DNA of 62,934 bases, filler included, from Collodictyon triciliatum (Eukaryota), in the NCBI GenBank assembly GCA_043381765.1. It is 5 parts of 5 records of this genome, joined end to end, with 100 filler letters (N's around TTAATTAATTAA, not from the genome) between each part and the next. Parts side by side here need not be neighbours in the genome. Positions count along the whole stretch, not along the records: positions 1 to 12,515 come from JBHJMP010002147.1; 4 more parts are not named here. The stretch is one strand, 5' to 3'. Positions 1 to 62,934 of this stretch are shown here, one piece after another. Both the position numbers and the translations under genes were made by a program. The notes under the pieces were generated by a model that had not been told where the DNA came from, did not search any database, and saw only the letters and a program-made list of their open reading frames with translations. Each line of letters begins with the position of its first letter. Positions within the stretch are counted from its first letter, which is position 1.

Positions 1-2461
1 GAATTTTGATAGATAAGAGTACCATGGGTTTGTGCTTCATATGAGTTGATTAATGACTAAAATAATTAAAAGAGAATGGAACTATTTGCATATAATAATT
101 GTGACGGATAGAACTTTAGGGCATTCCTAAAATTATAAATGTCAGTTCCAAATTATAAGAAAAATGTTTATGGTTGTTGCATTCGTATAAATTGTTATTC
201 ATCATCATAATGAAAAATGTTATAAGAAGAACCATTTATTCGAATCATCTTAGTGTTAACCATATAATTACACAGTAATTAATCAAGCAACCAGAGGTTA
301 AAACAGCCATATAATTAGATGATTTATATTGAATCAATTATTAAAGAAACCCTGTTTGCTTGACGACATCAAATAATTATTATATGAGAAAAATGATATC
401 ACCCTTGAACATGGCTTCCGATAAAATTTGTTCTGGATTTAAAAGTCTAAAATTGAGTTTTTATGAAATCTTCCTTCAGTTAGCTGGATTATTAATTGTT
501 TTAGAATTATGCTTATTCATAAAGTACAACCATATGTGTATGGAAATGGCGGCCAAGCGATGAGTCACATCCTAATATTCGGTAAACTTACATTAACAAC
601 AGATTGAAATACCAAATCATGTTTTGTGAGAGTTGGGTATCATCTCTAAGTGGTTCAATGATTAGCAATAAGTTTCACTATATATTTGCATGTATTCTTC
701 TATTTCATCGTGATTATTTCATTCTCTATAAGGAGGCTCTTAGTTGTGGATTCAAATCAACCAACTATCTTAAAAATCCAATCGTATGTCAGTTTCCATA
801 TTCACATTATTCATTAAATCAAAACCAAAGCACTAATTAGCTATATCGATAAAAATTTGACTATATTCTTTTGACTATTAATAGCGATATGTTTTATGTA
901 AATATTATATTTCATTGAGCTCTAAACAATGTGATTTTTAAGTATCTTTGGAACCCAAAATAAAATCAGTGTTTATGAAAAGCTAAAGCTCATTATACAA
1001 AAATAAAAAAGGTATTGATATTATTCAATTTACAAACACAATCATTTTAAGAGATATTTTAGAACTGAAAGTTTAGCTATTCAATTGGTTTACATTTCTA
1101 TCAATGCAGACAAATTGAATCCTTGTATTTGAATATTTGATAAAAGATGAAAAATATAGATTATCAACAAAATTGTATATGCATTAATACTTGTACTCGG
1201 CCATATTTTGACCAAATAGGAATAAACCGAACAATATCAAGGATTTATTAAAACGATAGAATCTCCAATATGAACAACCATAGAAGCCATACTGTATGTA
1301 TGGAATAAAATATATAAATCATTATATAAACCAACACAAATACACGAAAATATTATGTATGCATAAAAAGGATTTTTTAATATATTTGAACGATGGTAAT
1401 CGTAAAAAAAAAGGGCGTGAACCATCTACCAAATCCTCGGTTAGTCGGGGGAACATAAAAATACATATAAGAAATACCTTTTCATTACCTCTGATTAATT
1501 TGAAATTGGAAGGGGGAGGGGTGGATTTTGTTGGATTTGATAAATCGACATCTAAATCTTTAAGGTAGAATATTGAACTAATTTAGACGATTTAACAACG
1601 ATTAATTATCAAATAGGTTTCTTTATTGAGCAGTAAACTAACAAATCATTTCACTTGAAGAATTGAACAAGGTCTAGTTAGGTGAGGGGTATGGGCGTGA
1701 AGCTGTGGACAAAAGATTGCAGGTCGGTCAAGGGGAGGGGTGGTGTATCATTCAGCGGCAGACTGGTTTTTAGCGGGGATATGGTATGTGTTTTTCAATT
1801 TGGACATAATAATGGTTCATTAGTTGGTTAGTTGGTTTTTTAAATTCACATTTGATGCAAAGGCGTATCTATTGATTTAACAAAACCTTTTTTCCTCTTT
1901 ATTCTATTCAAAGTGTATTTAGACGGAATGTAAAATACGGATACAAAGATTCTGCAGATAACAAAGCTTCTCTAGTAGATACGTAATTTAAAGAATTTTT
2001 CTGTAGATTTAGCATTCATGAGGCGATACGTAATAAGATTATCACAAATACCAACGACATAGCGATGCAGATGCTTTAGACAGACATTTCATATTGGTTA
2101 AAATTAATTAGCGAATATATAGCTGAATTATTTTATTTATTGTAAGTATTACAATATTGATTCCATGTATTTTATGGTAGGATAAAATCTATCAACTGAA
2201 TAATAAAATAACTAGGATGGCCAGACTCCGATGATAATTCTTAATTCTATAGATTCTTGTACTATCATTATTAGTAATACTTTTACTACTGAAATATTTT
2301 TAATTAAAATATTCGACTTTATGCATGCTTTATTTTATATGTTAAATATGTAATGTTTTCAAATTAAATAAAGTCTCCTTACCGCAAAAAAAGGATACAC
2401 GACTTTTGATTACAAAAATTTACAACGAATATTATTATTTTATTTATTTTTTGGTCATGAA

Positions 2462-2665
2462 TGACTGGACAAAGACATACCTCCTTCCACACACAACACG
2501 ACCCAACACCCCCACCGTACGTTCTTAGACCTTTACTTCAGACCATCGGGAAAACTAGGAGCCGCCAATCCACCACCCCTCCCCTATCCTCCAAGTAGTA
2601 GATCGAAACAGTTCCCTTTCCCACGGATTTTGTCTTTCGTCCCTTCCATTTTCAACTGCATCTGA
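2462..2665 (+). mobile_element. Possible divergent LINE ORF2 C-terminal remnant
   Basis: C-rich island in AT-rich DNA. It translates as LDKDIPP...HRTFLDLYFRPSG, loosely similar to AEKDIKP...RMQFLITDYFSAIRP of the 7171-7908 LINE ORF. Confidence 0.3.
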
Positions 2666-3346
2666 GTTTTGTCCATGACTTTAGTTTGAACTTTTTCCGA
2701 TTCAAGATGAATAATTAATGCTTAAAATGGTAGATTAAATAAAATAATGCGATTTTTCAGCTATTCCATGAAGTTGTCAGATTGAACCATTTATCAAAAC
2801 GAGACCTAACTTGAGAATGAAGTTTGATTGATAATCTGCTAAAAATTAGGCTATATGAATATGTACTTGAAATGTGCATATTTGGTTTTTCTACCGTTGA
2901 ATATCAAACATGTGACGAATTTTCTGTCATATAAATTTAAAAATTTTTCGTGCTTTTCAATTATGATGAGAATTAGAAGGTAAAATTAGACAAGTATCAT
3001 ACTTTTTTACTATCAGAATTTTGGTCAATCTGGCCCAAATATTGCACTATTCTTTGTAATGCCCTCAAAGTTTTAATTATGTGTTTCTTTAATTATTGTA
3101 AAAAAATTAAATTAATGGTACTTGAAACCTCGAAATAAATCATTTCCTTTCGATGCTATCAATTGGCTTGATCAACTTACTGTATGACTTATTTATCACC
3201 AAAAAATGAGAGCTCCAGAGTTCTTTGTACGATGAAATGGAATGACAGATGGGCCCTTTCTGAAAGTTCATGCAGTGCTATTATAAATGGTTTTTTTTAT
3301 TCATCCTGAGAAAGAATCAAAACATTTAAATTGTCGAAAATTTTGT

Positions 3347-3530
3347 CCTGGTCTTCTTTATGCAAGCACAAGACCCAAACCACCGACCAAACCGCAGGAT
3401 GCAATTCCTGATTACCGACTACTTCTCCGCCACCCGGCCACCAAGTAGCGTCCATGCAAACGATGGCTAGCGAACCAAAGCCAACATCTCCACCGTCCTG
3501 CACAAAATGGAATGGAAGAATAAAAGAAAA
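3347..3530 (+). mobile_element. 5'-truncated LINE (3' end of ORF2 plus 3' tail) with degenerate target-site duplication
   Basis: Close nucleotide match to the reverse complement of ~7200-7330 (MQAQDPNHRPNRRMQFLITDYFSATRPPSS). It ends in GAATAAAAGAAAA and is flanked by AAATTGTCGAAAATTTTGT (~3328) and AAATAGTCGAAAATTGTTGT (~3528). Confidence 0.8.
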
Positions 3531-4127
3531 ATAGTCGAAAATTGTTGTATTAATTACGTATAGATTTTTTCGTTACAATGAAACCCTCTTTAATATCGTT
3601 GAACTTAAATCATGATTGATTTTTCCAACTTGGCTATTTTTAATTCATACATCATTCAATATCATATATGCCTTGTGAAAAGTAAAGGTAAAAATTAACA
3701 AGGATAGCAAGGTATCAGAATCTACCGTTTATTTAGTCATAAAAATACATGTAGTGATTTTCCCAAACATGTATCATACCTGAATCTGGTTGATTGAAGT
3801 ATGATTTTAAGATTCAAGGAGTCGAGTTGAACGGACGAATGTCTTCAGACTATTAGAATGGATAATTCATTATTTATGTTTCCAAAATTTTGAGTAATAT
3901 TGTAGTTTCTAATTAAAAAATAAAGGTATATTTCTTCGGAGTCTGCAAAAATAATTTACAATATTCTTGCCGGTTCCGCTAATGCCTATGCTGAAGAAGT
4001 TGTGCTGGTTTGCCGGCTGTTATATGTCATATGTTGAATACTAGACATACATAAGTCAAGGGTATTGGATTTGGAGTCTAATAGAATGAACTAATATTAG
4101 GAATCTGATAGTAAAGGAGAGCAGGGT

Positions 4128-4389
4128 AGTCGCGTGCACTTTCGCCCAGGGAGAATTTGGCCTCCGATCAAATTGAAGTCAGAGTCCTTGGTAGTCGCAC
4201 CTTTTAAAGGTTGCAACTACTCTAGACCCTATCGGTTGCATATTAATGAACCACAAACCCAGATTCCATACGCTGCTGGCCTGAACTTAACCGACACGTG
4301 CCACTGCTTTCAACCAAGATGCAACAACTACGGCGTCCTGTAAAAATTTTTAAACCCCCCTTCATTCACTTGTATCGAATAAAGGAAAA
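4128..4389 (+). mobile_element. SINE-like retroposon, family A, copy 1
   Basis: Homologous to the reverse complements of ~6548-6815 and ~11584-11810 (shared GGCCTC-GAT..AAGTCAG and TTCAACCAAGATGCAACAACTACGGCG blocks). It ends in ATCGAATAAAGGAAAA. Confidence 0.7.
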
Positions 4390-5448
4390 TATGTATAAAC
4401 GAGGGATTGATTTTTTTCCACCAACAGGCGAATCCCATGAAAAAAAGCCGAGTTGAGAAGAGAAAAGCAAACAGATCAAAAACGAACCTGAAAGCAAATC
4501 CAATTTCTAAGAGACGTTCTTAAAGTCTACGTTTGAAGGATCTCCATCGAAGTGATCTTACTGCGGGCAGAGCAACCAGAGATTCAATCACCCCGAAGCT
4601 CCTAGAAAGCATCACAAACCGCATGAGATTGGAATAGAATTCACTTAAAATTCTTAGTAACAGCAAAATGGATAGTCAGTTAAAGCTTCCATAAAAAAAT
4701 AAAAAAAAAATAGAATCAATGATATTTCATATAGTGTGTATGCGTGGCCAACGATGTTTTGCGACAGAAAGACTCGGAAATCCGGAATAGCCCCAGCTCT
4801 CCTTGGCTTTCGAATATTTGTAATGATGAGGGTCCTAAAACCTTTGCAGGAAGGAGGAATAGTTGAATTTAATGTTATTTGGATATGTAAATAAGTTTTC
4901 ATGGGTTTTGAATTTTGAGTTTTGGTCGGTTTGTGCGCAACATAACCCAGGGATTATGCTGGGCAAGACTAGAGTCATTCACATGAAGTTTTGCTGAAGG
5001 GACTCATCTTTGGCCCGTTCTTGTTTCTTTCATTTTATTTTTATTTGCCAGCTGTTGATAGACTACCCTATTCTCGATCAAGTCTTCTGACTTTCTGACA
5101 TAGGTAAAAGACTTGCTTAGGTATAAACCTCCGCTTTTTGTAGAAAAGAAAATAAAGGTATGTTTTCATGTTGTATTATTCAGTTTGCTTGACCTTATGT
5201 TGATCGGTGGTTTTTTTTTGTGTTTTGTTAAAAATAATGAGTGTCCAAGCAAAAGGGATTCAATAGATCAGTTGTATTGTGCTGGTCTTTTGGCTTTTGT
5301 TCTTGGTTGTCTGTGTGCTTTCGTCGGTGGAAATGTGCTTGTTGAGTGATCTGCTATATACACAGGTGAGCCGGTTTTTTTTTTTTTTTTTTTTTTTTGT
5401 TTTGTTTACTTTGAAATTGGGTGGGGTGTTGAAGAAGANNNNNNNNNN

Positions 5449-5479
<31 letters not shown>

Positions 5480-6547
5480 TCCGAAAAAGGGATTTCGAAA
5501 AAAAGGTTTTTTTTTCTTGGGTGGTCCGGTTTTTTTTTTTTTTTTTTTGTTTTAGGTTTGTTTACATCGAAAGTGAGTCGGGTGTTGAAGAAGAAAAACA
5601 TTAGTAAATTTTGTTTTCTTCATAGGAAATTTTAGTCGCGCAGAAAAATCCAAAGCAAAAAAACATAGGAAAAATGATGGACGGAGCAAATGTGGAAAAA
5701 ATGGGGCTAGTGTCTTGCTTAACTGAATAAGCGGTTTAGTGACTATTTGAAAATAAATATAGCTTGAAATAATATTGTTTTCTAATACTGCAACCAATCA
5801 ATCTCTTCAATCACATTATCAACTCTTGGTTGATTTTTTTTTTTTTTAGTAACGGCCTTTGAACAGAGGGAAATATTGCAGCTGCACATAATAAAATGTC
5901 TACCTATGGAAAGTACATTCTCATTAACATTAACATTCACTAGCAGAACACAAAAGCACCAGAACATCGCATTGTATTAGTTGAAGAGAAAAGCACATTG
6001 TGCTCATCAAATGGCCCACATATCGACCTTATCCATTCAGATATCTGGTGGAAAGGGATGCAGTCCGTAATCTAAAAAACCAGTAAGTCAAAGCACTTTG
6101 ATACATTTCACTGCTTATTGTTTCTCTTGAAACCACTGCAGGTACATATCGCTATTGGAACTCAAAGTCTAGTTTACTAGCTTGTCAACTTCTTCCTTCT
6201 TTTCTTTCTTTTTTTCAATAGTTTATTGATCAAACACATCGCCAATGATGAATACAATTTCTTTTTAATGTATGTTTTTTTGAAATGGCTGATACTTGAT
6301 GCGGGCTTAATTGACGCGCACCACCTTTCGCGTATCTTTATAGACTCATTATAACGGCTTACAAAACCCAACACGAAGAAAAGTTTTATGCTATAATATT
6401 ACTTTTTTTTACTTTTCAAAAGGTATATGTGATATTATTGGATATTCTGAAAAAATAATAACTTATTAGATCACTGCTAGAAATCTTTTTTTTTTTTTTG
6501 TAAGTTACTGATCTCATACTGTCGCTAAGTTCAATGTGGTGCATTGA

Positions 6548-6815
6548 TTTTTTTCCTTTTTATTTTGTTTAAAGAAAGTTTTTTTATTATGATTATACAG
6601 CCCGCCCTAGTTGTTGCTCCTTGGTTGAAAGCACCAACGCGTTTTGGATTCATGTGCAGGTCGTTGTAGTATAGAAACAAAATTCATGACTCATCTAAAT
6701 ATATATCTATTGTGGGTCGAGCTTCATACAATCCTTAATAGCTGTAACTACCAAAGCTCTGACTTGGATTCAATCCGAGGCCTAACTTCCGGCAAAGTCC
6801 AAGTGACGCGACTGA
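6548..6815 (-). mobile_element. SINE-like retroposon, family A, copy 2
   Basis: The reverse complement aligns with 4128-4389 (AGTCGCGT-CACTT, AAGTCAGAG-TTGGTAGT, GCTTTCAACCAAG-GCAACAACTA-GGCG) and has an A-rich 3' end. Confidence 0.7.
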
Positions 6816-7149
6816 TTTAAATCAGACAATGAATGCGCAACCAGTAGACGCAACATGTGAAAGTCGCTAATTTTATTTAAAAAAAGACTTTCAATTTGGA
6901 TATAATGCTGTATTTGATTATTTTTTTGGATTGCTATTTGATTGAATGCCTTTTGCCCGTGATAAATATATGTATACGAACTATGCTGACTCACTAAAAC
7001 CTATATCCTGAGTAACCTCATTCCACCATTTGATGCAAAGCTCTGTTTAAGTGCATCAAAAAGAATCCATCGCGTTCGTATATTTATTTTTCCACAAAGT
7101 CCAAGTCAAAGCCAATTTACTTTGCTTCTAAACCCATCTTACTGAACCA

Positions 7150-7830
7150 TTCTTTGCCATTTCATTTTGTTTATTTTTCTTTGCGTGTGGAGATGAAGTT
7201 CCTGTCTCCAAGGTGCCAGCCTTCTTTTGCACTAACGCTACTTGTTGGCCGGATGGCGGAGAAGTAGTCGGTAATCAGGAATTGCATCCTGCGGTTTGGC
7301 CTGTGGCCTGGGTTTTGTGCTTGCATGAGAGATACAAAGCGAGGTTTAATATCTTTCTCAGCCTCTTTCCACATGTTTCTTCTCACGGGGTCTGAGTAGT
7401 AGAGAACGTGCAGGCGGCGAAGGAAGTCATTGAGGAAAGAGATGTGTATGATGTCATCCAGCCTGTTATCAGGAATGGGTGGCTGGTTGTTGAATCTTGC
7501 CTTGCGTGAGTATATGGGTGCTATCCACATAGTCCATAGCAAATGGCCTCGCGTCACTGCCCATAATGTTTTTGCATCTGGATGCAGCTGTTGCAGAGGC
7601 CCAAATATGGCCTGGATTGGGCCAACAGCCGCAGCCGTCTTGAGTGTCAGTCGAAGAATCTCGCCAGCTGTTTCGCGCAGGTTTTGAGCGAACGGACATT
7701 GCACAAATGTGTGCTCAATGGATTCATCACCGTTGCTGCAAAGTGTGCATTGTTGCGAGACTTTGCCAGCTTTTGTCGCGCGTGTGCCTATCCATAGCTC
7801 CCTATTGATGAGATGATATAAAGCAGCCGA
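7150..7830 (-). mobile_element. 5'-truncated L1/Tx1-like LINE, ORF2 C-terminal region with zf-RVT-type CCHC zinc finger
   Basis: ORF 7171-7908 contains CTLC-x5-SIEHTFVQC and a ...LLWTMW... motif typical of the L1-clade ORF2 C-terminus. Related copies lie at 3347, 20560 and 42086. The ORF's N-terminal ~25 aa look like flanking DNA. Confidence 0.85.
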
Positions 7831-9388
7831 AAACATTGCCAAAGCAAAATAAATGCAAACCATATCATAAAAAAAAGCAAATGATTCACTCTGTATAATA
7901 TCGACCATATAATATTTTGTGTTCTCTTATGAATGTGGCATGTGAAAAAAGAGAGAACGAGTATGAGTCGTATGTTATGCCATCCCGCCTAGTAGTGTAT
8001 ATCCAAAACAACATGTCTTATGGTATATGTCCAGTGATAAGTAGCATTCAGTGGCGTCCATTCAGTCGTGTGCCCCATCAAGACGGATTGAACACAGTTC
8101 TATTATATTCATAAATATAAAGCTTCTTGAAACATATACCATTTTTTACTGTCTACTTTTTTGTATCATAAATATTTGTGTGCAACGCGACTGGGCAAAT
8201 AACAATAAAGCAAAAAATAAGAAATTGACTCTACCTTTGCTTTGCAATCTCCAAAAAAACACGTCTGATATGCTTCGCTTCTTTGCTAATCACTTGTATT
8301 TCTTTTTTGCTCTTGTTTTTAGGTCATAGAGCTCATATTTGTTTGACGCTATAATCCGCCCATTTGTCTACCAATATATATTAACGTGCGATTTCATTTG
8401 GTGTTTTTCTACAGTGTTATGTCGAGAAACCAAATCCGTAGAAAACGTTTTTACCTGTGGGCACATAAATTTACACAGGCTAATTTTGAAAGATATTTTT
8501 TAATTTTTTTTCTTGATTATTACATATGTTGAAGTTTATAATGGTGAATAGGTTAATAACTAAATAATGTTTTCAATATATATAGACATAGTCACATGAA
8601 AATTTTTAGTAGGCAGCCAACTTATATGACTTTTTGGAGGGTGCTTACTGTATGGATAGCTTGGTTTCTTCGTATCGAGGATTTTATAGATGTATAATCT
8701 GATTTACCTTTTTAATACCCATTCGGACTTGAATACTGTATATAAGCAACATATTACAACCAACATATCGATATACTTTTTCATGAAAAAAATTAATCAA
8801 ATACAATCAAAAATTAAAAAATATTCGTAATAAATCAATTTAAAAAGGATATTGCCAATGCTGTCAGGAACTCTTTTATAATTATGAAATAAATATTTGA
8901 TTGCTTTCATAAGCATGCTTACGATAAAGAATACCAACAGTGCGAGACTATCTTAAGTCTATGAGATATTAGTTGTAAATTGATCATTCAGGTTATCGAG
9001 CAAGATTAATACATTATGAAACATATAAAACAGCATACAATTTTTAATATATTCATACAAAATATTTTTAATTATATGTCATGGCTAATGCATTGTTGGC
9101 TTTGTATATGTAATCATCATACGCTGAATAATCAAAATACAGTCCCTATGAGACTGGAATATCGATACTGTTGTTCACTTAAAAATTATTAATAAATCAA
9201 TACTCCATGAGACACGCTAGCTGTGACGTTGACCACGAAGTCGAGACCACGGCGTAAAGGAATGACTATGTAAATTATTATTTTCTCTCTTTTTTTAATT
9301 TGTATAAGCCTCGATTGTTTGACCTGACATAGTAATATATTGTTTAGATGCATTTAAATAATCATACACATAATCGATACGATTATTT

Positions 9389-10383
9389 TGATACCAGAAA
9401 ACTGATATAAATCAGCAAAAGAACGTTGGTAGTTATGAGACCCTGAAGAGGAACCAAGCCGACATAAAACCCAAGAGAGCTGTCCTACTGTCATATGATA
9501 TTTCTTGGGGCGCTAATCTTACAAATAAATCGAAGAAATCAAAAGCATATGAAACCCATCTCATTAAGTACAAGCGTATATATATAAAATGGAATAATAA
9601 AACTTTAGATATAGTTATCCAAACAAATAACAACTGTAAACAAAACAAATAAAAAATGGGAATCCACCAAAACATCATCGCTAATGAAATACCTTGCACA
9701 GGACATAAAACCATAGAAAAATTACTTCTTAAACTTACAGATATTTTTCTGGTATAATTGTGAATAATTGCAAGATTGTACCTACTACAAAATAACCAAA
9801 TATAAAGAAAATCCCTGTGTTTTTGTTTTACCTTTCAATCACTTACTCAACCGCACCACTTATTGTTTTTATATATCATAGTCTTTACTTAAATGACACT
9901 TGCATTGAAGAATATAATAAACGTCTGACATATACAGGTAATAAAAATCCTTGAAATCGTATTTAAGGTAACTGATTTGTGGGTACTTTTATCAACCCGA
10001 CAATTTTATCCGCCCTTCTGTCAGTCTCGAACACAATATTAACCCGCGTTGGATTTTTTTATTCATGACGGAATAAGATGTTGGCGCCCGTTCCTACAAT
10101 CTTAAAACCATGTTTGATTTAACCCACTTCAGGAAGAAAAAGTCTGCGTGTATAAACACTTTGCTACCTTTCTTTTTCAACAACCGGTTTATCTTTTCTT
10201 ACATTCCTATTCACATCTTTCTATCTATCTTTTATTTTTTATAAACAAAAAAATCCAAATATATAAAGTTCAAGTTTTCCACTTTCTCATCCGTATCTCG
10301 TTTTTGTCCTAGAGGCGCAGGCGGCACCTCGAATTTGTTTTCTATTAGTAAATAGTTGAAATGAAACCAAGGAAAATAAAAAA
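9389..10383 (+). mobile_element. Non-autonomous LINE-derived element (degenerate ORF2-like segment plus shared 3' tail)
   Basis: Apart from a divergent 3' part, it matches 36538-~37203 closely. The 3' part matches the tail of the ORF1 element (36250-36534), including the GAGG..CCTC hairpin and A-rich end. One frame reads KPKRAVLLSYDISWGANLTNKSKKSKAY, resembling the L1-clade post-RT 'LPK..GGLGL.D...KA' motif. Confidence 0.7.
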
Positions 10384-11583
10384 CTGCTACCTTGAATCAA
10401 TTAAAAGCAACATAACTCATATATACAAAAACACGAAAACATCGTCATCTAAATTTTTTTATCTATTATAAAATATGTTTGGCAAATAATAAAAAAAACC
10501 TTCAACGCATCACCACAAGCTTATAGATTTGCTTGCACATTTGTAAGGAATATATTGAAAAAACTTGCTATTTTTCGCTGGAATACCTCAAAAAAATTGC
10601 GTTTCAAAGGGAGCAAAGAGCATTTACTGATGTTCGCAATATTGCCACCTTGCTTGAGTGTGTATTTCTGTTTCTTAAAAACAAAGAATCTGAAACTGCT
10701 CCTTTCAAATCTTTTCTTATTCGAATATTTGTTTTGATAAAACTATTCTTTATATAATTCTTGTTTGATACCACCATAAATACTTTTCTTGGCCGGGTTT
10801 ACTTCTCTTGGTGTTTATGGAAATCCAGTAAGTTTAAGTGTGTTTTAAATTATTCATGTTTTTTTTATTATTTATGCGCATATAATTTTTTTTTACTTAT
10901 TTTTGTTAATTTTCGCTTCAGTAGCTAACAAGTATGCAAACAGATGGAGGAGCTGCATGTGGAGTCGCATCACTCACAAATGTGCCAGTGATGTGTATAA
11001 ATAGAGACCTCACAAACAGAATAAGGACAGTGTCATGCGAAATTACTTCACATTCTCTACTGCAACAACAGGTAGAAATATCGCCTATGATTACACGCTC
11101 TGAAGCTTTATGAACACGTTTGCTAAAAATCTTTAAATACATACATATAACAACAACTTAATTTTTTACAAAAAATATTACATTAGTAGTTGGACAACAC
11201 TGCCGGTGCCTTACACGCTCAAAGAAAGTAGTAAAGTTGAAAAGGCCACGCAAATCCTAAATCTTGAAGAAATTACAATAACATATATTTCATATAAAAA
11301 TAATAAAATTATCATATTCCGAGCAAGTGACACACGCGCAAGAGTTGAATACTGTCCACACAGGTTGTGCAAATTATGATTTCTTACATATACTTTAATA
11401 ATAATAAAAAAAAAAATAGCAAAATCTTCCAGGAACACAATATATGCAAACAAAATCAACATACCTTACAATATTTTTGCATAGGATGAAATACATGCCT
11501 TTCGCCAATGAAACACAGAACAGTGTATTGCAAATAATAATACATTTAATAATTTTATATCCTTCGTTCAATTCAAAGTAAGG

Positions 11584-11810
11584 TTTTTTTTTTGCATTTT
11601 TCTACAGTCCGCCGTTGTTGTTCCATCTTGTTTGAACGCAATGAACGCGTCAAATTCGGGTCAAGGTCAGCTTGGTACGGGAGCTGGATTCTTGCTTCAT
11701 CGCTATGCATCCGAGAGTGTTGAGAAATATTACAACTCTAAACGGCTGCACCTAACAGGGCCCCTGACATGGATTCGATCTGAGGCCAAACTTTCCCCCG
11801 GAGGCATCCT
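11584..11810 (-). mobile_element. SINE-like retroposon, family A, copy 3
   Basis: The reverse complement aligns with 4128-4389 (GGGGAAAGTTTGGCCTCAGATCGAATCCATGTCAG...TTCAAACAAGATGGAACAACAACGGCG) and ends in poly-A. Confidence 0.65.
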
Positions 11811-11854
11811 ATTGTCTTATTTATTCATTCAATATATACTGTAGCACACTGGAG

Positions 11855-12515
11855 TTTTTTTTTTTTTTTGGTTTCTTTTCAACAGTTTATTGAGAGAAAA
11901 AAAAGCCGAGGAAACCGCCTTCGCCTCTAGGACAGAAATGAGCTGTGGACAAGACAGTGGAAAACCCCAGATTGTGTGGTTGGAGTTTTTGTGTTTTGGG
12001 AGAAAGAGAGACAAAAACAAAAAGAAAATAGAAAGGAGAGAAAGTGTTCTCACACGCAGACTATTCTACCCGAGGTGAATCAGCTCCAACGCGATTTCTG
12101 GTTGTATTTATAACTGACAGAAGAGCGGATAAAGTTGTCGGGTCGATAAAAATACGCACATGGCAGTAACTTCTCAAATCGATTCCGACGAGTCCTTTCA
12201 ACCATCTATCTCAGACAAGTTTTACATCCTATTTCATTCCACAGGATGAGTAATTTTGGGGAGACAACGGGTCACTTTCCTTGCATTTCTTGCTGGGCGA
12301 CTCTGACAAAAAGCGATACATCGTTGTTTGTCTGGTATTAACGGAAGTGGCGCTTGACCGTCCCACGGTTTCGGAACCATGCGTATTTGGCAGTGGACTT
12401 TGCTTTACCGGATTATGGATACGCGTTTGTGGTTTTAGAAACATACGCTCCTGCTTGCTCGGACTGTCTTTAGTGTGTGAAGTTCCAAGCTTGGATTCGA
12501 CTTGTGCTGTTTGCT
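11855..12515 (-). mobile_element. 3' part of the ORF1-only LINE-like element (cut by contig end)
   Basis: Near-identical reverse complement of 35889-36534 (…FLKPQTRIH…QTTMYRFLSESPSKK, 3' tail). The poly-A tail appears as poly-T at 11855-11869. Confidence 0.9.
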
Positions 12516-12615
12516 NNNNNNNNNNNNNNNNNNNNNNNNNNNNNNNNNNNNNNNNNNNNTTAATTAATTAANNNNNNNNNNNNNNNNNNNNNNNNNNNNN
12601 NNNNNNNNNNNNNNN
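12516..12615. other. Artificial contig-joining linker (44 N + TTAATTAATTAA + 44 N)
   Basis: The identical 100-nt six-frame-stop spacer recurs at 25125, 37736 and 50342 and separates contigs of about 12.5 kb. Confidence 0.97.
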
Positions 12616-12857
12616 TAATTCAATGCTGTGGGATATCTCTCGACATTAAAGATTGTTGTCATCCAACGGTCATCACATAAATAAAATCAACCCACAGAAG
12701 AAAAATAGGAGATAACGTATCGTTTTTACCTCGCTGTAGATTAGCATATATATATACATATTGTTGTTATTGCGCAAGCAAGAGAGATATTTCGTTTTGT
12801 GGTATTATGCTGATCTTTGCCACAACTGTGACTGATATCAAAAACACTATTCTTCAT

Positions 12858-13475
12858 TTATGGCTTTGGGGGCGAATCTGGGGGAATATCAGACGAAAAG
12901 TATTCGCGGTATGCGCCAAGGAATCCAATCTGCTTCTTGCGAACATCCAGTTCAAGCTTTTCCTGCGCATCAAAGAAGCATCGTTGAGCGAAAGTTGCAG
13001 GAATATATAAAATTAAGTGCATTTTTCAAGAATGATGTATAAAAAGGGAGTCTGAATTATTGTCTTATATTTTTTTCTTTTTGTTTTCCTTTTATTTTCC
13101 TACCTGCTGTCTCAGGCAATTGTAGTACTCCTTTCGAAACGGGGCGCGGCAGTCGTTGTATCCGTACTTTTCGATGCACCGCTCCCATATATCGTACATG
13201 CGCTGGCATTCAACTCTGTTCGCAGCAGCTTTCTCTTTGGCAACTAGCAGCGGAGCAAGGAAATGTATGAGTGCGGGGGCTTCCAGGGGCTCAAAACAAA
13301 AAGAAAAAGAAAGGTTCTTCCTTTGTGCGCAGAGCGAAAGTGGTGCCTGATGGGCAAGAAGGCTTCTGACCAGAAAAGTGAACTGCAAGGAAATAACATC
13401 GGCAAGTATAGTAAGAATGGAACCTAGGACTTCGGAGTTTGGCTGCGAAGCTTGTCCGCGTGGCTGGCTCGTCAT
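12858..13475 (-). CDS. Small spliced protein with four Cys (C-x9-C-x8-C-x10-C), possibly a mitochondrial intermembrane-space or complex I accessory (NDUFS5-like) protein
   Basis: Exon ECQRMYDIWERCIEKYGYNDCRAPFRKEYYNCLRQQ|gtagg splices in frame to cag|EKLELDVRKKQIGFLGAYREYFSSDIPPDSPPKP-TAA (12858). The 5' exons and start are uncertain. Confidence 0.5.
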
Positions 13476-13753
13476 CGGGGGCGTTCTTTCTTCTGGTCGT
13501 GCTTCTTGATTCCCTTAGAAATTCCTCGCAGAAGCCGGGCGAGCTATTTTCCACATCAAGAGTAGGAAATCTGGTATGATTACAGTGCATGGTGGATTGT
13601 GGAAGTTTGGAGATCAATCTCTTTCGAGCAGCATGCGGGGCAATGATTGAGTCTGCTAAAAAGAAAAAGTGGAAGCAGGAAACGGAAACAGTTGTTTTCA
13701 TAATTGCAGCATTGTTTGTGAAATATGCCATGGCAAAACAGCTAAAATAAAAA

Positions 13754-13824
13754 TGCATTGTCCGGGAATCGAACCCGGGTCGACAGCTTGGAAGGCTATC
13801 ATGCTGCCACTACACCAACAATGC
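13754..13824 (-). tRNA. trnG-UCC: tRNA-Gly (anticodon TCC)
   Basis: Reverse complement GCATTGTTGGTGTAGTGGCAGCATGATAGCCTTCCAAGCTGTCGACCCGGGTTCGATTCCCGGACAATGCA folds as a cloverleaf, with GCATTGT/ACAATGC acceptor stem, TCC anticodon and GGTTCGATTCC T-arm. Confidence 0.97.
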
Positions 13825-14107
13825 ATCTGTCATCGTTCTCAGTAAATATCATATGATATAATTTTCGTTATTTTCTGGTTTGTTTTTTCATTTTTTGGTT
13901 CCTTTGCAGTTTTGTTATTGGGTTGCGTTCGTGAAAGGTCAAAGGCTGCCGACACAAGAAGATTATGTGATCACACAAGCAATGAGTATTGATGCCCTCA
14001 CTTAACCAAACCTGGTAGTTTGTTACATATAATTAATCCAGAGTATTTATTTGCAAAACTATTTTCCGCATTTATTTTTTTATTTTTTAACTTTACTAAG
14101 GGAATCA

Positions 14108-17100
14108 TGTGCAGAGGTTTCTTTGAAAGTTTGAGAACATGCAACAACCAACGGAGCAAGCAAACCGGCGTCTTACCCCTGTTCCCAGAGGACAATCGCC
14201 GCAAGGAAAAGAACGACAGGAGCCGATTAAGAGAAAAAAGAGAACCCAGTTCACCTTACTCCGGCTTGGTATGTGTTGCGTAACTTAAGGACATGACCTT
14301 TCTGCCGTAAAAATATTAATTTTCCCAGGCGCTGCGCAAGTCATCCAGAGACTGCAAATCGAAGACAGCAAACTCACATGAATAGAGTTCATATCATCGA
14401 TCAAAAGCAGAGAAGCTCCTCCATTCGTTCTGAAAGCTCCCACAAACATTCTCAATCGTCAGAACGCGTCACGGATGTAGTGCGATATGCATCGCACAGA
14501 GTAAAATCTGGGAAAATATTCTTGCATGTGAAGGAGCTTGAGATTTGCGACTCTAGCCATAATTTATCAGTTGAGGAGCTAGAAGAAAATAGTACTGGAT
14601 TCGATAAGGATGTTGGCGGGCCTGATCCTGATATAGAGGAAAATGGCAAATTGGTGAGGCCTACCCCCTTGACAACCTTCTTCAATCCAACTTCAGACCC
14701 AGAGTTTAGTCGCCTAAATGCTGTGAGGATCAACAGTTTCGATCTAAGGTACCTCATTAACTTCTTTAATTTGAGAAGGGGAGGGGTGAGAAAGTGATAC
14801 AAAAGCCTTGGTAGAATGTAATTTATTATTATTATTATCTAATAATAATCGATGCTGTAAGGACACCGATGATAGAAAAATAAGAAATTTCTTTACAGTT
14901 CACATAATATTAAAATATATTGGAATCTAATGAGACAAAATAGTATATTCGCCTTGCTTAAAATAAATTATATGAATAATCACTATTACATAGAAGGGGC
15001 TCACGGTGTGTAATATTTAATATTGCATAATTTCAACAGACCCTTTATATATTAGATTTCACTATACTGACTATGAAAAAGAATATTTGGATTTTCTCGC
15101 CGAAGGGATGAGTAATTTAATGAAGCTACCTCTAGTAGTATTAGTTATTTTCGTAGGAATTGTGTGGATTGAAGCCCCAGAAACAAAGTGATTAATCATC
15201 AACCAACCGTTTATGTAGATTTACAGATAAAAATATTATTTTTCAGATTTTATTGACTAAAGGGATATTCATATCATAAAAAATATTCAAGAATTAGAAG
15301 TTTCATGTGCACTTTCATGGTTATTTCAGCAATCATCTCTTATTTTTTGATAAAGAAGGGGCTTTCAAAAAGGTATAATCTATTGCAAATAATCCGAATC
15401 AGTTTTCCGAACGACCTAATTAACATTTTTTTTTGTAGATGGGTAGTATACCATTTGTTATGGGCATATCTAGTTTCTATAAGCTTCGGATTTACGCTTA
15501 CTAACTATGCTATGTCTGGGGCTTCGAGCTTCCCAATTTATAGCTTCATTTTAATCTATGTAAAAAAAATTGAAGTCCTTATCAAATTACATTATATAAT
15601 GTGAATATAATTATGTATCAAGCCAGACCTTACACCAAAAATCTCAATTTTTTTTGTTTGCAACACGATGATTAATTTTTATAAATACAGGTTTACGCCT
15701 GTGTTGTGAGAAGTAATTTGAAAGAGTCATATATTTTCCTTATGACTTGCATATCTGGACAATTAATAATTTTTTTCAAGAATCTTCCCATCGAATTGTC
15801 ATGGAAATATGGCTCAATTATGCTTATTGGATTTTTTTCTGGGTTTCTGACGCAATACCACCTAGATAAATGCGAAAGAATGTAAGTTTTTTATATTGTG
15901 GACGTGATATACATAATTTATTTTCCTTTATAGTATACATAATTTAAACTTTAAAAACGAAATGTAGTACTTTCCTACTCATAAAAAAGGGGGAAATTGT
16001 GAATAAAAATATATCATCCCAATATGATATTTCAATAGAAATATTAAATAAAATATATCCAAGGTAACATGATACTTTCTATAACAATCTGAAATGGAAA
16101 ATAATAAATATTACTTAACGTATGAAATGTTTATATCAATTTTTCTGTTTCATATGATTATTATTAAAATATAATAATAAGATTTTTTAAATTAGTCAAA
16201 TTGCCAGCAAGATTACTTTTTTAAGTAAAGAAACGAAACTTCACTATTTCGATAAAGACGTAGTAGTGTTTATCGTTTGCACTAATATATTGAATTTGGA
16301 ATTTGACAAGACCATGAGAAAATATTATGAACCCATTCTGGAAAAGTAGGATGATTAGTTATTCTTTTTTATCTTCATCATCAGATTAGTACCATTTAGA
16401 CTATCGATACTAAATTACCTCATTTTTGAAAAAAAATATAATCCAGTATCATGACGTCGATATTTCCGAGGTTTGTATGAGGACAATTAAATACGTCAAA
16501 GCTCTCTTAGTGTGTGTAATTTAATCTCAAATTGGTCTAATCAATCTATATCCAACAGATTCAATATCAGCGTAGTTAAGCAAGGAGGTAATAAATATTT
16601 CATTGATGGCATTACATGCAAAAAGTTCTAAAGATATTTTATGGATTTTTCAAAAAAAATTCTTGGGCATTGGAAGGAACATACTTTATGGTAAATTAAC
16701 ACCTTGAGAGAAATACTAAAATATATACAATTGTATTTAATTTCATTTATTATTTTATGGGGAAATTAGAATACTTATAATAATCTTGATATAGTGCGAA
16801 TGTGGGTTGATAGAGACAGTGGAAAATCCATTGTTGTCAGTGATATCAGCTTGGATAGAGATTGATGACATTGTCTACAAAAAATATCGCGATCTTAAGC
16901 AGATTCATCGATATGTGAGATTTCTATTTCCTCGTACGCGAATATACTTTTTATTTTTAATTTATGGAGACCCTAATTTAAATATTTAAAAAAATCAAAA
17001 GCCAATAACATAAATAATCCATGAATCATAACTCTAATCTTATGTAACGAATCAAAGTAAAATAAAATGGTTCACTATAATTAGGATTTACGCCTATAGA

Positions 17101-18730
17101 AACAACATTCCGTACTTATCTTGAATTCAAAATATAGCTTCGAGTTATCATATCAAATGGGGAAGTTTATGGCGGGATTATTTCACACCCTAAAGACGGG
17201 TTTGAGATATTCGGGGAAGGTATTCTTTGTCACCAAATTATTTCTTATCTTTATTCAAGTCATCAACAACTGAACTGTTATACCATTGGGGTGCAATAAT
17301 ATATAAAATTGCACTTATTTCGATCTATGATGCAATCCTTAACAGTGATAGACAGACTCACAATATGTATGGTTCATGGTTCTCTTCCTGGAATTGTTTT
17401 AGAAAGGAATTCCTATATTCAGATTCAAAAAACGGTAAACATAAAATTATATTTGAAACTCAAGTACTCTCCAAAAAAAAAAAAAACTTAAGTTCCTGGG
17501 GTTTCTTTTTAAAATAATAGGATTTAGACTGTGAATGCATCGAAGAATCAATTGGTGTATATACGTGGATTCAAATAACAAAACCATTTCTAAAATCGAT
17601 AAAAAGCAATTTGGTCTTGCCTCGAGCAGAGTTAGCACATAATACCGAATATAAGGTAGATGACATGTCGAACGATATGTGATTTTGAGTCAGTCAATCT
17701 AAAATTAACTCGTTTTTTTTTTTTCATACTGATTCGGTTCATACGATACATAAGTTTTTTAAATACCTTTTAATATTCACCAGATAAATGAACTTAAAAT
17801 TTCAAAATATGACGAAAAGTTATATGAAAAATATTTCAAACTTGACTCGAACCAATCATCAACAAAAATGAGAGTGGCATCTGCGTAACGTTTACTGAAA
17901 TTTTCTTACTTTTGATGATCTTATTAGTTCAAAAATTCTGTCAAATACTAACTTAAACAACTACCAGGAATATTATGACGTGCATTTGTCTAGTCTCTAC
18001 ATTTTTTTTCGCAATCGAAGCAAACATGATTTATCGGACGCTTGAATACAATATTTTGGAACTATGTATTTACACCGGCATTCGCCTAGGGCTATTTCAT
18101 GTTATTTCCATTATGGTCTTTTTTGGATATTCATTTGGGGTTACCACAGGGATTTACACGGAAAAGCACAAATTTGCAATTAGATATACGCCTTTACTTA
18201 TATCCTGCTTATACTCTGCCGTTAGCACATCCACACGCGTTTGGATGCTGCATTACGAATTATATTCTAAAGATGATAATGCACCTCAGTACTCTTTAAC
18301 AGAGTCTTTCTTTGCTATTCTTATTATTACGGCAACACCTTATAATGATTTCCAAAAGTTGCGCCCTTTTTTCTTATCATGGGCAATAGTGATGGTTTAT
18401 GGAGACTCAATTGGAATGAATGACCAGACAGAGTTTGTGAATAATATAGCATTTTAGTTTTTTTTTATCATACATCGATTGTTTTTTTATATGTATACAC
18501 AACTACTTGAGCTGTTGGTACCCTTTCTAATAATTAACGGAATAATCTTCATCTCGAAAAAATACCTAAAAGTATATTCTCATGGGTTCGTTATGTAGGT
18601 CAAAAGAGTTTACATGGATAACTCTTATTCTTAAGTATGTTATATTTCTTATTCTTTTGGGTGTTGGATCGAAGTATCAGAAAAGGATTTTTGAAGAGGC
18701 AGAAAGTCGCAGAAGGGACATTTTCATAGT
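14108..18730 (+). CDS. Hypothetical multi-exon membrane protein gene(s); structure unresolved, possibly partly degenerate
   Basis: First exons are in frame (MCRGFF...SGL|gtatgt...cag|ALRKSS...FDL). Later hydrophobic exons include WVVYHLLWAYLVSISFGF, VYACVVRSNLKESYIFLM and ORF 17975-18457. No family recognised. Confidence 0.35.
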
Positions 18731-20559
18731 TCGTTCCATTTTAGAAAACTAAAAAAAAAAAGGACATAAATATTGTTATTGTTTTCCTCATTTTTTCATC
18801 TTGAAAATTTGACTTGTATCATACACTGTTAGAAAATAGCAAAAATAAGTCATCATCAAACCCTGGTCGAATCCGCAATCCTATCTGTCATACCCGAAAC
18901 AGTATATTCGAGCCTAAAGGAGGGTCAGGAGCTGGCGATATCTCAGTCACCAGCTTGCTGCATCATTTGCGTCGAATTTATGGGAATTCATGAGCTATTA
19001 AAGCCGTTGCCAGTAGAAAAGCGCCTCTTGGAATTGCAAAGTTGGTTATGTTTTTTCATTATAGACAGCTACGAAAATTTTTGTTTCATACATTTTTTTC
19101 TTACGATACTTTTTTTAGATTTGTTATGCGCAGTTAAGAAAGGAGCTCAGTTCCATGATGTTGAATGTGTTAGGATATTTAATGCGACTCTGGTGGTATA
19201 GATAATTGCTAATAAGCTATTCTTGATATAATTCATGAAAAAAATAATTTTTTATTCTTCCTTTCAATTACGAATGGCAATTGTAATTTATAAAAGTAAT
19301 TTTACATGAGTTTGGATGTGGCCATTGTTTATTTTTCGAATAATAATAATAATAATACTGTACAGCTTACCTGTGGATTGCATAAAGATAGTGCCAATGC
19401 AGTTCATAAATCTCTTAATTTTTGCTTGCAGGCTAGTTATTCTTAAATTCTTATCTTTTATTTTATTTTATTTTATTTTTGTTAAATTTTTATGTAAATC
19501 CCTAATCAATCCAAATAGGGAGTTTTTTCTGGAAAGGAATGCTGAGTACCTAAAAACTAAATAAAGAAAAGTTAATTCATTTCAAATGCAATATAGTTAC
19601 CCTTCATCATCCGAAGCTCAGATACAACTTTTCAGAAACACCCAGAGATACGCATGGTCGTAGCGTATGGAAGATTCAAAAATGGATTCATTAGTAGGAT
19701 AATTATACACATAAAAGTTGTATACATTCCAATAATACTAGGGCATGCAAGTTAAAATTGAAATCCCCAAAATCTCAAACAAATTAAGATAAAAATGAAT
19801 AAATGAGGTAAAAACAAAAATACGGACGTTTAAGGCTATTAAAATTGAATTTTTGACTCGAACAGATAGTACAAGGCTTTCATTTGACGTATGGGGAGAC
19901 GTGGGTATGTAAATATGTGAACATATTATGATGCTAGACAGGTTAATTATCTTATATCTTTTTCTACAACTACCACCAATTATCAGTTAATCTGGTGATC
20001 TAAACTGTAGTCGATGAAGGGATGAAAATGCTGCAAAGTACACAGTGCAGAGAAATACAGGTAATATGGTTTTGTTTTGTTGAGTACTCTGCACTATGTT
20101 TTTACTGGGTTCATGTTCTCATTACATTATGATTATGATAACGATAATAAAAAATCCTTTATTCGATTCAGAGTTTTAATGATAGTATAGATTATGATAA
20201 TACTAATTAGAAGCTGCCTTATGATAGAACCTGAAAAGAAAGAAAAATACTTATATGCAGATATCGCCATCCATCGCGAGCTTTGTGAATGAACGTGCAG
20301 AATATAGTGTATTGACAAAAGTTGTTGATGGCACTTTTCATTATTACTTGGGGCATATCGTCGACTTTTGGAGGCACTACACAAAACGTGTGTTTTCGTT
20401 GGAATAAAAAATAGGTCCTTTCCAGCATGTGAAAGTACATCGATTCAGATGAAAAAATACAATCAAAAGAGTGAGAACTGAGAGTCTTTCCGTGCAAATT
20501 GCTGAAAACATTTACTTGTTCTTTATGTATAAAATCATGCTCAAAAGTGACAGAGTCTA

Positions 20560-21050
20560 CCCACAAGATGCTCTCTGAACTTGATAATGCTCCCAACCGA
20601 CTCAGCGCATCTGACATCCTGTTTGGCGCACAATACCAAATGACCCACGACTCTAGAATACTCTGGACAGTCACAAGGGGACATATCTTATTGTCCTTAT
20701 GGAGTGTGCGTGCATTCTCTCGCTCCAATGATTCGACTGATCAAGAAATCAAGTATCCAGGCTAGAAAGCCACGTGCATTACAGCTTCCTGAACGGCCTG
20801 CTGAAACACGCTCGCATTCTTCTCTACTCTGACCGCAAGCGAAGAGAGATGTGGGAATGTGTCGTGCGATATCTCCCACAGCATATTCAACCCCTGCTAC
20901 CCACGCAACAAATCAACCAGTCGGGACGCCCACCTGACCAACTCGCTATCACTGATTTCTATCCAGTGCTAGCCTCTTCACGGTAGCGTCTTCTCTTACT
21001 CGCGTTTGCTGTCTTCCATGCGCTCCTTTTATTCACTCTTATTATGGCTA
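20560..21050 (+). mobile_element. Degenerate LINE ORF2 C-terminus, a divergent relative of the 7150-7830 family
   Basis: ILFGAQYQMTHDSRILWTVTRGHILLSLW aligns with AIFGPLQQLHPDAKTLWAVTRGHLLWTMW. HYSFLNGLLKHARILLYSDRKRREMW aligns with HISFLNDFLRRLHVLYYSDPVRRNMW. The frame is interrupted near 20765. Confidence 0.8.
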
Positions 21051-21138
21051 GATTCTTCTCAAAACTGAGTCGAAATAAGGACAAGTTTAAAGAAGGCACG
21101 AACGAGGCCCTGTTACGAGAGAAAAGTGGTTCTTTTTT

Positions 21139-21923
21139 TTATTTGGTCTCATCAAAGGAGGGATTTGGTGCGTAGATAGGAATATTTCGACCTATATTGC
21201 GCGGATATATCTTTGAGTTTAATTTTGCAACTCTCTGCGTGAAAGTATCTTCGTTGGGATAAGAGCTGCCTTCTGGCGGAGCCCATATGAAAGTGTTTGG
21301 AATGTCGCCAGCAGATGCAGGTTTTTCCATCTGGACTGGGACTTGAAAAATAAACCCCCGCCCCTCGATGTCCCTTTCCACGTCTCTGGTTTCCGTCAGG
21401 TCTTGGGCCAGTGCGCGGTATCCTCGCTTGATGTGAAAGGCTGCTTTCTTCCATTTCTTTCCCATTTCCTTTAAGAAAGCTTTGTTGTCAAAAGGTAGTC
21501 CTTCACGGCGCTTCATCATTCTCATGTGAGAAACAAAAGCCATGAACGCATTTATCGGGCGCTTATTCCTCTCCCTTTTCAACGCCGTCCTCATTGATTG
21601 GCGTTCTTCAAGCCCCAAAGGACCTGGCTCCGTCTCTCCCAACATACTCTGCACTTGTTCTCCTGTTTAATACAAACGATGTCTAATTAAAACAGCGTCA
21701 GATGACCCTTATTCCAATCGAGACAAAATAAATTGAAGCAAAATGCAGCCAACAAACACAAACCTGTTTCTGGCCCAGAAAATGATGCAACATTGAGCTG
21801 TGCACTTTCTGCAGTGCTTCTTTCATACATTGTTTCTCTCTCATACCTGAGACCGTCTCGTGAGATTTTGTGACATACAGACGAAGGTAGTGACTTGAGT
21901 TCATGGCGGCTGGCTGCATCCAT
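21139..21923 (-). CDS. Single HMG-box transcription factor (SOX/TCF/MATA-HMG-like); one intron at ~21664-21764
   Basis: RNKRPINAFMAFVSHMRMMKRREGLPFDNKAFLKEMGKKWKK...YRALA matches the HMG-box consensus. Splice ACAG|gtttgt...aaacag|GAGAA keeps frame. The start may be at 21923 or 22013. Confidence 0.85.
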
Positions 21924-22344
21924 CGATGATTCTTCGGTCCGCCTAAAGACAATAAATAGCTCTTTAAAACAAAGGACATGAAATAGGATTCGTCGTAGAA
22001 GTTCGGTGTACATTCGTATACTTGATACGAGAAAGTAACTTCTATTTTTTTCCCTCTAAGGGCATTTTCTTCTCAGAATGATGAGAGCCAACCTCCCTTT
22101 GAATCTCTTCTACTAAAAAATAATAACTCTCACTTACATGGGAGGATAAATGATTTCTCGCTCGTCAGCTGAGGCGATTAAATGGCTTTCTTTGGTTTGC
22201 TTCATGTTGAATATATCACACGGACGCACGAAAGTAGGTTCTAGGTTTAAGGAAGAAATTACTAAAACGTATATTAAATAGGATTTTAAGGAGCAGCGAA
22301 GGTAGGGCAAGAAGCATGTCACCAAGAGAAAAATATAATAAATG

Positions 22345-22615
22345 TCATCATACCATAGCAAGAATCGCCAAGAGTCTGGGTTGGGTGTTCTTCGGGTGCG
22401 TTGGGGGGTTTCACAACCACATAAGAAGCGTAGTCTGGAGTCATCAATCCATTTCCGAAATGGATGGTATTCAGAGACATCGGACTTGCTGGTTCCTTTG
22501 GTGATGCTTGTATTCGGCTTAATTTACTCCCAGATTTGATCCGTTTTGTGGTGTGCTGCTCGTCAGGGAGAATATCAGCAATAATTGTTGTTTCAGTTGG
22601 CGGGGTTTGTGTCCT
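22345..22615 (-). mobile_element. Probable LINE ORF1 remnant
   Basis: Translation TPPTETTIIADILPD...GLMTPDYASYVVVKPPNAPE resembles KPTETSVMLYQLPLD...GFFTDTAVVKL...LPE of the ORF1 at 34972. Confidence 0.35.
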
Positions 22616-24039
22616 TTAATTTATTATATCCATGTGGAGAATAAAATTAGGCTTTGGTATTATATCAAGAATGAAATATGCTAAAAATGAAAAGAAAAGA
22701 AAACAGGAACTATTCTCTGATACATTGTTCTGTACAACGAAGTTTTCAAATTGAAAGGGTGTGTTAGAGGCTTCATAAGATCCATCCACCCATTAATTTT
22801 TATTATCACCCTCAATGAAACAAAAATGCATCGATGAGATGTAGATCGGCAGCGAAGATTCATGGATTTATGAATATGCTTTAAGCAAACTGTAGATAGG
22901 TTAAAACCAACCTCTGCGTGGTCAGATCTTGGTTGGCTATCAGAAAAGAATGATACTTCCGTGGAAATCGTACTATATCTGGCGGTGTGCCTCCGATCTC
23001 TTTCTGCCAGAAACTAAAGTTGTGAAAGTATGGTTTAAATACTTACGAGTCGTATAATGAGGCAGCAATATAGTTATTCTGAAAGGACGGGCATTTGTAC
23101 AATCACGCAGATGGTTCCAAAGAGATCTGGAGGCACACCTTGTATCACCAATGTGTGTTGGATCCATCAGCAAAATAAAGAGAGGTCTGTCGGAAGTCAA
23201 TATGAACAGAGGAGCAAGGTCGATTATAAGTCCAATACGATAAATATCTATGATGCCCTAATTTCATATCCAAATCGAGCTTCAGTATTTAATTGATGTT
23301 ACTAGATATTTTGAATAATAAATTAAAAAGATATATTTCAAGATGGAAGAAGAGAATGAAAAACCGATTAACTTAGTTTTGGGAGATTGCAATTGATTCT
23401 CCTCATTCAATCAACATCATCAAGCGTCTTGTAAAAATAAGAAAAAAACTCATCCTTGGGAATTGCAACTTTTTTTTTTTTTTGTTACTTATCACACTTT
23501 TGACAAACAAAAAAAATGGAGGGCAATACGCTTTGAATAAAATACCATCAACACGACATGGTCAAATTAATTACTTTTCGGTGCACATTTAAGTTCACAG
23601 CAACTAGAATATTGAATACCATCGATTTTACGGTGTGTAAGAGTGTAGATCGACAGAAAATGTTGCCAAAAACGAAAGAAAAGGAATTTATTAATTATAG
23701 GAGAGGGTATTATGAAAGGAGAGAAAGGAGGGCTGGTGTCCAAGGGAGAGTCAAATTGAAATTGGCCCTGAAAATCCACTTGGAAGACTGAAAAGAGCAA
23801 GGTGAGAGAAGGTGAAGTGAATCGATAGGCAGAGAGAGCCTCGCGCCTGCGCAAAGAAATGTCCAAACCACACACCCTCTAAGGTGCGAGATGGGATTGA
23901 CAATCAAGCAAGTGATTAACCACGTTTGCTCACATCAATAAAGAACTGCTGCTGCCGTCCTGCAGTCTAGAATCATTAATTTAATATTGTTTTTAAGGAC
24001 AAATAATAAAAAAAAAAAAAAAAACTTCTCTGTTGTTAA

Positions 24040-24935
24040 TAAAGCCCTAGCACTCGCCCCCGACCTCATCGGCCATAAGTCTCAAGTTCACGGTGGAGAC
24101 CAAAGGCCAAACCAAGTAAGTAAGGATTCGGTAAAGCACTGCACTTTGACAACTCTCACGGCGCTCTACCACGCTTTTGAGGTTGTGCACGGGTTCAATT
24201 CCATATAAGGTCTGTTTCATTGAAATTGAAGAGCGCCGCCAAAGCCTATTATAGATAAAAAATGTCGTTCATCCTTTCTGGCATGCGCGGAGGTCGTGGC
24301 TAGCTCTTCAGAAGCTCCTGCGGGCGCACGCTCAATAGGCCAAAGTTGGACGACTTTTCTTGGCGTATTGATTTTCTTGTCGCCAGTCAGGTGAATAAAG
24401 GTCTTTACAAATATGTTAGGATCTTAGATTCCCCACTAGGCATCCCGAGTACCCCTCACCGCCCCAGTCTCTCCGTTGCTTCCTACCTCTCTCACTTCCT
24501 CAATCAAGTTCAGGAAAGGACGAACAAAATAAAGCAGGCAAGCGGGCCCGCTTGAGGCAATGAATGATTCTGGTGGGAGGAATCGCTTGCTATTATTGAC
24601 GTTGTTTAGGATGACTTTGCAGTCAAGGTATGAAGCTCGCGTTTCTTCTGAAGAGGAAACCCATGCATCTTGCAACCAGTTTTTCTCTTTGGTGAGGATA
24701 TTTGTTGGACTCATTTATTTGTCTTATACTATCGATGGACCACTTGTTTAAGGTTTGAAAGTGAAAAGCATGACGAAAGGCTGTGTTGGGTCTATGTCTT
24801 TGAAGAGGCGAGCCCCGTGGTCGTCTTGGAAAAGTTTGTAGTTGACTATAAGTTCGCATTTGAATCCGAGAGACCTTGGAGGTGACAGTATGAATCAGTA
24901 AACATCGTTCAGAATAATCGCATCTGTATGTGCTT
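24040..24935 (-). mobile_element. Possible highly degenerate retroelement reverse-transcriptase remnant
   Basis: GC-richer, intron-free block with broken frames. Segments AHTDAIIL and LGFKCELIVN loosely recall the RT YADD and following motifs. Weak evidence only. Confidence 0.25.
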
Positions 24936-25025
24936 CTTTCAGTTGTTGGTTTTAATGAGTTTAAGGTGGTTTTGAAATTATTATTGTTGTTGATTATTAC
25001 ATATTCATGGTCCTGGTATTTTAAT

Positions 25026-25124
25026 AAACAAAACAAAAACAAAAACAAAAACAAAAACAAAAACAAAAACAAAAACAAAAACAAAAACAAAAACAAAAAC
25101 AAAAACAAAAACAAAAACAAAAAC
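25026..25124 (+). repeat. (AAAAAC)n microsatellite at contig end
   Basis: Hexamer tandem array seen directly. Confidence 0.95.
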
Positions 25125-25224
25125 NNNNNNNNNNNNNNNNNNNNNNNNNNNNNNNNNNNNNNNNNNNNTTAATTAATTAANNNNNNNNNNNNNNNNNNNN
25201 NNNNNNNNNNNNNNNNNNNNNNNN
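25125..25224. other. Artificial contig-joining linker
   Basis: 44 N + TTAATTAATTAA + 44 N. Confidence 0.97.
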
Positions 25225-25279
<55 letters not shown>

Positions 25280-28200
25280 AAAAAAAAACAAAAAACAAAA
25301 AAAAACAAAAAAAAACAAAAGAAAAACAGAAGCGCAGATATGATTAGGCTTATAGAATTAATACTTTTAAAAATTTTTGTTATAATATTCATAAGCCCTT
25401 GCATTTACCTTGGGTTTTGTTGGTTATATATCAAAGTCCTTGATTTCCAAACAAAAAATACTTATTTATTATGGTATATACAAAACCATAAAGGTCTCCT
25501 GCGGTAGTTTTTAGGGCTCATACTTTTCAAGTGCGACAAGCCAAGTCCGTTGGGGTCATACGGACCATAAAGGCTTTTTGAAGAAGCATATCATTTGCAA
25601 ACTCCCATAAGTGTATTGTTTTCATTATATGATTCATATTCAGTGTACCTTCATAGAAGCTCGAGTCCATATGTTATGTATACAATTGTTAGCGCACATT
25701 GCTAATATTCTCATCCTTCATGTTGTTAGTGCAGTTTTCCAGACGGAGACGTGGTGACAAAGTCCTCATTGTTGCGCTGCCTACATTACGGTCAAATCGC
25801 TGTTTTCCCCGTACAAACAGACAATTGATTATTGATCTAATTCTTTTGCAAAAAGATTTTTAACACAATTTTGAATTCATATTGGATGGTAGAAAAAAAT
25901 GAAGATTTTAGTTTGCCTAATTGACAGAATCAAAGTAATTTAGCGGAATTTTATTGTTTGCCTAGACTATATGCGCACCAGGTCTACGATTTCGCGGTAA
26001 GGGATTTGAATATCATGTTATGAGTATGAATGGAAATCATATTGAATTATCATTATTTTTAATAAATTGTTTTATACATTTATCCCTATAAAAGGCATTT
26101 TGTGGGAGTAAAGCGAGTTTGAAAATAATTCGGTTGTATATTATGTGTTGAAAGCGATTTAATACTATAATTTTTCCAAGGGAAATCCTATCTCGGGCAC
26201 AAAAGCTGTCTGAATAAGTAGTGAGTTTACATATTATAAATTTTAAATTACATTCATGGACCACAATTGTAAGTATAAACTAATGTTTAGCAGTATTGTG
26301 AGATATATTGGACTTTTATCTGAAAAAAATACATTATCAGATATACCTCACTCTTCTGCTATGCGGTACTGTTAACAACGCACTGGAACTATTCCGCTCG
26401 TAGTTCGTGATCAATTGCCTGCAATTGAAGTTTGATTTTTAGGTGAGATGCCCTCTTATGCGCAATTATATGATTTTTTGACCTCATATAATATACCGAT
26501 AATTTTTACTTTTTACTCTTCCGAAATTGTTGATTCGCCAATATTAAAATCCACCTCAAAAATCCGTGATAGAGAGACGAATCACTTATTTTTGAACCTT
26601 GGTTTGCAATATGAAGGCGGATGTCGCACATAGGTCACAAGCTCTTTTTTATCATTATTTAATTTTATAACCCATTATTCATACTTCAAAATCGAAATCT
26701 GAATTAAAATTATTCCATCTTAGAAGCTAACTACTATCTACATCGCGTACTATTCACATTTATCATATTATCGAAACGAATTTTTCTGTTTTTCTTGAAC
26801 TTATTATGATTGATGTCAGCGACGAAGACGTTTTTTTTCTTGCATTATTATACTGTTAACTACTAAGATCATTAAAATACAATTACATCATATGGTCAAT
26901 TTTTTTCATCCATACCTATATTTTCTCACAATATAAACTGATTGATTTTATATTGATTTTGTATATTAAGTAACGATGGAATAGCACGCTTCCTGAATGG
27001 TATTTTATATCAGCTGTAATAGAGGTGGATCAATTTTTGTTCATCCTTGCATCTATTCTCGTACTTTTAATAATTTAGTAGTACATTTGTAAGCTTCATA
27101 AGGATTTTATTGATGTATTTAATTCCGCTCATTTGATTTACTATGGACTGAATATTATTTAAATTCACAATAAAATTTTCACTTCCAGGTTTATAATCAG
27201 AAAAGTGGTTTTCCTATGCCTTATTTCAGAATTAGTATGGTAGAGAATTTGTAAAACCTTAATCAAAGTGAATATTTTATTATTTTAAAACATTATCGAT
27301 TTGTTATTATGAAATGTAAGATTATCATACATAAATATATGCTCATTTACAAGAGCACTTAATATTGATTTCATAATGCATTGAAGTTACCCAAAAAACT
27401 GGCACAATCTTATGGAATCTCGTCTAGTGACACACAAAATGTTACAAATTCTACTCAGATTTATTTTGTATTTAGTCTATGACAAAGAGGCGCTTCTTTT
27501 TTTAGAACCATACACATTAAAAAAATTTTTTTAATACTTCTCAATCGTAAAGAAACAAATGTAAATTTTTAAAACTTTGTTTCACACAGAATTAACCTCT
27601 GTGATGTCGGAAGGAACGTAATTACAGACTTCATCCCCAAAATCAGAATATTTCTTCATTATCTTACCTATTTTGCATATAATTTTAAACCATAATTATT
27701 TATACTTTGCCATTATGAAAATTGTAGATATCAAGCTGATGTAATATAATTTATAGTTTAAGATAGTGAATATATTTTATATAAATTTGAACTGTTTTTA
27801 AATTGAAAATCTTGAAGTTAGCTGGATTTTTTCTGATCCCTTCTTTTTTTGGATTTTGAATAATTCCAAAACTACTTGAAAAAATTATATTTGGTTTAGC
27901 CACAGAAATGGGGTTTCATTATTTCACCCAGAGCTTTTTAGTATATTCATAAATATGATATAAAATACAAAAATTCTTGCTATGAATACATTTGTTGACC
28001 GATATTCCATTTTTATTTTTAAGTTAAAAACAGGGATACATTTCCACAATTCGCATATAGTCGTAAATCTCAACAATCAACTATAATATCTAAGAATTTT
28101 ATTTATTCTCTTGTTAATTATGGAGAAAATTTTCATTTAATTCTATTTCATATAATAATTGGATAATGGGACATAAATATAAGTAATTGGTCAGTGTGTT

Positions 28201-28621
28201 GCTTAAGTTTTATCAATAATGATATAATGTCTAATTCAAATATTTCAAAAACCAAAACGAATGAGAATGGTATCACAGAATCAACAATAACTATCTAATG
28301 ATAACTCTTCTCATGTAAAATAGGGTTTTTAAAAACATAGTATTATAAATCAAACAATTTTACACATACTCTCATTTTCGATAAATCAGTTTATTAGATA
28401 CTATGTGGGAGATTCTTTATTGGCTGTCGACCTTTTTCAAAATGGACCGTGCTGATTATTCTTGTGTCTGGTGAGTAAAATATCAGTGAGAGTTATGGAT
28501 TCAAATTTTACACTTATTCAATAATTGAAACAGGAAAGGGATGTCTGCTTCAGAAGATAGTAGAAACTCCGTCCGACGCAATTATTTTCTCGAATGGAAA
28601 AATCCTCCTCTCAAAAGATCA

Positions 28622-31600
28622 ATGACGTAATATTTGTAAAATCAAAAAAATCATCAATTAGAATTAGTATCTCATTGACTTTGCATACAGAAGTTCAAAG
28701 TTGTTGGTTGCGTTTGTTGTCATCGCTTTTAAAGTGGCATCTGCATCCTCAATTCACCCACATCAAAGGTATATTTTGATTTATCACGATGTATAAAATA
28801 CACTTTGGACTCAAATAAAGAAAACAGATGTGATTATTCAAGAGATGAGTTGCTTTCCATGAAAATCGAAGATGCATTCCAAATTCTGCTGAGCTACTAC
28901 GATGAGGCATGTCCTTTGTTAAAAGCAAGTGAGGAGAATTTTTCAGGATTGATGAAGAACCACAAAGATGGAGAATACTCGCTACAAACTGAACATGGTG
29001 CTGGATGGAATCATGAAAGCAAGGAGCTCAATACTGACTTGAGTGCCTTCGTTTACAATCACTCACCAAAAATAAACGGGAGTGAGCAGTTCGTTTTTGG
29101 TGATGAATTGAGCCGAAGTGTGGCCGATAACAATACCATGAGTCAATACGAACTCCTCGTTCAGCTTTACCAAATACTTGGAGGTGATAATTGGTTTCAG
29201 AATACCAGGTGGAACAATATAAACATTCCGATTTGTGAATGGTTTGGGATAGGGTGCCATCAAAGCTGTTCGGTTGAACAATATTGGGTAAGTACTTAAA
29301 TAATTATAAGCTTATTTTGATATTTGTTTAACATGTTTATGTTACGTTTATAGGATAATACATGCCCTATATTAAGGATCAGTATGTCAGGAAACAAGAT
29401 TAATGGTGACATTGAAGCTGCCTCTGCAATTTTCGAGAAGCTCCAATTTTTGGATTATTTGGACGTTAGCTACAACTTCATTTACGGAAATCTTCCAGAC
29501 TTAAATCTCCCAAGTATTACGTATTTGAGCCTTTATGGAAATGGAATTACCGGAACGATTCCAGACTTTCAAGCAATGCCGAATATTGAACATCTTGAGA
29601 TTGGTGGGAATGAATTGGAAGGAACAATACCGGATTATTCTGGAATTCAGTTGTTGAAGAGCTTATATATTAGTGGAAGTGAAAAAACCAAAGGTATCAA
29701 GTAATTTTTAATATGATTTTTTTATGAATCCTAATGATATAATTCTACTCAGGAACTCTTCCTGATTTCTCGGGATTGCCAAATGTTCAGATTCTTGGGA
29801 TTTATGAGTGCAACATTCATGGTATATTTTTTATTCGATTAAATGTGATAGTATACAAGCCTAACTTGTATTTTTTCAGGCACAGTTCCAAACTTCAGTG
29901 GCATTCCAAAAGTTTTTGAGATGTTTCTTAACAGCAACCAATTGACTGGTAGTTTTATGATTATTTCATACATTTTTTCAAATAAAAGCTAACATTTTAG
30001 AACAGGGACAGTTCCAGACTTCAGTGGAATTTCAAACATTAAATACATCGATCTTTCGAATAATCAATTGAATGGTAATTTTCTATGATTATTTCATGTA
30101 TTTTTGATAAAAACACTGAATTTGTCTTACAGGAAAAGTTCCTAACTTCAGTGGAATTCCAAATGTTTTATGGGTTTATCTTGACATCAACCAATTGAAT
30201 GGTATGACTTTATGATTATCTCATATATTTTTGAAGGAATACTAACTTCATATTACAGGAGCAGTTCCAAACTTTGGTAGAATTCCAAATGTGGAAGTAG
30301 TTGGGTTTTCCATCAACCACATGACAGGTATGATTTTATGATTATTTCATAGATTATTGAATGAATACTAACTTTAAATTACAGGAGCGGTTCCAAACTT
30401 CAGTGAAATTCCAAACGTTGAAATGATTGCACTTTACAATAACCATTTTAATGGTATGATTTTATGGCTATTTAATGTGTTATTGAAGTATTAATAATTT
30501 TTTATTACAGGAACGGTTCCAAACTTCAGTGGAATTCCGAATGTTGAAGAGATTTATCTTTCCAACAATCGATTAACAGGTATGATTTTATGATTATTTC
30601 ATTTAATATTGAAAACTGATTAACTTCATTTTAAAGGAACGGTTCCAAACTTCAATGGCATTCCAAATCTTAAAGGAATTTATCTCCACAATAATCATTT
30701 GACTGGTATTATATCATGATGGGTTTCATTTACTATTGAAGGAATATTTTTTTTCCTTTATTCGATCTATTGAAGGAATATTAATTTTGTATTTAGGAAC
30801 GGTCTCAAACTTCAATGGAATTCCGAATGTTAGGATGATTGCGCTTTACAATAACCAGTTTAATGGTATGATTTTATTATTTTTTTTCCTTTATTAATGG
30901 TATGATTTTATTATAATTACATGCATTATTGATGAAAACTAACTTTTTATTACAGGAACGGTTCCAAACTTCAGTGGAATTCAGAATGTTGAATGGATTT
31001 TTCTTCACAACAACCATTTGACTGGTAGGTATTTATGTGTAAGGAGATGTCCTTTTATTCTGTTATAAGCTTGTTCTATGATTCTCAACCTATTAACGAG
31101 TCGACGGACTCGTTTAAAATCCCTTGAACAAAGGGTTCAGGGGAGGTTTCTGAGAACGTTCCTGGAGCGTTCCACGGTAGTTTTTTGAACTGATTATAAG
31201 AACATACCGGGAGAATTCCGAGATGGGTCTTAGAATTAGTTCAGAGACTCCAAGGACGCACTTGGGTGTCCAGTTGTTACATTATGATAGACTTATTTCG
31301 ATTATTGCAAAACTGACTTTATGTTACAGAAATTATTCCAAACTTCAGTGATATCCCTATTCTCGAATGGATTCAACTTTACAACAACCAATTGACTGGT
31401 AAGTGTTTAATGTTTATTTCATGTAATATTGATACCGAACTAACTTTATACTATAGGAGCTGTTCCAAACTTCAGTGAAACTCTAAATGTTATGAGAATT
31501 GATATCGGCGGAAACAGTTTGAATGGTCAGTTCTTATTACATTATTTTATTTTCATACTTCCTTTAATTTTAAAAATTGTAATTTTAGGTACGATTCCAA

Positions 31601-34452
31601 AATTTTCAAATCTGCGTAAACTGGAAATTATTTCTGTTCATAATAATCAGTTGGAGGGAGAAGTTCCAGATTTTAGAGATTGCGAAAACATCAAGGAAAT
31701 AGTATTGTTCCGAAATAAGTTGTCGGGCACATTGCCAATGTTTAATCTTAATAGTCTGACTAGGCTGGATGTGAGCGAAAACCAAATCAGTGGCTCTATT
31801 CCAGAATACTGGAATGTGCCTTCAATTCAATACATTGACTTGTCGTGGAACCACATGGAAGCCACAATACCAGATCGCTTTCAGGAATTCTATGAGCTGA
31901 AGTCACTCGTTTTATCCCACAATAAATTCTCTGGAAGCATGCCGAGGCAATTCTGGGAACTGCCGAATCTAGTGACGATTGACTTGAGAAACAACTCATT
32001 TTCTGGAGATATTGGCATCTTCGTCGTTCCAGATGATGATGAATACGATTATTTTTATGAAAACCTTTTGCTTGATGATAACCAATTGAATGGAGAACTG
32101 AATTGGAGACTTTTTAACTATATTATCAACGTAAAAAAATTAAGTTTGAAGAACAATTATATCACGAGGATTGATGAACTTACAAATCTTATTACATGGA
32201 CTTCCCTTGACCTCACCGGAAATCCGATTGTCGGCAATATTCCTGAATCTTATGATTTATTCATCAAGCTTGAGTATTTAGGCTTGAAAAATACGAGCAT
32301 GAATCATGGTTCCTCATATTTTCTTCCCTTCTTTATGAATATCACTGACTCCTACAATTTGGAAAGGACGACAGACAGGTATGCATGTCCTTCCGTTGTC
32401 TCTCGTTCAGGTTTGATTGAAATGGAAGTGAACATGGACCCAAAGTATCACGACTATGGGATGTGCAAATGCTTACCTGGTTACTTTGGATATGGAAACA
32501 ATTGTGTGAAGTGTCCAAGAGAATGTGAATGTAGTGATGGCGTTTCCTTAGAAAAGTGCTATTTCACACCAGACGTTCTCAAGATAGTCCAGATAGTTCC
32601 GTGCATGAATCCGGACGTGTGCAGATTTTACATTCCAGAATCAATGTCAGAGAGAATGCTCATTAGCAACAATACTTATGATTTTCCGTGTGAAAAGGGA
32701 TATACTGGGAGAAGTTGCTCTATTTGTGAGGATGGATACTTATTTGAGGATGGAGAATGCAACGAATGCTCTTCTGATTACTCAATACTCAAATTGATTG
32801 CTTTCTTTGTGCTTCTCACAATTGGTGGGCTGTATCAAATTGGTTTGGCATGGATTGAAGAAAGCATGGATGATAACGGAGACGATGAAGTAAATGAGGA
32901 TGAGCATGATTCAGGTAATCTAATTTTTATTATAAATTCTTATTTCTTTTTTATTCCATTTCTTTTTCCATTATGAATGCATGTTTCTAAAATTATGTGA
33001 TATCACAGCCTCCCTAGACATATTTCTGTTTTACACTCAAATTCTGCAAGTATTGGGGAACATTGTCTCTTTATCCTTCATAACATCTGCTGGGAGATTT
33101 GTAAGCAACCTGTTTTCACTAAAGTTACCTTCCATTGAGTGCATCGTCGGCAACAAACCGCACATTACATCGATTCTTAACCTTTCTCGCATTCCTTTTA
33201 TTACTTCTGTCGCTTTCCTTATCCTGAAGAGGACACTTGTGAAGAAAGATACAAAAAATATCGAAAAGGTGGGATAAAAGCATCAGATAGTTTTTATAAA
33301 ATGATCAATTATATTTTCTCACATTACATTAAATATCGCGTATAATTATAGGTTGTTGCTATTACATTTACATTCTTGGAAGGAACATATTTTTCTGTTG
33401 TACGAGATGTTGTTGGTGCTTTTGGTTGCACCCTCTATGATGAAGGACTGGATACATGGTTCGTAAACTTGTATCCTTGGATTCAGTGCAGCCCGGTGAC
33501 AGATAACTATGTAAAGTTGCTTCTCTCTGCTATTCCTGGCTTGATTTACATATTCCTGTATCCCAGCTTTCTATGGTACATCATTTTAAGAGCCAGGAAA
33601 TTGAGGCAAAAAGAAAATGGTATCCCCATGGAAAGGCTGAAGAATCTCGGTGATGATCAAGAGATTCCGGCTACTGGGGTAAATTTGCCTGACAAGGTTG
33701 TAAGTGAAACTGGGCCAAGCGATTCCGAGAGACAAATACCTCAATACCATCATGCATCGTCAGATAATCGTGTGGATTTGTCCATGAACCCATTCCAAGT
33801 AGCATGCCAGATTCTGATCAATCGATTTGCTGATATTTACGAGGAGGTAATCATTATATACCAATCGCATAAAGGTGTGATGAAATTACTTATTCTCATT
33901 ATTTAAAAAGAAACGCGACTGGTGGGTCATGGTTCGAGTTATTCAATCAGTTCTCTTCAGTTTGACAGCTTTTGTCGTCCCTTACACATACTCAGCCATC
34001 CTCTACTTTATTTTCTTCATTCTGATACAGGTTTGTTGTTATTTTTACATATGTATCATTGTCCATTTAATTAGGAAATTTATCTTGTTGATAATTTTAA
34101 TTTTTTATAGTTCTCCCTATCGATGCAGAATCGGTACCAGCCATACATTCTTGATTCGGATGACTCTTTTTCCACGAATTGTTGGTTGCTGCTGTACATC
34201 TCTTTCTTTTCAGCTCTCGTTCAAAAACTTCTGCCTGGAAACGATTGGATATCATATGCGATTATTGGACTAAATTCCATTTTCATTACAGCTTTTATTG
34301 TTCCTTTTGCATGGACTATACTGAAACCTCTGTTAAGTTGCTTTTCAAGAAACAATTTCGGGCTAAGCAAAAAAAGGATATCACATTTCAAAAGCAAAAT
34401 AGAAGCTTACAAGGAAAAATTCGCCAACATCGTCACGAATCACACACAGTGA
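28622..34452 (+). CDS. LRR-containing receptor-like protein: signal peptide, LRR N-cap, many LRRs, Cys-rich (EGF/furin-like) region and multi-pass (about 7) TM domain; 21 exons in this model
   Basis: Spliced model: ATG 28622 (MTSSKLLVAFVVIAFKVASA), N-cap NW..NTRW...CEWFGIGC, twelve 69-nt LRR exons at 29753-31525, exon 31589-32914 (LRRs plus CKCLPGYFG, CEKGYTGRSCSICEDGY), then TM exons to TGA 34450-34452. All junctions checked are GT-AG and keep frame. An upstream in-frame start at 28403 is also possible. Confidence 0.9.
29753..31525 (+). repeat. Tandem exon+intron array (unit about 126 bp) of single-LRR exons
   Basis: 69-nt exons start at 29753, 29880, 30006, 30133, 30259, 30385, 30511, 30637, 30797, 30956, 31330 and 31457. 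The introns are homologous (GTATGATTTTATGATTATTTCAT...CTAACTT..TTACAG). Confidence 0.95.
31038..31281 (-). mobile_element. Solo LTR inside an LRR-gene intron
   Basis: 244 bp bounded by TGTAA...TTACA, with a perfect 5-bp TSD TTATG (31033-31037 and 31282-31286). TATA-like and AATAAA motifs lie on the minus strand. Confidence 0.8.
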
Positions 34453-34769
34453 CTCTCCGACTCTTGGGTTGGAATTAAAAAGAAGCACTTCAATATTAAT
34501 GATCAAGTGCATTCAAGTGTTGAGACACGAATAAAAAAATTTACTGAAAAAATTGAAATGGGAAAGATATATATGCTTTGTTACATTTTTATCATATTTT
34601 AATACGATTAAATTAAAAGCGATTGAGAATGAGAGAAATAGCAAGACCCAACATACTTTAAAACCATGATTCGAGCGATATCTTTATATACATTCGCACA
34701 ATGTACTCATATTAGACATCCTTCAATAATGCATATTTGAAGAGTTTTTGCATACCAAACTTGTTGACT

Positions 34770-36534
34770 AAGTTCCATATGGGTAAATGAAAGCTTCAAC
34801 CAAGCTTCCTGCGCCGAATGAAAAACGAAAAGCGAACCGTCGAAGGCTTTGCAAGTTGCAGCCAGTTCTTCTGCTTCCAACACTGGCGCGTAAAAACCAC
34901 GAGTTGCACGTAAGTCTAGAAAGATCCGTGCAAGGAAGCCGCCTGCAAGTCTGTCTGATCGGACAGTATTTTTGCACGGGGTCGAGCAAGTCGTTTACAA
35001 CAAGAACAAGGCCCACAGACTCACAGATACGCTCGCCTCCTTCTTGAAAGCGAACAAATTTTGGGAAGAGTCCATCCAACTGCGCTTACCGGACAGCAAA
35101 GGCATTTGCCTGATTGCCTTCCGCACTGCAGAAAACGCCCAAAAGCTTCTGGAGCTGAAGCAGATAAGTTTAAGTGATATTACGAACAGCTTCAGCAGAA
35201 GTAAACCAACAGAGACCTCGGTGATGCTCTACCAACTACCGCTGGACGTGTGGCTGCAACACCTTCGTGAGGAGCTGAAGCCGTTCAGACCGACCCACGT
35301 GGAGATCAAAAAGGACAAAGGCTTCTTCACAGACACAGCCGTGGTGAAGCTTCTCTACCACAAGAATTAGCTCCCTGAAAAGTTTACGGTCATGGGCAAA
35401 AAGTGTCCAAAGCGCATTCTCAAAGAGCGTCCACCAGCTGCAATAACGAACGACAAGTAAAAGCCCCGCAAAAGAATACACCTGCCAAGCAGATAAGCAG
35501 CAACGGGTCAAGGAAGCCAAGGCCAGGCAACAACTGAGCCCGCAAGACTCACAGCAGATACACGCATACAGCGACAGCAACGATGACATGGAAGGAAATC
35601 TCGGTTCCTCTTCAGAATCCTCGCACTCGAGCCCTCCATCGCCAATACTGGACAAGCCCGAACATCGCAAGACCCAAGAGCAGCGCATCTCCAAACCCCG
35701 AAAGAAATCCCCCCTTAAACTACCCATTCAGACTGATGTGAATATGGTTAACATAGGAGGCCTCAAGGCAGTCTTCGTTGCTCATCCGAAAGGATACTCC
35801 AAAGCAAAGGCAACACAAGAACCAGCGCCCACCAAAGATAGTCCGTTTATCCTGCCCCAGCCCGTCGCACCGAGAACCAAGGAGCATGAGCAAACAGCAC
35901 AAGTCGAATCCAAGCTTGGAACTTCACACACCAAAGACAGTCCGAGCAAGCAGAAGCATATGTTTCTAAAACCACAAACGCGTATCCATACTCCGGTTAA
36001 GCAAAGTCCACTGCCGGCTACGCATGGTTCCGAAACCAGGGGACGGTCAAGCGCCACTTCCGATAATTCCGGACAAACAACGATGTATCGCTTTCTGTCA
36101 GAGTCGCCCAGCAAGAAATGAAAGGAAAGTGACCCATTGTCTCCTCAAAAGACTCATGCTATGGAATGAAATAGGATGTTAACCTTGTCTGAGACAGATG
36201 GTTGAAAGGACTCGTCGGAATCAATTTTGAGAAGTAACAGCCGTGTGTGTACTTTCATCGATCTCACAACTTTATCCGCTCTTCTGTCAGTCTCGAATAC
36301 AACCAGAAATCGCGTTGGAGCTTATTCACCTCGGTTAGAATAGTCTGCGTGTGAGAACACTTTCTCTCCTTTCTATCTTGTTCTTTCCTTCACCCAAAAC
36401 ACAAAAACTCCAACCACACAATCCGGGGTTTTCCACTGTCTTGTCCACAGCTCATTTCTTGTCCTAGAGGCGAAGGCGGTTTCCTCAAATTTATTTTTTG
36501 TCAATAAACTGATGAAAAGAAACCAAAAAAAAAA
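34770..36534 (+). mobile_element. LINE-like element carrying a degenerate ORF1 (RRM-type plus low-complexity tail) directly followed by a 3' tail and poly-A, with no ORF2
   Basis: RTVFLHGV...ICLIAFRTAENAQKLL...VMLYQLPLDV...LREELKPF...TAVVKL...LPEKFTVMG resembles L1/Tx1 ORF1p RRMs. There are in-frame stops (e.g. TAG 35368) and a frameshift near 35440. Poly-A lies at 36525-36534, and a second copy is at 11855-12515. The 5' boundary is approximate. Confidence 0.75.
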
Positions 36535-36537
36535 TTC

Positions 36538-37203
36538 TGATACCAGAAAACTAATATAAAAAGCAAAAGAACGTTTGTAATAATGAGACCCTGAAGAGAA
36601 ACCAAGCCGACATAGAACCTCGAGAGAGCAGTGTTACTCCCATAGGATATTTCTTGGGACGCTAATCTAAGGAACGTAACGAAGAAATTAAAAGCATATG
36701 AAGCCTATCTCATAAAGTAGAAGCGAATACATAAAAATGGAATGATAAATCTTTAGATATAGTTATCCTAACAAATAACAACTGTAAACAAAAAAATAAT
36801 AATAGGGAATCCACCACGATATCATCGCTAATGAGATACCTTGCACACAACATAAAACCATAGACAAATTACTTCTTAAACTTCCAGAATATTCTTTCGG
36901 GCATAATTGCAAATAATTGTATGATTGTACCAACCGCAACATAACCAAATATAAAGAAAAATCTCTGTGTTTTTGTTTTACTTTTCAATCCCTTGCTCAA
37001 CCGCACTATAAATTGTTGTTATATATCATAGTCTTTACCTAAATGACACTTGCATTGAAGAATATAATAACTCTGACACATACAGGTAATAAAACTCCTT
37101 GAAATCGTTTTTAAGGTAACTGATTTGTGAGTACTTTTATCGACCCACAATTTTATCCGCCCATCTGTCAGTCTCGAACACTGTGTGAAACCGCGTTGGA
37201 GTT
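36538..37203 (+). mobile_element. Second copy of the ORF2-derived non-autonomous element
   Basis: Matches 9389-~10053 from the same 5' start (TGATACCAGAAAACT) through CGCGTTGGA, then diverges. Confidence 0.8.
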
Positions 37204-37735
37204 TAGCAACTCAGCTAGAATTACCTATTGCAAGAATACTTTGTTCCTACTCCTTTATTGCACCTTTCACCTTTCTTCCCTCTGCTACCGCACCCGCCAC
37301 CGAGACTGGGAGCACCACAGCCCGAACAGACGCCGCGAAATCATGACTAATATGGATGGAACCCCCCTATGTGTGGAAAAAAGCAAGACAAACCCAGCAG
37401 CCACGTTGTGTTTCGCCGAAGCGGAGGCGAAGATTCGACAGGCCCTGCGCGAGGTTTCGCCTGGCGGGAGGACGGAAGCCTTGAAGAACCGCCAAACGGT
37501 GTCCACGTGGTGTTGATCCACCCGCCATAGCGTTTTTCTGGGGCGATGCTCTATGTTGCTTCGATCTGTAGTCACTTTTATTGCCTTTCTTTTGCTTTCC
37601 GTACTTATTTGCGCGTGTGATCTTTTCTTTTCTTTTCTTTCTTTTCTTTTTTTTTTTTTTTTTTTTTTTTGCAGACCCATTTCCTCCCTTTTTCTTGGTT
37701 TGTAAGGGGGGCCCTTTTCTGGCAACATCAAACGC

Positions 37736-61600: not shown

Positions 61601-62767
61601 CGAGCTAGTTCTAGAAACAATTCTCGTAATTCGTCTCGCTCACCGCCCACTGACAGGAAGCGGAGAGTGCACCAGGCTTACAATGAGTACGATGTTAATG
61701 AAATCAGGCGTCTGTGTTTACATCTAAGTGTATGGGCTGTAATTGTGCATCCGCTAGCTTTTTCTTGATGTTCTTTCCCTTTGATCAACTAATCTAATAT
61801 ATATCACCACATGGCTACCGTATGCTAGTCCGTACGAACTTAGGTTATCCGAATTAGATGAGGTAAGGTTTTCGCGTTTGATGGATATTCACGGGGTTAT
61901 CTATATTTATTTCATTGCCTCTAACCATGTTCAAACCCGCAGCGACTGAAACCCAGAGATTCGCATTCCCGGGGCAAACTGAATGCATCTGTACGCAGCA
62001 TGTAAGCATATGTTCTTTATTGCCCCTTCTGCCATCTTTCCTGATGGTACTCAGCTCCTCCCCGTTCTACGGGTCGAAGTATGGCTCATTTACATTTTTT
62101 TTTTCCCCATCAAGATCTGATGCCGAGGACGATACCAACAGTTCTTTTAGGCGCTCTGGCTCTACTCCACCAAGAGGTTGTCGATCTTTGATGATGCTGT
62201 TTTGCACGATACAGATTTCTTTGATTCCTCCTCCTCCTCCTCCTTATTTTTTTTTTTTTTTTTGCACATATTCATATGTTAGTTTTCTAGTCCTGAAAGT
62301 ATTTGCTTAGGAGCCCCCCATCATCTGAATCGCTCGCGTTTGGATGATGTACCTGACTCATCTCGTCTCTACGACTCCGTCAACCTCGAATCAGGTATTA
62401 TACTTCAAATGAGGAAGCACGCTCGCGTGCGAATGCTCGTGGAGATACAAATATATATATATATATATCAAATGATTTATTTCTCATAATTCTTTATTTC
62501 CTTCCTATCTTTTTTTACCTTGCGATTACATACCTTTCATTCCCGTTTGTTTGTTTTTTTTTATGTTTTTTTTTGTTTTGTTTTGGTTTGTTTTGGTTTG
62601 GTTTGGTTTGGTTTGGTTTGGTTTGTTTTGTTTTGTTTATTAACTGTTTCGGAATAATGGACATAGGCCTACCAACAACAGCATCGATAGAAGCGCGCAT
62701 TCAAAACCTCCAAGGCTACCTGGGACGAGCGAAACTTGCTGGCCGAGTCTCTCGCCCTCACTCTTAA
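58686..62767 (+). CDS. CCDC61: CCDC61/VFL3 (SAS-6-like head, coiled coil, Ser/Arg-rich tail), multi-exon
   Basis: Spliced protein MEALQRTVEWSFR|GLEYILQV...ADRW...|...RTKNYRRFPVFVNMLKSCL...RRYLLMQYQSEYDQ|AFFPIPLYFEKEPDVAYLKNTIRVLRQQL, with C-terminal IEARIQNLQGYL. These parallel the recalled CCDC61 motifs KTGNFKQF.IF..ML, KRYLIL.Y..EFDRIHYPLPL and IDARL.ALQ.Y. Confidence 0.85.
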
Positions 62768-62934
62768 TTGAAGCAGGGCGGCCGCAGACACAGCCATGCG
62801 CTCTCATCTTTAATACGCAGAATGTCCTATTACGCTCTACCTGGATTTATATATAAACGAGCCCATTTATATTGATGTTGGTCATATGTAACTCTCCAAG
62901 ACGGAAAAAACAAAAAAAAACAAAAAAAAACAAA

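Follow-up and report, generated by a model that had tools for sequence, protein, structure and literature searches.

A conserved PIP-box-like motif in the ORF2 tail of an L1-like LINE family from Collodictyon triciliatum, a probable tether to PCNA

Three fragments of an L1-like LINE lie in the window (the whole 62,934-nucleotide stretch of Collodictyon triciliatum DNA that was analysed), and all three carry, in the tail of ORF2, a short peptide that fits the canonical PIP box, as the initial annotation had proposed. Across subfamilies with 33-54% identity to the ORF of copy 1 (P0001) the motif is kept while the surrounding spacer is not, which agrees with the conservation claimed in that annotation, and we consider it probable that the tail is a PIP box of the high-affinity type that tethers ORF2p to PCNA.

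The window consists of five pieces of ~12.5 kb joined by linkers at 12516-12615, 25125-25224, 37736-37835 and 50342-50441, each of them identical (44 N, TTAATTAATTAA, 44 N), so that any adjacency across the junctions is artificial; copies 1 and 2 of the LINE are in piece 1 and copy 3 is in piece 2. Re-reading of the sequence bore out the tail at 7249-7284 on the minus strand (RRMQFLITDYFSAIR), which is in frame with a stop-to-stop ORF of 251 codons at 7171-7926 (minus strand; P0001), as well as its counterparts at 3402-3437 on the plus strand (QFLITDYFSATR) and at 20939-20962 on the plus strand (QLAITDFY). The features of the three copies are as follows:

7147-7811, minus strand: copy 1, subfamily A, a 5'-truncated 3' LINE fragment (5' break at 7811; 3' boundary approximate)
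7696-7749, minus strand: CCHC zinc knuckle of copy 1 (C60, C63, H72 and C77 of P0001), inside the zf-RVT match
7261-7284, minus strand: PIP-box core QFLITDYF of copy 1 (P0001 residues 215-222)
7249-7260, minus strand: SAIR, positions +1 to +4 after the copy 1 core
7216-7218, minus strand: TGG codon of copy 1 at the place of the copy 2 TAG stop, an apparent stop loss
3348-3520, plus strand: copy 2, subfamily A, a very short 3' fragment (stop TAG at 3468-3470)
20517-21080 (about), plus strand: copy 3, subfamily D, a 5'-truncated 3' fragment (stop TAG at 20984-20986)
20939-20962, plus strand: PIP-box core of copy 3, QLAITDFY; PVLASSR and then the stop come next, and no K/R stands at +4

Copy 2 has its PIP core QFLITDYF at 3402-3425 (plus strand) and SATR at 3426-3437, reads ...RRMQFLITDYFSATRPPSSVHANDG with the stop directly after, and matches copy 1 over 112 nt at 88% identity, with indels beyond. 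Copy 3 is much more diverged than copies 1 and 2 and reads ...QLAITDFYPVLASSR, again with the stop directly after; it contains a frameshift near 20745-20756, and its 3' end is approximate, being the point where homology to L001 stops. Neither the RT nor the endonuclease of the LINE family was found in the window, where tblastn with every relative led to these three places only, and all three copies are thus 5'-truncated 3' remnants. The initial annotation had also pointed to a "weak echo" of the motif, RTFLDLYF at 2516-2539 (plus strand), which did not hold up: it is without the Q, I and T, and we rejected it as a family member because neither blastp nor blastn against all members gave a significant match (best E 1.5-1.9). 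Short matches to subfamily A tails are scattered collinearly around it (E 1.9) and could be an old, decayed copy.

The assignment of the ORF to the 3' part of ORF2 in an L1-like LINE was upheld both by a zf-RVT match and by a fold match to the wrist/CTD of human L1 ORF2p. P0001 matched Pfam zf-RVT at E 2.2e-8 (35.1 bits, cut-off 27.5), and the domain was present in all six relatives scanned. The AlphaFold2 model of the relative P0018 (345 aa, 18-row alignment) had a mean pLDDT of 63 and was confident over residues 107-320. When searched with Foldseek, this model retrieved human LINE-1 ORF2p chains at ranks 1-3 and 5, with weak E-values of 0.03-0.4, and VIA-align gave Z scores of 15.7, 15.2, 15.1 and 9.5 to human L1 ORF2p chains versus 7.0 for the best unrelated chain. 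In the best VIA-align match (8uw3_A 799-1265, Z 15.7, rmsd 4.0, 208 aligned residues), as in the others, model residues 67/99-318 correspond to human residues 799/859-1265. From these model-based matches we take it that the fragment is the wrist/CTD of an L1-like ORF2. In the ESM Atlas, P0018 found zf-RVT clusters only, from Streptophyta, Oomycota, Mucoromycota and Chlorophyta, and phmmer with the 32-residue tail peptide gave no match at E <= 10 among PDB chains of at least 20 residues.

Relatives of the ORF were few and short. A scan of 1.84 billion representative proteins returned 12 matches at E <= 0.001, nearly all of them short metagenome ORFs, and a scan of metagenome contigs yielded one locus among 175 pattern matches. 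Longer relatives numbered none among 491 candidates with P0001 as the query and none among 5263 with a profile query. RT, EN and zf-RVT occurred together only in P0012 (1275 aa; Exo_endo_phos, RVT_1 and zf-RVT), which is 26% identical and in which zf-RVT is below the cut-off (22.8 vs 27.5 bits). No full-length member was found in these searches, and RT and EN would presumably lie in the same ORF.

The conservation of the motif was assessed over the motif columns of 13 aligned tails (the three window copies, L001 and nine proteins) from a LINE family that is known from only ~20 short sequences, with the relatives forming about five subfamilies. The 4-5 subfamilies probably all stem from one host lineage. 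The form Q-x-x-I-T-[DN]-[FY]-[FY] is retained in 10 of the 13 tails, and the canonical pattern Q-x-x-[ILMV]-x-x-[FY]-[FY] is likewise found in ten, including all three window copies, while P0003, P0005 and P0007 fail it. The cores, each with the four residues that follow it, read:

Subfamily A: QFLITDYF-SAIR (copy 1), QFLITDYF-SATR (copy 2), QFLITNYF-SATR (P0017), QFLITDYF-SATL (P0008)
Subfamily B: QSVITNFF-SIIP (P0002)
Subfamily C: QTAITDFF-AVLH (P0004), QTAITDYF-AVLH (P0015), QTVITDFF-AVPR (P0018)
Subfamily D: QLAITDFY-PVLA (copy 3), QLAITDFF-PVLA (L001)

The deviating tails are those of subfamily E (P0005), which reads QYFNTPFF with N at position 4 and P at position 6, of P0003, which is without one aromatic, and of P0007, in which the motif is scrambled. 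These deviations count against the PIP-box reading, as do the absence of the motif from the distant relatives P0012, P0010 and P0013 and the number of subfamilies, which is only four to five. A further relative, P0014, drops out of frame just upstream of the motif.

When the motif was compared with its neighbours, using one representative for each of subfamilies A-D, the mean pairwise identity was 0.62 in the motif (30/48), 0.11 in the linker before it (9/84) and 0.17 in the seven residues after it (7/42); the last helix gave 0.22 and the CTD core 0.47. Of 125 eight-residue windows, only those of the TRGHLLW block and one at the IFGP block outranked the motif, which came 11th. Between subfamilies A and D the codons for Q (CAA/CAG), I (ATT/ATC), T (ACC/ACT) and D (GAC/GAT) differ synonymously, so that it is the peptide that is constrained rather than a signal in RNA or DNA. 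A six-frame search of the whole window found Q..[ILM]TD[FY][FY] three times, always in a LINE tail, versus a mean of 0.01 in 200 block shuffles, and the plain PIP pattern had 22 matches versus 8.0 in 200 shuffles. Since the plain pattern is common in this AT-rich window, which counts against the PIP-box reading, the weight rests only on the TD form and on conservation.

These figures also bear on the idea that the similarity has no function at the protein level and reflects chance, recent descent or a 3'-end RNA or DNA signal read by the reverse transcriptase. Some LINEs carry RNA signals near the 3' end, and the motif does lie close to it, at ~25-90 nt from the stop and ~120-190 nt from the 3' end of the element; the loose PIP patterns common in the window would also fit such an origin. 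However, the synonymous differences at the Q, I, T and D codons, the drop to 0.11-0.17 identity in the flanks and the exclusive occurrence of the TD form in LINE tails, at three seen for 0.01 expected, speak against it, and we regard this idea as highly improbable.

Parts of the window were found in at least 20 sequencing runs, mostly freshwater or lake metagenomes, with word shares of at most 0.25. Alignment of four freshwater metagenome runs at a likeness of at least 80% gave 3, 119, 30 and 61 contigs, and their summed depth rose up to ~450 over 7212-7811, vs ~4-6 in the flanks. Upstream of 7811 the other copies continue, and the sequence there encodes a conserved ...HRSLMLNI... region, which confirms the 5' truncation of copy 1. 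Many dispersed, 5'-truncated copies are thus indicated, given that all three window copies are truncated and that the depth in the metagenomes is high. At least 31 variant places fall between 7218 and 7811 in the four runs. Among the variants listed, the two longest stretches free of variation coincide with the zinc knuckle (7694-7755) and with the motif plus its near flank (7254-7304), which is only a hint. The I of SAIR is private to copy 1, being T in nearly all metagenome contigs (7253 A>G).

The initial annotation had placed the motif at the extreme C-terminus of ORF2, which needs to be corrected: beyond the last aromatic, copy 1 has 29 residues, copy 2 and P0008 have 14, and subfamilies B, C and D have 7-9, so that the relatives overall have 7-14 residues C-terminal of the motif. 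The apparent TAG>TGG change adds 15 codons to the ORF of copy 1, which then ends at a TAA at 7171-7173. Metagenome contigs diverge from copy 1 exactly at 7218, where their letters match copy 2, and this comparison suggests that copy 1 alone lost the stop and so has its long tail.

The tail appears to be flexible. In the AlphaFold2 model of P0018 the pLDDT is below 50 over residues 321-345, with the motif at 329-336, and in the model of P0017 the block means are 44-48 over residues 171-200, with the motif at 180-187, both models having been built from shallow alignments (18 and 5 rows, respectively). In both, the motif lies past the last confident helix in a low-confidence stretch, which corresponds to the disordered, accessible region expected of a PIP box as far as the models predict it. 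Short linear motifs are usually found in such a setting. The charge of the flanks (seven residues on each side, estimated by eye) is ~+4 in subfamily A, where three Arg fall within seven residues upstream of the motif, ~+2 in subfamily B, and ~-1 to +1 in subfamilies C and D. The flanks of a PIP box are expected not to be negatively charged, and positive flanks have been reported to raise its PCNA affinity; the Arg residues of subfamily A speak for the PIP-box reading and the about neutral flanks of subfamilies C and D against it.

The conserved peptide could also be a short linear motif for another partner, with a Rev1- or Mlh1-type pocket, or it could pack onto ORF2p itself or its RNA. RIR and MIP motifs require only paired aromatics, whereas the positions conserved here are all six that define the canonical PIP box, together with T5; in addition, AlphaFold2 does not dock the tail on the CTD, the predicted pLDDT there being below 50. 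The other-partner reading gains from published descriptions of an overlap between PIP-like motifs and the RIR and MIP motifs, by which partners including Rev1 and Mlh1 can be served, and of human L1 as an element that may contact PCNA through a folded site in the wrist domain and not through a PIP box. The service of PIP-like motifs to other partners, along with the dispute over the canonical human L1 box, counts against the PIP-box reading. On balance we rate a different partner or self-packing as rather unlikely.

In this family the ORF2 protein thus has, beyond a folded wrist/CTD resembling the human L1 ORF2p domain, a predicted flexible tail of ~25-35 residues whose sole conserved part is Q-x-x-I-T-[DN]-[FY]-[FY], which fits a canonical PIP box of the TD type, known for strong binding. 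If the tail is a PIP box for PCNA, as we consider probable, it would most likely hook ORF2p onto PCNA at replication forks or at the TPRT primer-template junction, and the docking would help integration to proceed and finish, a role that PCNA has in human L1. The motif, its frame, its conservation as a peptide, the L1-like fold and the low-confidence tail are established by the analysis; that PCNA is the partner, and that binding it aids retrotransposition, is what we infer from known cases: in published work PCNA co-purifies with human L1 and is required for its retrotransposition, Pogo/Tigger transposases bear PIP boxes, clamp docking is described as widespread among bacterial and eukaryotic mobile elements, and TD in a PIP box is reported to confer high PCNA affinity.

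The initial annotation went further and took the tail for a CRL4-Cdt2 PIP degron, in which case ORF2p docked on chromatin-bound PCNA would be ubiquitylated and then degraded, during S phase or following damage, gating or self-limiting retrotransposition. The published definition of this degron is Q/N-x-x-psi-T-D-theta-theta-x-x-x-R/K, with the basic residue at +4 described as essential. Copies 1 and 2 and P0018 share the Q-x-x-psi-T-D-theta-theta core of Cdt1, p21 and Set8 as well as the R at +4, and so have the full signature Q-x-x-psi-T-D-theta-theta-x-x-x-[KR]; TD is moreover reported to be rare in human proteins and to occur mostly in CRL4-Cdt2 substrates. The family as a whole did not support the claim, however, because a K/R at +4 is found in only 4 of the 10 intact tails (R in copy 1, copy 2, P0017 and P0018), the others having H (two tails) or L, P, A and A (four tails). 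T5 is present in all ten, D6 in eight and N in its place in two (TN in P0017 and P0002), and the full signature is left in three of the ten, from two of four subfamilies. The basic residue is thus carried by window copies 1 and 2 and is not conserved family-wide, and the poor retention of K/R at +4, set against the retention of T5 and D6, indicates that selection holds the PCNA-binding core and not the degron-specific residue. In addition, TD alone is reported not to cause degradation, and it is not obvious that selection acting on the element would favour a self-destruct tag. We therefore consider the degron unlikely for the family, and we are equally doubtful that the tail of at least subfamily A is a true PIP degron, one that would hold ORF2p on loaded PCNA during integration and afterwards have it removed by CRL4-Cdt2. 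If it were true, the element would be a retrotransposon with its own replication-coupled off-switch, which is undescribed for any LINE.

In line with the initial annotation, no described LINE with a C-terminal PIP box or degron was found in the literature searched, which lay mostly outside subscription journals. Pogo/Tigger DNA transposases are likewise mobile-element enzymes with a canonical PIP box, and the Pogo box is near the C-terminus and also of the I-T-D type; Pogo is, however, a DDE transposase of a cut-and-paste element and not a reverse transcriptase. According to published accounts, a two-hybrid screen identified Pogo as interacting with PCNA, and a high-affinity peptide was designed from its box, the function of which is described as unclear. 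Fen1-type C-terminal PIP tails resemble the LINE tail in being short, disordered extensions past a folded enzyme, with the box a few residues from the end, but they belong to host replication and repair proteins, and the Fen1 box is given in the published description without TD.

Human LINE-1 ORF2p is of the same L1-type ORF2, with a matching wrist/CTD fold, and how it grips PCNA is disputed between an internal PIP helix and a folded site in the wrist domain. In the human protein the proposed PIP box lies inside the chain, in the EN-RT interval (residues 404-419 or 407-415), on a helix described as packed against RT, and a structural study of 2025 assigns PCNA to a folded "PUB" site in the wrist domain instead. 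In contrast, the motif of the Collodictyon family is a TD-type box on a predicted disordered extension past the end of the human CTD, residue 318 of the P0018 model aligning to residue 1265 of 1275 in the human chain. If our reading is true, an independent L1-like lineage with a conserved PIP tail would point to clamp docking as a general requirement of these elements that is variously met, and the tail would offer a simple, peptide-level handle on the role of PCNA in target-primed reverse transcription. It would also add a reverse transcriptase, tagged at its C-terminus, to the mobile-element proteins that have evolved clamp-binding tags, as in Pogo/Tigger, Tn7 and many IS transposases.

Several other features were observed in the window, in which 10 further ORFs gave no Pfam family. 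Another repeat family links piece 1 (9385-10057 and 11860-12515) with piece 3 (35889-37204) at 87-90% identity in opposite orientations, and no protein family was found in the ORFs examined near it. Runs of N at 5439-5448 (10 N, followed by a long poly-A) and at 51167-51503 (337 N) are probably assembly gaps or withheld stretches. An open frame with an HMG box (PF00505, E 8.1e-7) at 21139-21666 on the minus strand adjoins the 3' end of LINE copy 3. Diverged tandem repeats occupy 29861-31037 (self-match offsets of ~126 and ~253 bases, 66-78% identity) and lead into a 510-codon frame with leucine-rich repeats at 31444-32976 on the plus strand (LRR_4 E 1.3e-19, LRR_8 E 2.9e-18). Lastly, a frame with a PHO80-type cyclin domain (PF08613, E 1.3e-13) at 56531-57163 on the minus strand is presumably an exon of a host gene.

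What the first reader, a model, noticed from the sequence alone, without database searches (positions are those of the whole stretch)
29753..31525. Twelve-unit cassette of symmetric 69-nt single-LRR exons with variable concave-face residues in a receptor gene
Seen: twelve consecutive exons of exactly 69 nt (23 aa) are all phase 1-1. They are separated by mostly 57-63-nt introns that are homologous to each other, so exon and intron were duplicated as a unit. The scaffold GTVPNFSGIPNV is near-invariant. The x positions of xxIxLxxN differ between almost all units (FEMFLNS, KYIDLSN, LWVYLDI, EVVGFSI, EMIALYN, EEIYLSN, KGIYLHN, RMIALYN, EWIFLHN, EWIQLYN, MRIDIGG). Flanking LRRs of the same gene sit in ordinary large exons. 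Established: those x positions form the ligand-binding face of LRR solenoids, and one-exon-per-LRR arrays with shuffling are reported for Ectocarpus ROCO/NB-ARC genes. Inference: any unit can be skipped, duplicated or swapped without frameshift, making this a candidate diversity-generating recognition system (prey, pathogen or self) in a protist LRR/Cys-rich/multi-TM receptor.
Basis: partly seen in the sequence, partly recalled or inferred. Interest (0 to 1): 0.75.

Follow-up and report, generated by a model that had tools for sequence, protein, structure and literature searches.

The report
Tandem single-LRR exon array in protist receptor
A surface-receptor gene of a freshwater protist has grown part of its leucine-rich-repeat binding domain by copying one small exon-plus-intron module about a dozen times, and the copies then diverged fastest at the residues expected to touch the ligand; similar gene architectures are already known from brown algae, Tetrahymena and vertebrates.

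Summary
Twelve AG/GT-bounded exons of exactly 69 nt, all phase 1-1, lie at 29753-31525. Each encodes one 23-residue LRR. Eight of the 11 internal introns are 57-58 nt, and seven of these short ones are plainly homologous to each other. The array sits in an intact 22-exon gene (28403-34452, +). The gene encodes a signal peptide, about 29 LRRs, a Cys-rich module and a multi-pass membrane domain. Its full-architecture named relatives are all Diphylleia rotans transcripts. A fixed-sites codon model gives omega 1.8-3.1 at the five canonical concave-face codons. The likelihood-ratio statistic is 7-18, and 0 of 50 null simulations reached 7. The scaffold codons give omega about 0.4. Site-wise, only codons 13, 14, 16 and 18 exceed 1 at p of about 0.05 or less. 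The best reading is germline tandem duplication of a 126-bp exon+intron module, followed by selection for different binding-face residues. The proposed skipping or swapping repertoire has no support. RNA contigs do not cover the cassette, 0 of 26 D. rotans isoform pairs differ by whole repeats, and no docking-type intron pairing was found. Close precedents exist (Ectocarpus ROCO 72-nt exons, Tetrahymena 90-bp exons). This is a new member of a known kind and of moderate interest.

The parts
28403..34452 (+). Whole receptor gene model: 22 exons, all introns GT-AG, continuous 1469-codon ORF. The functional start is probably the ATG at 28622, which is followed by a hydrophobic signal-peptide-like stretch.
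   Evidence: model, splice dinucleotides, open frame. (one collinear HSP with 14 of 14 D. rotans proteins). (a spliced RNA-type contig of run X1 joins 33846/33911 and 34030/34111 exactly as in the model).
29354..29693 (+). Ordinary large exon (340 nt, phase 0-1) encoding about five LRRs upstream of the cassette.
   Evidence: (LRR_4 E 6e-11, LRR_8).
29753..29821 (+). Unit 1: a 69-nt phase 1-1 single-LRR exon. It is divergent (45-59% nt identity to the others) and the introns on both sides are not homologous to the rest.
29880..31525 (+). Units 2-12: eleven 69-nt phase 1-1 single-LRR exons (29880-29948, 30006-30074, 30133-30201, 30259-30327, 30385-30453, 30511-30579, 30637-30705, 30797-30865, 30956-31024, 31330-31398, 31457-31525) with their homologous introns. 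This is the tandemly duplicated 126-bp module.
30706..30796 (+). Intron 8 (91 nt): a 57-nt-type intron plus a 19-nt insert (core at 30748-30762) flanked by a 15-nt direct repeat.
30866..30955 (+). Intron 9 (90 nt): the same 15-nt core (30881-30895) inserted at a different site. It is flanked by a 19-nt direct repeat that includes the last 4 nt of exon 9 and the 5' splice site, so a second GT lies at 30900.
31025..31329 (+). Intron 10 (305 nt): a 57-nt-type intron carrying an insertion of about 245 nt. The stretch 31035-31274 matches multi-copy contigs in three runs.
   Evidence: depth 20-41 in X1 and X4, with contigs in X1, X2 and X4 at about 90% identity. (the intron ends align with the other introns). 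(no second copy in the window, no Rfam family, no inverted repeats, no tRNA).
31589..32914 (+). Large exon (1326 nt, phase 1-1): about 13 further LRRs, the Cys-rich module and the first transmembrane helix.
   Evidence: (residues 1-404/415 align to D. rotans family members).
33009..34452 (+). Four 3' exons (33009-33268, 33352-33846, 33911-34030, 34111-34452) encoding the rest of the multi-pass membrane domain. About 6-8 hydrophobic helices are predicted in all.
   Evidence: (transcribed and spliced in run X1).

Best explanation
The cassette is a constitutively spliced part of the LRR ectodomain of a cell-surface receptor. The protein has a signal peptide, an N-terminal domain, an LRRNT-like cap, about 29 plant-type 23-residue LRRs, a Cys-rich DUF7630-like module and a multi-pass membrane domain. 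It belongs to a family so far seen by name only in the collodictyonid Diphylleia rotans.

Eleven of the twelve single-LRR exons (units 2-12) arose in the germline by repeated tandem duplication of a 126-bp module made of a 69-nt phase-1 exon and a 57-nt intron. The most likely mechanism is unequal crossing-over between the similar introns. The founder was a single-LRR exon already flanked by phase-1 introns at the same position of the repeat.

After duplication the fold-determining scaffold stayed under purifying selection. Four residues of the beta-strand face (repeat positions 13, 14, 16 and 18) changed faster than neutral sites. This means selection favoured different concave-face residues in different repeats, re-tuning a ligand-binding surface over evolutionary time.

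What is shown: the anatomy, the duplication as a unit, the intact and partly transcribed gene, the family, and the rate excess at the x codons. What is inferred: unequal crossing-over as the mechanism, constitutive inclusion of all twelve exons, and ligand binding (prey, microbe or self) as the function.
For: - Exact 69-nt exons, phase 1-1, with GT-AG everywhere.
- 126-nt tandem period.
- Homologous introns with p = 0.29.
- All 13 introns of the LRR block, from 29694 to 31588, are phase 1 and interrupt the junction codon at the same place in the repeat.
- The spliced model is one open frame. It aligns collinearly in a single HSP with 14 of 14 D. rotans proteins (E from 1e-113 to 0). The cassette alone matches their LRR regions (E from 3e-19 to 1e-51).
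- The 3' exons are joined in an RNA-type contig at the predicted junctions.
- Fixed-sites MG94xHKY model. With the introns as an extra neutral class, omega_x is 1.81-2.45 against omega_scaffold 0.36-0.40, with 2dlnL of 7.0-18.0 on four tree/intron combinations. Without the introns, omega_x is 2.2-3.1 with 2dlnL of 7.5-15.9. With the four-codon set, omega is 2.13 with 2dlnL of 9.6.
- Parametric bootstrap under omega_x = 1: 2 of 50 replicates reach 3.84 and 0 of 50 reach 7.0.
- Site-wise, codons 13, 14, 16 and 18 have omega 2.1, 2.6, 9.0 and 2.4. No other codon is significantly above 1, and 11 of the other 18 tested codons (codon 1, the junction codon, was left out) are significantly below 1.
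- 224 of 582 pairwise amino-acid differences (38%) fall in 5 of 23 positions, against 22% expected if uniform.
- Introns 8 and 9 carry independent insertions that the other units do not share. This argues against recent homogenisation of the array.
- LRR-domain span varies from about 22 to 36 repeats among six D. rotans paralogs that could be measured. Unit gain and loss is therefore part of the family's history.
Against: - The selection test rests on 11 sequences of 22 codons whose tree is almost unresolved. Only units 6+9 group, at 73-81% support.
- The region was flagged because these positions look variable, so there is ascertainment.
- Codon models can overstate omega at fast sites when several bases of a codon change.
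- The only supported sister pair (units 6 and 9) has just 1 of its 6 amino-acid differences in the x set.
- The gene has the same LRR-domain span as its best-matching D. rotans relative P0159 (28.9 repeats in each) and aligns to it without large gaps. Pure 'expansion' therefore needs a matching loss of older repeats, or the similarity of the units is partly due to concerted evolution.
- Constitutive splicing of the cassette is not shown. RNA contigs barely touch it.
- No ligand or function is known for any member of the family.
Confidence: 0.65

Rival explanations
1. Splicing repertoire. The symmetric exons are alternatively included (skipped singly, in blocks or in a mutually exclusive way), so that one gene yields many receptor isoforms with different binding faces. 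This is the first reader's diversity-generating system, analogous to the alternative splicing of LRR exons reported for brown-algal ROCO genes.
For: Every unit is 69 nt and phase 1-1, and 11 of the 12 junction codons stay Gly whichever units are joined. A precedent exists: Ectocarpus genes with LRR exon arrays have multiple splice variants with different LRR combinations (passages of PMC11378527). Intron 9 contains a duplicated 5' splice site.
Against: No isoform evidence was found. 0 of 26 D. rotans Trinity isoform pairs of this family differ by an internal indel of one or more 23-residue units. Their differences are terminal truncations, alternative C-termini and small indels of 5-30 residues, although short-read assemblies resolve repeats poorly. 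All splice sites are canonical, with a conserved branch-point-like CTAAC in the homologous introns. No complementarity above shuffled controls was found between the flanking introns and the cassette introns (mean z of -0.5 and -0.3, with no pair beyond z = -1.9). Short introns favour intron definition, under which exon skipping is rare (general knowledge, not tested). Using the second GT in intron 9 would add 34 nt and break the frame.
Confidence: 0.1
2. Concerted evolution without positive selection. The array is old. Gene conversion or unequal exchange keeps scaffolds and introns similar, while purifying selection preserves each unit's own old concave-face residues. The apparent omega above 1 is then produced by homogenised 'neutral' sites and not by accelerated change at the x sites.
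For: The total LRR span equals that of the best-matching D. rotans relative (28.9 repeats each). Exon and intron similarities are discordant: introns 4 and 5 are 89% identical while their flanking exons are 68-70% identical, and units 6+9 group by exon but not by intron. The sister pair of units 6 and 9 shares all but one of its x residues.
Against: Neutral sites are not recently homogenised (intron K of about 0.37 and scaffold dS of about 0.55). A Sawyer-type run test finds no globally significant conversion tract (best global p = 0.09), and the longest runs lie in the conserved scaffold and the 5' part of the intron. The insertions in introns 8, 9 and 10 are each private to one unit. Sparing a 21-nt x segment while converting the 48 nt plus 57 nt around it would need many short tracts. 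The flanking LRRs of the same gene have no introns, so an ancestral intron in every repeat is not the simplest history.
Confidence: 0.18
3. Non-functional or mis-assembled repeat: a decaying pseudogene segment or an assembly artefact of a repetitive region.
For: The window contains N runs and retroelement remnants. RNA contigs scarcely cover the cassette.
Against: All 12 exons are open with intact AG/GT sites, and the 22-exon frame is continuous over 4410 nt. The scaffold codons show purifying selection (omega of about 0.4, with 11 codons significantly below 1). The units differ from each other by 16-43% in nucleotide sequence, so collapse or mis-joining is unlikely. No N lies within 28403-34452. 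The 3' part of the gene is transcribed and spliced.
Confidence: 0.03

Closest known systems
Brown-algal (Ectocarpus, Saccharina) ROCO genes with one 72-nt exon per LRR (Zambounis et al. 2012, PMC3341825; Teng et al. 2024, PMC11378527; passages read)
   Same: One plant-type LRR (GxxPxxL...LxxLxLxxNxL) per exon of constant length. All introns are in one phase. The array grew by exon duplication or shuffling. Positive selection is inferred at beta-strand positions. The genes are proposed recognition receptors.
   Different: The exon is 69 nt and phase 1 here, against 72 nt and phase 2 there. Here it is an extracellular ectodomain on a multi-pass membrane protein with no ROC-COR GTPase. No inactivated or inverted LRR exons lie in the introns. 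No splice variants are documented. The lineage is unrelated (relatives in Diphylleia, CRuMs).
[quoted passage not shown] 2019, PMC6564038; passages read)
   Same: Tandem arrays of exons of exactly one length with one intron phase, explained by clonal expansion of an intron/exon unit through unequal recombination. Retroelement remnants sit in the LRR introns (here in introns 8, 9 and perhaps 10).
   Different: There the exon is 90 bp and phase 2, and a 30-residue repeat is not in register with the exon. That family has thousands of genes. Here exon and repeat are in register (69 nt for 23 residues) and there is one array in one gene in this window.
Vertebrate glycoprotein-hormone receptors / LGRs and NLRs with exon-modular LRRs (LH receptor mentioned in PMC11378527; NLRP3 paper PMC6642158 seen only as the start of its abstract in a search listing)
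   Same: LRRs are encoded by separate in-phase exons. The LRR ectodomain is followed by a Cys-rich hinge and a multi-pass membrane domain (LGRs). The exon modularity permits alternative splicing (NLRP3).
   Different: No 7tm_1 or other GPCR signature was found in the membrane ORFs or in the relatives. The Foldseek matches of the modelled membrane domain to GPCRs are insignificant (E of 0.67 or more, TM of about 0.2).
Diphylleia rotans LRR-DUF7630-multi-TM proteins (EukProt EP00002 Trinity proteins P0007, P0155, P0156, P0159 and others)
   Same: Same architecture end to end, with collinear alignment at 25-34% identity. Same 23-residue LRR type, Cys-rich module and conserved membrane-domain motifs.
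   Different: In the two relatives whose repeats were listed (P0156 and P0007) the repeats are all well diverged from one another. The run of near-identical scaffolds is special to the window's gene. Their gene structures are unknown because only transcripts are available.
Plant LRR receptor kinase ectodomains (GSO1, FLS2, HAESA, BRI1; PDB)
   Same: They are the best solved-structure matches of the family's LRR region (E from 1e-135 to 1e-72), with the plant-specific LRR consensus and an LRRNT-like cap.
   Different: The repeat is 23 residues, not 24. There is no kinase. The membrane part is multi-pass.
Lamprey VLR assembly and insect Dscam mutually exclusive splicing (recalled, not read here)
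   Same: The idea of recombining repeat modules to diversify a binding surface.
   Different: The gene here is complete in the germline, with canonical splice sites on every unit. No docking/selector pairing was found. No evidence of somatic rearrangement is available.

Membership tests
Leucine-rich repeat (plant-specific-type LRR) | Repeats with LxxLxLxxNxL followed by GxIPxx, recognised by the Pfam LRR models | tested here: met
   The flanking exons hit LRR_8, LRR_4 and LRR_1 (E from 2e-19 to 6e-11). The cassette units carry the motif by direct reading. The spliced cassette matches the LRR regions of 14 of 14 D. rotans relatives. Single 22-residue units alone are too short: 3 of 10 give weak LRR_8/LRR_4 hits below the cut-off.
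Exon-modular LRR arrays evolving by exon duplication/shuffling (Ectocarpus ROCO type) | One LRR per exon of constant length, with all flanking introns in one phase | tested here: met
   12 of 12 exons are 69 nt, and 13 of 13 introns of the block are phase 1. The length and phase differ from the 72 nt and phase 2 of the algal genes.
Exon-modular LRR arrays evolving by exon duplication/shuffling (Ectocarpus ROCO type) | ROC-COR GTPase signalling domain | tested here: not met
   No Roc or COR family was found in any ORF of the gene or in 6 full-length relatives. The C-terminus is a multi-pass membrane domain.
Exon-modular LRR arrays evolving by exon duplication/shuffling (Ectocarpus ROCO type) | Spare, inactivated or inverted LRR exons within the introns | tested here: not met
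   A six-frame motif scan of the whole window finds LRR units only in the coding register of this gene. The two reverse-strand motif hits inside the region have stop codons and no LRR motif.
Exon-modular LRR arrays evolving by exon duplication/shuffling (Ectocarpus ROCO type) | Excess non-synonymous change at beta-strand (concave) positions | tested here: met
   omega_x is 1.8-3.1 with an LRT of 7-18, and 0 of 50 null simulations reach 7. Site-wise omega is above 2 at codons 13, 14, 16 and 18. Caveats are given in the report.
Exon-modular LRR arrays evolving by exon duplication/shuffling (Ectocarpus ROCO type) | Alternative splice forms with different LRR combinations | not testable with these tools
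   The RNA-type contigs hardly cover the cassette. The indirect check on the D. rotans relatives gave 0 of 26 isoform pairs with whole-unit indels.
Tetrahymena 90-bp-exon LRR genes | Exons of exactly 90 bp separated by phase-2 introns | tested here: not met
   Here the exons are 69 nt and phase 1. The feature is as described in passages of PMC6564038.
LGR / glycoprotein-hormone-receptor type LRR-GPCR | Rhodopsin-like 7TM domain after the LRR ectodomain and Cys-rich hinge | tested here: not met
   No 7tm family at E of 0.1 or better in the membrane ORFs, nor at E of 1 or better in 12 relatives. An AlphaFold model of the relative's membrane domain (pLDDT 75) has no PDB match at E of 0.001 or better, and the best GPCR hit has E 0.67.
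Diphylleia-type LRR-DUF7630-multi-TM receptor family | Collinear architecture: signal peptide, LRRNT-like Cys motif, 23-residue LRRs, Cys-rich module and a conserved multi-pass domain | tested here: met
   A single HSP of 893-1368 columns with 14 of 14 family members. The membrane ORF 33352-33624 matches at 37-39% identity (E about 1e-16). DUF7630 itself is detected in 8 of 12 relatives but not in the window's exon at E of 0.1 or better.
TRP (PF06011) fungal/protist TRP-like membrane domain | Match to PF06011 over the multi-pass domain | tested here: inconclusive
   Only 3 of 12 relatives match, and weakly (best E 0.0012). The language-model look-alike clusters carry PF06011 in only 12-15% of members (score 0.95). 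There is no structural confirmation.
Dscam-type mutually exclusive exon cluster | A docking site complementary to selector sequences in each cassette intron | tested here: not met
   Duplex energies of either flanking intron against introns 1-11 are no better than those of shuffled controls (mean z of -0.51 and -0.34).

The most novel reading that the evidence does not exclude
The twelve symmetric exons may be used combinatorially. This could happen by regulated skipping or by frequent germline or clonal unequal exchange between the homologous introns. Individual cells or clones of a predatory flagellate would then display different LRR binding faces. That would be a protist recognition repertoire for prey, symbionts, pathogens or mating partners, built on an LRR / TRP-like membrane receptor, and a fourth independent invention of modular LRR diversification in a deep-branching lineage (CRuMs).
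Probability: 0.08. Interest if true: 0.8.

Novelty: new member of a known kind. Interest (0 to 1): 0.42.

Why it matters
Arrays of one-repeat exons in a single intron phase are the classic substrate for exon duplication and shuffling. For LRR proteins they have been described in brown algae, Tetrahymena and vertebrates.

Finding the same solution in a receptor family otherwise named only from Diphylleia rotans adds an independent case from a barely sampled branch of eukaryotes. Here the exon length is different (69 nt), the phase is different (1), and the exon and the structural repeat are in exact register.

The homologous introns also provide an internal neutral yardstick. Few repeat proteins allow that. 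Measured against it, only the four canonical binding-face positions evolve faster than neutral.

The result also points to a large, uncharacterised family of LRR-bearing multi-pass receptors in a predatory flagellate. These are candidates for prey or microbe recognition. The mechanism itself is not new, and no function has been shown.

Tried and rejected
- Whole genome: none is held for this window, so paralogs and genome-wide exon statistics could not be examined.
- RNA evidence: no RNA holder is listed. The four runs found are contig sets with small shares of the query. When laid on 28700-34500 they cover the 3' exons, but in the cassette only scraps that look like paralogs. Exon inclusion or skipping therefore could not be tested. 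One 352-nt contig of run X4 carries LRR pieces whose starts fall on a 69-nt period. This is only a weak hint that such units are contiguous in a relative's RNA.
- Related loci: the protein-pattern scan of metagenome contigs with the Cys-rich/TM part gave 84 pattern matches, none confirmed. The two-unit DNA pattern scan gave 2 loci, neither containing LRR units. No comparison of unit number between strains or species was possible.
- The search for homologous proteins (longer proteins, residues 200-461) gave no hit. The word-index method evidently missed the relatives that the exhaustive search then found.
- Membrane domain: an AlphaFold model of D. rotans P0157 (pLDDT 75, pTM 0.69) has no PDB match at E of 0.001 or better (best E 0.4, TM 0.23). 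The PDB sequence profile search hits only the LRR part.
- Intron-10 insert: no Rfam family in 28000-35000, no inverted or direct repeats, no tRNA and no second copy in the window.
- Unit trees: the exon and intron trees of the units are nearly unresolved, so the order of duplications could not be reconstructed. The conversion-tract test was not significant.
- One search hit the time limit before the six-codon set was fitted.
- NG86 dS within the x codons alone is saturated (pS 0.72) and was not used as a reference.
- Earlier notes of this scan: three look-ups, nothing found.
- Supplementary tables of the three papers were not seen. They may hold exon and phase statistics relevant to how unusual 69 nt / phase 1 is.
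Full report

Yes. Each is open in only one frame, the one in which a single base left by the preceding exon completes the first codon. All twelve exons are therefore phase 1-1.

The eleven internal introns measure 58, 57, 58, 57, 57, 57, 57, 91, 90, 305 and 58 nt. Tandem Repeats Finder independently reports a 126-nt period (69 + 57) with 7.0 copies, 73% matches and score 696 at 29861-30740.

Introns 2-7 and 11 align end to end, including a conserved 5' part and a CTAAC branch-point-like box. The ends of the three long introns align too. Intron 1 and the two introns flanking the block are not recognisably related to these. Unit 1 is also only 45-59% identical in nucleotides to the other units, which are 57-84% identical to each other. 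The duplicated block is therefore units 2-12, and unit 1 looks like an older single-LRR exon.

In units 2-12, F6 and N20 are invariant and positions 1-12 are mostly conserved. Positions 13, 14, 16 and 18 have the highest entropies (2.2-2.7 bits).

**2. The gene around the cassette**

Joining open frames at canonical GT-AG sites gave, at the first attempt, a continuous 4410-nt frame of 22 exons from 28403 to 34452. The intron phases are 2,2,2,0, then fourteen times 1, then 0,0,0. The likely start is the ATG at 28622, because a hydrophobic signal-peptide-like stretch follows it. The two upstream exons may be 5' UTR.

The protein has:
- an N-terminal region with an LRRNT-like Cys motif;
- about 29 LRRs of 23 residues, of which five lie in a 340-nt exon, twelve in the cassette and about thirteen in a 1326-nt exon;
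- a Cys-rich module;
- six to eight hydrophobic helices.

A contig of run X1 joins 33846 to 33911 and 34030 to 34111 at GT..AG sites, exactly as in the model. At least the 3' half of the gene is therefore transcribed and spliced in an organism 99-100% identical over that stretch. No N lies in the gene. No second gene of this kind lies in the window.

**3. Family and organism**

An exhaustive HMMER search with the large exon found 62,190 LRR proteins. Hits that cover the LRR end plus the Cys-rich part (query residues 1 to about 404-415) are few. Of the 16 such hits that I looked up, 14 are Diphylleia rotans transcriptome proteins from different Trinity genes, and two are unnamed metagenome proteins at 48-50% identity.

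The spliced model aligns in a single collinear HSP with 14 of 14 D. rotans proteins (25-34% identity, E from 1e-113 to 0). The cassette by itself matches their LRR regions.

The relatives carry LRR_4/LRR_8/LRR_1 and, in 8 of 12, DUF7630. PF06011 (TRP) is matched weakly by 3 of 12 (best E 0.0012). Language-model look-alikes of the C-terminal part are clusters with Ephrin_rec_like, DUF7630 or, in 12-15% of members, PF06011. This is a lead and not a finding.

An AlphaFold model of the membrane domain of a relative (pLDDT 75) has no significant PDB neighbour.

The window is a low-GC (27-43%) eukaryotic sequence with 57-94-nt introns, most likely from a collodictyonid or a relative. It is probably not the sequenced D. 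rotans strain itself, because no near-identical protein turned up.

**4. How the array arose**

Exon and intron are repeated together with a 126-bp period. The intron always interrupts the same codon of the repeat. The flanking repeats have no introns.

The simplest history is a founder single-LRR exon bounded by phase-1 introns, multiplied by unequal exchange between similar introns. This is inferred, not shown.

The units are not very young. Intron divergence is K of about 0.37 and scaffold dS is about 0.55. Their tree is nearly a star, and only units 6+9 group (73-81% support).

Three consecutive introns have since taken up insertions that are private to each:
- Introns 8 and 9 carry the same 15-nt core at different sites. 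Each copy is flanked by a 15-19-nt direct repeat.
- A third copy lies at 43261-43275 on the other strand and is also flanked by a direct repeat.
- Read on the opposite strand, the core is an AATAAA signal followed by A7. All three look like extremely 5'-truncated retro-insertions with target-site duplications, and the two in the gene are antisense to it.
- Intron 10 carries an insert of about 245 nt. It is multi-copy in three independent contig sets.

These private insertions argue against recent homogenisation of the array.

**5. Is there an excess of amino-acid change on the binding face?**

I fixed the partition in advance from the LRR consensus LxxLxLxxN. The x positions are unit positions 13, 14, 16, 18 and 19.

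Pooled Nei-Gojobori counts over the 55 pairs of units 2-12:

| Site class | p-distance |
|---|---|
| x codons, non-synonymous (pN) | 0.54 |
| scaffold codons, synonymous (pS) | 0.39 |
| scaffold codons, non-synonymous (pN) | 0.18 |
| introns | 0.29 |

A fixed-sites MG94xHKY likelihood model with shared branch lengths gave the results below. The no-intron fits were run on three trees (exon, downstream-intron and star); in these, omega_scaffold was 0.42-0.44.

| Neutral reference | omega_x | omega_scaffold | 2dlnL vs omega_x = 1 | p |
|---|---|---|---|---|
| Introns as explicit neutral class, four tree/intron combinations | 1.81-2.45 | 0.36-0.40 | 7.0-18.0 | 0.008 to 2e-5 |
| Synonymous sites only (no introns) | 2.2-3.1 | 0.42-0.44 | 7.5-15.9 | not listed |
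| Four-codon set | 2.13 | not listed | 9.6 | not listed |

In 50 data sets simulated under omega_x = 1, 2 reached 3.84 and none reached 7.0 (maximum 4.2).

Site by site, codons 13, 14, 16 and 18 have omega 2.1, 2.6, 9.0 and 2.4 (p 0.05, 0.007, 0.0002 and 0.05). Codon 19 is about 0.9. Eleven scaffold codons are significantly below 1.

Results against this reading:
- The data set is tiny and the tree is poor.
- The region was picked because it looks variable.
- The one supported sister pair (units 6 and 9) has only 1 of its 6 differences in the x set.
- The LRR span equals that of the best-matching relative. This leaves room for concerted evolution with old, conserved x residues. A Sawyer-type test found no significant conversion tract (best global p 0.09), but its power on 126-nt units is low.

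Under either history, selection has favoured different residues at these four positions in different repeats.

**6. Is it a diversity generator?**

Nothing beyond the arithmetic of symmetric exons supports this.
- The RNA contigs do not cover the cassette.
- In the D. rotans relatives, 0 of 26 same-cluster isoform pairs differ by whole repeats.
- There are no spare or inverted LRR exons in the introns.
- No docking/selector complementarity was found.
- All splice sites are canonical.

I put this reading at about 0.1.

**7. Comparison with what is known**

- Ectocarpus ROCO genes encode each LRR in a 72-nt exon. They show shuffling and positive selection on the beta-strand face (passages of PMC3341825). 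Later work gives phase 2 and reports splice variants, and notes the in-phase LRR exons of the LH receptor (passages of PMC11378527).
- Tetrahymena has tens of thousands of exactly 90-bp LRR exons with phase-2 introns, explained by clonal expansion and associated with a LINE-like element (passages of PMC6564038).
- The present array is the same kind of thing. It differs in exon length and phase, in the exact exon-repeat register, in carrying an extracellular domain on a multi-pass receptor instead of a cytoplasmic GTPase, and in lineage.
- Searches of the held library for 'Collodictyon' with 'leucine-rich repeat' returned 1 unrelated paper. 'Diphylleia rotans' with 'genome' returned 50 papers, of which the 10 listed are organelle or unrelated genomes. 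Two broader queries returned no description of this family or of LRR exon arrays in this group.

**Verdict**

This is a new member of a known kind, of moderate interest.

Noticed in passing
window 30748-30762, 30881-30895 and 43261-43275 (minus strand): The same 15-nt core occurs three times in the window. All 3 copies are flanked by 14-19-nt direct repeats. Read on the opposite strand it is an AATAAA signal plus A7, which suggests extremely 5'-truncated non-LTR retro-insertions with target-site duplications. Two of them sit in neighbouring introns of the LRR cassette, antisense to the gene.
   Followed up: partly
window 30896-30914: The target-site duplication in intron 9 copies the last 4 nt of exon 9 together with the 5' splice site. 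This creates a second GT at 30900. Using it would add 34 nt and shift the frame.
   Followed up: no
window 31035-31274 (inside the 305-nt intron 10): An insert of about 245 nt that matches multi-copy, high-depth contigs at about 90% identity in two RNA-type runs of different organisms and in a freshwater metagenome. It has no terminal repeats, no tRNA, no Rfam family and no second copy in the window. It is an unclassified dispersed repeat.
   Followed up: partly
window 12516-12615, 25125-25224, 37736-37835, 50342-50441; also 5439-5448 and 51167-51503: Pairs of 44-N runs separated by 12 bases recur every roughly 12.6 kb. There is also a 10-N run and a 337-N run. The regular spacing looks like masking or a scaffolding artefact and not biology.
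   Followed up: no
window 7171-7926 (-): An ORF with a zf-RVT domain (E 2e-8). It is a reverse-transcriptase-associated remnant, so non-LTR-type retroelements are present in this genome.
   Followed up: no
window 21139-21666 (-), 56531-57163 (-), 13753-13825 (-): An HMG-box ORF, a cyclin-domain ORF (Cyclin E 1e-13) and a tRNA-Gly(TCC) gene are the only other recognisable genes seen. Several other long ORFs have no Pfam match.
   Followed up: no
run X4, contig record 17 (pieces lying on 29750-29797, 30510-30548, 30510-30539, 29886-29910): A 352-nt contig from another organism of the same study carries LRR pieces whose starts fall on a 69-nt period with no intron-sized spacing. A related gene's units are therefore contiguous there, either spliced RNA or an intronless copy.
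   Followed up: no
window 29753-30705: Because 69 + 57 = 126 is a multiple of three, the reading frame is in register across successive exon+intron modules. This is why tblastn HSPs of relatives run straight through several units. Retained introns would nevertheless hit stop codons early (read directly from the sequence).
   Followed up: partly
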